Positions 1 to 64,000 of a stretch of 64,000 nucleotides of DNA are shown in pieces. This DNA is from a virus, in IMG/VR virus record IMGVR_UViG_3300045988_126062. The stretch is one strand, 5' to 3'. Below the pieces are notes generated by a model, which did no database searches, was not told the origin of the DNA, and saw only the letters and a program-made list of their open reading frames with translations. Made by a program: the position numbers and the translations under genes. Numbering within the stretch: position 1 is the first letter of the stretch; every line of letters starts with the position of its first letter.

Positions 1-205
1 CCAACAAAATTCAATAGATCAGCGTTTTAAAACAGCATTTTGTAGTTTCTACCAACAAAATTCAATAGATAAGCGTTTTAAAACAGTGTTCTGTAGATCA
101 TTTCCACAAAATTCAATATGATAAGGGTTTAAAACAGCATTATATAGGTTCCTTCCAACAGATTAAGAGTTAAGGACTGCATTATGTGAGTATTTTTTTC
201 AATCG
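1..205. repeat. About 3.5 tandem direct repeats of ~52 bp (units at ~1-51, 52-104, 105-156, degenerate 157-200), each containing the perfect palindrome GTTTTAAAAC; iteron/operator-like array that probably continues upstream of the window
   Basis: Read directly: the core CAAAATTCAATAGATNAGCGTTTTAAAACAG recurs three times with a decaying fourth copy. Confidence 0.8.
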
Positions 206-234
206 GAATGTATAACAATTAAAACATAAACAAC

Positions 235-495
235 ATGAACGTATATGACTTTGCGCCTGACTTAGATTTGAGTAAGGAGGTAGAAGGTTCTATTTTCGGG
301 GTAAAAGGAATAGAAGGCAGTGATGGAATAGTATATGCTAAGGTAGTTAGCTGTGTAGACGTTAAGGATTACAGTTGTGATAGGTGTATTTTTTATGATT
401 GTTATAAGGATAAATGTTTATTATCGCGTAGTGATAGTTGTATAGATGGAGATTGGATTTGTAGGTACGAACAGGCTGCCATAGAGGGGGAGTAG
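235..495 (+). CDS. Hypothetical small Cys-rich protein (86 aa)
   Basis: ORF track; 8 Cys in CxxC-like spacing; no recognisable family. Confidence 0.4.
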   Translation: MNVYDFAPDLDLSKEVEGSIFGVKGIEGSDGIVYAKVVSCVDVKDYSCDRCIFYDCYKDKCLLSRSDSCIDGDWICRYEQAAIEGE

Positions 496-688
496 GCGGC
501 GCCTTGGGTTAAGGCCTGCGGTTGTAGGTAGGGCGTAGGTCGGAGCAGAGCCGGAACAGTTTATTGTGGAACGTGAAAAGAACAGATAAAAAAGGAGGAG
601 ATATGAAAAAGATATTTAAGACATTCTCTATTATGCTTGTCAGGTGGTTATATACAACTTTACACCAAAAGCGTAAAATAGTACACAT

Positions 689-1864
689 TTATACGGAAAT
701 CCGTACCGGGTTCCACCAAAACCCTCTACCTTTTGGTAACATCGTTACATCAAAGGATTCTTTTTCTGATTTTCTAATGATGTTAAAAGCACCATTGATA
801 TCAGCATTGATGATCTTACCAAACGAGGTTTTAAACAATCCTCGTTTGATTCTTCTTCCTTTGTAAGATTCATGTTTGCAAATCCGTTCATTATCTAAAA
901 AGCTACATTTTGAAGTATAAGATTCTTCAACGATCTTAACATTGATTCCTTCTAATGTAGCTTTATAAGATATCATTGAGATAAACATATTAAAAGGAAT
1001 AGATACAAAGTTCTGATTATTACGTTTTCCGATATTGATCTCTTGTTTCCAGCATTTGTTATGACCGATTATGATCGTATTAATACCATTGGAAACTACA
1101 TGATTAACCAATATCCTACTTGCCTTATGAAGATAATCTTTGATCTTGTTATTCCTTTTGTTGGTTAATGACCTGATTTGTTTTGAAATTTGTTTGTTAT
1201 CTTTTAATTTAGATTTTAAGAATGCTAATCTTTTATTATAATATTGGTTGATAGACTTCAGTGGTCTACCATTGATGATAAAACAAGAGCCATTGTTTGA
1301 AACACAAGAAGCTAAATTATCTAATCCTATGTCGATACCAAGATAGTTTCCATTGTCAGACATAAGATTCTTTTCCTTCTTGTTGTAAACTATTTCAAGA
1401 ACAATATACCCATTCTTAGGAATGAATCTAAGTTGCTGAATATTTTGTTTATTGGTTCTTGTTGTAAAAGAAAACTGTTTTGGTAACTTAACAACACCTT
1501 GTTTTATCCATTTTTGAGAAAAAGATGCAGTCGTAAAAACAGCAGGAAACAAACCACCTTTGTTAAGATACTTAGGCATTCTTACTTCCTCGGAATACTC
1601 ACCTCTGTTCCTTTTATTTAGAAGATTGAAGAAAGATTTGAAGTTTCTATCAACCATCATCAACACTTGTTGAGCAACTGGTGCTGGTAAAGCACGATAG
1701 TCAACATCATTTTCTGCTCTTAGTTTCTTTTCAAGAGAATAGTAGTTAAGATATTTGTATTTTACAGTATTATCATTCTTGTATTGGAAATAGTGTTGTC
1801 TAACAACATACAATCCTTTGTTGTATAAGTTTTTTACACTTATGCAATAGGTCATAAAGTTCAT
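689..1864 (-). CDS. tnpB: TnpB (IS200/IS605-family OrfB RNA-guided nuclease), 391 aa, apparently intact RuvC triad
   Basis: RuvC-I LGIDIGLDNLA, RuvC-II ESYTSKCS, RuvC-III NADINGAFNI; partial zinc finger (SKCS...CKH, second Cys pair missing); typical TnpB length. Confidence 0.85.
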   Translation of the reverse strand: MNFMTYCISVKNLYNKGLYVVRQHYFQYKNDNTVKYKYLNYYSLEKKLRAENDVDYRALPAPVAQQVLMMVDRNFKSFFNLLNKRNRGEYSEEVRMPKYLNKGGLFPAVFTTASFSQKWIKQGVVKLPKQFSFTTRTNKQNIQQLRFIPKNGYIVLEIVYNKKEKNLMSDNGNYLGIDIGLDNLASCVSNNGSCFIINGRPLKSINQYYNKRLAFLKSKLKDNKQISKQIRSLTNKRNNKIKDYLHKASRILVNHVVSNGINTIIIGHNKCWKQEINIGKRNNQNFVSIPFNMFISMISYKATLEGINVKIVEESYTSKCSFLDNERICKHESYKGRRIKRGLFKTSFGKIINADINGAFNIIRKSEKESFDVTMLPKGRGFWWNPVRISV

Positions 1865-2177
1865 TATAATAAACAGAACTTGGCTTGATTGTATGTTGTT
1901 CGACTAATCTCATGACACAAATGTAGGAATTATTATTTATATATAAAAACAATTTGACATATTTGTGGTGTAAAGTAGTATATAATCACCAATTAGAATA
2001 GTATTTTTGTTAATCTATTTTATTCATCAAATTAAGTTTTGGGTTTTGGTATGTCGGTTCGTGAGGATAGGCATGCCTATTTCTGTATCATATAGGGGGA
2101 TGACGCGGCGTGCCGGCATGTATGTACCGGTCCTGGTTCGATTCTGGGCATCTCACAAACAATAAAACAAAAAAGTT

Positions 2178-2411
2178 ATGAGAATATATAAGAATGATAT
2201 TATAAAGGCGTCAGCAATAAGCACCGGAGCCGACAGAGGCGTGTTGCTGTGTTCAATAACAGATTCAGGCTTTACGTCTATAGCGGGCGTAATATCGGCT
2301 GTTAAGGATAGGTTACCAAACGAAGATCACAAGAAGATGGTTTTTGAAATCTTGAATGATACGAAAAAAGAGTACGGAAGATATAATAATTGCGGAACAA
2401 AAGTATTGTAA
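2178..2411 (+). CDS. Hypothetical protein (77 aa)
   Basis: ORF track only. Confidence 0.35.
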   Translation: MRIYKNDIIKASAISTGADRGVLLCSITDSGFTSIAGVISAVKDRLPNEDHKKMVFEILNDTKKEYGRYNNCGTKVL

Positions 2412-2465
2412 TAAAGAGTAGAAAACAATATGTTTATGTAATATTAGTTTTTTCATTTTTATTGA

Positions 2466-2510
2466 AAGGAGCGCCGGCCTGTGAAGGTATGCGCTCTTTG
2501 TATTTGTATA
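2466..2510 (+). terminator. Hairpin (AAGGAGCGC / GCGCTCTTT, 16-nt loop) followed by a T-rich stretch; putative terminator
   Basis: Inverted repeat read in sequence, downstream of ORF 2178..2411. Confidence 0.4.
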
Positions 2511-2530
2511 ATGCATAAAACAATAATAAT

Positions 2531-2785
2531 ATGACAGATAATAACATAGATGTGAATATCGTACCTGTAAAGAATGGTGCGAAACGTGTTGTGGTATCAT
2601 ATTACCATTATTCGCGCAAGGACAAAAATCACATGAGTTCCCAAACGGATTACGTGTGGGAAACAAAGAATGAAGAAATGTTTAAATACTTTGAGGCCAG
2701 GAGGACAAAAGTATTTTATAGTCAGATTCGTGCCATGTGTAGATTCTATGGCAAGAAAAATGTACGTAAATACAAAAAGTTATGA
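2531..2785 (+). CDS. Hypothetical protein (84 aa)
   Basis: ORF track. Confidence 0.4.
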   Translation: MTDNNIDVNIVPVKNGAKRVVVSYYHYSRKDKNHMSSQTDYVWETKNEEMFKYFEARRTKVFYSQIRAMCRFYGKKNVRKYKKL

Positions 2786-3591
2786 TATTAAAAACGACAA
2801 CCAACGAGTTTTGTTTCATTAACGTAAGTTTCTATGAAACAATAGCAGATCCTCGCTATTTCTTTGAACAAGATTATGAAGAGATGCCAGAATATGAGGA
2901 TGAATTAGATTTTGATTTTGATTCTTATTGCAATAAGTTTATTCCTTTTGTACAGGAATGGGCGAATAAGGTGGGCGAACGCCTTTATGAATATGGTGTG
3001 AATAACATAAAGGTAATATCGGTCGGACATCCAAAAGATCACAATTATGGTACTGATTGGATGGATGTAAGGGTAGAGTTTTGTGATGAATGGAGGCAAA
3101 AGATGTTATCTAACATTGGTAAGATTGCCAATGATGATAAATGCAAGAAGTATGCGGAGGCTAATTACCGGTCGGTATCAGGATACATCTTTTTAGGGCC
3201 TGAAGATTTAAAGGAATTTGAAAAGGAAATAATAGAAAGAAAGTCAGATTCGGAATATGATGTAACAATATTATTAAATATGTATCTAACTTTGGCTTTT
3301 GTAAAAGAATTTGGATTTAAAGCCGGAGAAGCATGGAGTGAAATAACAGAATATGCTTACGGATGTTTATCGTATTCCGATTTTGCAACAACAGAGATGC
3401 TTATACCGGAAGGTTCGGAGCATTTATTCAAAGACATTTACACGGCAAAGGCCGACGAATTATATCATCATGTCCTGGATAAATTCGGATGGGCGTGGCG
3501 TGATCCGAAATATAAGTCAGAAACAGAATTATGCGCGATGCTAAAGTGGGCAAAAGAAAAAGGCTTGACCATTGAAGAGTTAAGTATTTAA
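2782..3591 (+). CDS. Hypothetical protein (269 aa)
   Basis: ORF track; ATGA start/stop overlap with the upstream ORF. Confidence 0.5.
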   Translation: MILKTTTNEFCFINVSFYETIADPRYFFEQDYEEMPEYEDELDFDFDSYCNKFIPFVQEWANKVGERLYEYGVNNIKVISVGHPKDHNYGTDWMDVRVEFCDEWRQKMLSNIGKIANDDKCKKYAEANYRSVSGYIFLGPEDLKEFEKEIIERKSDSEYDVTILLNMYLTLAFVKEFGFKAGEAWSEITEYAYGCLSYSDFATTEMLIPEGSEHLFKDIYTAKADELYHHVLDKFGWAWRDPKYKSETELCAMLKWAKEKGLTIEELSI

Positions 3592-3618
3592 TTGTTAAAC
3601 ATAAGGCAGTAGTGGTGC

Positions 3619-3903
3619 GTGAGTATAGGTGCTGCCGTTAAAATATTTTATAAGATGAAAAAAGAAGAGATTCAAACTATTTTATACACAATCAAAGAAG
3701 GAGACAGTATTAAAATCAAAGTACAAGACAAAAGTGAAGAGATAAGACTGCGGGATCATGTAAGAAGAGTACAGAAATACGGATACAGGTTTTGTTTGTC
3801 TCATTTACATGATGGAATTTTCTATCTGGAGAAGTTGAAAGAAGGGGATAAGGATAAATACTATAGAGTAATAAACAGAGGAAATGGAAAGACCGGAGTA
3901 TAA
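3619..3903 (+). CDS. Hypothetical protein (94 aa)
   Basis: ORF track. Confidence 0.4.
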   Translation: MSIGAAVKIFYKMKKEEIQTILYTIKEGDSIKIKVQDKSEEIRLRDHVRRVQKYGYRFCLSHLHDGIFYLEKLKEGDKDKYYRVINRGNGKTGV

Positions 3904-4177
3904 TAAGCTACGCAAAATGGCTAAGACTACTCCAGGTCTGATAGTGGACGAGGTGCAAAACATGATGCGTGTATCGCTATACGATAATGGGGAACTTAAG
4001 AAGGTGGTAGTAGTAATGAAATGCGATTCTTTTTTACAGTCAAAAAGTAACATAGAAAAGATAATGTTATTATCATCTTCTATAGAAGATAGAAAAAACA
4101 AAGAAAAAAATAAAACAAAATCAGAAAATGAACAGAATAACAAAAATAAGAGAAGAAATAGGAGGAAAACAGGTTGA
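3884..4177 (+). CDS. Hypothetical protein with K/N/R-rich basic C-terminal tail (97 aa)
   Basis: ORF track; low-complexity basic tail. Confidence 0.3.
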   Translation: MERPEYNKLRKMAKTTPGLIVDEVQNMMRVSLYDNGELKKVVVVMKCDSFLQSKSNIEKIMLLSSSIEDRKNKEKNKTKSENEQNNKNKRRNRRKTG

Positions 4178-4511
4178 TTTGACCTTTTACGGGCGCTTTT
4201 GCAGCCTTATCGAAGGTGATAGGAAGATAATACTAAGGGCAATAAAAAACGGTCGTAAAAAAGGCGTAATCGGAGCCATTCAGCCTGGGAGACATGATAG
4301 AATTTGGACCACATGGTCTATTGCTTTTGATGATTTGAAGGTAGGGGATACGGTAGAGTTCAGTACATCTGGAAAATACAATCCCAGATTTCATGCTACG
4401 GAAAAGTATGTAGGGTGTGTAGAATGGATAAAAGGGTCGGAATGTGCGATAAAAACCGGTAAGGGAATAGCAGTAGTATTAATTAAACACGTGGAAAGGG
4501 TGATAAAATGA
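4128..4511 (+). CDS. Hypothetical protein (127 aa)
   Basis: ORF track. Confidence 0.45.
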   Translation: MNRITKIREEIGGKQVDLTFYGRFCSLIEGDRKIILRAIKNGRKKGVIGAIQPGRHDRIWTTWSIAFDDLKVGDTVEFSTSGKYNPRFHATEKYVGCVEWIKGSECAIKTGKGIAVVLIKHVERVIK

Positions 4512-4792
4512 TGGATTTAAGAATGTTTATAGACCTATTTCAGGAGATTGAGGTAGAGAACTTGTTTAAAGCGTTAGATTTATGTATGGAATATGCAAGA
4601 TTAGATTTACATGTGTTTAATATAGGAGCTCATGTAACATGTTCATACAGTAATGATCTTGAATCGCTTTCACAGGCAGAAGGTTGTAATGTGAATATGA
4701 TAATAGAGGTGCCTCGCTTATTCGAAGCGTTCATGGAATACGCTTCACCGGAAATGAAGTTGTATTATGAAAAACTAACAGAGACAGTATAA
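4508..4792 (+). CDS. Hypothetical protein (94 aa)
   Basis: ORF track; 4-nt overlap with the upstream gene. Confidence 0.45.
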   Translation: MMDLRMFIDLFQEIEVENLFKALDLCMEYARLDLHVFNIGAHVTCSYSNDLESLSQAEGCNVNMIIEVPRLFEAFMEYASPEMKLYYEKLTETV

Positions 4793-4793
4793 T

Positions 4794-5267
4794 ATGAAAG
4801 AGGAAGTAGAACGGATAAAGAGGTTGGTTGGCATAGATCATAATAGATGGGAGCAGCCTTGTACATGTGATAAATGCAAGAACATGTGTAAGGTTTCTTG
4901 TATTGGTACACCAAAGGACATGGAAGCTATCATAGATGCAGGATATGCTGACAGGCTAAAAGAGACAATGTGGATGGTGGGGTATCTTGCAGTGAAAGAA
5001 AAACCAATAGCGATGATCCAACCAACAGAGAAAGACGGGTGGTGCGTGTTCCGCCGGCCAGACGGTCTCTGCGAGCTGCATGACCGTGGACTAAAGCCGA
5101 CTGAAGGAGTTCTGGCTTCTTGTAAGGTGGTTGAAGAAGACAATGTCCCAACATATGAAACGTCTGTACTTAGAGCAGTAGCTCATGAGTGGGTTAAGGT
5201 AGAGAACTTCGCAACTATAATGAGGGTCGTTTTTAAATTTTTGCATGAAAATGAACGTAGAAAATAA
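4794..5267 (+). CDS. Hypothetical Cys-rich protein (157 aa)
   Basis: ORF track; CTCDKCKNMCKVSC cluster. Confidence 0.5.
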   Translation: MKEEVERIKRLVGIDHNRWEQPCTCDKCKNMCKVSCIGTPKDMEAIIDAGYADRLKETMWMVGYLAVKEKPIAMIQPTEKDGWCVFRRPDGLCELHDRGLKPTEGVLASCKVVEEDNVPTYETSVLRAVAHEWVKVENFATIMRVVFKFLHENERRK

Positions 5268-5655
5268 ATTAGATAAAGTGGTTAATATCCTAAAAGAAAA
5301 AGGATTTGTAGTATATAGAAAGGGCGGGAAGGAGCCAGGTGTGTTTTACGCTAAAGAAGGTGACAGCCGGATAGGATTCGTTTATCCCAACAACGGATAT
5401 ATATATGATAGAATAAAAATGTGGTCTTTTTCAAGGATATATAAACCACATAAGAAAACCGGGTCTTCGTGTTTAATGAGCGTCAGCGACGAATTTACGA
5501 TAGAGAATGCGATTAAGAACATAGAGGATAGACTGTGGGTGAATTATATAAAAGATGGTAACAGAAAACGACCAGAAGAATATAAAAATATAAGAGAATT
5601 TGTTGGTAGCTTCACTAAATTCTACAACTCTGTAGAATTAGTTGAGGTTAAGTAG
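5245..5655 (+). CDS. Hypothetical protein (136 aa)
   Basis: ORF track. Confidence 0.5.
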   Translation: MKMNVENKLDKVVNILKEKGFVVYRKGGKEPGVFYAKEGDSRIGFVYPNNGYIYDRIKMWSFSRIYKPHKKTGSSCLMSVSDEFTIENAIKNIEDRLWVNYIKDGNRKRPEEYKNIREFVGSFTKFYNSVELVEVK

Positions 5656-5676
5656 TTTTCCATGCGAGTTAGTTGC

Positions 5677-5712
5677 CGGCACTGGTCTGTGAAGATAGGT
5701 GCCGTTTTTTTT
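5677..5712 (+). terminator. Rho-independent terminator: stem CGGCAC/GTGCCG, 16-nt loop, then T8
   Basis: Read in sequence, right after the stop of ORF 5245..5655. Confidence 0.55.
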
Positions 5713-5733
5713 ATTCAAGAAAGGAGGACAAAG

Positions 5734-5985
5734 ATGGGAAAAAGAGACAAGGAGATACCTTATGAGGTAGTCATACAGGAAAGAAAAAGAGTGGATTTAT
5801 ACGGTAACGTAGTGTATTATATCTATTGGTTTGATAAATATGGGTACAATATCACAAACGAATGGAAATTTTGGAGCAAGGGTCCGAAAAAGAAATACGA
5901 TAGAGTCAATTGTTATCTAACAGATAGTTGGTTGAAGGAATACTGTAAGAATAACAATTTAAAGATAAGTAGAATAAAGGAATGA
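5734..5985 (+). CDS. Hypothetical protein; start trimmed to the ATG (MGKRDKE...) downstream of the terminator and an AAGGAGGA Shine-Dalgarno-like sequence
   Basis: The ORF-track call at 5662 runs through the terminator hairpin; an internal ATG with an SD-like sequence is more plausible. Confidence 0.45.
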   Translation: MGKRDKEIPYEVVIQERKRVDLYGNVVYYIYWFDKYGYNITNEWKFWSKGPKKKYDRVNCYLTDSWLKEYCKNNNLKISRIKE

Positions 5986-6497
5986 AAAAGATAAAAGTAG
6001 ACAAAGTGATATTATATTACATGGATCGGGTAGACCCTGACGGGAACCTATACCGGTTCTATGTATATAAAGACATGGCATCTGAAATAGAATACTTTTG
6101 CACGGAAGAGACAGGTAATATGACTATACCAATCGGAGAAGGAAAGTATATTGAAATCGTGCCAAGGGAAATAGTGAAAATACCGGTAAGGGGATATAGG
6201 AAGCTTACTGGAATATGGAATCGTGAAACATGTAACGGGAAGGGATGGTATAGGCTTTTTAATTATTTCAAATACAAGCCGACCCTATGTTATTTTAAAA
6301 AAGCTGGACATGATGAAAATGGGAACACAAGATACGAAATATCATTATTTAATAGCATTATAAATGTGACAAGATATTTTAATCTGTGGAGAATGAAGCC
6401 AGGAAAGTATGTTATGGTAACAAACGAGTGTGGAGCCTTGGATGTTATAAAAGAAAAATTTGACAACATAAATATAGTGGAATATGGATCTGAATGA
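5982..6497 (+). CDS. Hypothetical protein (171 aa)
   Basis: ORF track; overlap coupling. Confidence 0.5.
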   Translation: MKKIKVDKVILYYMDRVDPDGNLYRFYVYKDMASEIEYFCTEETGNMTIPIGEGKYIEIVPREIVKIPVRGYRKLTGIWNRETCNGKGWYRLFNYFKYKPTLCYFKKAGHDENGNTRYEISLFNSIINVTRYFNLWRMKPGKYVMVTNECGALDVIKEKFDNINIVEYGSE

Positions 6498-6843
6498 ATT
6501 GTACAAAGAAATAGAAAAAGCAGAGATTGATCTGAATGCAAAAAGATTAAAGTACATCAAAGAGGCATTAGTGGAGAACGGTGGAAGTATAAAGCTAAAA
6601 TTTAAAAAATGGGGAGAAGATAATAATGCGTTTGACTTTGATGATCAGTTTCCGGTGATAATAGAAATTGCTGGGATTCCTATGTTTTTAACGGAGGTGT
6701 ATGTCAAAAAAAACGGTTTTCGTATGGTTCTGCTGGATTATGATGATATGACTTTAGGTGATTTTGATAATACAGGGGAAAATGAACAGGTTGCTTATTT
6801 TATTAACTATTGTTTAAATCAAGACAAAGATGGGAAAGAGTAG
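6484..6843 (+). CDS. Hypothetical protein (119 aa)
   Basis: ORF track. Confidence 0.5.
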   Translation: MDLNELYKEIEKAEIDLNAKRLKYIKEALVENGGSIKLKFKKWGEDNNAFDFDDQFPVIIEIAGIPMFLTEVYVKKNGFRMVLLDYDDMTLGDFDNTGENEQVAYFINYCLNQDKDGKE

Positions 6844-7018
6844 AAAAGATTATGAGAAGTTTCTTAACTCAATATCTCCAGATAGAGACGATGAGGCATG
6901 GATCATTGGAGGAAAGAACAGGTATTGCGGTAGAGAGAATTATGGCACTATGATCAAAAGGTATGATCCTATTGGTTTTAATGTAGGGTACAGAGAGTGG
7001 GCAGAACAGCCAGAGTAA
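6830..7018 (+). CDS. Hypothetical protein (62 aa)
   Basis: ORF track. Confidence 0.35.
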   Translation: MGKSRKDYEKFLNSISPDRDDEAWIIGGKNRYCGRENYGTMIKRYDPIGFNVGYREWAEQPE

Positions 7019-7111
7019 GGTGGCGCCTGCCCTGCCATGAGGTCGGCCTGGCTGTCTGTGGTCAGGTCCGTACATTAGTCAGATAGTGAACGACGAAAAC
7101 AATACAAATGT

Positions 7112-7591
7112 TTGTTAATTATGAGAGTAGAAGATTTAACGAAGTTTGAAGGAGAATGTCCTAACATAGTCATATTTGGTACATATATGGATATTAGGGT
7201 TCCATTAACGAAGAAATGGAAGAAAATTATTAACGAGAGAGGAGATAAGCCAAACACGTATCATAACTGTTTGATTAGTTATATCTCAGAGCAGATAGCG
7301 TTGTCCGGATTCAACATGAAAAGCATTGGGAACTTGTTAATAAAGGGAATAGTTTTCAATCAAAACGATTACTATAAGTATAACGACGTAGGAGGATTCC
7401 CGGCGACTATCAACAATTTGGGATATTGGGATAAAAACAGGGTAGAGCTAAATGAAGATTTTCACACTGTTAGGCTATTTAATACAGTAAGTGTATATGG
7501 ATTGATGTTTGGACCCATAAAACAAAATAATTTCATTACGCTGGAAAACGATATAATGCAGATTAATGTTGGCAGCATAACTTACATCTAA
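7112..7591 (+). CDS. Hypothetical protein (159 aa)
   Basis: ORF track. Confidence 0.5.
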   Translation: MLIMRVEDLTKFEGECPNIVIFGTYMDIRVPLTKKWKKIINERGDKPNTYHNCLISYISEQIALSGFNMKSIGNLLIKGIVFNQNDYYKYNDVGGFPATINNLGYWDKNRVELNEDFHTVRLFNTVSVYGLMFGPIKQNNFITLENDIMQINVGSITYI

Positions 7592-7605
7592 AGAGATAAA
7601 TTAAC

Positions 7606-8211
7606 ATGAAAACGAAGATAGAAAACCTAAGTTTTATAGTCCTGATATCTTTCCAGTTTGGTATAGGAACAGATAAGACATATTCATCCGAAGCTATATC
7701 AGATTTGAAAAAGGGTAAATACTTCATAGATAAATGTTCAAGTAGAGACGTAATACCTTTAGAAGAAAGTGATAATGGGTGCGTAGAACATAATTATGTA
7801 GGGCGTATAAATTTAGAAGGACTAAATAAACTGTTATGGAATTGGATTTATCCAGACAGCATAACCAATACAGGTGGAAGTCTGACTCTTCAGTATGGAT
7901 TATGCGAAGCTATCATGTTTGAAGGAACAATAAAACAAAAACATGACGTAGATACGAGGCTTGCCATACATAAGATGAACAAAGCTATAACAGGGAAGAG
8001 TGATACGTATCCGTTGCCATACAGATGTCAGATAGCAGAAGGAATGGCGGGGTATTGCACATATAGAGTATGTGTGACTCCTGTAGAGAAAAAGGATGAA
8101 GAATATGAATTATGTGAAGAGGTTTTTGATTTCTTTGAATCAATACAAAAACACCCATGTTGTGATTGGGAACAAGATTTTGAAGAGTTCTTTTACAACG
8201 ATAATGATTAG
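7606..8211 (+). CDS. Hypothetical Cys-rich protein with hydrophobic N-terminus (201 aa)
   Basis: ORF track; N-terminal hydrophobic stretch LSFIVLISFQFGIG. Confidence 0.5.
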   Translation: MKTKIENLSFIVLISFQFGIGTDKTYSSEAISDLKKGKYFIDKCSSRDVIPLEESDNGCVEHNYVGRINLEGLNKLLWNWIYPDSITNTGGSLTLQYGLCEAIMFEGTIKQKHDVDTRLAIHKMNKAITGKSDTYPLPYRCQIAEGMAGYCTYRVCVTPVEKKDEEYELCEEVFDFFESIQKHPCCDWEQDFEEFFYNDND

Positions 8212-8214
8212 GAT

Positions 8215-8529
8215 ATGACATTCAAAGAATTTATGAAAGAAATAGGCTATGACCAGATGACTACCTTTTGGGATGATTTCAGCATAGCCGACAAGTATGG
8301 TATAGCAGGTGTCAAAGATACCTACAAACGTGCGTTCAGCGAATGGAAAGACGATTATAAGTTCTTTACAGAATTGACGCTGGTATTGAATCATAAAATC
8401 TGGCAGAATTATGAAAGCAATCGTGAACTGGCTGCATTGTATGACCGGTTATGGCGAGAAGCTGACGAGTATGCCATGAACAACTTTAAGGGAGAAGAGC
8501 TCGATTATTATTACAGAGTAACAGATTAG
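8215..8529 (+). CDS. Hypothetical protein (104 aa)
   Basis: ORF track. Confidence 0.5.
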   Translation: MTFKEFMKEIGYDQMTTFWDDFSIADKYGIAGVKDTYKRAFSEWKDDYKFFTELTLVLNHKIWQNYESNRELAALYDRLWREADEYAMNNFKGEELDYYYRVTD

Positions 8530-8603
8530 AAAGTGATTATGAAAAATACGAAAAGAGAATGTCATATGATAAAGGTAAGTTAAACAATTAAAAAGATATT
8601 TAT

Positions 8604-9665
8604 ATGAACAATTCAATGGTCGCTCACTTGTGGGCTCATGAACAAGAAGAATCAGCATCAGGGAGCAATTTCTTCTTTGAAGGTACAAGTATTTATTCTT
8701 ATGGGCATCACTTTGAAGTCGGGAGAATAGTAAAAAACAAACAAGGGAAGAAAGCATACCTGATAAATGAAGATTATTATTCTGCTACCACGGGCAAACA
8801 TCAACGCTATGTTCGTGATGCGATACCAATTTGGGCAATGGTTTTCAGTGTAGGGGATAATATATCGGATACTGGTAATATGAGGTTTGTTGCCAGCAAA
8901 CTGGAATCAATTAAGAAGTCTATTGAAAAATACAAAAGAGCTAAGACAGAATTATCTTATACAGATATTTGGGGCGCTTTTGGGAATATGATGGATTACA
9001 TTCAGTTCTTTAACATGGGAACTGCTAAGAGTATCCTTAAAAAGAGTGCTAATGATTGGCTTGGAACCAATCATGAATTATCCAAGAGCGAAGATAGTAT
9101 CAAGCGTAAGCACGTACATGAATTAAAACGCATCTTTCAAATTTTATTGGATCATCAAGGATTAAAAGTGTTAGGGACCGTAAATGTGATTGTTGATGAA
9201 GTTTGCGGGGAAGGTACATGGATTAAGTATTCAGAAAGATCTGAAAGATGGAGAAAGGGTGAGGAAGAAAGAGAAAGAATAAAATTAGAGAGATTAAGAA
9301 AGGAAGAAGAAGCCCGTTACAAGGATTTTGATGAAAAACTGGAAGAGTGGAAGTCAGGAGAAATCAATTTCTTGAATACACCTTTCTATATTCCTGGTGA
9401 AAAACCTAACGCCTGGATTCGTATAAAAGGAAATATTATTGAGACAAGTAAACAGATAAAGATTGGAATAGCAGAAGCCAGAAAACTGTGGCGGGCTGTG
9501 TCGGCAATGCACCGGGGCGCCGAGTTTCGGCACGGTCTGGTGGAGGACATCACCGGTCGCCAGTGGAGTCTAAATCGGTACGAAAACGATTTGCTAACCG
9601 CTGGATGTCATAGGATAGCATATAACGAAATGGAGAGAATAGCAAAACAACTGGGATGGGTTTAA
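8604..9665 (+). CDS. Hypothetical protein (353 aa) with charged ERxRK coiled-coil-like segment
   Basis: ORF track. Confidence 0.55.
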   Translation: MNNSMVAHLWAHEQEESASGSNFFFEGTSIYSYGHHFEVGRIVKNKQGKKAYLINEDYYSATTGKHQRYVRDAIPIWAMVFSVGDNISDTGNMRFVASKLESIKKSIEKYKRAKTELSYTDIWGAFGNMMDYIQFFNMGTAKSILKKSANDWLGTNHELSKSEDSIKRKHVHELKRIFQILLDHQGLKVLGTVNVIVDEVCGEGTWIKYSERSERWRKGEEERERIKLERLRKEEEARYKDFDEKLEEWKSGEINFLNTPFYIPGEKPNAWIRIKGNIIETSKQIKIGIAEARKLWRAVSAMHRGAEFRHGLVEDITGRQWSLNRYENDLLTAGCHRIAYNEMERIAKQLGWV

Positions 9666-10444
9666 GTAATCCATCTTATTTTATAACAACTAAAAACAAG
9701 AAAAATATGGAAAATCCAATTATTGTTCCGTTTGATTTAAATACGGTGAGAAAAATTAAAAGTGGAGAAATAGAAGGTTCGGTATTAATTAATAATATTG
9801 AAATAGAATTTGTATATGAGTCGAAAGACTGCGCCGGTCCTTATAATTTACTTTTTGTAAGAAAAGATGGATATGGAATAAGTACTATATATGCCAACAC
9901 GGAAGGTTGTACTATTGGCGGCACCACTCTGGAATTGAAAGTAGAGGCTGGAGCGTATTTTAAGAAAGGAGATGTATTAACAAGCACTAATGGATATCAA
10001 TTCATATATGATGGAATTATTACCAAAGGGGTAATGGGATGTATATGTGGAATGGCAACATTTGGAGATATTGGGTTTGATTACAAATTATGGACTGATG
10101 TGTATGACGGATATAAAAAACGGCATGTAAGAAAGGCTATAGAGGAAGAGAAGAAATTTTTAGCAGAAAAGATTATAAAAGCCAAAGACAGTAGAAAAAT
10201 AAATATAATAAAAAGATATTTAAGTGAATATGAGTATCTATTAGATGAGATGCCGAAACATGACTTCAAACCATTTGAACGAGTGCTGGTGAGAAGAAAT
10301 AACCAAGAGAGATGGAAATTGCATCTATTTTCCAGAGAATCAGTAGGAGATAATAAATATGAATGCTTAGGAGGGGTAGGATTTAGTCAATGTATCCCAT
10401 ACGAAGGGAACGAACATCTTTTAGGAACTAACAAAAATGGATAA
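9656..10444 (+). CDS. Hypothetical protein (262 aa; alternative in-frame ATG start at 9707, MENPIIV...)
   Basis: ORF track. Confidence 0.5.
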   Translation: MGLSNPSYFITTKNKKNMENPIIVPFDLNTVRKIKSGEIEGSVLINNIEIEFVYESKDCAGPYNLLFVRKDGYGISTIYANTEGCTIGGTTLELKVEAGAYFKKGDVLTSTNGYQFIYDGIITKGVMGCICGMATFGDIGFDYKLWTDVYDGYKKRHVRKAIEEEKKFLAEKIIKAKDSRKINIIKRYLSEYEYLLDEMPKHDFKPFERVLVRRNNQERWKLHLFSRESVGDNKYECLGGVGFSQCIPYEGNEHLLGTNKNG

Positions 10445-10449
10445 CAAAT

Positions 10450-10725
10450 ATGAAAACAATAACATACGAAGGGGTGCAGCATGGAGACTGGGTGAGATGT
10501 GTCTTATGTGGGGCGCAAATGCTTCTTCCATGTGGGGCAGATAAATGCCCGGAATGTGGAGAAAATGGCACTTTAAGGTGGGTCGACGAAGAGAGGCAGG
10601 AAATAGATGCTAAGGGTCTGGATTGCTTAGATTATGTAAGAGAGTTGAGGGTAGATGATTATTTATCTCCAACAACATTAGAAGAGATCGCGGAAGAAAT
10701 AAAGAAAAAAGTAAATAGAGGATAA
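10450..10725 (+). CDS. Hypothetical zinc-ribbon protein (CxxC...CxxC), 91 aa
   Basis: CVLCGAQ...CPECGENG motif pair. Confidence 0.5.
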   Translation: MKTITYEGVQHGDWVRCVLCGAQMLLPCGADKCPECGENGTLRWVDEERQEIDAKGLDCLDYVRELRVDDYLSPTTLEEIAEEIKKKVNRG

Positions 10726-10850
10726 CTCTAATGAGAAAATTATTAAAAGTAAAATTTATTCGAAAATGCGCATACGTGGCGATCACTATCAGATCTGATA
10801 ATGACCGCTGAATTAAGTAACATAGCTAAGAATTGTAAAATATAGAAAAT

Positions 10851-11105
10851 ATGTATGAGAATATTTTAAGCAACATGTTAGGATGTCAGACATATTGTAT
10901 ATCAGACAGTCCTTCGAATAGATACTGTCTTATTGGACCTATTGAGTGCAATGAGAAGTTAATAGAAGTGTTTAAGAAGGGGATAATGGTAAAACTCAAA
11001 TACGTGGAAAAACGAGTCCTGGATACATTTACGGACAACGGAGTCGACCTGAGCAATTACACTCACTGTATTATTGCGAAGCGGAATTTTTATCTCGCTT
11101 GGTAA
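10851..11105 (+). CDS. Hypothetical protein (84 aa)
   Basis: ORF track. Confidence 0.4.
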   Translation: MYENILSNMLGCQTYCISDSPSNRYCLIGPIECNEKLIEVFKKGIMVKLKYVEKRVLDTFTDNGVDLSNYTHCIIAKRNFYLAW

Positions 11106-11123
11106 CAGCAAAACATAAACGAT

Positions 11124-11786
11124 ATGAACAATTTTGTAATAGATACTCCAGATAATTTCTGGCAAATAAGACGGCTTGACAAGTATATGGAAGGTCACAA
11201 AGGGTTTATAGCTGGTGGATGTTTTAAGAATATTCTTTCCGGAGAAAGAGTAAAAGACATTGATATTTTCTTTGAAAGCGAAAGCGATTTTCAAGAGGCT
11301 GTCGATTTGTTCAATGATGAAAAACATCAGAAAGAAGGATGGAAATTTAAATATAAAAATGAGAAGGTATGTGCGTTCCAGAAAGAGGGAGAAAAGGTAT
11401 GGATAGAGTTCATAGAGTCAGAGTTTGGAAAGCCAGAAGAGATTCTTAGGAGCTTCGACTTTACTGTGGCAAAAATGGCTTACTATAAGGAGCCTAAATA
11501 CGAAGAAAGGGAAGATGATTATTCTCCATTCTCATATGCAAGTATAGTAGCATACGAGTACAAACTACTCTATCATGAGAAATTCTTCGAACATCTTCAT
11601 ATGAAGAGGCTGGTCATTGACGAAAATATTCCTTTTCCGGTAAGTACATGGGAGCGCTCATATCGGTATAAGGGATATGGTTATAATATGTGCCGGGAGA
11701 CAAAGAAAAAACTTCTACAGGCTCTTAAAGGTGTAAATGTAGAGGAGGAAGATGTATCTTTGTATGCTACTGGAGGATGGGACTAA
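11124..11786 (+). CDS. Hypothetical protein (220 aa)
   Basis: ORF track. Confidence 0.5.
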   Translation: MNNFVIDTPDNFWQIRRLDKYMEGHKGFIAGGCFKNILSGERVKDIDIFFESESDFQEAVDLFNDEKHQKEGWKFKYKNEKVCAFQKEGEKVWIEFIESEFGKPEEILRSFDFTVAKMAYYKEPKYEEREDDYSPFSYASIVAYEYKLLYHEKFFEHLHMKRLVIDENIPFPVSTWERSYRYKGYGYNMCRETKKKLLQALKGVNVEEEDVSLYATGGWD

Positions 11787-11808
11787 TTGAAAAAAATAAT
11801 AGAATATT

Positions 11809-12645
11809 ATGAGCACAAGTAAAGAATACAAGTCGGTAAGAAATTGCATACTAAATGAACTTCGCCTTACCAAAGAAGATATAATCAAAAACATAGAATC
11901 ATTATTGGAAAAACTCGTAAAACGGTATATGCATAATACATACGGAGGAAACAATCAGATAGAAAATTGGATCAGATGTATGGTAAATGATGAGCTTAAA
12001 CAAAGGGATTATGGTTTTGTAGAAAGAATAAGCAAGGAAGTCATAAGAGATCATGTGTTGAATGAGTTAAACATAATTGTAAGACCCAAAAATGAAAGAT
12101 GTGTATGTGAAAATAGAGTGCCATCAAGAGAAAATGGTTTGTATTTAATCTATAGAGACGAACACGCTGAGCTGTTCAACAGAGAGAATAGCAAAGAGAA
12201 TGTGCAGTACATCGGGTTAAGACACGAAGACGTATCGTTTGCTATCTCGCTAACGGAGTATGATAGCGTACAATTGCTTGACGATGATAGACGTGAAGAA
12301 CCCGAAAGTGGGACATATTACGAACGTAAATGTGATGCGCTGTTTGACATTGATGGACGCGGCAATACAGAACGCCTTGTAGCCAGAAATCCAAAGTTGA
12401 AAAATCTGCTGAAAGATGGCGAGTATATACCATCTCTTGGTCAATTAAATTTAATGGCCCATTATATGGACGAACTAAACAAAGCATTCGCTTATGTTTC
12501 GGCATCTCCCCTCTCCTCGACGTGGTATAGGTCCAGTACCGAGAGCAGCCCGAGCGTCGCGTGGTACGTGGACTTCTCCATTGGTAGCGCGTACTACAGT
12601 GACAAGTACAACAGTAGCAGGGTTCGGGCGGTAATTGATTTTTAA
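11809..12645 (+). CDS. Hypothetical protein (278 aa); C-terminus encoded by a GC-rich island
   Basis: ORF track. Confidence 0.55.
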   Translation: MSTSKEYKSVRNCILNELRLTKEDIIKNIESLLEKLVKRYMHNTYGGNNQIENWIRCMVNDELKQRDYGFVERISKEVIRDHVLNELNIIVRPKNERCVCENRVPSRENGLYLIYRDEHAELFNRENSKENVQYIGLRHEDVSFAISLTEYDSVQLLDDDRREEPESGTYYERKCDALFDIDGRGNTERLVARNPKLKNLLKDGEYIPSLGQLNLMAHYMDELNKAFAYVSASPLSSTWYRSSTESSPSVAWYVDFSIGSAYYSDKYNSSRVRAVIDF

Positions 12646-12656
12646 AAAGGATTACA

Positions 12657-13463
12657 ATGATAACATCAGTAAAAATAAAAGACAATACAAAAACTCCATT
12701 TGAATATGTTTCGGATATAGAAGCATTTGAAAATGGCAGAGAATTTATTTTCAAGCCAGGAGTGAATGTGATTATAGGGAAAAACGGTAGTGGAAAATCG
12801 ACCTTGCTTAACATAATATCAATGTATGCGTTATGCGAGAAATCCATGTGCTCTGAAATGCCGACCGAGGCACTGGATTTTCCACCTATATTTGATGACG
12901 ATGATAAGGTTTTTGATGGGATTGACATATCATCCGATTATGCAGGGAAAGTATTCCGTTTATTGCCGTCAACGGAGACAAATCGAGATAGTGTATCAAA
13001 AAACATCAGCAATTTCGATTTGTATGTGAATAGCATTCAAAAATCTTATGGAGAAAAAGTGGTGTTATCATTGGAATCACTTTTCAATTTAATGTTCGGT
13101 CAAAAGGATTATACATTTCCAATACAAGATCTTGTAGAATACAAGAAAAAATCAAATGCGTTTTGGATTAAAAGAATTGATAACCTGTTGAAGTATTATA
13201 AAAGAAACCGCATAACATTAACAGAAAGCAGTTTTGAATACACGGTTCTCATGGATGAGCCAGACAGGAATCTTGATATTGACAACATAATGCAGATTTA
13301 CAATGTATTGTCATTTCATAAACCACAAACACAAATTATAGCCATAATACACAATCCGGCATTGATTTACAAATTAAGCAAATTAGATTGTGTTAATTTC
13401 ATAGAGATGACAGAAGGGTATCTAAAGAATGTTGTTAATTTTATAAGCGAAACAAATGAATGA
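12657..13463 (+). CDS. ABC-type ATPase domain protein (SMC/RecF/OLD-like fold), 268 aa
   Basis: Walker A GKNGSGKST, signature-like SYGEKVVLSL, Walker B VLMDEPDRNLD, H-loop IIAIIHNP. Confidence 0.65.
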   Translation: MITSVKIKDNTKTPFEYVSDIEAFENGREFIFKPGVNVIIGKNGSGKSTLLNIISMYALCEKSMCSEMPTEALDFPPIFDDDDKVFDGIDISSDYAGKVFRLLPSTETNRDSVSKNISNFDLYVNSIQKSYGEKVVLSLESLFNLMFGQKDYTFPIQDLVEYKKKSNAFWIKRIDNLLKYYKRNRITLTESSFEYTVLMDEPDRNLDIDNIMQIYNVLSFHKPQTQIIAIIHNPALIYKLSKLDCVNFIEMTEGYLKNVVNFISETNE

Positions 13464-13469
13464 AAGAAC

Positions 13470-13823
13470 ATGAGAAAGGAATTGAAAATAATAGGCTCAA
13501 AAGAGCGGCACGTATTTACAGCGACATTCATTCGTTTTGGATTCAGGGATGGGTATAAAGGACCTGTAAAGACAATACTTTTACAAGACGTGTTACTCGA
13601 TGATAAAATAGTAACAGATCATTTGTGGTTTGATTTGACAAAAGGATTCGAAAGCGCCGATTTATTACCAGGCGATGTGATTGAGTTTTGTGCAAGGGTT
13701 AGTATTTACGAGAAAGGATATAAAGGATATAGGAATGACGTATTCGATAGGCCGATAGAAAAGGATTATCGATTGTCAAGACCAACAAAGATTAAAAAGA
13801 TTGGGAAGAAATCAATAGATTGA
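13470..13823 (+). CDS. Hypothetical protein (117 aa); gene flanked by a ~24-bp direct repeat
   Basis: ORF track. Confidence 0.45.
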   Translation: MRKELKIIGSKERHVFTATFIRFGFRDGYKGPVKTILLQDVLLDDKIVTDHLWFDLTKGFESADLLPGDVIEFCARVSIYEKGYKGYRNDVFDRPIEKDYRLSRPTKIKKIGKKSID

Positions 13824-13923
13824 CATACTACCGCGAACTTTAGGTGTGGGAGTATGTCAAAGAGATGACAGAAGGGCATCTTAGTAAAACTTGTATATTT
13901 GTGTCTAATTAATTAAAGGTGAG

Positions 13924-14238
13924 ATGAACTGGAAGAAATTCAAAGAGGAAAAACCTTCAGAGGGAGAAGAAGTGTTGGCTTATCACCCAAGTTGGATAGA
14001 TGAAGATTTCAACCCAAGAGGTATAAGAATAGGGTTTTGGAATGGAGGAGACGATTTTAAATCGGCTCATTGGTGGGATTATCAAGATTGTTATATCACA
14101 ATCTCTCATTGTGATTGTGATGATAATTCTCTTTTTAGTGATAGAATAAAAAACAGCATAGAGCCAGAGTTATGGATATCACTTGATGTTATTACAAATT
14201 ACTTACCTGATATAAAACAAAATCACTTATCACAATGA
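13924..14238 (+). CDS. Hypothetical protein (104 aa)
   Basis: ORF track. Confidence 0.45.
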   Translation: MNWKKFKEEKPSEGEEVLAYHPSWIDEDFNPRGIRIGFWNGGDDFKSAHWWDYQDCYITISHCDCDDNSLFSDRIKNSIEPELWISLDVITNYLPDIKQNHLSQ

Positions 14239-14618
14239 GCTATTTTATATTAATGGGAAGAAGAATCCCCAAGCAAGCCATAACAGGCTTCAAATTTCAA
14301 AATGAAACAGATAACATTCGTCCTTTTCTGTCAATCAGGATAAGGGGAAAGGACGAAATTATACCTTTCAAAGATAAAAAGGAGATACAGTCTGTAGAAG
14401 CGCATCTGTGTTCTATCTTCTCCGGATTTGTAAAAATAGGCGACTGGTATCTCAAGATGTCGGAAGTTAAGGAGTATAAGCCGGTGACTGCCGAAGATAT
14501 GAACCCTTACATCTTGTTTAAGACATCTAAGTTTGGAAATATAAAAGTTCGTTTCCCGAAAGATGAAGATATGAATGCGGAATTGTTGGTGTTAGATCAG
14601 CTTTTTGATGTAGAATAA
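14235..14618 (+). CDS. Hypothetical protein (127 aa)
   Basis: ORF track; 4-nt overlap. Confidence 0.45.
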   Translation: MSYFILMGRRIPKQAITGFKFQNETDNIRPFLSIRIRGKDEIIPFKDKKEIQSVEAHLCSIFSGFVKIGDWYLKMSEVKEYKPVTAEDMNPYILFKTSKFGNIKVRFPKDEDMNAELLVLDQLFDVE

Positions 14619-14642
14619 ACTATTAATCATCTTTTAAAAATC

Positions 14643-14894
14643 ATGACCTGGAAAGAATTGAAAGACAAAATATCCCTTATGACGGAAGAAGAGCAACGAC
14701 AAGAAGTTGCAGTATGGGGAGAAAATATGAATCTAATGAAAGATTGTTCCTTGGAAAAAACAAACGAGGATATGTACTACAACTCTGAATGGGATTATAC
14801 TCGTGAAGAGAGCGAATTGGAACCGGAAGACAAGAATGACCCTGATGTACATAAGGTGTATGAAGCAGGAATGTATTATATTTATTCGAATTGA
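14643..14894 (+). CDS. Hypothetical acidic protein (83 aa)
   Basis: ORF track. Confidence 0.45.
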   Translation: MTWKELKDKISLMTEEEQRQEVAVWGENMNLMKDCSLEKTNEDMYYNSEWDYTREESELEPEDKNDPDVHKVYEAGMYYIYSN

Positions 14895-14912
14895 TTTTAA
14901 AAAGATCTGATT

Positions 14913-15659
14913 ATGGCAGCATTAACAACACTAAATATAACGGAAAAGAACGCTAATAACAGTTTGTCTGTAACTGCTAAAGTGAATGTCACCAAAGAAG
15001 GAGTGTTTACCACTACCTTGTCAAAAGAAGATGTGGACAAGATTCATTCTTATGGGATCAAATTACCTACAAACAGATTAGGCAACGAAGGATATTTCAA
15101 TAGTATAGCACTTTCTGATTTGGAAAGTCAAATCAGGGAAGTTCTGAAGAGATGTTTGAGTTATAAAATAGTAGAAGAAGTGCCTGTTATTAAGTATCAA
15201 CTGGAAACGAATTGCGTGTTTTCCTATGACAAAAACGGAAATATTGTCCCTAACCCCTCTAAGGAATGGACAGGAGGCGATGAAAATGGAAAATGGAGAG
15301 ATGGAACTTCCCGTTTAGATGCCTTAAACACCCAACCTTTTGGTTTTAGTGTTTATGCAAAACCATTTCTAAAAAGAGTAATTGAATATGGAAATGGAGA
15401 GACAAAAGTAGAATACGGCAGGTTAAATACAGAAAAAGGAACTTATGCGCACTGGCTGAATTGTGTAACGAGCATATCATACAATAGACATAAACAGGTA
15501 ATGGAAGTGGAGTGTAACGAATGTACCTCGAAATTATTCGTTGATATGATCAAGTCCATTTGTAATATAAGCGAACAAGTTAAGAGTTTTGTCAATCCAG
15601 AACAAATAAAAGCAATTGCGGAGTCAAATGAACCGATTTTGCTTTTATCTAACAACTAA
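14913..15659 (+). CDS. Hypothetical protein (248 aa)
   Basis: ORF track. Confidence 0.5.
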   Translation: MAALTTLNITEKNANNSLSVTAKVNVTKEGVFTTTLSKEDVDKIHSYGIKLPTNRLGNEGYFNSIALSDLESQIREVLKRCLSYKIVEEVPVIKYQLETNCVFSYDKNGNIVPNPSKEWTGGDENGKWRDGTSRLDALNTQPFGFSVYAKPFLKRVIEYGNGETKVEYGRLNTEKGTYAHWLNCVTSISYNRHKQVMEVECNECTSKLFVDMIKSICNISEQVKSFVNPEQIKAIAESNEPILLLSNN

Positions 15660-15819
15660 AAAATCATGAGGTATGTATGTGTTTTTATCTGCTTTCTGTT
15701 ATGGCTTATTTTTACATTGTTATTATCATCAACTGTCATAGGATTGGTTATAAGCGTGAGTGATGAATGGCAGGAAATGGATGACAAAATAATAGATAAA
15801 CTTTAAAAAGAAATGAATC

Positions 15820-16116
15820 ATGGGCGAACAAAATAAGCAATGTCCTGAATTTCCATTTTTTGGTGCATCTTATCCAGATGCTCGTTGTATCAACGGATAT
15901 CTATGGGATTTGGATAAATGTGACGAAAACGGAAATTTATATGGAGAAGGAGATATTCCTTGCCCATTCTGCAATACCGAGAAATTTATTGAGTATGATC
16001 CGTTTTCAAAAGAAGATGAATTTTATGAAGGTATTGAGAATGAAGAAAAAGCTAAAGAGATGTCCAGAGAGTGGTATTTGAATTGGATTAACTATATGCG
16101 AGAACACCTTAAATAA
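15820..16116 (+). CDS. Hypothetical Cys-containing protein (98 aa)
   Basis: ORF track; preferred over the overlapping alternative-frame ORF 15860..16081. Confidence 0.45.
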   Translation: MGEQNKQCPEFPFFGASYPDARCINGYLWDLDKCDENGNLYGEGDIPCPFCNTEKFIEYDPFSKEDEFYEGIENEEKAKEMSREWYLNWINYMREHLK

Positions 16117-16133
16117 TTAAGTATAATTGAATT

Positions 16134-16385
16134 ATGACAGCCGAGAAGTTTAAATATATTTGCGAAGAGAAAGGAATAACTTGGAATGATCTTGTCCGCA
16201 TTAGGGTTATCAGACCAAAGAAATTTCTCGGATTCTTTAGGCAATTAACAGGTATAACAATCGAAGGTGCGTTCAATGGCTGTTCTGCTTGTGTTGAAAT
16301 AATGGCTGATGATGACAACGGTGTTTCAATGATGCACTATATTGATTACGAAGATATTATAGGAGTTGAATTAATTAAAAATTAA
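16134..16385 (+). CDS. Hypothetical protein (83 aa)
   Basis: ORF track. Confidence 0.45.
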   Translation: MTAEKFKYICEEKGITWNDLVRIRVIRPKKFLGFFRQLTGITIEGAFNGCSACVEIMADDDNGVSMMHYIDYEDIIGVELIKN

Positions 16386-16571
16386 AAATAATTGAGTGAA
16401 CAGTTTGCAAAAATCAGTACGAATGCGTTGTTAGGATTATCAACATCCGCCACATAAGAACCATATAATCCCGTAAATATCGTGATGCGTTGGTAGTACG
16501 TGTACAGATAACAAACAGGCGTTGGGATAAAGCATTTGGCAAACATTCACTCTAAATAAGAAATAGTAGAT

Positions 16572-16844
16572 ATGAATACAAAATTTGAAAACATGGCTTT
16601 GCTGAATATAGAAGACTACAATGAGCTTAAAGCTAAAGCCGAAGCAACAGATGAGCAAATAAAGAAACAAGCCGAAGAAATGGCTAAGCCTGAAGTTGTC
16701 ACATTAAAAGTGTGCTTTGATACATACGGATTATTATACAGGCCATATACTTGTGTTGATGTTGAAATACCATTCTATGATGATGAAAAAATCAGAGATA
16801 TGCTTAACAAAGCAAGTGCTGATATACAGATCATAATCTTATAA
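16572..16844 (+). CDS. Hypothetical protein (90 aa)
   Basis: ORF track. Confidence 0.4.
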   Translation: MNTKFENMALLNIEDYNELKAKAEATDEQIKKQAEEMAKPEVVTLKVCFDTYGLLYRPYTCVDVEIPFYDDEKIRDMLNKASADIQIIIL

Positions 16845-16882
16845 ACTCTTACAGAAAGACACATGATGGTGCATCTATAGGA

Positions 16883-17497
16883 TTGGATTTTGGCCTGAAA
16901 ACTTATCTAACTAAAAGCGATGGTAGCAAAATTGATTCTCCACTATTCTTCAAACAATATCAAAACAAGATTAGAAAACTAAACAAACGGATTTCTAATG
17001 CAAAGAAAGGATCCAACAATAGAAGAAGGAGACTGTTTGAACTCCAACAAACGTATCGTAAAATAAACGATCTTCGATCGGATTTTCAATGGGGATTAGC
17101 ACACCAGTTATGCAAACAATATGATTATATTTTTATTGAAGATCTAAACATTGAAGGAATGAAACGTTTGTGGGGAAAGAAGGTTTCCGATCTTAGTCAT
17201 TCTTCTTTTATTGACAAACTTACGTATGTTGCTTCAAAGTATGGAGTGATAGTACACAAGATTGACAAATGGTATCCTTCTTCCAAAACTTGCGAATGTG
17301 GCTGCATTAATAAAGGACTGTCGTTACGCGACCGCACGTGGGTATGCCCGTCGTGCGGAGCGGTAAACGACCGTGATGTTCTTGCAGCCCGTAATATACT
17401 TCGGAAGGGCATTTCCGAATTGGAGAGCAAGAGTAATTCCAGCGATAGCAATATCGGGGTTTCTTGCGTTTGTATCCAAGAATCCCATTTGCTTTAG
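16883..17497 (+). pseudogene. tnpB: 5'-truncated TnpB remnant (RuvC + zinc-finger C-terminal half only, 204 aa; the WED/REC N-terminal half is absent)
   Basis: GLDFGLK (RuvC-I) begins right after an in-frame stop; RuvC-II IEDLNIEGM; zinc finger CECGC...CPSCG; RuvC-III NDRDVLAARNI. Confidence 0.6.
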
Positions 17498-17563
17498 CGA
17501 TGGGAGTGTGTCAAGTTAAAAGATATCGGCATCGGTTTTAGAACCATAGAAGGTGCAACAGAG

Positions 17564-18007
17564 GTGGCTAATTTGCTTATTAAATATAATGCATTTAAAA
17601 TGGAATCAAAGTTTCTGATAGGATCGTATGAACAGTTTTGGATCATAAATGGAAGTGTTTGCCCAGCCATTACAGGAGAAGCAGGATATAGCAAGGAAGA
17701 GTTTGATAAGGTAAACAAGGAAAACAAAGATCCAGAATTGGAAAGTATAAATTCCTTCAATGATACTGTGAAAAAAGCCAATGAAATTAAAGACAGGGTG
17801 TTGAAATACGTGTACAACATAAAACAAGAGCGTTCATATAACAATGACCTGATTGGTATCTTTGAAAGGTATAAAGATATAGCAGACGGTGATATGGAGG
17901 TAGCTATGAGTTTTATTAAGGAGGCCTATCCATTCAATGAAGAAACAGAGTCGTTTATCAGAAAAAAGTTTGACATGCCTATACCGGACGAATCAAAAGA
18001 GCCGTAA
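17564..18007 (+). CDS. Hypothetical protein (147 aa)
   Basis: ORF track. Confidence 0.45.
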   Translation: MANLLIKYNAFKMESKFLIGSYEQFWIINGSVCPAITGEAGYSKEEFDKVNKENKDPELESINSFNDTVKKANEIKDRVLKYVYNIKQERSYNNDLIGIFERYKDIADGDMEVAMSFIKEAYPFNEETESFIRKKFDMPIPDESKEP

Positions 18008-18054
18008 TTAAGCTAAATTAAATCATTTTGAATCTTTTTTATTATCAAAAGACA

Positions 18055-18062
18055 TATCTTTG
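18055..18062 (+). promoter_or_regulatory. Candidate Bacteroidota-type -7 promoter box TATCTTTG (TAnnTTTG)
   Basis: Motif read upstream of a 33-aa ORF and omega-RNA copy A; the consensus is from established Bacteroides promoter studies. Confidence 0.3.
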
Positions 18063-18224
18063 TCCAAAAAACAAACAAAATGGAAGAAAAAGAGATAAAA
18101 GAAGCTATGATTGAAGCCCTGACGCACTTAGAGGGGTGTAAGTATTTCGTGGCCACGATAGTAAATAATCGAGAATAATACATAACTCATACAAATCATA
18201 ACCAATTTGTATTGTATTATGCAT

Positions 18225-18463
18225 AATAGCCAAAAGCTATTCCGATTATTAGCCTAAGTGTTGAAACAAACACTACGTTATTTAAGAATAGATAGTTACC
18301 TACGGATATTTACCCAAGTCTGTAGCTCTAAGGTAGGTGATTAAACAGTTCTGGTATTCAGGAACAGTGTTGCTTACGAAAAACCTTAAATAACATTGGC
18401 GATGGGTACTAACAGAGTTTTACTCTGACTTATGTTGAATAAACATTAAAAACGTTTGTAGAT
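18225..18463 (+). ncRNA. IscB omega-RNA, copy A: variable guide-like segment (~18225-18246) plus conserved scaffold starting TATTAGCCTAAG at 18247 and running to the iscB start
   Basis: Directly upstream of an IscB gene; same scaffold found at 30020 and on the minus strand at 49345, with compensatory base changes in two stems. Confidence 0.65.
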
Positions 18464-19690
18464 ATGGTGTACGTACAAGACATAAATGGTAAACCTCTGA
18501 TGCCAACAACGAGGCATGGTAAGGTTAGGAGACTGCTTAAAGATAAAAAGGCAGTCGTTGTGAACCTATGTCCGTTTACCATCCGATTAACGTACGTAAC
18601 ATCTGATTACAAACAGGAAATTGTGTTAGGCGTTGATGCTGGAACTAAGCATGTTGGTTTATCAGCAACGACGAAAAGCAAAGAACTTTACAGCAGTGAA
18701 GTAATTCTTAGAAATGATATCGTAGATCTTTTGTCTACCAGAAGAGAGCTACGAAAAACAAGACGGAATAGATTGAGACATAGAAAACATCGTTTTAACA
18801 ATAGAATAAAAAGTAGGCGTCCCGGATGGACAGCACCTTCGGTGAAATACAAAGTAGACGCCCATATTCGTGTTATTGACAATGTATGTTCTATATTACC
18901 AATATCTCGTATTGTTATCGAAGTAGCTCAATTCGATACTCAAAAGATTAACAATCCTAATATATCAGGTAAAGAATATCAGGAGGGTGATCAACTTGGA
19001 TTTTGGAACGTTAGGGAATATGTTTTAGCAAGAGATGGACATAAATGCCAGCATTGCAAGGGAAAGTCAAAAGACCCAGTATTGAATGTTCATCATATTG
19101 AATCACGAAAGACAGGTGGAGATTCCCCATCTAATCTTATTACCTTATGTGAAACTTGTCATAAAGAATACCATAAAGGTAATATAGATTTAAAAATCAG
19201 AAGAGGCAAGTCGCTTCGCGACGCAGCCGTAATGGGAATAATGAAATGGAGATTGTATGAAGAACTAAAATCTAAATACGACAACATTTCTATGACTTTC
19301 GGTTATGTTACAAAATACAATAGGATTAAACATGGTATTGAAAAATCTCATGTTTTCGATGCATTTGTTATTTCTAAAAACTTTGATGCTATAAGGTTAG
19401 GATATTATTATAAAGTAAGATTAGTAAGAAGACATAATCGTCAGATCCATAAACAAAAGATTCCAAAAGGAGGAATCAAGAGGTTAAATCAATCTCCATT
19501 TGAAGTTTTTGGTTTCCGTTTGTTTGATAGGGTTATGTTTGAAAACAGTTATTACTTTATATTTGCAAGGCGTAAAACCGGTAGTTTTAATATTCGAGAT
19601 ATTGATGGTAAAAACCAAAGAGATATTACATACAAGAAATTGAAATTATCAAGGTGTAAACGCTTTATGGTACAAAAGGAAATGGATTGA
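18464..19690 (+). CDS. iscB: IscB RNA-guided nuclease (PLMP, RuvC-I, Arg-rich bridge helix, RuvC-II, HNH, RuvC-III), 408 aa
   Basis: PLMP motif; RuvC-I LGVDAGTKHVG; bridge helix RRELRKTRRNRLRHRKHRFNNR; RuvC-II IVIEVAQFD; HNH HKCQHCKG...NVHHIESRKTGGDSPSNLITLCETCHKEYH; RuvC-III HVFDAFVIS. Confidence 0.85.
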   Translation: MVYVQDINGKPLMPTTRHGKVRRLLKDKKAVVVNLCPFTIRLTYVTSDYKQEIVLGVDAGTKHVGLSATTKSKELYSSEVILRNDIVDLLSTRRELRKTRRNRLRHRKHRFNNRIKSRRPGWTAPSVKYKVDAHIRVIDNVCSILPISRIVIEVAQFDTQKINNPNISGKEYQEGDQLGFWNVREYVLARDGHKCQHCKGKSKDPVLNVHHIESRKTGGDSPSNLITLCETCHKEYHKGNIDLKIRRGKSLRDAAVMGIMKWRLYEELKSKYDNISMTFGYVTKYNRIKHGIEKSHVFDAFVISKNFDAIRLGYYYKVRLVRRHNRQIHKQKIPKGGIKRLNQSPFEVFGFRLFDRVMFENSYYFIFARRKTGSFNIRDIDGKNQRDITYKKLKLSRCKRFMVQKEMD

Positions 19691-19713
19691 TTAATTTGAA
19701 TAAAAATATAGAC

Positions 19714-20184
19714 ATGAATCGTTGGTTTGAAATCACAGTAAAAGCCGAGATTGATAATATCGAGAACGGCAAAAAAAAGAAAGTAACTGAAAAGTATTTA
19801 GTGGATGCCTTGTCTTACACAGAGGCAGAATCAAGATCGTTGGAGATCTTCAAGGATTTGTACAATTCTTTCGAGGTTGTAAAAATTAATCCTATTAAAG
19901 TGTCGGAAATCTTCTTCAACGGAGAAGCTGAGTACTGGTATAAGTGTAAGGTGAATTACATTACACTGGATGAAAAGAAAGGTAAAGAAAAGAAAACTCC
20001 ATGCTATATGTATATCCAGGCCGGCAATCCTAAGGATGCCGAAGCTGTGTTGACTAAAGGTATGCAGGGTACGTTAGGAGACTGGAATTGCGAGTCTATT
20101 GTTGAAACGAAGATTATTGACGTATTCAAATACGATCTTCAGAAGGGAGCTGAAAAATTAGGCGAGAAGAAGAGTGAAGAGTAA
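19714..20184 (+). CDS. Hypothetical protein (start moved to the ATG at 19714; the ORF-track start at 19687 is a TTG overlapping the iscB stop)
   Basis: ORF track with manual start choice. Confidence 0.5.
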   Translation: MNRWFEITVKAEIDNIENGKKKKVTEKYLVDALSYTEAESRSLEIFKDLYNSFEVVKINPIKVSEIFFNGEAEYWYKCKVNYITLDEKKGKEKKTPCYMYIQAGNPKDAEAVLTKGMQGTLGDWNCESIVETKIIDVFKYDLQKGAEKLGEKKSEE

Positions 20185-20413
20185 GGCTGATGTAGTTTCC
20201 AACATAGCGCTTGTTGTGGCGATAATATCATTGCTTTCAGCAGGCGCTTTCCTTCTGATAGTGATTAAGACAGACGAGGTATCTAAATTATTAATGAACG
20301 TACCTTATCTACTGGCTTCAGCGGGATTGTTCTTTTCAATAATATCATTATTATTCGAATGGAAAGCAAGGAAAAGAAGCTATACGTCTGCGAACGATGC
20401 GGACGAAAAGTGA
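20174..20413 (+). CDS. Small membrane protein with two predicted TM helices (79 aa)
   Basis: Hydrophobic segments NIALVVAIISLLSAGAFLLIVI and LLASAGLFFSIISLLF. Confidence 0.4.
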   Translation: MKSKADVVSNIALVVAIISLLSAGAFLLIVIKTDEVSKLLMNVPYLLASAGLFFSIISLLFEWKARKRSYTSANDADEK

Positions 20414-20886
20414 TGATAAGAAGTCATGGCTTATGCCAGGCTTGCAGGAGCAAAGAGTTGACTCCGAAGAAAAAAAACAGAATTACATCCATTAAAAACA
20501 GCAGCAAGAAGAAAAAGTTAGAGAACCCGGATTTATCCGGGTTTTTTCGTCTTATGTTGGAGGAGTTAAATAGTATTCGGATGTCTATGACTGGTAGGGC
20601 TATTCATCTTCCTACAGTATGTAACGTATGTCACATACTTCCGAAAAGGATATATAAGTCGGTTGCTACTTGCAGGGATAATATAGTTTTCCTTCATGAA
20701 TCGGAGCATACGGTATTCGACATGTATCTTGACCGGATGGAATTTGATAAACTTGAAACAGAATTTCCTTTTGTATGGAAGTATGCGGTAAAGAAGGTAC
20801 TGGATATGGAAAGCAGGGGAATGATTAAAGAAAGAGGTAGGTTGATTATTGAAATAATTGACAGGTATGATAGAAGAAAAGATTAA
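20359..20886 (+). CDS. Hypothetical zinc-ribbon protein (175 aa)
   Basis: CERCGRK...CQAC motif pair; overlaps the previous ORF in another frame. Confidence 0.45.
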   Translation: MESKEKKLYVCERCGRKVMIRSHGLCQACRSKELTPKKKNRITSIKNSSKKKKLENPDLSGFFRLMLEELNSIRMSMTGRAIHLPTVCNVCHILPKRIYKSVATCRDNIVFLHESEHTVFDMYLDRMEFDKLETEFPFVWKYAVKKVLDMESRGMIKERGRLIIEIIDRYDRRKD

Positions 20887-22186
20887 AATATTAACAGATT
20901 TAGGGTTTGTCCCTATGGTGGAAGGAGTAGAAAATACGTTGTTTAGAATGAACGATGTTGTGATGTCGGTGTCAGATCCTAATCAAACACCGGAGCAATT
21001 GAGAAAGGAAGTTATGTCTTTAATAAAAAACAAAGACATAGCAGAAAGAGGCGGACAGGTTCCAGTAGTTAAAGAGCCGGCGCCTGAGCCAGAGCAGGCC
21101 CAGGGAGAAGAACCGGAAGCTCCGGCAGAGGAAGCAGATCCTAACCCTGGAGAGGAAGATTCGAATCCGTTTACAGAAAATCAAGAAACGTTAGAGCCGT
21201 TTTATATCTGCGATGAGTTGAAGAAGATTGAGACTCCCAAATTCGTAAGATTGACATTAGACGATAATCGTTTTTATGTAAGGAAGATGGATGATGGAAC
21301 GGCCAAGATATATGCTTCGGTAACAACTTTAATCAAAGATGGGTATGTAGATGATAAGACCGCACTTCAGGAATGGAAGCAAGAGATGAAGATGCTTGGT
21401 CGCAATCCGGAAGAGGTGGCACAGTATGAAGCCGACAGGGGAACGATCATGCACTACTTATACGGATTGTACCTAACAGGTAGAGATATGGTCTTAAATC
21501 GAAGCTTTGTAGTTAAGACAGTGCAAGAAGGCAAGCTGAAAATATCTAAGAAAAATCTTGATCGGTTTTTTAACAGTATTGATGATCTTGATGATATGAT
21601 TGTCAGAATTATGAAGTTTGCCAAATTTTGTTCAGAGTATAAGGTTAAGCCGATGATGATTGAAAGAATATTGTCATTAGAAGACTATTTAGTAGCTACG
21701 CCGATAGATGCGATGGTTAAAATGACATTCAAATACAAAGAAGAAGGTTATTTTGGAGCCGTGTATCAAAGGGCTACAGGGCAGTTTAAAAAAGGTGATC
21801 CGAAGAAGGAGGTAAGAGACGTGGAGAAGGAAGAAGTGGTTATTCTCGACTTTAAATCAGGGGGAATATGGGAATCATACGCATTTCAATTAGAAGCTGA
21901 AAGAAGAATGGTTAAAGCATGGTATGGGATTGATGCACGTATTATGAACTTTTCTCCAAAAAGCACGAGCAGCAAAGGATATACGTTGAAAGAATGGACA
22001 GAAGACAGTATAGCACTTGAAAAGGCGGACTGCGTGTTCCAACAAGGTATGTTGAATCACCTTAGAAAAGATAAGAAGTTTAAAGTGAGAAAAGGAGTGT
22101 TGAATATCAATAAGCCGTACAATGAAGAAGATCATACGGTTGTATATGATATTGCAGAGGAAATGTCTAAAAGATTCATGATATAA
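20858..22186 (+). CDS. Putative PD-(D/E)xK nuclease (RecB-like core) with acidic low-complexity N-terminal region, 442 aa
   Basis: GTIMHYLYG, ATPIDAMV (motif II Asp), VVILDFKSGG (D-x-K motif III), Q...Y downstream; weak. Confidence 0.45.
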   Translation: MTGMIEEKIKILTDLGFVPMVEGVENTLFRMNDVVMSVSDPNQTPEQLRKEVMSLIKNKDIAERGGQVPVVKEPAPEPEQAQGEEPEAPAEEADPNPGEEDSNPFTENQETLEPFYICDELKKIETPKFVRLTLDDNRFYVRKMDDGTAKIYASVTTLIKDGYVDDKTALQEWKQEMKMLGRNPEEVAQYEADRGTIMHYLYGLYLTGRDMVLNRSFVVKTVQEGKLKISKKNLDRFFNSIDDLDDMIVRIMKFAKFCSEYKVKPMMIERILSLEDYLVATPIDAMVKMTFKYKEEGYFGAVYQRATGQFKKGDPKKEVRDVEKEEVVILDFKSGGIWESYAFQLEAERRMVKAWYGIDARIMNFSPKSTSSKGYTLKEWTEDSIALEKADCVFQQGMLNHLRKDKKFKVRKGVLNINKPYNEEDHTVVYDIAEEMSKRFMI

Positions 22187-22208
22187 AAAGCAATGAGAGG
22201 AGCTAAGG

Positions 22209-23222
22209 ATGCTTGATTTTAGAAAATACGAAAACGTACCTCGGTTTCAACTTGACCGCAGGCCTGGCAGGAGCCGACTGAAGCTAACCTGCCCGGCTTG
22301 CGGGAAAAGCCGGTGCCTTACCCCTTATATTGATGTGGCGACCGGTCAGGTCGTTGGCAATGAGTTTGGAAGATGCGATCATGAACGAACTTGCGGTTAT
22401 GATAAACGACCTACCGGCAAGGATGTAGGTGACAAAGATCTTTGGATTTCGGGAAATAAGTGCATAAGAGCTTATCGTCCTCCTGTAAATCCTGACGTTG
22501 TAAATTACATACCTTTTAGCGAGTTTGAGAGGACTGTGGTTCCAGACGATAGAAACACCGTATTTAGATTTTTATCGTCTCTATGGGGAAAAGAAAGGGT
22601 ATCTGATGTGTTCAGAAGGTATCATGTCGGAACAATGGACTTATGGGGATGGAAAGGGTGTTGTATATTCTGGCAGATAGATAAGGACTTTGTATGCAGA
22701 ACCGGCAAGATCATGGACTTTTATATAAAGACCGACAGCCAGGGGAATGAGATTGATGTAAAAAGAGTGAAGGAAAAAGACGGTGACAATGAGCGGCCTC
22801 ATGTTATGTTTTATCATTCGTTGCATGCAAGGGACTTCTTGTTTAGACAATGCCTGTTCGGAGAGCATCTTCTAAGCCAGTATCCGGATAAGGTGGTTAA
22901 TCTGGTGGAATCAGAAAAGACGGCTATTATATGCGCCGTGAATAAACCGGATGAGTTATTTGTAGCTACCGGTGGGTTGCAGAATCTAAGGCCGGAAGTG
23001 ATAGATGTTTTAAAAGATAGAAAGACTGTAGCTTTTCCGGACAAAGGACAAGCATTTGAGATATGGAGTAAAAAGATAGATGGGATGATGATGAAGTCAA
23101 GGATAAAAGTATCGGACTATCTTCAAAATGTTGAAAATGTAGGAGACGGAGATGATGTGGCAGATTTGATAATTAGTAACAAGGTAAAGGAAAAATATCA
23201 TGAGCCTGGATGTTTATATTAA
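22209..23222 (+). CDS. Putative DNA primase (N-terminal Cys/His zinc-binding region + TOPRIM-like region), 337 aa
   Basis: CPACGKS...CDHERTC zinc motif; VESEKTAIICAV and VAFPDKGQAFE resemble TOPRIM Glu and Asp motifs; lies next to the helicase gene. Confidence 0.45.
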   Translation: MLDFRKYENVPRFQLDRRPGRSRLKLTCPACGKSRCLTPYIDVATGQVVGNEFGRCDHERTCGYDKRPTGKDVGDKDLWISGNKCIRAYRPPVNPDVVNYIPFSEFERTVVPDDRNTVFRFLSSLWGKERVSDVFRRYHVGTMDLWGWKGCCIFWQIDKDFVCRTGKIMDFYIKTDSQGNEIDVKRVKEKDGDNERPHVMFYHSLHARDFLFRQCLFGEHLLSQYPDKVVNLVESEKTAIICAVNKPDELFVATGGLQNLRPEVIDVLKDRKTVAFPDKGQAFEIWSKKIDGMMMKSRIKVSDYLQNVENVGDGDDVADLIISNKVKEKYHEPGCLY

Positions 23223-23553
23223 GAACAAGAAGAAGGAAGAGGATCGTGAATGGGTTGCAAACATCACCCATAACATGAACAAGATGGCACAAAAAATATT
23301 CGTATCAGAAAACAAAGAAACACTATACGATTATATTTGGAGACCGGAAGAATTGGGCAGGGAAATAGATACTAAGGAGATGGTGAAGATACTCACAAAA
23401 GGTATATATATTATGATCTCCAAGAGAAAGAGTCTTTTGAGATACGAACCAGAAAACGGATGGGGGTCTTATGATTCATTTCTTAAGTTTCTTATCGAAT
23501 ATAAAGAGGCGTGTGAAGATCATCCGGGTTATATAATTGAAGCAAGCAGATAA
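23200..23553 (+). CDS. Hypothetical protein (117 aa)
   Basis: ORF track. Confidence 0.45.
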   Translation: MSLDVYIKNKKKEEDREWVANITHNMNKMAQKIFVSENKETLYDYIWRPEELGREIDTKEMVKILTKGIYIMISKRKSLLRYEPENGWGSYDSFLKFLIEYKEACEDHPGYIIEASR

Positions 23554-23812
23554 TATGGAAAATTATAAAAATACTTTAAATGAGGTAGTGGTGATCGAAT
23601 CGTCACCAGAAACGTATTTTGTTTACGCTATTCGTAATGCTATTCGTATCTCTAAATGTGCGTATCCGACAGCCAAGAAAGTAATTTTCAAAAGAGAGGA
23701 CGTAGAGGTAGAGATCTCAGAAATGGAAACTGAAAGCAGTTTGTATGAAAAGTTTAAAGAAAAACAAAAGAATAGGGTATGGAACTTAATGAGCGCCAAC
23801 AACGGGTTTTAA
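23537..23812 (+). CDS. Hypothetical protein (91 aa)
   Basis: ORF track. Confidence 0.4.
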   Translation: MKQADNMENYKNTLNEVVVIESSPETYFVYAIRNAIRISKCAYPTAKKVIFKREDVEVEISEMETESSLYEKFKEKQKNRVWNLMSANNGF

Positions 23813-24345
23813 GAGGCGAAATTTGTCCTTATTGCGGAAGAGAAACTGAGCTGGTAAATGCCGATAAAATATATAGCAGAAAAGGCTTAGGGATGGTTAT
23901 GATGTGCAAACCATGCAACGCTTATGTCGGTGTTCATGAATCAGGGCCGAATAAGGGAAAAGCTAAAGGCCGGCTTGCGGGGCCATCACTGAGGTCTCTT
24001 AAGATAAGAGTCCATGCCGAACTTGACAGATTATGGTCTACGCCGGAGGAACGGGAAAGGATGTATAAAGATTTATCTGAATTTCTATCTATACCGGAAG
24101 AGTACACACATATAGGTATGTTTGGCGAGAAGACGATGGGAAAAGTCTTTCAGTTCTGTCATGTAAACAAAGAACGATCAGGTTCGAGAATAGAATGGCA
24201 TAAGCCTGGAGATAAGTGCCCTAATAAGAACAATCAAATAGTGTCAGGAAGTAGCGCATGTAGAGGATGTCCTGAGTATCTCCATGATGAGAAAGATGGG
24301 TATGTCTGGTGTGATCCTGATATGAGCTACGGCAGGTTGAAATAG
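23779..24345 (+). CDS. Hypothetical zinc-finger protein (188 aa)
   Basis: CPYCGRE...CKPCNAY motif; a second Cys cluster near the C-terminus. Confidence 0.5.
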   Translation: MELNERQQRVLRGEICPYCGRETELVNADKIYSRKGLGMVMMCKPCNAYVGVHESGPNKGKAKGRLAGPSLRSLKIRVHAELDRLWSTPEERERMYKDLSEFLSIPEEYTHIGMFGEKTMGKVFQFCHVNKERSGSRIEWHKPGDKCPNKNNQIVSGSSACRGCPEYLHDEKDGYVWCDPDMSYGRLK

Positions 24346-24347
24346 GG

Positions 24348-24355
24348 CGCGAATT
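24348..24355 (+). promoter_or_regulatory. Candidate -7 promoter box TATCTTTG (TAnnTTTG), 41 nt upstream of the ATG at 24397
   Basis: Motif read in an intergenic region. Confidence 0.3.
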
Positions 24356-24396
24356 GCCTATCTTTGTGCTATTATTAATCAAAAAAATATAAGCAC

Positions 24397-24675
24397 ATGG
24401 GCAGATCAACAGAGTACTACAGGACTCATCCCGAAGCCAGGAAGAAAAAGGCTAAAAAGGACAAGGAGATAAATGCCAGACCGGAACAGAAAGCCAAACG
24501 CCGAGAGCTTGGTCGTAAAAACTACGAAACGGACAAGAAGAAGGGTAAGGGCTGGAGAAAAGGAAAGGATTGTTCTCATACCAAGAACGGTCTTAGGTAT
24601 AAATCAGTAAAAGCTAATAGGGGATCCAAATCGGATACGAAAGGTGACAAAAATGCAAGAGGATCTGAAAAATAA
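24397..24675 (+). CDS. Highly basic K/R-rich small protein (92 aa), possibly DNA-binding
   Basis: About 35% Lys+Arg composition. Confidence 0.4.
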   Translation: MGRSTEYYRTHPEARKKKAKKDKEINARPEQKAKRRELGRKNYETDKKKGKGWRKGKDCSHTKNGLRYKSVKANRGSKSDTKGDKNARGSEK

Positions 24676-25777
24676 AATAGATATAAGAAGGATATTCAAA
24701 ACCTCTAAACAGGTTATGGAAGAGGCGTATGAGAATATCTTGAAATACAGGCGGGGAGAGCTTATCCCCGCTAAAACCGGATACGATTATATTGATGAGG
24801 CTTTGCTTGGAGGTATTTTTCCTCAGCACGCTATTGCCATAGGAGCCCGGCCATCTGTAGGTAAATCGTATGTGGCCCAAAAGATATTGGAAAATGTGAT
24901 GAATCCGATGATCAACCCGCAAGCAGAAGATTATTTTCTTGTTAATTGCGAGTTCGAAATGAATCCTCAAGATCTTCTTCTTCGCAGAATGAGCCAGGAT
25001 ATGAAAAAGCGGGCTCCTGAAATATTAAGAAGGCAAGATTCTAATACAGTAGAAGAGATGAGGATGTTTGAAATCCTTCAAGGTGAAATCAGAAATAATA
25101 TAATATACATCGATGCTCCGTGTACGGTAAAAGAGTTTGAGGCGGCTGTGTATCATATAGCTACCAAACATAAAGACAAACGTCTTATAATATTTAAAGT
25201 CGATCATATTGCTTTGATAAAAAGAATGGGATTAGATCCTAAGTCGGCTATAGATGATTTGGTGGCGGTTATGAACGAAGCTAAATTAGTATATAAAAAC
25301 ATATTTTTCCTCATCATATCCCAATTCAACAGAGAAATAGAAGGAAGGATAAAAAGCCCACAAGAGCAGCCTCCGCGTCTTTCTGATTTTTACCAGTCTG
25401 ATACGCTGGGTCAGTTATGTACGTTAATGATAGGCTTGCACAATCCTCGTAGGTACGGGCTGGATAAGTATATGATATTTGGGAAAGATTGGTATCAGAC
25501 TCTTGATAGGTTTAAAACTGAAAACAAAACATCATTCAGGACAGCCGGACTGGTGTTTCATCATATACTGAAGGTAAGGCAAGTTAGTATGGAAGAGCTT
25601 ACTAATACAATCCACCCAGAGATACTGCCGGGACATGGATGGATGTACGGGGAGGGCGGGACGAAGTTCGTGAACCCCAACCAGCCGCCGACGCCGCCCA
25701 AGCTCTATACTGTGGAAGACGTTACGAACAATCAAGATCAAGAACAAGAGACAAAGGAAGAACAGTCATTGTATTAA
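24644..25777 (+). CDS. DnaB-family replicative helicase (RecA-like C-terminal domain; only a short N-terminal region), 377 aa
   Basis: H1 Walker A GARPSVGKS, H1a CEFEMNPQDLLLRR, H2 LIIFKVDHIALIKRM, H3 ISQFNREIEGR, H4 PRLSDFYQSDTLGQ. Confidence 0.8.
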   Translation: MTKMQEDLKNKIDIRRIFKTSKQVMEEAYENILKYRRGELIPAKTGYDYIDEALLGGIFPQHAIAIGARPSVGKSYVAQKILENVMNPMINPQAEDYFLVNCEFEMNPQDLLLRRMSQDMKKRAPEILRRQDSNTVEEMRMFEILQGEIRNNIIYIDAPCTVKEFEAAVYHIATKHKDKRLIIFKVDHIALIKRMGLDPKSAIDDLVAVMNEAKLVYKNIFFLIISQFNREIEGRIKSPQEQPPRLSDFYQSDTLGQLCTLMIGLHNPRRYGLDKYMIFGKDWYQTLDRFKTENKTSFRTAGLVFHHILKVRQVSMEELTNTIHPEILPGHGWMYGEGGTKFVNPNQPPTPPKLYTVEDVTNNQDQEQETKEEQSLY

Positions 25778-25792
25778 AAAAAAATAAGAACC

Positions 25793-26395
25793 ATGAGACT
25801 AACAGTAGAAGAAAACGAATACCTGATAAGTAAGTTCCTTTTGGTTCTTACCGAATTTGCAGGGGATGAAAGAGAGATGTTTTTAATCAACTCCATACAC
25901 GACAAGGCGGTGGCGGATATGAATTATCGTCTTCCGTCTTTAATAAGCAGAGAACGTAAAAGACGAGTTATTGAACTCCTTAAAGAAGGAACCAGAATAA
26001 TCAAGGACTTTTCCGGCTATGCAGGTGATATGGGTATGATTAACGAATACGATCGCCTAAAGAAAGAAATAGGAACCGTCCAAGATCAGCTTGGCGACGT
26101 AGAAGGTCAACTTCGGGCAGCAGGAGAAGTCATAAAAAAAGAACTTGATATGATTGCTGACCGAATCAAAGAAGATCTTCTTGACCGAGAGCTGGCTAAG
26201 AGTAATGCCGAGGCCGAAAGAAAAGCCAAAGTAGATCCGAGATATGAAGTAGCTTTAGGTGATTACAAGGAGATGCTGGAAGTGATTTTTACAACCAGAA
26301 ACAAGTATTCTACGGTAGATTCTGTACATGACGATCTTCGACAGTCGGTATCTACCGGTAGAAATTCGATTATCAAAGAAGGGTACAACAGTTAA
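25793..26395 (+). CDS. Hypothetical protein (200 aa)
   Basis: ORF track. Confidence 0.5.
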   Translation: MRLTVEENEYLISKFLLVLTEFAGDEREMFLINSIHDKAVADMNYRLPSLISRERKRRVIELLKEGTRIIKDFSGYAGDMGMINEYDRLKKEIGTVQDQLGDVEGQLRAAGEVIKKELDMIADRIKEDLLDRELAKSNAEAERKAKVDPRYEVALGDYKEMLEVIFTTRNKYSTVDSVHDDLRQSVSTGRNSIIKEGYNS

Positions 26396-26410
26396 AAACA
26401 AGGAGGAAAT

Positions 26411-26620
26411 ATGGAAAAGAAGGAATTTAAAGTAGGAGAAGTGTTTGATGCCGGACTTGTGAGATTAAAATGTGTGGATGCTCCAGAGCCAGACTTAGGA
26501 TGTGAAGGATGTATATTTAATGACCACATTACATGCGGGTCGGTAGATGTAGTCGCAGGCCCGTGTAATCACGTAGAGAGGGAGGATGGTAAGGATGTTA
26601 TTTTTATTAAAGCTGATTAG
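26411..26620 (+). CDS. Hypothetical protein (69 aa)
   Basis: ORF track. Confidence 0.4.
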   Translation: MEKKEFKVGEVFDAGLVRLKCVDAPEPDLGCEGCIFNDHITCGSVDVVAGPCNHVEREDGKDVIFIKAD

Positions 26621-26622
26621 GC

Positions 26623-27336
26623 ATGTACATCAATTTCAGACAACTTGCAGCATCAGACATGACTCCTAATGATCTGGCTAATCTTCTTGCTATAAGACAG
26701 AAGGATACGGTTATGATCGAAGCCATGCCGGAAGAAGATGCTGGGAGGTATATAGAGCTTGGCCTGGCTGAGAAATTAAAATCAGGCGTGATGAGATTGA
26801 CCAACAAGGGAACGTCTTTTGTGAATTATATAGAGACACCGGAAATGACAGACGAGGTTCTGGAAACGTTGAAGATTATGATAGGAATGTACGAATCATA
26901 TTCAAAAGACATAGGTGTCAGCAGAAAAGAAGCAGAATCCAGATTGTGTTGGTTTATGGGTAACACCTCATTCAAGAAAGAGGTCATACTTCAGGTAACG
27001 GAATCTTATATAGCAGAGTCAGGAGATTATACAATGAGCTTATGTAACTTCATATGGAAACCGCCTTCTCAAGCTTTTTCAGTTCATATGAACCTTAAAA
27101 ATTCAAAGCTCTTTGACTTAATAGCTGAAAAATTTAAGATCGCTACCGAGCCTTATTTGGAGCCTAAGAAGAATAAGGAAATGGATTGGTTGTTTGCCGT
27201 ATCTAAATTGCCTACGCCGCCGGCTAAAGGCAATCCGGATTATTTATTTACCGGAAGTTCTGAAACAGACAAAGAGAGATTGAAAAACATAAAAACATAC
27301 TTATTTAACAAAATTAGAAAGCAATGGAAAAAGTAA
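26623..27336 (+). CDS. Hypothetical protein (237 aa)
   Basis: ORF track. Confidence 0.5.
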   Translation: MYINFRQLAASDMTPNDLANLLAIRQKDTVMIEAMPEEDAGRYIELGLAEKLKSGVMRLTNKGTSFVNYIETPEMTDEVLETLKIMIGMYESYSKDIGVSRKEAESRLCWFMGNTSFKKEVILQVTESYIAESGDYTMSLCNFIWKPPSQAFSVHMNLKNSKLFDLIAEKFKIATEPYLEPKKNKEMDWLFAVSKLPTPPAKGNPDYLFTGSSETDKERLKNIKTYLFNKIRKQWKK

Positions 27337-27575
27337 GAATCAGAAAGATAATAGAGGATATAATTATTACTCAGTTTCTTAATTCGGAAATAGATATAGT
27401 TCATGAAGAAGATGTGTCGTTTAAAGAACTTGGATTAGATTCTGTTGATCGAATTGAGCTTGATGTGATGGTGGAACAAAAATTCAATATTGTTATTATT
27501 GATTATGATATGGAGACCATCAAAGATATGACTGATCTTGTTTACAAAATAATAACAGAAGGGTATGGGAAGTGA
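27324..27575 (+). CDS. Hypothetical protein (83 aa)
   Basis: ORF track. Confidence 0.4.
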   Translation: MEKVRIRKIIEDIIITQFLNSEIDIVHEEDVSFKELGLDSVDRIELDVMVEQKFNIVIIDYDMETIKDMTDLVYKIITEGYGK

Positions 27576-28059
27576 TATAATTTTATGCATGGCTTTAATA
27601 GCATCATTTGCTTTTGTTATACAGTTTTTGTTGTCGATATTAGGATCTGATCTGGATACGGATATTGATATTGATGATGCTTCTGATTTAAGTATGTCTT
27701 TGTCGGACATCATATCATTCAAGGGCATAACACATTTTATTCTTGGATATAGCTGGACTACCTACTTTTCGGGTTCCCATTTAGTAGGGGTTGTGATAGG
27801 GTCGTTTTTCTTTATCGTTTTGTTTTACGTATATAAGTTACTTCTTAAGTTAAAGCAAGAAATGGTGTACGAATGTCCGGAAGATTTAAATGGCAGAGAG
27901 GTGGAGATAGTGTTTAGATCAGGGAAGAATCATTATATGGTAAATATTTCGAAAAATGGAAGACAGGAGCAAATGAGAGTAAGATGCTTGTCTGGAAAAA
28001 CTTACAAAAACGGTGACAAGGTGAATATAAAATACGAAGAAGGAGAATTAATTATCTAA
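27565..28059 (+). CDS. NfeD-like membrane protein (multi-TM N-terminus + beta-rich OB-like C-terminus), the usual partner of SPFH proteins
   Basis: Three hydrophobic segments then GREVEIVFRSGKNHYMVNIS...; sits directly upstream of the flotillin gene, as in the yuaF-floT arrangement. Confidence 0.5.
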   Translation: MGSDIILCMALIASFAFVIQFLLSILGSDLDTDIDIDDASDLSMSLSDIISFKGITHFILGYSWTTYFSGSHLVGVVIGSFFFIVLFYVYKLLLKLKQEMVYECPEDLNGREVEIVFRSGKNHYMVNISKNGRQEQMRVRCLSGKTYKNGDKVNIKYEEGELII

Positions 28060-28090
28060 TTTTTTTATCAACAATTAGATTTTAAAAGTT

Positions 28091-29791
28091 ATGACAACAA
28101 TTATGTACGTGTCAGCCATCTTAGCTGTAGTGATTATTTTGACAATCATCGGAGTCTTATCAAGGTATCGTAGATGTAAGCCTAATCAGGTCTTGGTCGT
28201 TTATGGTAAGACAGGTGGAGAGAAGAAATCGGCGAAATTATATCATGGTGGAGCAGCATTCGTGTTGCCTATTATCCAAAGCTATGATATTTTATCTATG
28301 GAGCCTATGCAAATAGATTGTAGGCTTACCGGTGCTTTGTCATCTCAGAATATTAGAGTAGATGTGCCTACAACTATTACAGTAGCTATCAGTACAAATC
28401 CTGAAATCATGCAAAATGCAGCAGAAAGACTTTTGGGGATGGATACCGAATCTACTGAAAATCTTATTACAGACATCGTTTACGGTCAGATGCGTTTGAT
28501 TATTGCCGAAATGACAATCGAAAAACTTAATTCTGATAGGGATGAGTTTTTGGATAAGGCAAGAAAAAACATTGATAACGAACTTAATAAATTGGGTCTT
28601 TATCTTTTGAACATTAACATCAGTGACATCAGAGATGAAGCCGGCTACATCATGAATCTTGGTAAAGAGGCTGAAAGCAAGGCTCTGAACGAAGCACAGG
28701 CTAATATCGAAGAACAGGAAAAGCTGGGTGCTATTAAGATTGCTGTACAACAGAAGGAAAAAGAAACGGCTGTAGCTAATACCCAAAAAGAGCAAGAGAT
28801 TCAAATTGCCTATACTGAAAAAGAAAAAGAAACGGTAGTAGCTGAAACAAAGAAAGAAAAAGAAGTAGCTTTGGCTTTAACCGATAAAGAAAAACAGATC
28901 GGTGTAGCTCAAGCCGATAGAGATAGGGCTGCGGCTATAGCAAAGACTTTGGCTGACAAGGGATCAGCGATTGCAAGATCTAAGGCGGAACTTGAAGTAA
29001 ACAAAGCTGAAGCCGAAAGAATGGAAGAAGTTGGAAAGAATAAAGCTGAAGCTGACAAACAAGCAGCTATAGCAATACAAGACTCTGAAGCTCAGATTAA
29101 GAAAGCTGAGGCTGAGAAAAATGCTTCTGTAGGCTACAACAATGCCCAGAAAGAGGTTGCTGTATCAGAATCAGAATTGCAGGTTATCAAAGCTCAATCA
29201 GAAAAGAAAGCCGGAGAAGAGAAAGTTAAATCGGAAGCGGCTGTGAAAACGGCAAAAGAGCTTGCTGATAAAGAAGTGGAAGAAGCTAAAGCTAAGAAGG
29301 TTCAAGCTGCGCTTAAAGCTGAAAAGATTGTGCCGGCTGAAATTCAGAAGCAGGAGGCTATGTTGCAAGCTGATGCCGAGGCCGAGAAGATCAAACGCCG
29401 GGCCGATGCTGAAGCAGCAGCACATTTGGCAAAAGCAGAGGCGGAAGCAAAAGCTATTCAGATGAAGCTGGAAGCGGAAGCCGAAGGTAAGAAAAAGTCG
29501 TTGATGGCAGAAGCCGACGGATTTAAGGCTATGGTGGAAGCAGCAGAATCCAATCCTCAGATCGCCATCCAGTACAAGATGGTTAATCAGTGGAAAGAAA
29601 TTGCTGGAGAACAGGTTAAGGCGTTCGAGCACATCAATCTCGGAAATATCACGGTATTTGACGGCGGTCAGAACAGCACCGGTAATTTCCTTAACAATGT
29701 TGTTAAGGCCGTTGCTCCGGCATTGGGAGTCATTGATCAGCTTCCGATTGCAGATACTTTAAAGAAGTTAAAAGGAGATGACAAAAAATAA
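28091..29791 (+). CDS. SPFH/band-7 flotillin-like protein (N-terminal TM, SPFH domain, long EA/KE-repeat coiled coil), 566 aa
   Basis: YGQMRLIIAEMTIEKLNSDRDEF SPFH core; AEAEAKA-type repeats. Confidence 0.75.
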   Translation: MTTIMYVSAILAVVIILTIIGVLSRYRRCKPNQVLVVYGKTGGEKKSAKLYHGGAAFVLPIIQSYDILSMEPMQIDCRLTGALSSQNIRVDVPTTITVAISTNPEIMQNAAERLLGMDTESTENLITDIVYGQMRLIIAEMTIEKLNSDRDEFLDKARKNIDNELNKLGLYLLNINISDIRDEAGYIMNLGKEAESKALNEAQANIEEQEKLGAIKIAVQQKEKETAVANTQKEQEIQIAYTEKEKETVVAETKKEKEVALALTDKEKQIGVAQADRDRAAAIAKTLADKGSAIARSKAELEVNKAEAERMEEVGKNKAEADKQAAIAIQDSEAQIKKAEAEKNASVGYNNAQKEVAVSESELQVIKAQSEKKAGEEKVKSEAAVKTAKELADKEVEEAKAKKVQAALKAEKIVPAEIQKQEAMLQADAEAEKIKRRADAEAAAHLAKAEAEAKAIQMKLEAEAEGKKKSLMAEADGFKAMVEAAESNPQIAIQYKMVNQWKEIAGEQVKAFEHINLGNITVFDGGQNSTGNFLNNVVKAVAPALGVIDQLPIADTLKKLKGDDKK

Positions 29792-29798
29792 ATACAAT

Positions 29799-29830
29799 GG
29801 CCCAAGGTTACACTTGGGCCTAATTGAAGA
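29799..29830. terminator. Perfect 8-bp hairpin GGCCCAAG-gttaca-CTTGGGCC after the flotillin gene; the T-run is on the minus-strand side
   Basis: Inverted repeat read in sequence. Confidence 0.35.
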
Positions 29831-29999
29831 AGCAAAAGCAGCATTTATAGATTTCCTGCCGGCAGGGACAGTGCTTTACTAATTATAATATTTTTAACAT
29901 GGATTTTGGACAAGATTTAGAACCAGAAGAACTGACCGGGCATTATGATCGGTGTTATAACCCCAAATAGTATTAACCCAATATAATTCTATTATAAAA

Positions 30000-30268
30000 G
30001 TTTAATACATCTCTTTCAGAGATCGGGTTATTAGCCTAAGCCTTGAAACAGAGGCTACGTTATTTGAGAATAAATAGTTACCAAGGAATGTTTATCCAAG
30101 TTTCTTGCTCTAAGGATGGTGATTAAACAGGAGTAGTGTATTTGACGAAACAGTGTTGCCATTATATAAAACCTCTTATAACATTGGCGATGGGTACTTA
30201 CAGGAGAAATCATGACTTATCCCTAACGGGATTTACATCTACCAAGGAGACCGGAAGGTCTCCGAGGG
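30000..30268 (+). ncRNA. Orphan omega-RNA-like scaffold, copy B (no adjacent IscB): distinct 5' guide-like sequence, scaffold from 30020, 3' end replaced by GGAGACC-ggaa-GGTCTCC hairpin (30246-30263)
   Basis: Aligns with copies A and C over ~170 nt; stems retained through compensatory changes (GTGTT/AACAC vs GCCT/AGGC; CTAC/GTAG vs CAAG/CTTG). Confidence 0.6.
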
Positions 30269-30320
30269 GATGTATTAAAACATATGAATAGCTTTAAATA
30301 TATTTAATAGAATATGAGAT

Positions 30321-30668
30321 ATGGAATTGATTTTGAAACAGAAGAAGAGGAGGATGAAGAGTATGACTGATGAGGAATTTGCATTAGATAATAAGAAAAA
30401 GGTTGTTGTAAGAAAAAGAATATCCTATTTAAACAAAGGGGATAAAGTGTGGATCGTGTCTTCCGACGGGTATCTGCTACACACGGACGTGGTTAGAGCC
30501 GACCGAGGCCGATCTTATGTGGATATAGACGGGATACTGTATTGGAAACGTGGATTGGATGGCAAACATCGTAATCGTAACAACTACATGCAGTTCGCCA
30601 TGACACCAGAAGATGGTAAGAAGTATGTCGTATATTACCCGGAAGGATTTAAAGACGATAGCTTATGA
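30321..30668 (+). CDS. Hypothetical protein (115 aa)
   Basis: ORF track. Confidence 0.45.
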   Translation: MELILKQKKRRMKSMTDEEFALDNKKKVVVRKRISYLNKGDKVWIVSSDGYLLHTDVVRADRGRSYVDIDGILYWKRGLDGKHRNRNNYMQFAMTPEDGKKYVVYYPEGFKDDSL

Positions 30669-31684
30669 TGGTCCCGGAAACGCATTTGCTATATAAGGAG
30701 TTTAATGGTGTGAAACGTCTTGCCATATCTTATTCCCAGATAGATACGTTTCTTACTTGTCCAATGAAATGGTATAAGACTTATGTGGAAGGTAAAAGGT
30801 CTACAGAAAAACAAGAAGCTACGTCTTATGGTACGGTTATTCATAAGACACTGGAATACTTCTTCAAGAACGGAAGACAGCCTTCTGGCAAAGACCTGGG
30901 GGAAGCTATAAGTTACTATGCTTACCAAGAAGACATACCTTGGCAATCACCGGAAAATATGATGATAGCCATGAAACAATCTGGAGAACTTCTTGCTTGG
31001 ATTGTGGATCTGTTTAAAAAAGACGGGAATAGGTTTATGATAGCTGATAGTGATCTTAATCCCTGTGAAAAACTTATCAGACACGGCGCTATAGTTGGAG
31101 TCGAAGAAGATTTTGTGCTGCCGTATCGTCTTCCTAAGCCTGTTGATATAAATGGTGACGTTCATACACATGTGTACATAGTAGGATCGGTAGACCTTCA
31201 TCTGGCTATAAAAAGCAAGAACGTAGTTCACCATTATGTCATAGATTGGAAATCAGGAAATAAGGTTTTTGATTCTAAGAAATTGGAAACGAATTTACAG
31301 CATCCTATATATTCATTTTACATCTATAGAAAATATGGTGGAGTTCTACCAGATATGAACATCTATTTCTTTACCAGAACCAGACAATACCAAAAGGTTA
31401 AGGTGGATGAGGAACGTAAGACAAAATCTATAGAGATGCTAAATGACACTTTGTCTAAAATGTATGATTTTGAAGATAATAGTGTAAAATCATTTCAAGC
31501 GTACATCCAGGGAGCAGAAGGAGCCAGGTATAGCAAGCGGCGTGCCACCCTAAGCCAGCCTGTTCCGCAAAACAAGCTACCCTGCCCGTCAGCACTGTGT
31601 TACTATTGTGACTTTGGATTACATAACAAAAACGAATGCCCTTTCTCTTCGGATTGGGATCCGTCTAAAAAGATAAAACGATGA
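30665..31684 (+). CDS. Cas4/RecB-family PD-(D/E)xK exonuclease with Fe-S-type cysteines (one N-terminal, cluster at C-terminus), 339 aa
   Basis: ISYSQIDTFLTCPMKWY, GTVIHKTLE, GSVDLHL, VIDWKSG (D-x-K), QHPIYSFY (QxxxY), CPSALCYYC...C. Confidence 0.7.
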   Translation: MMVPETHLLYKEFNGVKRLAISYSQIDTFLTCPMKWYKTYVEGKRSTEKQEATSYGTVIHKTLEYFFKNGRQPSGKDLGEAISYYAYQEDIPWQSPENMMIAMKQSGELLAWIVDLFKKDGNRFMIADSDLNPCEKLIRHGAIVGVEEDFVLPYRLPKPVDINGDVHTHVYIVGSVDLHLAIKSKNVVHHYVIDWKSGNKVFDSKKLETNLQHPIYSFYIYRKYGGVLPDMNIYFFTRTRQYQKVKVDEERKTKSIEMLNDTLSKMYDFEDNSVKSFQAYIQGAEGARYSKRRATLSQPVPQNKLPCPSALCYYCDFGLHNKNECPFSSDWDPSKKIKR

Positions 31685-31850
31685 AATACGAGGACGTTCA
31701 AAAGTTAAGAACAAAATACCGGCAAGATCCGGAAGTTATAAACGTAGAATACATGAGAGACGTTGCTGTAAGATGTGGGAATTTCAAGAAAGCATTTGAA
31801 CTTCAGGAGAAGCTGGAGGATATATGGTTTAACTACTTAAAGGGAGTCCA

Positions 31851-32180
31851 ATGAAAGAAGATCTAATATGTGGAGTAGCGATCCTTTTGTATTTAGTTTT
31901 ATTATACTTGCTCACGACAGCTTTCATAAAAACAGGTAGAGCAGTAGATCGTTATAAGATGAAGAAGAAAACTGACAAAATCAAAGTAGGTCAAAGATAC
32001 GAACATAAGAACTACTTTGAGGATCCATTTGAAAGAGGCAAGCATGTGATTAAGATATTAGACATAAAAGAAGGGTACGTTCTATATGAGTACGAAGAAA
32101 AACCATATATACGTTCTTCTGTGAGTCTTGAAGATATTGTTAAAAAATACATTTTAATTACTGATGTTAAACACAAGTAA
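31851..32180 (+). CDS. Hypothetical protein with N-terminal TM segment (109 aa)
   Basis: ORF track. Confidence 0.4.
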   Translation: MKEDLICGVAILLYLVLLYLLTTAFIKTGRAVDRYKMKKKTDKIKVGQRYEHKNYFEDPFERGKHVIKILDIKEGYVLYEYEEKPYIRSSVSLEDIVKKYILITDVKHK

Positions 32181-32183
32181 GTC

Positions 32184-32561
32184 ATGAAAAAAGAAGTCAC
32201 AATCAAGGAAGATATGGCTGTGTTTTATAAAAATACAGGAAAAGAACTATGGATTTATAACGGACTTTTCAGAAACAAGGTGTTGTCTATAAAAAAAGAT
32301 AAAGCCATTATCATGTGTGAAACTGATGCTGAATATGCTGTACTGATAGAAGATAATCAGTTTATTGCCGTAGCAAAAAACATGGATTATGATTACTGCT
32401 GCGCATTCACATTAGGTAATGCCGAGGCTTATGGGGATCGTATGGGCATATCGTGCAGTGTATGCTTGCTTGAAGATAACGAAGATAAAGCAAGGGAGAT
32501 GTTGAAAGAGGCGATAATAGAACTTTCAAAAAACAGTAAAATAGATTGCGATGGGCTTTGA
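32184..32561 (+). CDS. Hypothetical protein (125 aa)
   Basis: ORF track. Confidence 0.45.
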   Translation: MKKEVTIKEDMAVFYKNTGKELWIYNGLFRNKVLSIKKDKAIIMCETDAEYAVLIEDNQFIAVAKNMDYDYCCAFTLGNAEAYGDRMGISCSVCLLEDNEDKAREMLKEAIIELSKNSKIDCDGL

Positions 32562-33972
32562 ACTTAGACCTTACCAAAAAGAGGCAGTAGATGCCGGGCT
32601 TAAGTTCCTTACAGGAAGATCTAAGAAGCCTGGCATAGAAGTCTTGCCGTGTGCAGCGGGGAAGTCTTTGATAATTAGCAAGATAGCTCATGAATTAAAA
32701 AGACCTATCCTTGTATTACAGCCATCTAAAGAGATTCTGGAGCAGAATTATGCGAAGGCTGTATCATTCGGTTCTAAACCTACCATATATTCTGCTTCAT
32801 GTAAAAAAAAAGAGTTATCGGCTATGACTTATGCTACACTTAAAAGCATAAAGAAAGACGTAGCAAGGTTGAAAGATATAGGGATAGACACATTATTGAT
32901 AGATGAGGTGCATAGCGGGTATTCTCCTGAAGAAGGTTCTGAATTTATGGAGTTTATGAACAGGTTCCCAGAGGCGAAGGTGCTGGGCTTCACCGCCACG
33001 CCCTGCCGCCTCCGGACCTACAGCTCCATGCTGGAAGGAAACTACAGCAAACTTAATATGCTGACGAAAGACGAGCATAATTTCTTTAAGAAGATAGTTC
33101 ATGTGACTCAAATACAAGAGCTAACTTCTCAGGGATTTTGGTGCCCTCTTAAGTACGAACGATGGTCGTTTGATGAATCGGCTCTGATATTAAACAGTAC
33201 CGGAGCCGAATATACCAACGAATCTATTAAAGAAAGCATCGTACGAAACGGCTTAAACAACTCTATCTACAAGCGCCTTCTTCAACTTATGAACGAGCGT
33301 AAAGCTATTTTGGTTTGCATGGATTCTATCGAATCATGTAATAGAATATCAGAGTTCATGAATGCCAGGATGGGAGCCATAACCGGTGTCGTAACATCGC
33401 TAACAACCAAAAAGAAAAGAGAGCAAATCATATCCGATTTCAAAGAAGGTAAGTTGAAGGTGGTTTTTAATTATTCAACGCTTGCTACCGGATTTGATTT
33501 TCCCGAACTTGATTGTGTGATGTTTGGACGACCAACATTCTCATATTCAACATATTACCAGGTGCTCGGCAGGTGCGTCCGCATCCATCCTGACAAGAAA
33601 GAGGCGCTGATAGTTGACTGCTGCGACAACATGAGGCGCTTTGGTCGGATAGAAGACCTGACAATCGAGCAATTCCCTTCTAAGGGCTGGTGTATGTTTG
33701 CCGGCGATCAACTTCTGTCTAATATAAGGATGGGTGATATTATTACCAAAGACGAGATCCTTCGTCGGGCAGCCTCGATTAAATCTGTGAATGGAGATGG
33801 TAGGAGAGAAGACGATCTTGACAGTATAATAATGTGGTTTGGAAAATATGAAGGAATTAGATTCAAGGACATACCGGTGTCGTATTTTAGGTTCTTGGCT
33901 GAGAATATGGCGGTAAAACCGGGAGATAGGAAAGAAAAGATTATCGAATATTATAATAGGATAAAAGCATGA
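32551..33972 (+). CDS. Superfamily-2 DEAH-box helicase (473 aa)
   Basis: Motif I PCAAGKSL, II LLIDEVHSG, III GFTATPCR, VI QVLGRCVRI. Confidence 0.8.
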   Translation: MGFELRPYQKEAVDAGLKFLTGRSKKPGIEVLPCAAGKSLIISKIAHELKRPILVLQPSKEILEQNYAKAVSFGSKPTIYSASCKKKELSAMTYATLKSIKKDVARLKDIGIDTLLIDEVHSGYSPEEGSEFMEFMNRFPEAKVLGFTATPCRLRTYSSMLEGNYSKLNMLTKDEHNFFKKIVHVTQIQELTSQGFWCPLKYERWSFDESALILNSTGAEYTNESIKESIVRNGLNNSIYKRLLQLMNERKAILVCMDSIESCNRISEFMNARMGAITGVVTSLTTKKKREQIISDFKEGKLKVVFNYSTLATGFDFPELDCVMFGRPTFSYSTYYQVLGRCVRIHPDKKEALIVDCCDNMRRFGRIEDLTIEQFPSKGWCMFAGDQLLSNIRMGDIITKDEILRRAASIKSVNGDGRREDDLDSIIMWFGKYEGIRFKDIPVSYFRFLAENMAVKPGDRKEKIIEYYNRIKA

Positions 33973-34331
33973 ACAGCAAAAGACGTAAGAAAATAGAGGA
34001 TATTATTTCCAATTTGGAAAAGCATAAAACAGATCTTGAGTTTATCAAATCAAAGCTGTTAGAGGTCAGGCATAATTTGGATTCAGCCAAGGATGATGTT
34101 GATATGATTTTAGACGAGGAGACAGAAGCAAGAGACAATATGCCGGAGTCATTACAAGATACAGAAAGATATTATCAATCAGATGAGGCTGTAGCTAATA
34201 TGGAGGCGGTTGTTGATGATATGGAAAGTATTGTAGGGGATTTAGAGAATGCGGTTTCAACCATTGATGATAAAATCGATGACATAGAAACTGGTATTAT
34301 AGGGAATTTAGAGGCAGCGATAGGCGCATAG
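33969..34331 (+). CDS. Hypothetical acidic coiled-coil protein (120 aa)
   Basis: ORF track. Confidence 0.45.
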   Translation: MNSKRRKKIEDIISNLEKHKTDLEFIKSKLLEVRHNLDSAKDDVDMILDEETEARDNMPESLQDTERYYQSDEAVANMEAVVDDMESIVGDLENAVSTIDDKIDDIETGIIGNLEAAIGA

Positions 34332-34378
34332 TATAAAAAATACAATAATAAAATTTAACACAGTATATTTGTATAAGT

Positions 34379-34415
34379 ATAATACGATACATATTTTTGT
34401 ATCGTATTATTTTTT
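34379..34415 (+). terminator. Rho-independent terminator: 12-bp stem ATAATACGATAC/GTATCGTATTAT, 8-nt loop, T6
   Basis: Read in sequence. Confidence 0.55.
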
Positions 34416-34429
34416 ATGTGTTATATTTT

Positions 34430-35164
34430 ATGAAAACAAATGTTACAATGGTATCAAAAGACCGAGAATTATTTGGCGTAATAATTAAGCAGGACACTAA
34501 AACTTCGTTTATGTCCTTAACAGACCTTCAGGAAGCCTATACGAAGAAGAGGGTTGAGATGGGGTGGAATGAAAAGAGAATAGAGAATATCCTATCTAAT
34601 AAGGAGAGTGCGGAACGTGTTTACTATATCCTTGAAAAACAAGGATATAAGATAGAATCAGGATTTCCTGGTTTTATACAATCTGTTGAAAAAGAGTCAC
34701 TTATAAAAGTGATGAAAAAAATGGGAGCTTATAAGACAATGGGTAGAGGAGAGAATAGGAGAACTATGTGTAATCCATATATATGGGTGCTTGTAGCTAT
34801 GGAACTAAACCCTATGTTGTATGCTGAGGTTGTTACGTGGTTAACAGATAAGCTTATCTTAAACCGAATAGAGGCAGGTGATAAATACAATGTCCTATCA
34901 AGAGCTATATCAAGATTTCCGGATGCCGATTACTCCAAGATGGCTAAAGGCTTAAATTGGATTGTATTTAATGAGCATGAAAGCATGATAAGAAATAGGG
35001 CTACACAGGAGCAGTTGAAAGAACTTGAAACCCTACAGTCTAATCTTGCATTCTGCATAGAGATGGGAACCATCTCTTCTTTCTCTAATTTAATGAACAT
35101 GATGAGATCTATATATGTAAAGAAATGGGGAGAAGAGGCTGTAACTTCTAAAAACGTAAAATAA
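34430..35164 (+). CDS. Hypothetical protein (start trimmed to the ATG at 34430, MKTNVTMVSKDRE...); possible N-terminal DNA-binding domain, not confirmed
   Basis: The ORF-track start at 34397 is a TTG inside the terminator hairpin. Confidence 0.5.
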   Translation: MKTNVTMVSKDRELFGVIIKQDTKTSFMSLTDLQEAYTKKRVEMGWNEKRIENILSNKESAERVYYILEKQGYKIESGFPGFIQSVEKESLIKVMKKMGAYKTMGRGENRRTMCNPYIWVLVAMELNPMLYAEVVTWLTDKLILNRIEAGDKYNVLSRAISRFPDADYSKMAKGLNWIVFNEHESMIRNRATQEQLKELETLQSNLAFCIEMGTISSFSNLMNMMRSIYVKKWGEEAVTSKNVK

Positions 35165-35165
35165 T

Positions 35166-35453
35166 ATGGGAGTAAAAGAAATAAGAGAACTACTTAGACT
35201 CTACAATCTCGAACATAGTGTCGTCCAGAACAAAAACTCTGGGCGGTATTCTATTATTCTCCATAACAACATCATAGGAACGAACGTAGATGGAGAGAAG
35301 GTAGTTGTGTTCAGAACCATTCCGGATGGAAGCAATACGTTCTCTATGGAGCGAAATAGATTCTATGAGGGGTTTGTAGAGGCTTTTGATGACGATAAGG
35401 CGATTGAAGCCGTAAAACAGTATTTTGAGAAAAACAGAAATGATAGGGTATAA
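35166..35453 (+). CDS. Hypothetical protein (95 aa)
   Basis: ORF track. Confidence 0.45.
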   Translation: MGVKEIRELLRLYNLEHSVVQNKNSGRYSIILHNNIIGTNVDGEKVVVFRTIPDGSNTFSMERNRFYEGFVEAFDDDKAIEAVKQYFEKNRNDRV

Positions 35454-35505
35454 GACGAAGATGGATTATATTGCTATCGAAATGAGGTAAAACAACGATA
35501 AAGCA

Positions 35506-36063
35506 ATGGAAAAGATGGATGATAATACTAAAAATATCCTTTATCCAAAAGGATCTATTTTTCGCATATTAAAAGATGATATAATCAGTGCCGAATTTAA
35601 AATCGTCAAAGGAGCTATAGCGGAGGCAGTATCAGACATAGAAGTAAATGATAAATATGCTGAGGTTTGTTGCAATGGGGAGACGTTCGTCATAGAAACG
35701 GATATTATGGATATTATTCTTACCAAAGACCCCATAGAAAACAAATCGGTGAAAAATGACATCATTGATGATAAACTACGATGGGATTTGCTTCCAATGG
35801 AAGAGATTGAGGATATTGTAAGAGTCTATCATGCTGGTGCAAAGAAGTACGGACCCAATAAATGGCAGAACCTTGACAACGGGTTTGAACGGTATCGTGC
35901 TGCGGCTGCCAGACACCTAATGGAATACATGAAAGGGGAAAGAGTGGATTCCGATACAGGATGTTTTCATCTTGCACAATGTGCATGGAACTGTATAGCT
36001 ATGCTGTGGTATGATAAGCATGGAAAAGGGTTGATACCATTAAACAAGGAGGAAAAGAAATGA
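35506..36063 (+). CDS. Hypothetical protein (185 aa); C-terminal all-alpha region with an EExxE-like motif, faintly MazG-like
   Basis: MEEIEDIVRVYHAGAKKYG...ERYRAAAARHLMEY; weak. Confidence 0.45.
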   Translation: MEKMDDNTKNILYPKGSIFRILKDDIISAEFKIVKGAIAEAVSDIEVNDKYAEVCCNGETFVIETDIMDIILTKDPIENKSVKNDIIDDKLRWDLLPMEEIEDIVRVYHAGAKKYGPNKWQNLDNGFERYRAAAARHLMEYMKGERVDSDTGCFHLAQCAWNCIAMLWYDKHGKGLIPLNKEEKK

Positions 36064-36371
36064 CAATAGAACAACTAAATTATTTATTAAGAAAAGAGCT
36101 TTATGCTATAAAAAACCATAAAGACAATATTGATAGAATCAAAAAAGAATACTTTGATTCCAATTATGGGTTAAAAGAAGGAGATAAGATCCGTATTTTA
36201 CACGAAACAGGAGATGAAATGATAGGCTTCTTGAAAAAAGTTGAAGTATGTGAAGACGGAGATCTGTACTTGACAATCCAAAAACAAAACGAAAAAGGTG
36301 ACAGAGGCAGAGGAAAATGGAATATGTATCTATCATCAAAATTAATTAAAATAGAAAAATTATTAGATTAG
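36060..36371 (+). CDS. Hypothetical protein (103 aa)
   Basis: ORF track. Confidence 0.45.
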   Translation: MTIEQLNYLLRKELYAIKNHKDNIDRIKKEYFDSNYGLKEGDKIRILHETGDEMIGFLKKVEVCEDGDLYLTIQKQNEKGDRGRGKWNMYLSSKLIKIEKLLD

Positions 36372-36378
36372 CAACGAT

Positions 36379-36909
36379 ATGATTAGAGCAAGATTTTACA
36401 TTAAAAAATCCGACTGCGACAACGACTACCGTCCAGTCAAATGGCCTATAAAATATCCATATTGGTGTAGTGCAGAATCCGATAATTCATTTGTATTGGT
36501 AGCGTATGCTGAAGATGAAGACAGCATAAAAGAACTGTGGCCGGAGGCGTATGATATTAATGTCTTAGAGAAAGATACCGAAATTAGATTCACATTAAGA
36601 TTCCCTAAGCCGGAATGGTATGAATTGTACGAAAGGGAATTAGAAGAATGTGATAGATTTATATGGGTTACGGATGCGTGCCTGAGAAACGGTATAATAA
36701 GAAAAGTAAAAGCTAAAATAGAAGAGTATGGTGGTCTTTTGTTAGCCGACATCCCTGATAGGTTCACTCCTTATGAAATAGGAATGGATGCTTTTGAGAG
36801 CAAAGAAGAAGCTTTAAAACATGCAGAGGAACGGAGAGCGCACCTGATCGAATTTATTAAGAAAAAATTGAATGAACTTGAAAATCTAAAATTTGAATGC
36901 GATGATTAA
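36379..36909 (+). CDS. Hypothetical protein (176 aa)
   Basis: ORF track. Confidence 0.5.
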   Translation: MIRARFYIKKSDCDNDYRPVKWPIKYPYWCSAESDNSFVLVAYAEDEDSIKELWPEAYDINVLEKDTEIRFTLRFPKPEWYELYERELEECDRFIWVTDACLRNGIIRKVKAKIEEYGGLLLADIPDRFTPYEIGMDAFESKEEALKHAEERRAHLIEFIKKKLNELENLKFECDD

Positions 36910-37615
36910 CTATGCAGCAAAAGCCAGAAAAGCTTATTTGATAAACAATTTCGATAAGATTCTTAACAGTCTTAACACGCTTCATTCAACGGTTGAGACC
37001 ATGACGTTATTCGTAAACGACCAGGCTTATAATTACATTCTTAAACTAAAGGAAATAATTAAAACCAGTCCTATGTATAAGCACAATATCAAGCGTCTTT
37101 TAAATGATATGGACAAAGAGATAAAGAGGTACAATGCTTCTATCTACTACATAAATAAAGAGCGTAGTGAGGTTATAGCTGATATAACACAAGCGATGGA
37201 GGATTGCCTCATGCCATACATAGACGACCTGGCCGGCGCTATAAGGGCAGCCGTGTGGTCGAGGGGTGTGTCCGAGGAGCGGACGGAAGCGGCGGTACTG
37301 TCCCTAATCGTATCCTCCTTGGCCACGACATCAGGCAGACTTATCTCAGGTGGATATCAGATCATGAAAGAAATGGGTGGTGGCTGGGGTGGTAATCCAT
37401 TTACGTTTATGAGCATTGATAAGATAAGACACTTATCTACATCATTATCTGATGCTATTACCGGTAGGGAAATAGCTCTTGAAGAAAAAGAAGCCAATGA
37501 TATAACTAAGGCAATGGATGTTTTTATTGAGAAAATGTCTGATTCGGATATTGTTGATAAGGTGATCAGCATACTCGAAGAGGCAGAATCTAAAAATAAG
37601 GAGGAGCGATCGTGA
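36893..37615 (+). CDS. Hypothetical protein (240 aa)
   Basis: ORF track. Confidence 0.5.
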   Translation: MNAMINYAAKARKAYLINNFDKILNSLNTLHSTVETMTLFVNDQAYNYILKLKEIIKTSPMYKHNIKRLLNDMDKEIKRYNASIYYINKERSEVIADITQAMEDCLMPYIDDLAGAIRAAVWSRGVSEERTEAAVLSLIVSSLATTSGRLISGGYQIMKEMGGGWGGNPFTFMSIDKIRHLSTSLSDAITGREIALEEKEANDITKAMDVFIEKMSDSDIVDKVISILEEAESKNKEERS

Positions 37616-37803
37616 ATTATTTGGATGGGTATGTAGAAGAGATTCTTTCTGAGCCGTACTATGATGATTATGGCTCTGGAATTTTTAGGTGGTGGGTGGA
37701 AGTATCTTACATTTGTGAAGGTACAGAATCAACTACTATCTTAATGTTTGATACGAGAGAAGAAGCGGAAGCTGTAAAAACAGGTTATAAATTTTTATGT
37801 TGA
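37612..37803 (+). CDS. Hypothetical protein (63 aa)
   Basis: ORF track. Confidence 0.35.
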   Translation: MNYLDGYVEEILSEPYYDDYGSGIFRWWVEVSYICEGTESTTILMFDTREEAEAVKTGYKFLC

Positions 37804-37810
37804 AAATAAT

Positions 37811-38047
37811 ATGAGGTATTTTATTTTATTGATGGCACTTGTGTTATCATCATGTTCGCATGATGATAGTCAGGTTAATAACGGATGGGTTATATATGAT
37901 TTACGTCCTTTAGAAGATGGATGTATAATGTATTATGGTAAAGACGAAAGAATTTCAATATTTTATAATAATAGGCTTATAAAATTCGTTGGATACCAAG
38001 GGGAATACAATATCGGAGATTCTATTAAGATCGTAAAAGTTAAATAA
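37811..38047 (+). CDS. Putative small lipoprotein (signal peptide ending LSSCSHDD), 78 aa
   Basis: N-terminal hydrophobic segment followed by a Cys lipobox-like motif. Confidence 0.45.
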   Translation: MRYFILLMALVLSSCSHDDSQVNNGWVIYDLRPLEDGCIMYYGKDERISIFYNNRLIKFVGYQGEYNIGDSIKIVKVK

Positions 38048-38048
38048 T

Positions 38049-38537
38049 ATGGAAAAGAATTTAAAACTCATATGTCCAAAATGTGGCACTCCTCACCAGC
38101 CTCATTCTCCGCACACGATGGATGCAGATGGATTTGAAAGGTGTGAGATAAGAACTGTCATGGAAGACAGGGGGTGGTGCTACGAATGCTCTTTTTGGCA
38201 AAACTTGTACGACAAGCACAAAGACGATCCAGGATGGGTTAGGATAGACGGTGAAAGCTGGGTGCTTAAGCCTATGGTGGAAAACGTACCGAGCGGATGG
38301 AACAGCCTTGGATGTGGTGGAAGAAAAATGTATATCAATATCGAAGGGAAAGGCATTGTTACATCAAATAACTGCTGGTGTCAAGGTGATGTTTCGGACG
38401 CATTCAAGGATCTTATGCCTGATAATGCTACTTGGGCTACGAAGGAGGAATTTGACAAAGCTCCTGTAGTAGGACATATCATAGAAGGTATTGGTTTAGT
38501 TTTCACAGATAGGGGAGGTCATGAAGTTAATGCTTAG
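38049..38537 (+). CDS. Hypothetical Cys/His-rich protein (162 aa)
   Basis: CPKCGTPHQPHSPH... Confidence 0.5.
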   Translation: MEKNLKLICPKCGTPHQPHSPHTMDADGFERCEIRTVMEDRGWCYECSFWQNLYDKHKDDPGWVRIDGESWVLKPMVENVPSGWNSLGCGGRKMYINIEGKGIVTSNNCWCQGDVSDAFKDLMPDNATWATKEEFDKAPVVGHIIEGIGLVFTDRGGHEVNA

Positions 38538-38580
38538 AAACTTATTTCATGTTCTGCTTATACAAGAAAAGATGGTAACT

Positions 38581-38627
38581 ACAACAATCCCCAACCATAC
38601 AATAGGCGTACGGTTGGGGATTGTTGT
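38581..38627. terminator. Strong bidirectional terminator between convergent modules: perfect 16-bp stem ACAACAATCCCCAACC/GGTTGGGGATTGTTGT with a 15-nt loop
   Basis: Read in sequence; lies between the last + gene and the first - gene. Confidence 0.6.
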
Positions 38628-39364
38628 CATATCGTAAAATTAAGTGTTTCTTCTAATATCAGATATTCAGTATGAACTTTACTTCCGCCATCATTTATCA
38701 AGTCCAAATTAATATAAGCTGTATATGATACATGATGATCACCAGGAGCAAGACGTTTCATATCTGATAAGAACACAGAATTTAAACCTTGGCCAGACCA
38801 TGATTCTGGATATGGCAAAGGTTTAAAGTCGGCGTCTGTACATCTTACAACCCAAGTAAGATTAGGATCTGCCCTAACTATTCTATCATGAGGTCCATCA
38901 ATTACAAGATCTGGCATCTCATATTGGTCACTACCATAATTAAGGACAATAGGATCACCAAAGTTTACACCGTATATAGCAGCAGGTGGAGTGAAGCTTG
39001 TTATTAAAAAGGTTCTATAAATCCTATTGGTTGTTCTTAGTGTAAACTCATCAGGTGCTATCACACTTACTCTAAATCCATAATAAGGAGAGGTTGTTAA
39101 AGCAATAGCAAGAACCACCGAATCCTGTTCAAGCAATTCCTCTGTCGTATCAACCTGACTATCGATCTCTTGCCTATCTTCCATTGGAACACCGCCTTGG
39201 ACACTTATGGAATCCAGCCGTTCTTTTTTAGACAGAAAGATAAATTGCCCGCCCTGTGGAATGGTGCCTACTTTCTTTCCTTCTACGATTACCCCCCCCC
39301 CTATGCAGTTGCTAACTATTTTATACTCATATAGTTTAGCATTATTTTGATATCTTCTTCTCAT
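38627..39364 (-). CDS. Hypothetical protein (245 aa) containing a G10 homopolymer at codons 22-24
   Basis: ORF track. Confidence 0.5.
   Translation of the reverse strand: MRRRYQNNAKLYEYKIVSNCIGGGVIVEGKKVGTIPQGGQFIFLSKKERLDSISVQGGVPMEDRQEIDSQVDTTEELLEQDSVVLAIALTTSPYYGFRVSVIAPDEFTLRTTNRIYRTFLITSFTPPAAIYGVNFGDPIVLNYGSDQYEMPDLVIDGPHDRIVRADPNLTWVVRCTDADFKPLPYPESWSGQGLNSVFLSDMKRLAPGDHHVSYTAYINLDLINDGGSKVHTEYLILEETLNFTI
39292..39301. repeat. Homopolymeric C10 tract (G10 on the coding strand) inside the 5' end of ORF 38627..39364; slipped-strand phase-variation candidate
   Basis: Counted directly: ...gattaCCCCCCCCCCtatgc... Confidence 0.9.
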
Positions 39365-39552
39365 AATTTCATAAAATTAATTCGGTAAAGGGGCGGACAT
39401 AATGTGAACTACCCCTTGAACCTGTATCCAAATGATCTCCTTGGATGTTTATATCATAATACCACGAATAGGTAAATTTTGTATTTCGAGTGGATGTCCA
39501 CATTCTATTACTCATTATCGTACCTCCTACCATTAAAAGGCATTCGTTTATT

Positions 39553-39987
39553 TCATTCGCATACAATGATATCAAAAAAAAACTCTCCGGCGCCACCTAC
39601 ATATCCATTTTGACCATTTTTAAATAAATAGCTATTAGCTTTATTAAAAGCGTAATTTTCATTACTGGTATCATATTCAAGATACGCATTCTGATTTTCA
39701 CGCCCCCAATAATCCTTTTTAATAGTTCCCATATTAGAACTATCTTGTGCAAATATATTGTCTATTTTTCCATCCTTACCCCAACGAAATGTGCCAATAT
39801 ATTCGGTGGCTATAACAAAACACACTTTATCTACAAGAGCTATTCCATTGCATAGATTATTGGAATATCCTTTATTAGACCAATTTTCTTTCGTATATAA
39901 TCCTCCGTCTACATGTTGGATATATATGCCTTTATTGATTATAAGCGAGGGATTTACCCCCATCCCTATTTGAAATCTTCGTCTCAT
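39553..39987 (-). CDS. Hypothetical protein (start at the ATG at 39987, MRRRFQIGMG...), 144 aa
   Basis: ORF track trimmed to the first ATG, which is preceded by an A9 leader. Confidence 0.45.
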   Translation of the reverse strand: MRRRFQIGMGVNPSLIINKGIYIQHVDGGLYTKENWSNKGYSNNLCNGIALVDKVCFVIATEYIGTFRWGKDGKIDNIFAQDSSNMGTIKKDYWGRENQNAYLEYDTSNENYAFNKANSYLFKNGQNGYVGGAGEFFFDIIVCE

Positions 39988-40014
39988 GATTTTTTTTTGC
40001 AAGATAGCAATAAT

Positions 40015-40064
40015 TGACAACATAAAAGAAACCGGTTCCCTATCATCTCTGACTGAGAACCGGT
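40015..40064 (-). terminator. Minus-strand terminator after the 2140-aa gene: stem ACCGGTTC/GAACCGGT followed by a T-rich run
   Basis: Read in sequence. Confidence 0.5.
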
Positions 40065-40200
40065 AAGAAAACAATTTCAGAAAAAATTTAACCTACATAA
40101 TCTTTCAAGTAAGAACAAAAAACATACAATCTACTCTTTGACGATGCTAATATAACATATTGGAATCATACAAAAACAATGCAAGTCCGATATTCTTCGT

Positions 40201-43200
40201 CTACTTGTAGCTCACATCATCGTCTCCTTCTGAATCAGGAGTAGCGCCGATGAAGAACATCATTGACTTGTTGTTTGTCTGCTGCCACCAATTATAGGCG
40301 CGCGCTACGTCTTCCGGCGTCTTGATATTATACCATTGTTTGATAAACGTCTGTTTGGCGAGTTGCCTAAATAACTTAGACTCTCCCTTGTATGTACCGG
40401 ATGTTACTTTATCAAGTGAATAATTCCTAAGATCGGTAAGATCCTTCAGTTTTCGCCCCATAACAAACGGATCGTTAATGATATCTACCACGTTAAGCTC
40501 CATAATAAACGGCATCTGTGAAGCTATTTCGTTTATGGTTCTGAATCCGACATAGGATCCAAATTGAGTAAGCCAACTTTCTTCGTTTTCATCATCATCA
40601 CGCCATCCGGCAAGAAGCATAGATACGGCCTGCATGATAAGGAACGTGCCGGCATAGACACTGAGACGTTTGAGATTGGTTTTTTCTACCTCATTCATAT
40701 TGTCTTTATTTTCGTTCCAGGCATCTATGATGTTTTTCATACCAGACTCGGAAGCCAGGCTAAATGTTTTGGCTATCATATTCTTTAACGTAATTGACAA
40801 CCCTTCCTCTTCTTGCATTGTCTGGAAATTGAAGCCACGTCTTTTCCACAGACGTTGAGCCGCCAGCACCAACCATCCTCGGTGGGCGGTCATGAACCTG
40901 GCTATCCAGTTGCGCGATGCGGCAGTTCGGTTTTCTTCATTCAAAGATCCGTTACATATCTGCGACAAGCTACGGACTTGATTCCTGGTTATAGCCATCT
41001 GGGTTTCAACTTCCTCAACAGTAACACCCGATCCCGGCTTTACAACCACCTTTCCATCCACGACGTCTACCATACTCCATAAAGTACGATCTTTTAATGC
41101 GTTCCATTCTCTTTTTATGGTACTCTGTTCTTTATTGCGTTCTTTTTCCATCTTGAAATCTTGGAACGTGTAGAACCGGCCTTTGTAATAACGAACATTG
41201 TCCATAGTAGCAATCATAACCTGCGGATCAAGAGGGTAGTTCAGGATTTCCATAAAAGCATACATAGGCGAACGCATTAAGGTCCTGGCCGCTCTATTGT
41301 ATCCGGCACCATACATACGATTTCGGATATTGAATATCCCCATTCTCTCACCTATGACATATAATTTGCTTTTCCTATCTATGTCTCCGGTTTCTGCTAT
41401 ACAAGATGGCGCAAGACGGGAAAACTCAGCCGATGCGTATTTAAGGGAATCTTTGCTTATATACTGTCCTACGGCTGATTCCATGATGAGGTTGATATGG
41501 CCTGTCAGGGCGCCGGTAGCTGCCACAAACGGAGACAGTGCCAAGTTCATAACCGACATAAATCTTTCAACAGCCATCATAATTCTTGTAAGGTCTACCG
41601 TATATCCTCCGATGTTCACCGTAAGTTTTTTGGTGTTCATCCTAATGCCATAATAATGATCGTTGAAGAAGTCCCTGAACATCTGATATGCTTGGGTTGC
41701 TTCAGCCTTTTTACCACCTTCAAATTGTTTATTTAGTAACATCTGCTCCAGTCCTTGGGCAAGCTCTATAGACTTCTGCTTTTCGTTGTATAACGATGAT
41801 TGCATCATAAGCATCGAATAAGAGTAGCCAAAATCGTGAGATACATCATCTTGGTTCTCCAATTCATATATGTAGTATTTAGGTATAGACCTAAGCCTGT
41901 CTTCTGGATCATACACTTCTCCTTGCCTGGTCTTACCATATAGAGAATCGTCTACTCTGTCCAGGCACAGATCTGATACAAAATTACGAACCGTATTTTT
42001 GAAGTTAATACCCAATCCTTCTACACGTTCTATATCTTGTTTGGATATCTGTGGAATAGCATACAGGTTCGGGCTCTGCTCTTTGTATAGATCAAGGGAT
42101 TGTCTTTTTATTTCCTTGAGTTTTTGAATCATATTCCACTGCTCTACGTTTTTAGTAGCAACCTCATTACCGTCAGCATCATACTTGATACCAAAGTCAT
42201 TGAAATACGATTCGTCACGATACAGGCTTTTCTTAGGCATTCGATGACCATACCCATGATCTTTTACATAATCAGGATTACGACCGCTATTTTCGGCTTC
42301 AGATTCAGCCACCCATGCCCTTGCAGGGTCGAAAGACAAGTACGATATGTCCATGCCATAATCTTGGGTGGATGTACCGTTTTGTACGTCCTTAACCATT
42401 TGCGCCACATCTATCTCACCTCGACCGATTTTGTCGATCATAGCTGCATATCCGGTAGGCGCCATGCGTTTATAGTACGAAAAAACCTGGCTTCTGGCAA
42501 ATTCATTAACAATAGCATTAGCTTCTTCTACGCCCTCTTCTCTTGTATTATTTAAAAATAAGCTGGCCATCTTAGCATTAACAGCATTCCTGAAATCTCT
42601 ACCGTCTAATTCTTTGCTTATACCAAGCTTTTCTGACAGGTAGTTGGTTTCAGATACGGTAAACAGATATCGGTTATCAGCAGCCTTAAACAGCTTATCC
42701 CTTAAAGCCTGAATCCTTTTTGCTTTCTTCGCCGTAGTATGACGTTGTACGAACTTCCATTCCACTTCCTTGGAGTCAGCAAGAGCATTTAAATAAGACT
42801 GATTTACTTCGTTTTCAGCCTTACTGCTTTTAGTAAGGTACTTATCAATATCTTCAAGACCCACCATCTTAGCATAATCTATCAAAATAGCGTAATCGGC
42901 TTCAATAGCTTCAGATGCGGCCCTAAAAGCATCTCTTTCGGATGAGGTAAATGTCGCTTCGTTAATTTCTCCGATATCAGCCACATCGCGATTGTTTCCG
43001 ATTATTTCCTTGATAATAGCCTTATTTTTTTCTATATCTTTCACAATAGAATCCACGTCAGTCGCATCTCTATCACTTGTCGTAGAACTAATGATATCAT
43101 GCGCCATTTTAAGATACGAAGCCTTGTTATTTGATTCGGTACGTGCCGACTGTTCTGATTCTACATCATTCCAAAACCGATCGTTGAATGACAGGTGACC

Positions 43201-46200
43201 TCCCAACATAAGTGTCTTCAGCGCAGCTTCTCCTCCAGACTCGCTCTGAATCGTTCTTAATTTTTGCAAAAACGATTCTGATACGGCATTAGTGGCATTA
43301 TTTGATTCCTTTCTCCAAACTTCATTTATAGCTTGTATTTCTTTGGCCATCTTAAGTTGGTCGCCGGTTTTTTCCACTCTCCTGGTTCCTACATATATGT
43401 ATTCTGAAGCTGCTTCCTTACGTTGTTTACGAAGCAGTCCTTCTTCTTCGTAATTGCTGCTTTTAAAATAGGCAACCTCATCAAAATTACCACCGCTATC
43501 AATAAAAGGCTGCCTCAATATCCGTTTTTGCCGGGATAGGGCATTAAGATATTCTTTGGTTGTTTGAGAAACCGGATACCCTAATTCTTCTTCAGCCTTT
43601 TTGTATATGGATTCCATTCTTGTGGCATAACTTTCGCTAAATTCCAGTTCCGAATTTTCAGCATCCCACTTTTCCATCTGCTCTGCATAGATCTTTTCCT
43701 GCTCGATGGTAAAAATATCGGTATTAACCCTATCAGACGATGGTTTGAATTTAGCGTTTTCAGTAACCGTATTTCCATCCTTGTCAACTACTTCTCTTTT
43801 AAATACGTAATTACGGTTATTGTCAACCACATCACCAATTTCTTCTTCTGATATCTCTATGTTCATGGCAGTCGCAAACGCTCGCATCTGCGCCAGCTTC
43901 TTATTACGATCGTATTTAGCCATATCAAGAGCACTACGAAGGTAATTAGAAGTTTTGCCGTCTACTTTCTGAAGCAGTTTTTCAAATTCAGATTTGTTAA
44001 AACCATGCTTTTTCGCATATGCCAGGAAATCGGATATGGCGGGCTGGGCATTCACCATCGCATTGTAATTGTCTTTGGCAATCATAGCTCCAAGAGCGTT
44101 ATTGAACGGACTGGAAGAATGCTCTAATATACCGAACCACCTACTTATCCAAGAAACATCGTGTTGAACCTTGTCGAAAAATTCTTTTACTCTCTTTACC
44201 TTATCTGCCGGCACATGAAGTTCGTTCATTAACTTATCAAGCAACGTACTTTCATCAAGGTCTTGTACTGATTTAATATCAGACTGAATACCATTGATGT
44301 CGGCAATGACGGTATTGATCCTATTTGTATAATCCTGCTTTTCACGTTCATCAAATTCGGTACTTCTGTTACGGATATATCCTCGAAGATCGTTCATGAT
44401 CGGAAGAACCTGATTGTTGATAATATCTACGTTCTTTCGATCATTGGTACTGAAGTGAAGCTTACCGTCTTTGGTATCACCATGAAGGATGGTGTTCACC
44501 ACATTGCTTAAGTATCTGACCTGAGCTTCGGCTGTAGAGATCATGCTGTTCATGGCAGCCGCCATCTCATTCTTGTCTATTTCGGTCTCTACCTTATTTA
44601 TCTTATCTTCTATGGTCTTAAGCTGAGCAAGGGTCATAGACGTAGTTACAGCCCTATCAGAGCTTATCTGACGTAAGTCTCTTAATGTTTTCCTTAATGC
44701 CAGGATCTTAGACTCAAGAAACTTGTTCTTGTTCATAGAAGAAAGGGAGTATAATGTAAAGTCATTATCCTTTAACAGAGAGGTGTCAAATCCTTTATCT
44801 ATGTCAGTAATGGCAAGATCACGAATGTTTTTAATAACGTTATTCAAATCTTGTCTTTGGGTTGATAAAGCTGATTTAAGCCAGCTTACGATTCCAGAGA
44901 AAAGCTGCCGGACGCGCCCCAGGAAGGAGGTGGGCTCTACCGGCGCCTGTGCTGTGCCGGTCTGCATCTCCCTGGCGAGGATCTTTCCAAGAATTTCTCT
45001 CCTAACAGCATTATCAAGTTCAGAGCCTTCATATACCTTACCGTATGTATTATAATACTGACCTGCATACTGATTCCATTCTTCAGTGCCTTCTACATCT
45101 TGCAAAACAGATTCAACAGCATTCTGATCTCTGTACGCCTCTACGAGAAAGTGTGCTGTTTCTTCTACTAAGTCAGACAAAGTAGCATCTTCACCGACTG
45201 CTATTACGTTATTGGCAATATCCGCCAATGCCTTAGCAGAAGGTTCGTGTCCGTATTTAGTTTGGTACTTCTCTATATAATCGGTCATGCCAACGACACT
45301 AACGCCCAGCGTTTTCAGTATCTCAACAATAGAATTTCGTTGATTACGTTCCTCTTGGCTATAATCCGATACTATCTTAGCTTTAGCATCAGCATAAAGA
45401 TCGTTGTCTTCTAATATGAATGAAACTACAAGCGCATCAAAATGATCGTACTTAGCATCCAATTCATTGTATCTTCCTGACTTGAGATCGTTCTTTATCT
45501 GCTCCTTGCTAATCCTCTCCGTTCCTCCGGTGGCGAGCCTCATAGTTACCTTACTATTATCCAATGAATTTATGGTTATCATACCCTGGTCGTTCATGGA
45601 AACATCGGAACCAAAATGATTACGGAGCTCAGTGTAGGATAAGGCTGAATTGAAAAGTCTAATTTGTCCTGTATGTCCTTCTCCTGTAAGATAATAGCTC
45701 CTTGTTTCAGGATCGAATATCTTGGATCCGGACAAAAGACCTTTCTTTATAAGGTAGTTAATTATCCCGCCTTTCGTTGATAAAGAAGTAGAAGCAGAAG
45801 CGGTCATGACCGGTATAAAAGATTTGGGATTATTAAGAACATACTTCCCAGCCTTGTAAGTAATGTCTGCCACGCCATCCACGGTAGATTCTTGAACGGT
45901 GCCGGATAAGAATCCTATTCTAATATCATTCCCGCCAGAGCGAAGAGCTTCTCCGTAATCTTCAAATAATTGACTACGATCGTTCATGAAAAACAAACGA
46001 GGCTCTCCGGTCTGATACGTTACACCCACAGGATTAGAATCTGTTTCTGGTAGCTCTTCTGGGCTAAATATCTTAAGACCGTCTTTTATAACCATATAAT
46101 CAACACCCTTATCCTGCACCATAGATACGGGAGTGAAGTCCGAAGATATAGCATCTTGTAGATACTGACCGGCGTCTATTCCAGGTCCTTCCGGCACGGA

Positions 46201-46623
46201 AATACTTGACGGAACCATAGCATCCACCAACATAATATTATCACCCAGATCTTGGCTGTAGAATCCAAAGCCCGATTCTCGGATTCCATAAGGTGCATCT
46301 GATTTTGACACAAGGATAGGGTTACTCATCTTAGAAGCCTTATCCAGCACCCTTTCCCTGTAGGTTTCAGGAATAAGATCAATATTGGATTTTACCTTAT
46401 TATAAGCCTGTTTATTAACAGGTACATTCCTTCTCCAGTCACCAAAAGCCTTTAAGAACTTATTAGAAAATACGGTTTTAAAAACAGTAGTAGACCGTTC
46501 CCTGTTCTCCATAAGAGGAATAGATGCTATTTTATCAAACAACATAGACCTGTCCCCTGATCTGGTAGAGACAGAAACAACTTTCTTTTTATTATCTCTT
46601 TTAATAATACACGTTGATACCAT
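40201..46623 (-). CDS. Giant protein (2140 aa), probably a crAss-like virion/ejected protein; could be the virion RNA polymerase, but no catalytic motif was confirmed
   Basis: Uninterrupted 6.4-kb ORF; a gene of this size next to a second giant gene matches crAss-like architecture. Confidence 0.8.
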   Translation of the reverse strand: MVSTCIIKRDNKKKVVSVSTRSGDRSMLFDKIASIPLMENRERSTTVFKTVFSNKFLKAFGDWRRNVPVNKQAYNKVKSNIDLIPETYRERVLDKASKMSNPILVSKSDAPYGIRESGFGFYSQDLGDNIMLVDAMVPSSISVPEGPGIDAGQYLQDAISSDFTPVSMVQDKGVDYMVIKDGLKIFSPEELPETDSNPVGVTYQTGEPRLFFMNDRSQLFEDYGEALRSGGNDIRIGFLSGTVQESTVDGVADITYKAGKYVLNNPKSFIPVMTASASTSLSTKGGIINYLIKKGLLSGSKIFDPETRSYYLTGEGHTGQIRLFNSALSYTELRNHFGSDVSMNDQGMITINSLDNSKVTMRLATGGTERISKEQIKNDLKSGRYNELDAKYDHFDALVVSFILEDNDLYADAKAKIVSDYSQEERNQRNSIVEILKTLGVSVVGMTDYIEKYQTKYGHEPSAKALADIANNVIAVGEDATLSDLVEETAHFLVEAYRDQNAVESVLQDVEGTEEWNQYAGQYYNTYGKVYEGSELDNAVRREILGKILAREMQTGTAQAPVEPTSFLGRVRQLFSGIVSWLKSALSTQRQDLNNVIKNIRDLAITDIDKGFDTSLLKDNDFTLYSLSSMNKNKFLESKILALRKTLRDLRQISSDRAVTTSMTLAQLKTIEDKINKVETEIDKNEMAAAMNSMISTAEAQVRYLSNVVNTILHGDTKDGKLHFSTNDRKNVDIINNQVLPIMNDLRGYIRNRSTEFDEREKQDYTNRINTVIADINGIQSDIKSVQDLDESTLLDKLMNELHVPADKVKRVKEFFDKVQHDVSWISRWFGILEHSSSPFNNALGAMIAKDNYNAMVNAQPAISDFLAYAKKHGFNKSEFEKLLQKVDGKTSNYLRSALDMAKYDRNKKLAQMRAFATAMNIEISEEEIGDVVDNNRNYVFKREVVDKDGNTVTENAKFKPSSDRVNTDIFTIEQEKIYAEQMEKWDAENSELEFSESYATRMESIYKKAEEELGYPVSQTTKEYLNALSRQKRILRQPFIDSGGNFDEVAYFKSSNYEEEGLLRKQRKEAASEYIYVGTRRVEKTGDQLKMAKEIQAINEVWRKESNNATNAVSESFLQKLRTIQSESGGEAALKTLMLGGHLSFNDRFWNDVESEQSARTESNNKASYLKMAHDIISSTTSDRDATDVDSIVKDIEKNKAIIKEIIGNNRDVADIGEINEATFTSSERDAFRAASEAIEADYAILIDYAKMVGLEDIDKYLTKSSKAENEVNQSYLNALADSKEVEWKFVQRHTTAKKAKRIQALRDKLFKAADNRYLFTVSETNYLSEKLGISKELDGRDFRNAVNAKMASLFLNNTREEGVEEANAIVNEFARSQVFSYYKRMAPTGYAAMIDKIGRGEIDVAQMVKDVQNGTSTQDYGMDISYLSFDPARAWVAESEAENSGRNPDYVKDHGYGHRMPKKSLYRDESYFNDFGIKYDADGNEVATKNVEQWNMIQKLKEIKRQSLDLYKEQSPNLYAIPQISKQDIERVEGLGINFKNTVRNFVSDLCLDRVDDSLYGKTRQGEVYDPEDRLRSIPKYYIYELENQDDVSHDFGYSYSMLMMQSSLYNEKQKSIELAQGLEQMLLNKQFEGGKKAEATQAYQMFRDFFNDHYYGIRMNTKKLTVNIGGYTVDLTRIMMAVERFMSVMNLALSPFVAATGALTGHINLIMESAVGQYISKDSLKYASAEFSRLAPSCIAETGDIDRKSKLYVIGERMGIFNIRNRMYGAGYNRAARTLMRSPMYAFMEILNYPLDPQVMIATMDNVRYYKGRFYTFQDFKMEKERNKEQSTIKREWNALKDRTLWSMVDVVDGKVVVKPGSGVTVEEVETQMAITRNQVRSLSQICNGSLNEENRTAASRNWIARFMTAHRGWLVLAAQRLWKRRGFNFQTMQEEEGLSITLKNMIAKTFSLASESGMKNIIDAWNENKDNMNEVEKTNLKRLSVYAGTFLIMQAVSMLLAGWRDDDENEESWLTQFGSYVGFRTINEIASQMPFIMELNVVDIINDPFVMGRKLKDLTDLRNYSLDKVTSGTYKGESKLFRQLAKQTFIKQWYNIKTPEDVARAYNWWQQTNNKSMMFFIGATPDSEGDDDVSYK

Positions 46624-46646
46624 GATAAAACATTTTTGTTATGAGA

Positions 46647-46654
46647 CAAAGGTA
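46647..46654 (-). promoter_or_regulatory. Candidate -7 box TACCTTTG (TAnnTTTG) 23 nt upstream of the 2140-aa gene start
   Basis: Motif read on the minus strand. Confidence 0.3.
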
Positions 46655-46766
46655 GTTAAAAATAAAGCATATCATAAAAAATAAAGCCACCTAACTTCTC
46701 AGTCTGATGGCTTAAAAATAATATGAAAAAAAAATTATAATCTGACGAAAAATCGTCAAGTTCAGC

Positions 46767-47090
46767 TTATATGTAATGCATGTACCCATCTCGGTGTATA
46801 AACCTTCCCGATTCAAAGCGCTCAATATCTTCAGGGCAAATAGGGCCCGAATCCTCTCTCCTGGCTTCAAACCAAAGCCCCGGCTTACGAAGTCGGCAAG
46901 TTATGATATAGTTAAAGCAATTGTGCGTAAAATGGAAAACAGATCCTACAGGGAAATACCTATCAGCTTGAAATACGATTCTTTTTCGTTTAGTATCAAA
47001 CGTGATATCTCCTACTATCTTAGCCACGTAATAGCTTCTGCCATTTAACGTTTCATCTGTTTGTGGTATCCAATAATAACCTCTTGCCAT
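46767..47090 (-). CDS. Hypothetical protein (107 aa)
   Basis: ORF track. Confidence 0.4.
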   Translation of the reverse strand: MARGYYWIPQTDETLNGRSYYVAKIVGDITFDTKRKRIVFQADRYFPVGSVFHFTHNCFNYIITCRLRKPGLWFEARREDSGPICPEDIERFESGRFIHRDGYMHYI

Positions 47091-47193
47091 GCCACAAATA
47101 TAAAAAAAAGTCGGATAACTTACGTACCCGACTTTATTATTTGTTTAAATAGTTCAATTCCGCCATTTTTTTATGATATGTCCTGCTTGGTAA

Positions 47194-47544
47194 TCATATG
47201 ATAAACATTTCTTTCAAGATACTATTTTTTATACTATATATCAATTTCATCTCATCTCTATCATATACGTCAAAAAAGGATTCACTGGGGTCCTTTGGAT
47301 TTACGTTCAATTGAATTATGCAATTACCAGTATAAACCTTAAGCCTATAATTATCGGAGTATATATCCTGCATGGTTTCAAATGTCTCAATTAAATTTTC
47401 AACAAGTGCTCTGTTAAATGAAAAAGATTCTTTACCATCACCTTTAAATGTGATATGATCTAAATCCCTGTTGTCAAATTCATACTTTAATTGATTGCCG
47501 TCCATCATATCATAAAATATTGACTTTCTGATTATAAATCCCAT
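47194..47544 (-). CDS. Hypothetical protein (116 aa)
   Basis: ORF track. Confidence 0.4.
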   Translation of the reverse strand: MGFIIRKSIFYDMMDGNQLKYEFDNRDLDHITFKGDGKESFSFNRALVENLIETFETMQDIYSDNYRLKVYTGNCIIQLNVNPKDPSESFFDVYDRDEMKLIYSIKNSILKEMFII

Positions 47545-47561
47545 ATTGTTTTATTTTTTAG

Positions 47562-47867
47562 TTAATACAAATCTTCTGAATACAACTGTTCTCTAATGGC
47601 ACTCCTATCTACTACCATTTCTTGATTATTATTTCTAACAAGTTCAGACGCTACCTCTCTTGTTGAAAATCGGTTCTTGGTCGTCAAAAATCCTTGAACA
47701 CTGCGGTTTTTATGGGCAATACCATAAGCTGCAAACTGAGAAATGATAGAACAATGTCTCAATCCACAGAACACGGCGCCGGATGGTATATTGGTGGGCT
47801 GATGGGGACGCTTCTTGCCGTCCTGCACCCAGATGGCGGCGCATATTACTATTTCTTTATTATACAT
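47562..47867 (-). CDS. Hypothetical protein (101 aa)
   Basis: ORF track. Confidence 0.4.
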   Translation of the reverse strand: MYNKEIVICAAIWVQDGKKRPHQPTNIPSGAVFCGLRHCSIISQFAAYGIAHKNRSVQGFLTTKNRFSTREVASELVRNNNQEMVVDRSAIREQLYSEDLY

Positions 47868-47904
47868 GATACGTTTTTCTATTAAATTTATTAAATCTAT
47901 TCAT

Positions 47905-49143
47905 TTACTTTAATATAATCGGATGCCTCTTCCCTCTAATGAGTTTAAACTTTTTGCGTGAAACATCTTTTGAATTTTCTCCGTTGAAATCCCTGATATT
48001 GAAACTCCCTGATTTTCTCCTTCCATAAACAAAACATATTTTATTATTATACAACACTTTATCAAACAACCTAAAACCAAAAACCTCAAAAGGAGCTTGA
48101 TTGTTTTTCTTCTTTCCTCCTTTTAAAATTTTCATTTTATGTATTTGCCTATTATGCCTACGAATTAAACGTTTTAAATATTGACATCCGATTCGTTTCG
48201 CATTAATGTTCTTAGAAATGACAAACGCGTCGGATGTATGGGATTTTTCAATCCCGTATTTAATCCGATTATGTTTCGTAATGTAACCAAACGTCATAGA
48301 AACTCTGTCGTATCTGGATCTCAGTTCTTCATACAACTTCCATTTCATGATCCCCATTACGGCCGCGTCGCGGAGCGACGATCCCCGTTTGATCTTCAAA
48401 TCTATATTACCTTTATGGTATTCTTTGTGACAAGTTTCACATAAGGTAATAAGATTAGAAGGGGAATCACCTCCCGTTTTTCGGGATTCAAGATGATGGA
48501 CATTAAGGATCTTATCTTTTGACTTCCCTTTACAATACTGACATTTATGCCCATCCCTTGCTAAAACATACTCCCTTGTGTTCCAAAACTCAAGTTGATC
48601 ACCTTCCTGGTATTCTTTACCTAATATTTCAGGATTCTTAATCTTTTGAGTATCAAATTGAGCTACTTCAATAACAATACGAGATATTGGTAGTATAGAG
48701 CAAATATTTTCAATAACACGAATATGAGCGTCTACTTTGTATTTCACCGAAGGTGCTACCCATCCTGGACGCTTGCTTTTTATTCTATTATTGAAACGAG
48801 GTTTTCTATACCTCAACCTATTCCGTCTTGTTCTTCGTAGCTCCCTTCTGGTAGACAAAAGATCTACGATATCATTTCTAAGGATCACTTCACTACTGTA
48901 AAGTTCTTTGCTTTTCGTTGTAGCTGATAAACCAACATGTTTAGTACCAGCATCAACGCCTAACACGATTTCTTGTTTGTAATCAGATGTAACGTACATT
49001 AATTTGATGGTAAACGGACATAGGTTTACAACGATTGCCTTTTTGTCTTTAAGCAGTCTCCTTACCTTACCATGCCTCGTTGTAGGCATCATAGGTTTAC
49101 CATTTATATCCTGTACGTACACCATACTTACAAACGTTTTCAA
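47905..49143 (-). CDS. iscB: IscB RNA-guided nuclease, second copy (412 aa; about 90% identical to the copy at 18464; alternative start MVYVQ at 49122)
   Basis: Same PLMP, RuvC-I/II/III, bridge-helix and HNH motifs as copy 1; C-terminal ~25 aa diverge. Confidence 0.85.
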   Translation of the reverse strand: MKTFVSMVYVQDINGKPMMPTTRHGKVRRLLKDKKAIVVNLCPFTIKLMYVTSDYKQEIVLGVDAGTKHVGLSATTKSKELYSSEVILRNDIVDLLSTRRELRRTRRNRLRYRKPRFNNRIKSKRPGWVAPSVKYKVDAHIRVIENICSILPISRIVIEVAQFDTQKIKNPEILGKEYQEGDQLEFWNTREYVLARDGHKCQYCKGKSKDKILNVHHLESRKTGGDSPSNLITLCETCHKEYHKGNIDLKIKRGSSLRDAAVMGIMKWKLYEELRSRYDRVSMTFGYITKHNRIKYGIEKSHTSDAFVISKNINAKRIGCQYLKRLIRRHNRQIHKMKILKGGKKKNNQAPFEVFGFRLFDKVLYNNKICFVYGRRKSGSFNIRDFNGENSKDVSRKKFKLIRGKRHPIILK

Positions 49144-49368
49144 TGTTTATTCAACATAAGTCAGAGTAAAACTCTGTTAGTACCCATCGCCAATGTTATT
49201 TAAGGTTTTTCGTAAGCAACACTGTTTCGCAAATACACTACTCCTGTTTAATCACCCACCTTAGAGCTACAGACTTGGGCAAACATCCGTAGATAACTAT
49301 CTATTCTCAAATAACGTAGCCTTCGTTTCAAGGCTTAGGCTAATATCCGGACCATTTATGGTACATTA
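49144..49368 (-). ncRNA. IscB omega-RNA copy C (minus strand): scaffold 49345 down to 49144, guide-like segment ~49346-49368
   Basis: Reverse complement aligns with copies A and B; directly upstream of the iscB start. Confidence 0.65.
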
Positions 49369-49460
49369 AAACCTTATAATGAAATTATATTGTTTTAATG
49401 TTATTTCGGATATGAAAACAAATTCGCCACCGTATCTTTTATTAGCCAATTCTTCTACAG

Positions 49461-49688
49461 TCATAACCTATCTCCTCCTAATCCTGAATTGATGCTAACA
49501 TACTTAACACGGACATCACTTCCACGTCCAAGCTGACCCCAGCCGGGCGATGGCGTTCCCTTAGCCGGAGCAGGGACAGCCCTAAGCCGAGACCAGTCCT
49601 GCTTTTGCCTCATGGCTTCGGCCTCTTTGTAATACCGGTTACACAGTTCTTGATCTTCGTAACCAACGTAATCTTCCTTATTTTCCAT
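49461..49688 (-). CDS. Hypothetical protein (75 aa)
   Basis: ORF track; part GC-rich. Confidence 0.35.
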   Translation of the reverse strand: MENKEDYVGYEDQELCNRYYKEAEAMRQKQDWSRLRAVPAPAKGTPSPGWGQLGRGSDVRVKYVSINSGLGGDRL

Positions 49689-49705
49689 AAAAAATACTTT
49701 TTCAA

Positions 49706-49713
49706 CAAAAGTA
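49706..49713 (-). promoter_or_regulatory. Candidate -7 box TACTTTTG (TAnnTTTG) upstream of the ORF ending at 49688
   Basis: Motif read on the minus strand. Confidence 0.3.
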
Positions 49714-49754
49714 CGACATTCATGAATTAATTAGATTTAAAATAAAACAATATG

Positions 49755-49793
49755 AATTAAAATAAAAACCCGATACGTTAAAATCGCATCGGG
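49755..49793 (-). terminator. Minus-strand terminator: stem CCCGATGCG/CGTATCGGG then TTTTTATTTT
   Basis: Read in sequence. Confidence 0.45.
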
Positions 49794-50155
49794 CCTGGTA
49801 TTGGGAAAAATAGGTTCAGATCTTGGGTAAAGATTCGAGCCAATTTTTAACATCTTTATACTTAGGGTCTTTGTCTATTCTATCTTTCAGTTCATGCAAT
49901 GCTGAGTCCATAACCGTATTCGGTACGCCAATCAACTCTCCTATTAAATACAATGGGGTTTTATTCGATTTAGATTCGTGTGCTATATTCATGTCAAAAA
50001 AAAGTTATGTGAAACAAACCGGCCACGGGTATTCTATTGCCCGCCGACCGGTATAATATTTTTATTCCTTTTTTTCCAAACGGGAAAAACGGGAATGCGG
50101 GAATCATATTTTTTACTATGGCTCCCGCACCACCGGAAGGACCTGGATCTGGATC

Positions 50156-50449
50156 TCAGGTCAGATCCTTCCAGTTTATTTTTTCGCCGAGGTAATCTTG
50201 CACGGCAAGCCATCTTATAAAGGCTACTCCTTCGGGAGCATCCGGATCATCCAAATACATTAACGTAGCTTTCACCAACTCGTTCTCACATTTGAAGACC
50301 TTCGGAAAACCATCCGAATAGTACATTGCAAAGACATATTGGACATCGCCCCATGTCGCTTTATCCGGCTTCTTCGCTCCGCACTTTTCAAAAATATCTT
50401 TTATTTCCGGCTGCTTCCAGATCCTCTTGGATCCATCGACGTTGACCAT
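50156..50449 (-). CDS. Hypothetical protein (97 aa)
   Basis: ORF track. Confidence 0.45.
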   Translation of the reverse strand: MVNVDGSKRIWKQPEIKDIFEKCGAKKPDKATWGDVQYVFAMYYSDGFPKVFKCENELVKATLMYLDDPDAPEGVAFIRWLAVQDYLGEKINWKDLT

Positions 50450-50542
50450 CTTCTTTACCGCCTCATCAGCGAGAGCATTAGAAAAATGGTAGCCGTAAGT
50501 ATCTACATATTTCTGATAAGCTGGATCCTCTGCGTCTGCTCC

Positions 50543-50911
50543 TCAATAAGAACGACCTCTGCCACGTCCGCGACCTCTACGCATCTGAGGTCCGTCACCG
50601 TAGTATCTGTCGTCTCCATAGTAATCGGTCGGGTAGGATTCGTAACCCATCCTCCGGTATTCCCGGTCCTCCATTTCATGACGACGTTCGCGCTCTTCAA
50701 GCCTTCTTTCCCTTTCTTCCAGCTCGTTTTCGCGTTCTTCCATTTCCTTCATCTTCTCATGCATACCGTAATGGTCGTAAATACCACCACCGTACCCCAT
50801 GTACGTCCCATCAGAACGCCGGCTTCTGCCTCTGCCTCCACCTCGTCTGTCTTCTATCTCGTCATATCCAGGATATTCTCTGTGTCCTGAATTTAAATCA
50901 TATACTATCAT
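50543..50911 (-). CDS. Low-complexity RGG/RG-, Tyr-Gly- and Glu/Arg-rich protein (122 aa), disordered RNA-binding-like
   Basis: RGRGRGRGRSY, YGGG, ERERRLEERERR segments. Confidence 0.45.
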   Translation of the reverse strand: MIVYDLNSGHREYPGYDEIEDRRGGGRGRSRRSDGTYMGYGGGIYDHYGMHEKMKEMEERENELEERERRLEERERRHEMEDREYRRMGYESYPTDYYGDDRYYGDGPQMRRGRGRGRGRSY

Positions 50912-51248
50912 ATTACACTTATTTCAAACGTTTGCAGGGTGGAATATGGGTGTGTTTATTTCCTATAGAAGAGAAGTATTTTCAGAAAAATAAGAAGAGA
51001 TGAGTAAATATCACCATAGACTCATCTCTTAATCACTTTTTATTGTAATAAAATTCAAGCCATGTCACACAACTTGAATTTATATTTATCAATTATATCA
51101 TTCAAATCGCAATCTGATAAGTTGAACCATTCTCTGTATATCCCTTTGATATCAAATCTTGCATGAAGCTCGCTCTCTATATCTTTATTCACATAAGCTA
51201 TTAATGTTAAGTTATCTTCTACAATAGACAACCCAGATAGCCTTCTTT

Positions 51249-51728
51249 TTACATCAGAGCTTTACCTATTTTATAAAAACCATTATTATTATTTCTTATT
51301 ATATATGTAAAATATTTTATACATTTTTTATTATACCTATCGATAGATCTATGTATTATATCTAATACCCGATCGTCATTTTTAATATTACAACAATCAA
51401 ATATATCATAAATAAAATCTTTAAATAAAGATCTATCACACTTCATATAGATGATACACAGAATCGATTTGGGGAATAAATAATAGTCATGCCTAAATAC
51501 ATGACTATTATTATCTATTATTTGTTCTCCATTATTATCATATCTATATGATATATAATCTATTCCATCCTTAAAATTAAAAGATGATATTACATCCTTA
51601 ATCCAATGTTTAAAATCATACTTACATTCTAACAATTTATGAACATGTTTTGCGTCAATCATTTTTCTGTCGTTTATTAACACAAAAGGAATACAAGTAT
51701 TATCCATAATAAAAAAAAATAGGCCCAA
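51249..51728 (-). CDS. Hypothetical protein (159 aa) in an extremely AT-rich segment
   Basis: ORF track. Confidence 0.4.
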   Translation of the reverse strand: MGLFFFIMDNTCIPFVLINDRKMIDAKHVHKLLECKYDFKHWIKDVISSFNFKDGIDYISYRYDNNGEQIIDNNSHVFRHDYYLFPKSILCIIYMKCDRSLFKDFIYDIFDCCNIKNDDRVLDIIHRSIDRYNKKCIKYFTYIIRNNNNGFYKIGKALM

Positions 51729-52410
51729 AAGAGAATGTCAGATCCCACTATGACAAACCCTAATGAGCCAAAAATATCTTTCAACATCAAACAACCAGAG
51801 GTGGGATCTCGTTGTTCATTGTTTCTGGAGCAAAGATAGGAACAGGATTTTAAATAGCAAATATTTTAATACCTTTTAAATCAAACCAGGGCCCGCATCA
51901 CTGCGAGCCCTGATCTCTAAACTAATACCATGAAAAACTTAAACCCAAAAACTAAAGAACAAACAAATGTATGAAAATGTATGCTTTTCACAAAGAATCT
52001 GTATCCTGTTCTTTTGTGTGATTCAAGACATGGGATATAGTTCTGATACTTAATCCGGTTTGATTTTGTATCAGATTATAAATATAGGATTTTGAAACTA
52101 CAGTTCTTAATTGACCTAAATCATTCATAATGTTTTTATACATAAGATGAATGCTGTTGTTACGTTTGATGGTACTGATTCTCATTTCCTACTGTTATTA
52201 GTTACGTTCGGTTCTTACTTTTTCCTTATTCCCATAATCCCTTCCTGAAACTAATATCGCAAACTTAACAAAAATAATCCATAAACAATGAAAATATAAC
52301 TTTTCTTGTATGTTATTGATATACGTACATATATGAGAAAAGTGAGACTTTCACAAGCCTCACTTTCCAAATCGTAATTATGAAAAAACTATATTATATG
52401 TATACAAAAA

Positions 52411-54669
52411 TTACCTGCATTCCAATTTATTAAGATCATCCAATTCAGACTTGCTTACGGTCATATCTTGCGTCAAGCCAGATCTGTTTTGGTATGGAGC
52501 GTAATCGGTTTCTACCGTCTTAGCCTTCTGAGTAGAATCGTATTTCACCTCCGATTCGGTTCCTGTTAGATTTTGGTAGATAGAGCCGGAACTACTCTCG
52601 CTTACTTTAGACCATATCTTATTACCTACTCTTATAAAATTATCATAAATACCTTCTGCTGTTATAACACCATCTTGCTCTACGATATTAGAACCCGATT
52701 TTTCTTTTAACAAATACGGGTGCCTGGTGTAAAAATAGTGTTCAAAATCATTCCCAGCATACGAAGGGTCATACCTCTCCAAATAAAACAATTCTGATAA
52801 AGAAGGGTCGGTACTGGTCATGCTATAATCAAACAACATCAACCTGTCTTTTCCAGATAAAGATAATTCTATTGATTTCAAAATATCAGGATCATCAGAA
52901 ATAAGACCCAAAGATGGACCAGGTTTGAAGTCAAGATACTTATAGGCATTATCATATAATTTTGTTTTATGGAGTTTGTTGTCAAGGTAAGATTGGTATA
53001 AATCGAATAAGGATAATGGGTTTTCGCTATCTTGTTTTTTGTTCATGTATCGACTATACTCCCGATCCACATCCACGTAAGGAACGTCAAGTACCGCAGG
53101 GTGCCCAAACGCCATCCTGGTCATTATCATGTCCTCTGTGTTCTGAGAATCCATGAACGATCTGACGTATTTTTTAATGGAAGCCATGAGCGTATTATTA
53201 TCTACGTTCCGTACTTTCTCTTTATCCAAAACGCCGTTCTTAAAACAAGATTCAGGATATATTTTAGTAGAAAAATGAGTTAGGTTGTGCTTGGCTAATA
53301 CTGTTGATATTTGATACATCTCGTTAAGATCATCTTTGCTGATCCTTTGATATAGATTATCTCCTACCTTGAGCAATGAATGTTTCTCAAATGCCTCTAC
53401 TGGGTCTATATCGGATTCAGAATAAACGATATTCAAATTATCCATATACTCCGGCAATAATCCAAAATAATAGTCTGTACTATCACCAAGAACATCATCT
53501 ATAGAAGATGCCAGCGTTGGAGCATAATTTACATCATTATGCCTGGCCACATAAATATCAAGATCCAGCATCAAATTATCTATCTTATTCAAAGATTCTT
53601 CTGTGCCATCATAAGTTTCCGATGTCCCTATTATATCTATGCCAAACCACGTACAAGCCTCTTCTATATCCCATATCATGCTTCTTAAATCGGATTCGGT
53701 GTCGGCATTAGCCCTATGTAAATAAGCTGATATACGAGCTCTTAGGAACTCTATTTTGCCGGAATTGTAATAAGAAAGATCTTGTAGCTTAGACAAAGAT
53801 CTTCTCTTGCCTTCCACCACATCATCCCCTTCTATGTTTATTACCGGAATCTTATTCGTAGATGAGAACTCATCAAACATAGATTCGGCAAATTCTTTAT
53901 CAGAAACGAATTTCTCAACCAGTTCAGGATATGAATTTCTCAACGATTCAAAAGCAGATGAAAATTCAGAAAAGTTTTTTATGCCGGCTACTGTTTTACG
54001 CATAGCATAATAAAGCTCAGAAGGATTATATGGTACTTTTTTACCAAATTGGTTAAACACTCCCTCCTTGTAAACAATAGGACCATACTGATAGTCAATA
54101 GACATAAAATAATTATCTTTTTCCCTATCATGTTCGTTAATAGAAGAATCTATTAACTTTCTCATGGAAGTCGAAACCTCGTTTAAAACAGAAGGATCGG
54201 ATAAAATACGACTTATTTCTGTTTCATCATACAAACCGGATCTCCTTAATTTCTGCTCATTCAGTATCAAACTGCCATCTACATAAAAATCGAAGAGAAT
54301 AGCATTAGACAATGAAGACGCATTGAAAAAATAATGAGTAGACAAAAGGAAATCCCTTACATCCTTAACATCCTGAGCCGTTAAAGGATCAGCAAAATAA
54401 GTCTGACGCTTCATATACGACAGCACGTCTTCTAAAAGAGGTTCACCATTGGGATCGGTATTAAACATCTCTCCTGGAGCCGGGTTATTCCAATGACCGT
54501 AATACGACAAAAAACCAGGAGTGTAAGCCTTAGCCCATACCTGAAGAGCCCGCTCGCTGTTTCCTAATACTTTTAAAGCACTTTCGTAAAGAACGGAAGG
54601 CTCCCCGTTAGGAGCCTTAACCCGTTTTATTTTATTTTCCTTCTTTTCTATCTGACATTTGACACCCAT
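52411..54669 (-). CDS. Large hypothetical protein (752 aa), probably a virion component
   Basis: Long ORF in the minus-strand module. Confidence 0.65.
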   Translation of the reverse strand: MGVKCQIEKKENKIKRVKAPNGEPSVLYESALKVLGNSERALQVWAKAYTPGFLSYYGHWNNPAPGEMFNTDPNGEPLLEDVLSYMKRQTYFADPLTAQDVKDVRDFLLSTHYFFNASSLSNAILFDFYVDGSLILNEQKLRRSGLYDETEISRILSDPSVLNEVSTSMRKLIDSSINEHDREKDNYFMSIDYQYGPIVYKEGVFNQFGKKVPYNPSELYYAMRKTVAGIKNFSEFSSAFESLRNSYPELVEKFVSDKEFAESMFDEFSSTNKIPVINIEGDDVVEGKRRSLSKLQDLSYYNSGKIEFLRARISAYLHRANADTESDLRSMIWDIEEACTWFGIDIIGTSETYDGTEESLNKIDNLMLDLDIYVARHNDVNYAPTLASSIDDVLGDSTDYYFGLLPEYMDNLNIVYSESDIDPVEAFEKHSLLKVGDNLYQRISKDDLNEMYQISTVLAKHNLTHFSTKIYPESCFKNGVLDKEKVRNVDNNTLMASIKKYVRSFMDSQNTEDMIMTRMAFGHPAVLDVPYVDVDREYSRYMNKKQDSENPLSLFDLYQSYLDNKLHKTKLYDNAYKYLDFKPGPSLGLISDDPDILKSIELSLSGKDRLMLFDYSMTSTDPSLSELFYLERYDPSYAGNDFEHYFYTRHPYLLKEKSGSNIVEQDGVITAEGIYDNFIRVGNKIWSKVSESSSGSIYQNLTGTESEVKYDSTQKAKTVETDYAPYQNRSGLTQDMTVSKSELDDLNKLECR

Positions 54670-54686
54670 AATAATTAACTTTTTTG

Positions 54687-54694
54687 CAAAGTTA
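54687..54694 (-). promoter_or_regulatory. Candidate -7 box TAACTTTG (TAnnTTTG) 17 nt upstream of the 752-aa gene start
   Basis: Motif read on the minus strand. Confidence 0.3.
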
Positions 54695-54757
54695 ATTATA
54701 AAACTGATTTATACAATGACGGATCCCAAACTCCTTCTATATAAATCTCCGGAAAAC

Positions 54758-55234
54758 TCAAACTGCCATCACGAAGAGTGGTGACTTCCAAGCTGGGATG
54801 TTGAAAACAGTACTGGTACTACCAAACTCACCATTCAACTTGATAGCATTTCCGCTGTTATTAGCCTCATAATAAAAATAACAATAATTTTCATTAATGC
54901 TTGGATCATATTCGTACCAATATGTTAGATCTTGTATATGGTCTTCTATATTACCAATTTTGTTTTCACCTAATATAAAAATACCATTATTGCTATGATG
55001 ATAAACCATAGATTCATAACCACCATAATTCCAATTACTATTAAACATTATGTAACTAACATCGGAATCATGATCTTTTAATACAGGCCCTATATGTATA
55101 TGAATTTTATTAAACTGACATACATAAGGTCTTTTTCCTCCAAGCCTTTTTATATCTTCATTGGATAACTTATTATAACATCCTCCCACGAAATTATCCG
55201 CAGCATTAAAAAATCTCCTTCTCATACTCAACAC
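54758..55234 (-). CDS. Hypothetical protein (158 aa)
   Basis: ORF track; 7-nt overlap with the upstream giant gene (translational coupling). Confidence 0.5.
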   Translation of the reverse strand: MLSMRRRFFNAADNFVGGCYNKLSNEDIKRLGGKRPYVCQFNKIHIHIGPVLKDHDSDVSYIMFNSNWNYGGYESMVYHHSNNGIFILGENKIGNIEDHIQDLTYWYEYDPSINENYCYFYYEANNSGNAIKLNGEFGSTSTVFNIPAWKSPLFVMAV

Positions 55235-58200
55235 TCCTTATTTAACTCATTTATCGAATCCGAATTATCAGAACCTTCTACGAGATTCTTATTCCTATCT
55301 ATCTCTTCCTGGCTCATATTACTCATCATATTTTGTATTTTTCTACCAGATTGAGATAAAGAACGGATGAATGCGCTGGAACTTATCTTAACTCCAAGAT
55401 CCGGTTTTGCCCTAAACGCTTCACCGGTACTGATATTATACAAATCATACACACCTGAGTTCATATAGAATTTATATATCCAGTTTCCACCAGCTTTTTT
55501 GTACCCTAATTTGGTTAACTCGACTACACTCATACCAAATTTAATGCCATTACGACCCATTATCTTCTCCGGTATAGGTTCTACCTTAGCCGGAACAGAT
55601 GTATATGCTTCATCGCCGCCGTACAGGAAATAAGGGGTTGTCACCCTTGATATGTGAGTAAGCGACTCTTCGGATATACGAGGTTCGTCTTTCGCAGCCT
55701 TAGATCCTTTCCTTAGATTGGATATTCTAATAAAAGGATCGTATGTCAAAAAGGTTAAGCCGTATTCTACTTTATAACCTGATACGCCGTTAAGGTCCCT
55801 TATAGCCTTAGTCGTATGCGAGTGATTGATGGTGTCTATACCATACCTTGATTCCATATCGGTCATAATACTATTAACCTCATCTCCCTCTACATAAACC
55901 TCTTCTCCTTCCGGGATAGAGGTTATGCCGGCAGCCCTTCTAAGTAGCCATAAAGTAACTTCAGCAATGTCAGAGAACTTATCTCCGTTCTTCCTATAGT
56001 TATCTACTCTTCCTTCTTCAGATCCAGGTAATTCGACATTTCTTTCAACTTCGACATTTGTTCTGGATTGTCCTTTGCCTTCTCCATCTCCCTTTTTATC
56101 GCCATCTTCCTCAGTGCGTACTGCACCGCCTTCTGCACTTCCTTCTTTTCCATCATTTAAAATATTATCTGATTCTGACTCTATAGACTCCACGACAGCA
56201 TCATACTCTGGTATGCCGCTAAGGAAATCTGCTACGTTATTCAAAAACTCTATTTTTTCCTCGTTTGTCATATCAAGGCTTTCCACGGGCCCCCATATGG
56301 CGGGCAAGTTGTTTGATTTTATTACAGTAGAAACATCTTCTATAGTTTGGTTGTCCACCGTAGGCAAAACTTTAGAAACCAAACTATTGATATCAGATTC
56401 CATTTTTTCTACTTCCTCTTTTGTGCCATATTCTTTTAGGGTATCCATGCCATTGACTCTAAGAGAATAATTCAAAGCCTTGCTTGGAACAAAATTAATA
56501 TATTTCAAAAAGTTTTTCAACTCTGATATAATTTGTTCGTCAGATCTTGGCCCAACATAATCCTCGACTACCTGATCTGTTTGAGAACGAAGCCAAGAAA
56601 CGTATTCTTCTAAAGTCTTACCACCTTTACCGGAAGGAGTGGATATTTTATCACCTACTGTTCCTTTAGGTTCTAATCCCATTTCCTCCTTAAGGCTTTT
56701 AGGATTACCTCTCTCACGAAGAAACCTCAAATCACCTCCTACAATCTTCCTTGCTATAAAATCAAAAATATTAGCATAAGGCGGCAATCCCTCTTTTTCT
56801 ATATGAGATTCTATTTCGTTTAACATAAGAGAGAAGTTTTTCCTGGAGGTACGCTTCTTGCCAGGTAAAGACTGCGCATCTTGTGCCGCAGGAGCCGGCT
56901 GAGCTAATGGCGCCGGCTGAGTCTCCCGGGCAGCCCCTTCCTCTGGCATTTCCTCTTCATAAACTTCCACATCTTCTACCTTAGAAGTAACGGTCTTACC
57001 CTCATCAGAGAAAGGAAGATCATCCTCTATAAGCGATTTAGGTCTGGAAGATGATTTGCCAAACTGAATCCTGATCTTAGGAGCGACAAACATCTCACCT
57101 TCGAAATCTATTCCAGATTCTACTTCAGACGTCACAATGTCTTTCACATTCCTGCTTTCATCTTCTACCCACTTAACAACATCAGGAACCGTAGATAATT
57201 TTTCTATAGCCTCACGAGCTTTTCTAAGCCCTGAAATAGGATTCAAATACGATACTTGATACGAAGCCGGATCAAGACCTAACTTGGTTAGATACGCATT
57301 AAGATCTTGTATGTCATCTTGACCCATCTGTAGCAATTCAGAATCACCAGATTCAAGCAGCATATCTATAAAAGACATCCATTTCTGCCCTTCCTCTGAT
57401 TCTACAGAACGTAGGCTAACTGGGAAAAGATAATTAAGACCGTTTTTACCTTTGATGACGACTACCGGAACTCTTACATTTTTGTAATTATTCCCCTTGT
57501 CATTTAATATAGAATAAGCAAATGGGAAGCCTGTGTATTTAGATCCGTTCTTAAGCACGACTTTGCCATTTAATACATATCCAACATCAGATACTTTTTC
57601 AGCACCTTTTTCGGTAATGGGGAGATTTTCTACCTGGCCATATCCTTGACCGTTCACCTTCATGTTAAACACCGGTCTTCCGGGAAGGGTCTGGGCAACA
57701 ACATGCGTGCCGACGCCGATGGTAGCCGACCGGCCGGCGTCCTTCTTCCACTTGTTAAAAGCCGTTCTTCTTATTTTACTTATACCATCTATGCCCCCTG
57801 TGTCAGCTTTTACAACAGAAACGAATCGGTTCCCACTCATGACCTTGATAACCATATTGGACACCAGTTTATTCTCAGCAGATTCTATTCTTTTTTTATC
57901 GCCGGACTGAACAGCATCATTGTATTCGGTAAAAAGAGACTGATTGTAGGTATCATTTACATCTATTTCGAGATTAACCTTATCTCCTTTTTTCAAAAAA
58001 GATAATGCTTCCTGATCTATTTTATCTACTTCATTCTCTCCGAATCCGACACCTGTTCTGTACGGAACCAACTCATCTGAATCAAGACGCTTATAAACCA
58101 AAGAATATGAATTACCCACGTCCTGAATAGACACGTCTGTGTAACGGTTAAGAACACGAGCCGATTCTTTGTCTATAGACCATCTCGCATGATAAGGCAG

Positions 58201-61200
58201 TTCTATCACGGTAGCCGTTTCTCCACCTATGTTAAGAGAATACCTTTTAGTGCCATTAGCGTTCGTTTCAGAGCTTATTTGAATAGGAACCAATGATTTT
58301 ATAGAAGATATAAATTTATCGGCTCTAAGACCTGCAATTTCATACCTTTCGTTGCCATCGTTGGATATTCTTCTAACCATCAACGTCTCTGGATTCTGGG
58401 CGCTATCTATGTTAGCTCCAGGCGTATTATCGGATTCATCTAACTCATTTACAAGAGAATCTATATTGGTATCATCCTCCCCAAAATTACTTAACGTAGA
58501 TTCGGAAATACGACCTTTATCAATAATCCTGTTTTGTTCGATATAAGGAAGGAGATCTGTGATGTTTCCAACCTGGCCAAGATCTTCTATGGTAAATACC
58601 GAATCGGCAAGCTTATCTTCGTCAACCTTCTCCCCTTTATCCCGTCTGTTCATTATGTCAACATACGAAGAAATAGCATCATCAAGCTCCTTCCTTTGAT
58701 CTGGTTCTAAATTGGATTTAGCCATATCAATAATAGCTTTATTATCCTCATACACAGATCTCGGACTTGTAAGCCTATCAGCCTTCTCAGATAATGATTT
58801 TATGAGATTAACAGGACTGTCACCCAAAGACGATACATAATCATCAAAATCTTGTTTATATTTATCATACACATCTTTTTCTCTCGCAGTAAGAAGATCG
58901 GTATTACCTGTATATAGTTTATCAATTATAGACTGCCTTACGGCCGGAACCATAATAGGATTATCCATAGCAGCCTCATAATCTTCATCTGATACAGACT
59001 CCGTAAGCGGTGACTCTTTTATATCATCTTCTGCTTCCTTCATCCTATCTTCCCTTACTTTATCAAGAGCATGCATAAAAGCCTTGATAGTCCAAGCTTC
59101 GTCTTCCGAAATCTTACCTTCTGACACAGCTTGATCTACTACCTCATCAGTATCATATTCACCGACTTTATTAGGCTCTGCAAAATCAGGAACCTTGTCA
59201 TCCCCCTTATAAGGAGTAGACCATAGAGAAGACAGCGCTTTTGAAAATCCCCTGTTTTCCTCAGCTAAGAATCTTTTATCAAGCATCTTAGACAAGAAGT
59301 TATTCATATTCCTATAGTCCATCAAACTCCTTCGGTATTCATTTACCAAGGATCTCATGGCTTTGTCTTTGGCTGTAAACTTCTTTTCCTGTCTTGATTT
59401 TACATTAAAATAATCATCAAAAGCCACAAGTGTATCATAGGCTTCTATTACATCTTGTGAACTTATGGGAGAAAGAGGAGATGATAAAACAGATTCGGTT
59501 TTACTTACCAGCTCTTCTATCGAAAACTCTTTTCCTATTAACGTTGATAACTCAGACAACGAATTGTTGTAATTGGTTCTAAGGCTTTCCAATTCTTTGG
59601 TTTTTCGTTGTATGGATTCAGCTTGTGGATCTTTCCCTTCTACGTTGCGAGGGCGGGTAGCAAGATCTTCTATTTCGGATTCAAGTTCTTCTATTCTTGA
59701 CCGTATGCCACGGATAGCCATCGCCCGCTCCCTTGCCCTGTCCGACAGCCGGGAGAACGTACTTAGAGCATCCGCCACGCGAGGCTGCCCCGAAAGCGTT
59801 TCTATGACAGAAGCTATGTCTTTCATTCTTGATTCCGATTGAAGACCAAGAAAAGCATTACGAGCCACGTATTTCCTAAACTCAATCTTAGAATCATCAC
59901 CTATAAGATCTTCGGCAAAACTCTGGGCAGATCTGAAATCCGAAAGACGATTATTATAATTATCAATAATAGAGTCCTTGTATTTCTTTGCCTCTTCCAA
60001 AGACATTCCATTAGCTTCGGCTATTTCCGAAATAGGCATCATATCAATCATCTGCCGGAAATTTTCAGCCGAATCCTCTAAGGTTCCCATTTGGTTGTCA
60101 ATAGACATCTTTTCAAACATAGCATCATCAAGCTCCTTACCAGTCATAGACTGGGCATCGGAACGAACTTGAGGCCCTAAACTCATTGATTTTTTCAACG
60201 TATTCAAAGCCGCCGTGTTAAGATTAGAAGATGCTTTGTTATATTCATTCACTTGCCTTTCCAGCAAGATCTGACTATTACTATACTCTTTCACCCCAAA
60301 GAAGCCTTCTCTCATACCAAACAAAAAACCGATAATAGCACCGATTCCTATTTCAGTCCATCCTTCTTTAGACGTATATTGCTTTTTAAATCCTTCAGAA
60401 ATAGCATCAAGAACATCAACGGCTCCGTTCATGGCGACATTATCATATCTTGACTTAACATATTCCTCAGCCGTATTCTGAACAGCACCTTGAGATCCTT
60501 CTTCCCATAAGCCTTCAGATACCGGTCTTTTCATGATATTGAAAACATTGCCTGCTATCTTCTGTCCTATATTGGGATTGGTTATTTTAATAGCCATCTC
60601 TCCCGGCTTCGCAACTTCCGTACCTAATCCAAATAAATGCTTGTTGAGCTTCTTTTCCAACCCAGGTATAGCCTTGCCTCCTAACCCTATATACTTACCA
60701 AAAAGAAGCCAGTTAGATAATCCTACGATACCCATATTGGCGGCAAATATAGCACTACCTACATCAGCATTAGAATTACGAAAAACAGCCATTTCCTCTG
60801 CATTGGGATCACGACCATAAATCTTACGATAATAATCCTTGAAATCAGACTCAGATTGCTTCATAAAAGAATTTGCTTCAACCGATGACTCGAATCCGGC
60901 ACTGGTAGCCAACAACGTCATGGTCTTAGCCGCCTCCCCTACATTTCTTCCGGTAGCAACTCCTTTTCTTACATAGTCGTTAAACACGCTTTTAAGGCTT
61001 CCTATGCCCCTATTGGCAGCTTGCCTTGCTGCTAACTTAGCTCCGATTCTTCCACCTAATTTAGCGCCTATATTACCCAATGATCCAACTCCAAGTCCTC
61101 CGGTCATGTACGCTGATATCATGGCTCCTACGGTAAAAGACATACCATTACCAAGGACGTCATTCCACAAGAAATTACCGGTATCCTTAAAAAGCTTCTG

Positions 61201-61872
61201 ACCAAAATTATAATCTTCTACCTCTTTCTTGTAATAATGGGGAAGAAGCATGTCTATTTGCTGGTCAAGATCACCTACAAACTTATCCATGTTAGTGTTT
61301 AACGCGGCTTTGTAACTTCCCTCAGATGCCATATTGATAAGTTTGTCAGGCAGTGACACAACTCCTTGCGCACCGTACAATGCGGATTTTAAAGCGAATT
61401 TGCCTACACCATTCCAAAACTTACTCCATCCGCTCTGTCTCCTGGCATAATAATCCTCATTGTTTATACCCGGAATATAGTTGGGATATTTTGTACGCCA
61501 TACCCCATCATTACCCATCTGATGACTTTCACGGATACTTACCTTCGGTCCATAGGGATTAAGAGGCGGCGGGGCAGGTGTAGCCCCCCTGTAGCTGTTA
61601 CGAGCCAGTGCCTCTGAGTAGCTGTTGCTTATCTCCTTGGCTATATACGGTTCTTCGTATTCGGCAGCAGCTATCCTTGATGCGTAATCCGGAAATTTAG
61701 GTTGGGCATACACACCTTCACCAGGCATATAATTAGGAACCAGAGGCGTTGTCGTCTCTGGTAATGTAGCCGGAGTGTAATTCTCTTCTTCGGCTAATTT
61801 CCTTTGCCTTGCCACATCTTCGTAAGTGGTTTTAGCAGCAGGATTATATCTATCTATATTATTGTCAGCCAT
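55228..61872 (-). CDS. Giant protein (2214 aa) with a central acidic/Ala-Pro low-complexity region; crAss-like virion/ejected protein candidate
   Basis: Uninterrupted 6.6-kb ORF; overlap-coupled to both neighbours. Confidence 0.8.
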   Translation of the reverse strand: MADNNIDRYNPAAKTTYEDVARQRKLAEEENYTPATLPETTTPLVPNYMPGEGVYAQPKFPDYASRIAAAEYEEPYIAKEISNSYSEALARNSYRGATPAPPPLNPYGPKVSIRESHQMGNDGVWRTKYPNYIPGINNEDYYARRQSGWSKFWNGVGKFALKSALYGAQGVVSLPDKLINMASEGSYKAALNTNMDKFVGDLDQQIDMLLPHYYKKEVEDYNFGQKLFKDTGNFLWNDVLGNGMSFTVGAMISAYMTGGLGVGSLGNIGAKLGGRIGAKLAARQAANRGIGSLKSVFNDYVRKGVATGRNVGEAAKTMTLLATSAGFESSVEANSFMKQSESDFKDYYRKIYGRDPNAEEMAVFRNSNADVGSAIFAANMGIVGLSNWLLFGKYIGLGGKAIPGLEKKLNKHLFGLGTEVAKPGEMAIKITNPNIGQKIAGNVFNIMKRPVSEGLWEEGSQGAVQNTAEEYVKSRYDNVAMNGAVDVLDAISEGFKKQYTSKEGWTEIGIGAIIGFLFGMREGFFGVKEYSNSQILLERQVNEYNKASSNLNTAALNTLKKSMSLGPQVRSDAQSMTGKELDDAMFEKMSIDNQMGTLEDSAENFRQMIDMMPISEIAEANGMSLEEAKKYKDSIIDNYNNRLSDFRSAQSFAEDLIGDDSKIEFRKYVARNAFLGLQSESRMKDIASVIETLSGQPRVADALSTFSRLSDRARERAMAIRGIRSRIEELESEIEDLATRPRNVEGKDPQAESIQRKTKELESLRTNYNNSLSELSTLIGKEFSIEELVSKTESVLSSPLSPISSQDVIEAYDTLVAFDDYFNVKSRQEKKFTAKDKAMRSLVNEYRRSLMDYRNMNNFLSKMLDKRFLAEENRGFSKALSSLWSTPYKGDDKVPDFAEPNKVGEYDTDEVVDQAVSEGKISEDEAWTIKAFMHALDKVREDRMKEAEDDIKESPLTESVSDEDYEAAMDNPIMVPAVRQSIIDKLYTGNTDLLTAREKDVYDKYKQDFDDYVSSLGDSPVNLIKSLSEKADRLTSPRSVYEDNKAIIDMAKSNLEPDQRKELDDAISSYVDIMNRRDKGEKVDEDKLADSVFTIEDLGQVGNITDLLPYIEQNRIIDKGRISESTLSNFGEDDTNIDSLVNELDESDNTPGANIDSAQNPETLMVRRISNDGNERYEIAGLRADKFISSIKSLVPIQISSETNANGTKRYSLNIGGETATVIELPYHARWSIDKESARVLNRYTDVSIQDVGNSYSLVYKRLDSDELVPYRTGVGFGENEVDKIDQEALSFLKKGDKVNLEIDVNDTYNQSLFTEYNDAVQSGDKKRIESAENKLVSNMVIKVMSGNRFVSVVKADTGGIDGISKIRRTAFNKWKKDAGRSATIGVGTHVVAQTLPGRPVFNMKVNGQGYGQVENLPITEKGAEKVSDVGYVLNGKVVLKNGSKYTGFPFAYSILNDKGNNYKNVRVPVVVIKGKNGLNYLFPVSLRSVESEEGQKWMSFIDMLLESGDSELLQMGQDDIQDLNAYLTKLGLDPASYQVSYLNPISGLRKAREAIEKLSTVPDVVKWVEDESRNVKDIVTSEVESGIDFEGEMFVAPKIRIQFGKSSSRPKSLIEDDLPFSDEGKTVTSKVEDVEVYEEEMPEEGAARETQPAPLAQPAPAAQDAQSLPGKKRTSRKNFSLMLNEIESHIEKEGLPPYANIFDFIARKIVGGDLRFLRERGNPKSLKEEMGLEPKGTVGDKISTPSGKGGKTLEEYVSWLRSQTDQVVEDYVGPRSDEQIISELKNFLKYINFVPSKALNYSLRVNGMDTLKEYGTKEEVEKMESDINSLVSKVLPTVDNQTIEDVSTVIKSNNLPAIWGPVESLDMTNEEKIEFLNNVADFLSGIPEYDAVVESIESESDNILNDGKEGSAEGGAVRTEEDGDKKGDGEGKGQSRTNVEVERNVELPGSEEGRVDNYRKNGDKFSDIAEVTLWLLRRAAGITSIPEGEEVYVEGDEVNSIMTDMESRYGIDTINHSHTTKAIRDLNGVSGYKVEYGLTFLTYDPFIRISNLRKGSKAAKDEPRISEESLTHISRVTTPYFLYGGDEAYTSVPAKVEPIPEKIMGRNGIKFGMSVVELTKLGYKKAGGNWIYKFYMNSGVYDLYNISTGEAFRAKPDLGVKISSSAFIRSLSQSGRKIQNMMSNMSQEEIDRNKNLVEGSDNSDSINELNKEC

Positions 61873-63940
61873 AAATTTTCTGCAAAAAATCGTTCAACTT
61901 ACTAAACTTGTCATTCATATTGGGCGTGATATTTATTCCTCTCATATACGGATCCCTCATCTGATCAAGACGTTCTTGAACAGCCTCCTTCACGTATTTT
62001 ACAAAGAAGTACTGAGGACACTTCTGGTGAATGCTATTCCAGTAATCCGCATACTCATCATTACCTGGATCCAAAGGAACAAAATCCGAGAACAACAATG
62101 CAGGATTTTTAGAATTTTTAGTCCTTTTGTCATAGAAATTGACCGCTACCTCTCTTGAACCCCTGTCATCCATTCCCTCCAACTGAACTGATATGTTATC
62201 AGACATGTCAATAAAATTATCAACAAGGGTTTTAACAACATTCATTTCTTCTGGCTTAAGGTAAGAACCATGAACCTTTACTATATCATAAAGATCATTC
62301 TTAACATCAGCCTTAGAAGCCAAACGGGGAAGACCATTACGTATAAGATACTTATCATAAGAATAACCTTCCTTCTTTCCGGTATCTACAAAATCACAGG
62401 TTCCAAAACTTGATTTGTAACCATCCACCGGATAATTACGCTCCTCGACCGAAGGATCTATACCCGCCTTAAGAAGCTCGTCATTCGTAATCTCAACCCT
62501 TTCTGTAACATAAGAATTTTTACCGGAACCTACTTGAGCAGTCAAGAATCTTCTAACAGTGCCATTATCTATCTCGGCATCCATATTAATGGCATTAATA
62601 GCAGTAGGATCCAGATTATTTACCTTTCCTGCCATGTAACCAGACAATCTTCTAAACTGAGCCTTCTGCAAAGACTTTTCCGGTGAATCGGCATTCCAAT
62701 TGTATCTTTTGTAAGAATCAAGGTAATGATACTGAGATAACTTATCAGAAATCTGATCAGGAGATACAGACATTTTTATCTCATCCTGCATCTGACCTGC
62801 TATCATATCAGACACTCTACTGTTTTTCTCAGCATATCTTAGCTGGGTAATAGTTAATGGTTCACCTTCCTGATAATCTTTTAAATCTATATCACCATCC
62901 TTATCTATGGTCATATAATCTGATATATTAAAATCAGGATCGCCGTTGAGTTTCTTCATTCCATTAATAAGAGCCAATGTACCAGTAGAAGAACCATTAT
63001 TCTCGCTTGTAATAGCATCAGATATGTTTTTCCCCAACTTGCCGGCACTCGCCTTAGCTCCTAATGACGGAGATATAGCACTAAGAATATCTATTCCTCT
63101 TGAAGGGTCCATCATGTATTCTCTGAACCCTACGGCATCAGATACACCAGTTGTTATGGCTGTGGCGAGCAGGAAGGCTCCAGCCTTATCATCTGTATCG
63201 GTAAGATTTATAAAAGAATTTCCTTTCATAAACTTAGCATTACGAACTTTACTGATAATATCCTTATTTTTTTTAGTAACTATATTATCTATTTGATAAT
63301 CAGTTATGTTATTTATAGCCTTTGTAGCTCCATTTGCCTTAGAATCAGAAAGAAGTAAAGCATCATAAGCTTCAGACAATCTGTTATTTCCTTGTCCAAA
63401 ATATCCGTTTTTCTGACCTCCATTATTTTTTAAATAAGAATATATCCGTTCTTCAGGAGTCATATTAGCATACAATCCTGGGTCAGTTTTTTCTTCTTCG
63501 TATGATGCTGCAACGATATTACTTCTGTCTGTAGGAGATAATGAATTATATAATTTCAATAAATTTGCTCTACGCTCTGTGGAAGAAGATGTGAGTTGTT
63601 CATAAGGGATATTAGCCAAATTAACAGATCCTATCTTACCCGTTCCAGAATTGATAGCCGTAGGCCCGTCCATAGGAGCCATCGGCACTCCTACACCGCC
63701 TGCTCCTCTTGTGCCTCCGGATGAGCTTTCAGTGCCCATCTTGGAACCGTAAGTACGCATGTATTCGGTTTCAATCTTAGCCTGTGCAAGTTGCTCTTTT
63801 GCCAACGATATTTCAACCATAGACTTAGCATTATCAGTCAAAAACTTTTGCTGAGCCCTATCCTCTGCCAACCTTGCAAAATAAAGATCATCTTTCTTCC
63901 TTTCAAAACTTGTATTGTCGTATCTCCATGCATCAGTCAT
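61865..63940 (-). CDS. Large hypothetical protein (691 aa), probably a virion component
   Basis: ORF track; 8-nt overlap with the downstream 2214-aa gene. Confidence 0.65.
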   Translation of the reverse strand: MTDAWRYDNTSFERKKDDLYFARLAEDRAQQKFLTDNAKSMVEISLAKEQLAQAKIETEYMRTYGSKMGTESSSGGTRGAGGVGVPMAPMDGPTAINSGTGKIGSVNLANIPYEQLTSSSTERRANLLKLYNSLSPTDRSNIVAASYEEEKTDPGLYANMTPEERIYSYLKNNGGQKNGYFGQGNNRLSEAYDALLLSDSKANGATKAINNITDYQIDNIVTKKNKDIISKVRNAKFMKGNSFINLTDTDDKAGAFLLATAITTGVSDAVGFREYMMDPSRGIDILSAISPSLGAKASAGKLGKNISDAITSENNGSSTGTLALINGMKKLNGDPDFNISDYMTIDKDGDIDLKDYQEGEPLTITQLRYAEKNSRVSDMIAGQMQDEIKMSVSPDQISDKLSQYHYLDSYKRYNWNADSPEKSLQKAQFRRLSGYMAGKVNNLDPTAINAINMDAEIDNGTVRRFLTAQVGSGKNSYVTERVEITNDELLKAGIDPSVEERNYPVDGYKSSFGTCDFVDTGKKEGYSYDKYLIRNGLPRLASKADVKNDLYDIVKVHGSYLKPEEMNVVKTLVDNFIDMSDNISVQLEGMDDRGSREVAVNFYDKRTKNSKNPALLFSDFVPLDPGNDEYADYWNSIHQKCPQYFFVKYVKEAVQERLDQMRDPYMRGINITPNMNDKFSKLNDFLQKIYG

Positions 63941-64000
63941 CTTATCGAAAAGATTATTGGTAACAACAAAATTAGCAGCCGCTACCGGATCTGATGAAGC

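Follow-up and report, generated by a model that had tools for sequence, protein, structure and literature searches.

What is the unit on the minus strand of this phage sequence at 47905-49368, where does its guide lie, and how did it come to stand in the opposite orientation to a similar unit near 18.4 kb? An earlier note described it as a second IscB and omegaRNA copy and proposed that recombination between the two copies would invert the DNA between them. We address these points within the window, i.e., the whole stretch of 64,000 nucleotides that was analysed, and among related viral loci.

The flagged segment is a genuine, intact second IscB and omegaRNA element of an already known kind. 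The open reading frame (ORF), the Pfam and HEARO matches, and the inverted repeat I1 reported by the repeat finder (1283 nt at 83% identity, joining copies A and B) agree that it is a second unit, inverted relative to the copy at 18.4 kb. The interval first flagged holds the ORF and most of the omegaRNA, but the element itself extends over 47868-49413 (minus strand), with its putative guide outside it at 49414-49429. We refer to it as copy B, the sister of copy A at 18165-19713 (plus strand). The parts of copy B and its immediate flanks are:

47865..47867, minus strand: ATG start codon of the downstream 101-aa phage gene, the putative target/TAM motif (CAT on the other strand)
47868..47904, minus strand: type-B 3' tail of 37 nt, the element end adjoining the target motif
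47905..49125, minus strand: IscB-B coding sequence, 406 aa from ATG, with an alternative upstream start, TTG, at 49143
49176..49413, minus strand: omegaRNA B scaffold (HEARO; Rfam RF02033, 89.1 bits versus a gathering score of 83, E 1e-16)
49414..49429, minus strand: candidate guide B, TGGCGAATTTGTTTTC, the phage flank directly 5' of the P1 stem

IscB-B is encoded by the minus-strand ORF 47905-49143 and matched Pfam RRXRR (PF14239; E 1.1e-59, with the model covered over its full length) and HNH (PF01844; E 5e-10). Against solved IscB structures in the PDB, IscB-A and IscB-B gave E 1e-41 as single sequences, improving to 1.8e-64 when a profile of 19 sequences was used. The catalytic residues, namely RuvC-I Asp, RuvC-II Glu, HNH His-His, and RuvC-III His/Asp, aligned to those structures, with GVDAG, IEVAQF, NVHH, and SHxxDA pairing with the RuvC/HNH motifs, and D58, E153, H210, H211, H296, and D299 were invariant in 19 homologs. 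KPMMP and KPLMP motifs (the PLMP region) were also present in the IscB translations. The last ~70 aa, the expected place of a domain that reads the TAM, had no detectable similarity to solved IscBs, and no PDB match was found for the C-terminal 106 aa; this region is also the part that differs most between types A and B.

Copy B is not alone. The window carries three independent, non-autonomous IS200/IS605 (ISC) IscB/omegaRNA elements in the genome of a ~150-kb human-gut phage: a full type-A element at 18.2 kb, a full type-B element at 48 kb, and one omegaRNA-only derivative, copy C. The features of copies A and C are:

18149..18164, plus strand: candidate guide A, GTGGCCACGATAGTAA; homology to the relative csAssE-Sib (see below) stops at 18165
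18165..18413, plus strand: omegaRNA A scaffold (Rfam match 18198-18413, 106 bits; P1 AUAAUCG/CGAUUAU; fold z -6.2)
18464..19690, plus strand: IscB-A coding sequence, 408 aa (Pfam RRXRR E 1.8e-58 plus HNH)
19691..19713, plus strand: type-A 3' tail of 23 nt; the ATG of a DUF4494 gene is next, at 19714
29941..29956, plus strand: candidate guide C, CATTATGATCGGTGTT, the flank of the orphan omegaRNA C
29957..30320, plus strand: protein-less copy C, 364 bp, comprising omegaRNA C and a 3' end related to the type-B tail

Because the type-A 5' domain is longer, the Rfam start at 18198 is mis-registered for copy A; type-A elements at other sites have sequence in common only from ATAATCG onward. Copy C was recognized from a third HEARO match at 29957-30201 (plus strand; 95 bits versus the gathering score of 83), which was absent from the earlier note's list. 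No IscB ORF follows this omegaRNA at 29957-30201 (plus strand), and the 3' end of the copy adjoins the ATG of a 115-aa gene at 30321. The same element was found at the same site in one related locus (L022) and at another site in a second (L081).

The location of the guide follows from where the sequence shared between elements begins. The earlier note had named CCATAAATGGTCCGGAT as a guide-like sequence upstream of the scaffold, but this stretch, at 49345-49361 (minus strand), comprises a small hairpin and the 3' strand of P1 and lies inside the omegaRNA 5' domain. When the upstream regions of elements at different sites were aligned, the shared sequence always opened with AT plus a type-specific pentamer. 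These first seven scaffold nucleotides pair with the seven nucleotides before an invariant TAGCC, forming the P1 stem, and the pairing covaries: AUAUCCG/CGGAUAU in copy B, AUAAUCG/CGAUUAU, AUAACCC/GGGUUAU (the P1 of omegaRNA C), and AUAAUCU/GGAUUAU. P1 closes the three-way junction of the 5' domain (fold z -5.3 in copy B). In each of the three window copies, the fold of this domain was far more stable than that of shuffled sequences (z -4.9 to -6.2), and the core helices of the omegaRNA showed seven compensatory pairs. Upstream of P1, the sequence changed from site to site, with about 35 distinct 5' flanks on the same P1 start. By analogy with characterized elements, we infer that the ~16 nt of phage sequence immediately 5' of P1 serve as the guide, which differs from copy to copy and derives from the site. 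The guides of copies A and B differ because the copies sit in different flanks, so that two copies with differing guides are indeed present, with the guide itself elsewhere than first named.

Element-free relatives showed how these copies were placed. Among deposited phages, the closest was csAssE-Sib (OR575929.1; 151 kb, human gut, Caudoviricetes), hereafter Sib, which is 92-96% identical to the window and colinear with it, and lacks all three elements; a literature search on csAssE-Sib returned nothing relevant. Homology to Sib ended precisely at the start of the omegaRNA (49412/49413 for copy B and 18165 for copy A). At the copy C site, the window differs from Sib by a clean insertion of 364 bp: in the empty site, GATCAGTGTT is followed directly by ATGGAATTG, and the junction, GTGTT/ATGGAATTG, is ambiguous in position by a 2-nt AT. 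Copy A stands in place of 144 bp of Sib, and copy B in place of 1246 bp containing part of a 72-aa ORF, a DUF2829 gene, and a 91-aa ORF. The elements are separate insertions, since Sib is without all three.

Related loci were collected by a protein-based scan of viral contigs (IMG/VR), which gave 328 relatives, and 79 loci were fetched. In samples of related contigs not biased toward IscB, the guide-B 16-mer was followed by ATG in 116 of 119. Where the downstream arrangement could be resolved, 43 of 59 unoccupied contigs had no omegaRNA before the 101-aa gene. At the A site, the flank ran into ATG in 41 of 62 unoccupied alleles, and ACG stood in this position in 21 of the 62; the omegaRNA was absent in all of these contigs (62/62), with the DUF4494 start 180 nt downstream. 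Given these counts of occupied and unoccupied contigs, both the B and the A site are polymorphic in the population. Because the two sites are occupied or empty independently of each other in related phages, copies A and B are independent insertions, as the earlier note had proposed. Inside the window, there was no second guide-B match followed by ATG.

Both junctions of the elements involve ATG. Among the 79 related viral loci, every full-length element ends directly before the ATG of a phage gene that has the same orientation; this end lies a constant distance beyond the IscB stop codon (23 nt for type A, 37 nt for type B). The type-B tail has the same length and sequence across type-B elements at different sites, and ATG is always next. 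At least 14 distinct 3' junctions adjoin an ORF-opening ATG, representing at least 14 different downstream genes. On the other side, for 16 of the 17 distinct 5' junctions with a findable counterpart, the flank is followed by ATG in unoccupied genomes, against a background of ATG at 2% of positions. The copy-B site alone provided nine 5' junctions corresponding to nine ATGs, located 265-1302 bp upstream of the start of the 101-aa gene; all three frames are represented, and just two of the nine are annotated start codons. The guide-side junction can therefore be any ATG, while the gene-side junction is without exception a start codon, which would follow if disruptive insertions are lost. These ATG junctions fit an IS200/IS605-type TAM (CAT/ATG; compare TTCAT in ISGst5), and by the same comparison the ATG at 47865-47867 probably has the TAM role for copy B.

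This placement also accounts for the opposite orientation of copies A and B. GC skew and ORF orientation divide the window into two convergent gene arms, with genes on the plus strand to about 38.5 kb and on the minus strand beyond, and each IscB copy is co-oriented with its neighbouring genes. Insertion before start codons forces this co-orientation, and copies in the two arms are inverted relative to each other for that reason.

Two other sources of the flush 5' junctions were considered. Self-cleavage or microhomology does not serve as the main source, since AT microhomology alone leaves the G at the next base in 16 of 17 junctions without explanation, and cleavage by IscB within the protospacer would fail to preserve the flank as far as the motif. 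A two-step route, in which the element inserts at each upstream ATG and direct copies then recombine, could yield the same product; an intermediate of that route, with the element followed by the gene of the upstream ATG, was not present among the 79 loci. Separately, five loci (L008, L010, L065, L068, and L069) carried small junction variants of 4-25 nt with the look of slippage or microhomology deletion, and some related copies were truncated or fused (L047, L014, and L031/53/57/58).

Searches for a transposase were negative at each scale. Y1_Tnp (TnpA) had no match in the about 85 ORFs of the window, no TnpA turned up in the sequence up to 4 kb away from each of about 80 related loci, and phmmer searches of six-frame ORFs from 103 sequences, with approximate IS200/IS608 TnpA query sequences, gave none. 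The elements are classed as non-autonomous because no TnpA was found; most ISC elements are said to be non-autonomous (PMC13565253). Their guide-side end is strongly structured (z -4.9 to -6.2), and this structure doubles as the omegaRNA. The gene-side (LE-side) ends had no significant hairpin in copies A and B (z +0.5), and copy C had one at z -2.7. The repeat finder reported no terminal inverted repeats at the element ends, and no precise-excision joints for A and B were found in viral contigs. Only 32 of 50,697 deposited phage genomes carried IscB homologs, and among 185,579 species-representative bacterial genomes the best match was 88%, on a 20-kb "Vibrio olivae" contig that is phage-like and has other sequence in common with the window; the others reached at most 59%.

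Copies A and B are less alike overall than the ~90% (protein and DNA) that the earlier note had given. Pairwise alignment over the intervals used there gave 81.8% identity (1195/1460), and the proteins were 81.5% identical (330/405). Identity was unevenly distributed, at 88% in the first 1000 columns and 68.5% beyond, falling from 97% at the omegaRNA and ORF start to about 62% at the 3' end. Divergence of the C-terminus was borne out: the last ~105 codons had 59% protein identity, compared with 90% for the remainder. The longest exact run shared by the two copies was 85 bp, and a stretch of ~100 bp was 97% identical. Between A and B, dN/dS was 0.16 and synonymous divergence 0.76; the latter was 0.30 over the first 100 codons and climbed to saturation over the final 100, with dN/dS near 0.1 throughout. 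This synonymous gradient is as expected if the 5' ends have undergone gene conversion in the past, and both genes are under constraint.

Segment-wise comparison of related loci separated the C-termini into two modules that differ deeply, with 63% identity from one type to the other. Most loci were as close to copy A as to copy B in their omegaRNA core and over the initial 450 nt of the ORF, and two chimeras (L018 and L025) carried a type-A 5' domain on a type-B body at the B site. Such mosaic copies imply gene conversion between elements.

Taken together, we consider it likely that these are elements of the IS200/IS605 kind, placed by ATG motifs, with flank-derived guides, RNA-guided homing, and 5' junctions of TnpA type. 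By analogy with ISGst5 (Meers et al. 2023), the IscB-omegaRNA complex would cut DNA where a guide match precedes ATG. That cuttable arrangement would occur only in genomes without the element at that junction; the element's own copy would be spared, as the guide match there runs into ATA, the scaffold start. The break would then be repaired from an element-bearing genome, and in mixed infections unoccupied or less-deleted related phages would be converted, in the manner of homing or marker exclusion. The presence of guide B followed by ATG in 116 of 119 related contigs is consistent with such RNA-guided homing between phages. New 5' junctions, and with them new guides, might arise when the guide-side end is joined precisely to the base before an upstream ATG, with deletion of the intervening DNA. 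This joining would suit the chemistry of an HUH transposase (TnpA) acting in trans, in which the element end attacks a motif-cleaved site on the same strand. Restorative homing is an established logic for IscB elements (Meers et al. 2023; review PMC13565253); between phage genomes and by a phage-borne IscB, it was not described in the literature searched.

A more far-reaching version of this proposal is possible, and we offer it tentatively. The elements may be RNA-guided equivalents of free-standing homing endonuclease genes that spread among co-infecting phages with no resident transposase, reprogram their guides by deletion, and act as a gene drive against the ancestral allele. The guide-side end would be re-joined repeatedly before upstream ATGs, with the loss of 0.2-1.3 kb of dispensable genes, and the gene-side end would stay at the start codon. 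Each deletion would create a new guide whose sole ATG-flanked match is the ancestral, undeleted allele.

Alternatively, the phages may keep IscB-omegaRNA as a weapon that destroys or converts the genomes of co-infecting competitors (interference competition) to the benefit of the carrier. Members of the lineage (>80% identity) are common in viral contigs (328 relatives) and nearly absent from the 185,579 bacterial genomes, IscB is under purifying selection, and a perfect ATG-flanked target of guide B is present in 116 of 119 related contigs, all of which would suit this role. Selfish homing, however, predicts all of these observations equally. Moreover, near-identical phages differ in whether they carry the elements (Sib has none), which would be expected of parasites, and some copies are truncated or fused. 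We regard benefit to the carrier phage as an unlikely explanation of why the elements are kept.

Inversion, the outcome foreseen in the earlier note, would require the inverted copies to recombine such that the intervening ~28-kb segment flips and genome isomers result. The inverted repeat is real, and its 85-bp exact run and ~100 bp at 97% identity could serve as substrates. Element copies demonstrably exchange sequence, as seen in the homogenised omegaRNA core and N-terminal 450 nt and in the chimeras L018 and L025, and inversion would leave genes co-directional in both arms. Nevertheless, overall identity between A and B is only 82%, the window is colinear with Sib, a relative without the repeats, and a contig with both sites occupied (loci L006 and L061) has the standard arrangement. 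Among about 45 related loci at either site with both flanks mapped to the window, all flanks were concordant. One apparent signal (L013, with a 5' flank at 17.0-17.5 kb and a 3' flank at 47.8 kb) traced to a separate mobile 690-bp module holding a TnpB fragment. We therefore judge inversion very unlikely. The general idea that the copies are substrates for recombination stands, but in the related loci the visible outcome of recombination between copies is gene conversion and mosaics, with no inversion among them.

It is less probable still that the copies are decaying relics, inactive and without present function. No transposase lies nearby and some related copies are truncated, but both ORFs are full length with every catalytic residue kept, dN/dS is 0.16 despite a synonymous divergence of 0.76, and the omegaRNA helices are maintained by compensatory changes. 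An assembly duplication, which the earlier note had allowed for, has a negligible probability given the 18% of differences between the copies, their different flanks and C-terminal modules, and the recurrence of each at its own site in many independent contigs.

We return to RNA-guided homing of ATG-placed elements as the preferred reading. The population genetics of this phage lineage is a more interesting lead than a 28-kb inversion. A single lineage provides hundreds of close IscB copies with resolvable empty and occupied sites, in which the movement of a transposase-less IscB, its role in homing or competition between phages, and guide turnover are testable. A compact IscB (406 aa), perhaps relying on a motif of only 3 nt, would be of interest for genome editing if confirmed.

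Several known systems resemble these elements. OgeuIscB uses the TAM NWRRNA, which differs from the motif proposed here. The order of PLMP region, split RuvC, bridge helix, and HNH is the same in OgeuIscB (7UTN, 7XHT), the catalytic residues align, and a HEARO-type omegaRNA likewise lies upstream on the same strand. The proteins described here are, in contrast, shorter (406-408 aa versus 496 aa), with low identity beyond the catalytic cores and an unalignable C-terminal ~70 aa.

Copy C has its closest counterparts in PATEs and standalone omegaRNAs, which are reportedly protein-less derivatives of IS200/IS605 elements (Meers et al. 2023, Extended Data). Like them, it has both ends and a full omegaRNA, lacks an ORF, and has moved to at least two sites; unlike them, it is located in a phage, where it would depend on IscB-A or IscB-B acting in trans.

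In ISGst5 of Geobacillus stearothermophilus, IscB and TnpA both need TTCAT next to the left end, and a near-copy of this motif at the guide-side end escapes cutting (Meers et al. 2023, 10.1101/2023.03.14.532601). As in that IS200/IS605 element, the guide here would be flank DNA outside the transposon end, and the other end adjoins a short motif, TTCAT (the reverse complement of ATGAA) there and ATG plus a variable base here. The ISGst5 motif is both transposase target and nuclease TAM, and we propose the same dual role here; likewise, a near-copy of the motif (TEM) at the element's own end would guard against self-cutting, with ATA in this position in the phage elements. Unlike ISGst5, this lineage resides in phage genomes, showed no cognate TnpA across the window or up to 4 kb on either side of related loci, and appears to have a conserved motif of only 3 nt, and its surviving insertions all stand directly before start codons.

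The free-standing homing endonucleases SegF, SegG, and Mob of T-even phages carry out intronless homing and cause marker exclusion (PMC13565253). They differ from the elements described here in that their target is recognized by protein, whereas a flank-derived guide RNA and a 3-nt motif would do so here, where homing itself is proposed by us. In both cases, a nuclease gene lies between conserved phage genes, element-free alleles carry the target, and relatives hold alternative cargo in the same slot, as where copy B replaces 1.25 kb of Sib.

The guide-encoding flanks at the 5' ends of the IscB elements vary among related loci (L-numbered, mostly viral contigs). Nested small deletions of 4-25 nt were found in this flank in L065, L068 and L069 at the A site, the insertion position of the plus-strand copy, and in L008 and L010 at the B site, that of the minus-strand copy. 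All five are flush with the element 5' end and are not at an ATG, which we take as target motif; they alter the guide while the element stays put. At the A site of L070 and L077, the junction carries short partial duplications of the element 5' end (TAATTAATCGAGGATATT abutting AATCGAGG...). In L006 (approximately 3740-3776), a perfect 18-nt fold-back (GGCTAATATCCGGACCAT / ATGGTCCGGATATTAGCC) stands in place of the omegaRNA 5' domain. Either faulty assembly or a palindromic scar left by repair could account for it.

Changes also occur in the motif, which directly follows the guide match in unoccupied alleles. At the unoccupied A site, 21 of 62 contigs carry ACG instead (the colinear element-free phage csAssE-Sib and 20 others), 13 of them beside a perfect match to the guide of the plus-strand copy. 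The motif is likewise mutated next to a guide match in L013 at the B target and in csAssE-Sib at the L007 junction, and AAG and ATA variants were seen in unoccupied alleles outside the A site. Such mutations may have allowed escape from cutting, or may simply be differences between lineages.

Further elements of the window, including a third omegaRNA element, which lacks a protein, are as follows.

643-1990: TnpB module, 1348 bp, ending in ~25-bp terminal inverted repeats (GGTGATTATATAC...)
689-1864, minus strand: full-length TnpB ORF, 391 aa, OrfB_IS605 + Cas12f1-like TNB
16825-17514: module of 690 bp holding a TnpB fragment
16883-17497, plus strand: ORF of the C-terminal TnpB fragment, 204 aa, RuvC + TNB
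29957-30320, plus strand: omegaRNA element without protein, HEARO match (95 bits)

The 1348-bp module (92% identical) is also present in L003, L006, L018 and L021 at the equivalent of window position 49860, which is itself empty of it. The 690-bp module is placed differently in L013 and L021 and is therefore mobile or recombining; an inversion-like signal in L013 proved false and was caused by this module. The window's very first bases (1-153) form three tandem 51-nt direct repeats; identity to the first unit is 84% and 73% for the other two.

Some related IscB copies are decaying: L047, L014, L031, L053, L057 and L058 have premature stops (335 or 393 aa) or have lost the stop, so that the frame continues into the next gene (415-427 aa). 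A 20-kb 'Vibrio olivae' contig (L082, NZ_JBHMEP010000019.1) carries an IscB element of the L035 type (88% identical), and a second part of it matches window 34391-35004 at 78% identity. The contig has the look of gut-phage sequence within a Vibrio assembly, possibly a contamination. The protein-less, HEARO-matching element is a clean 364-bp insertion directly 5' of the ATG of a 115-aa gene, and recurs at the same site in L022 and at a different one in L081.
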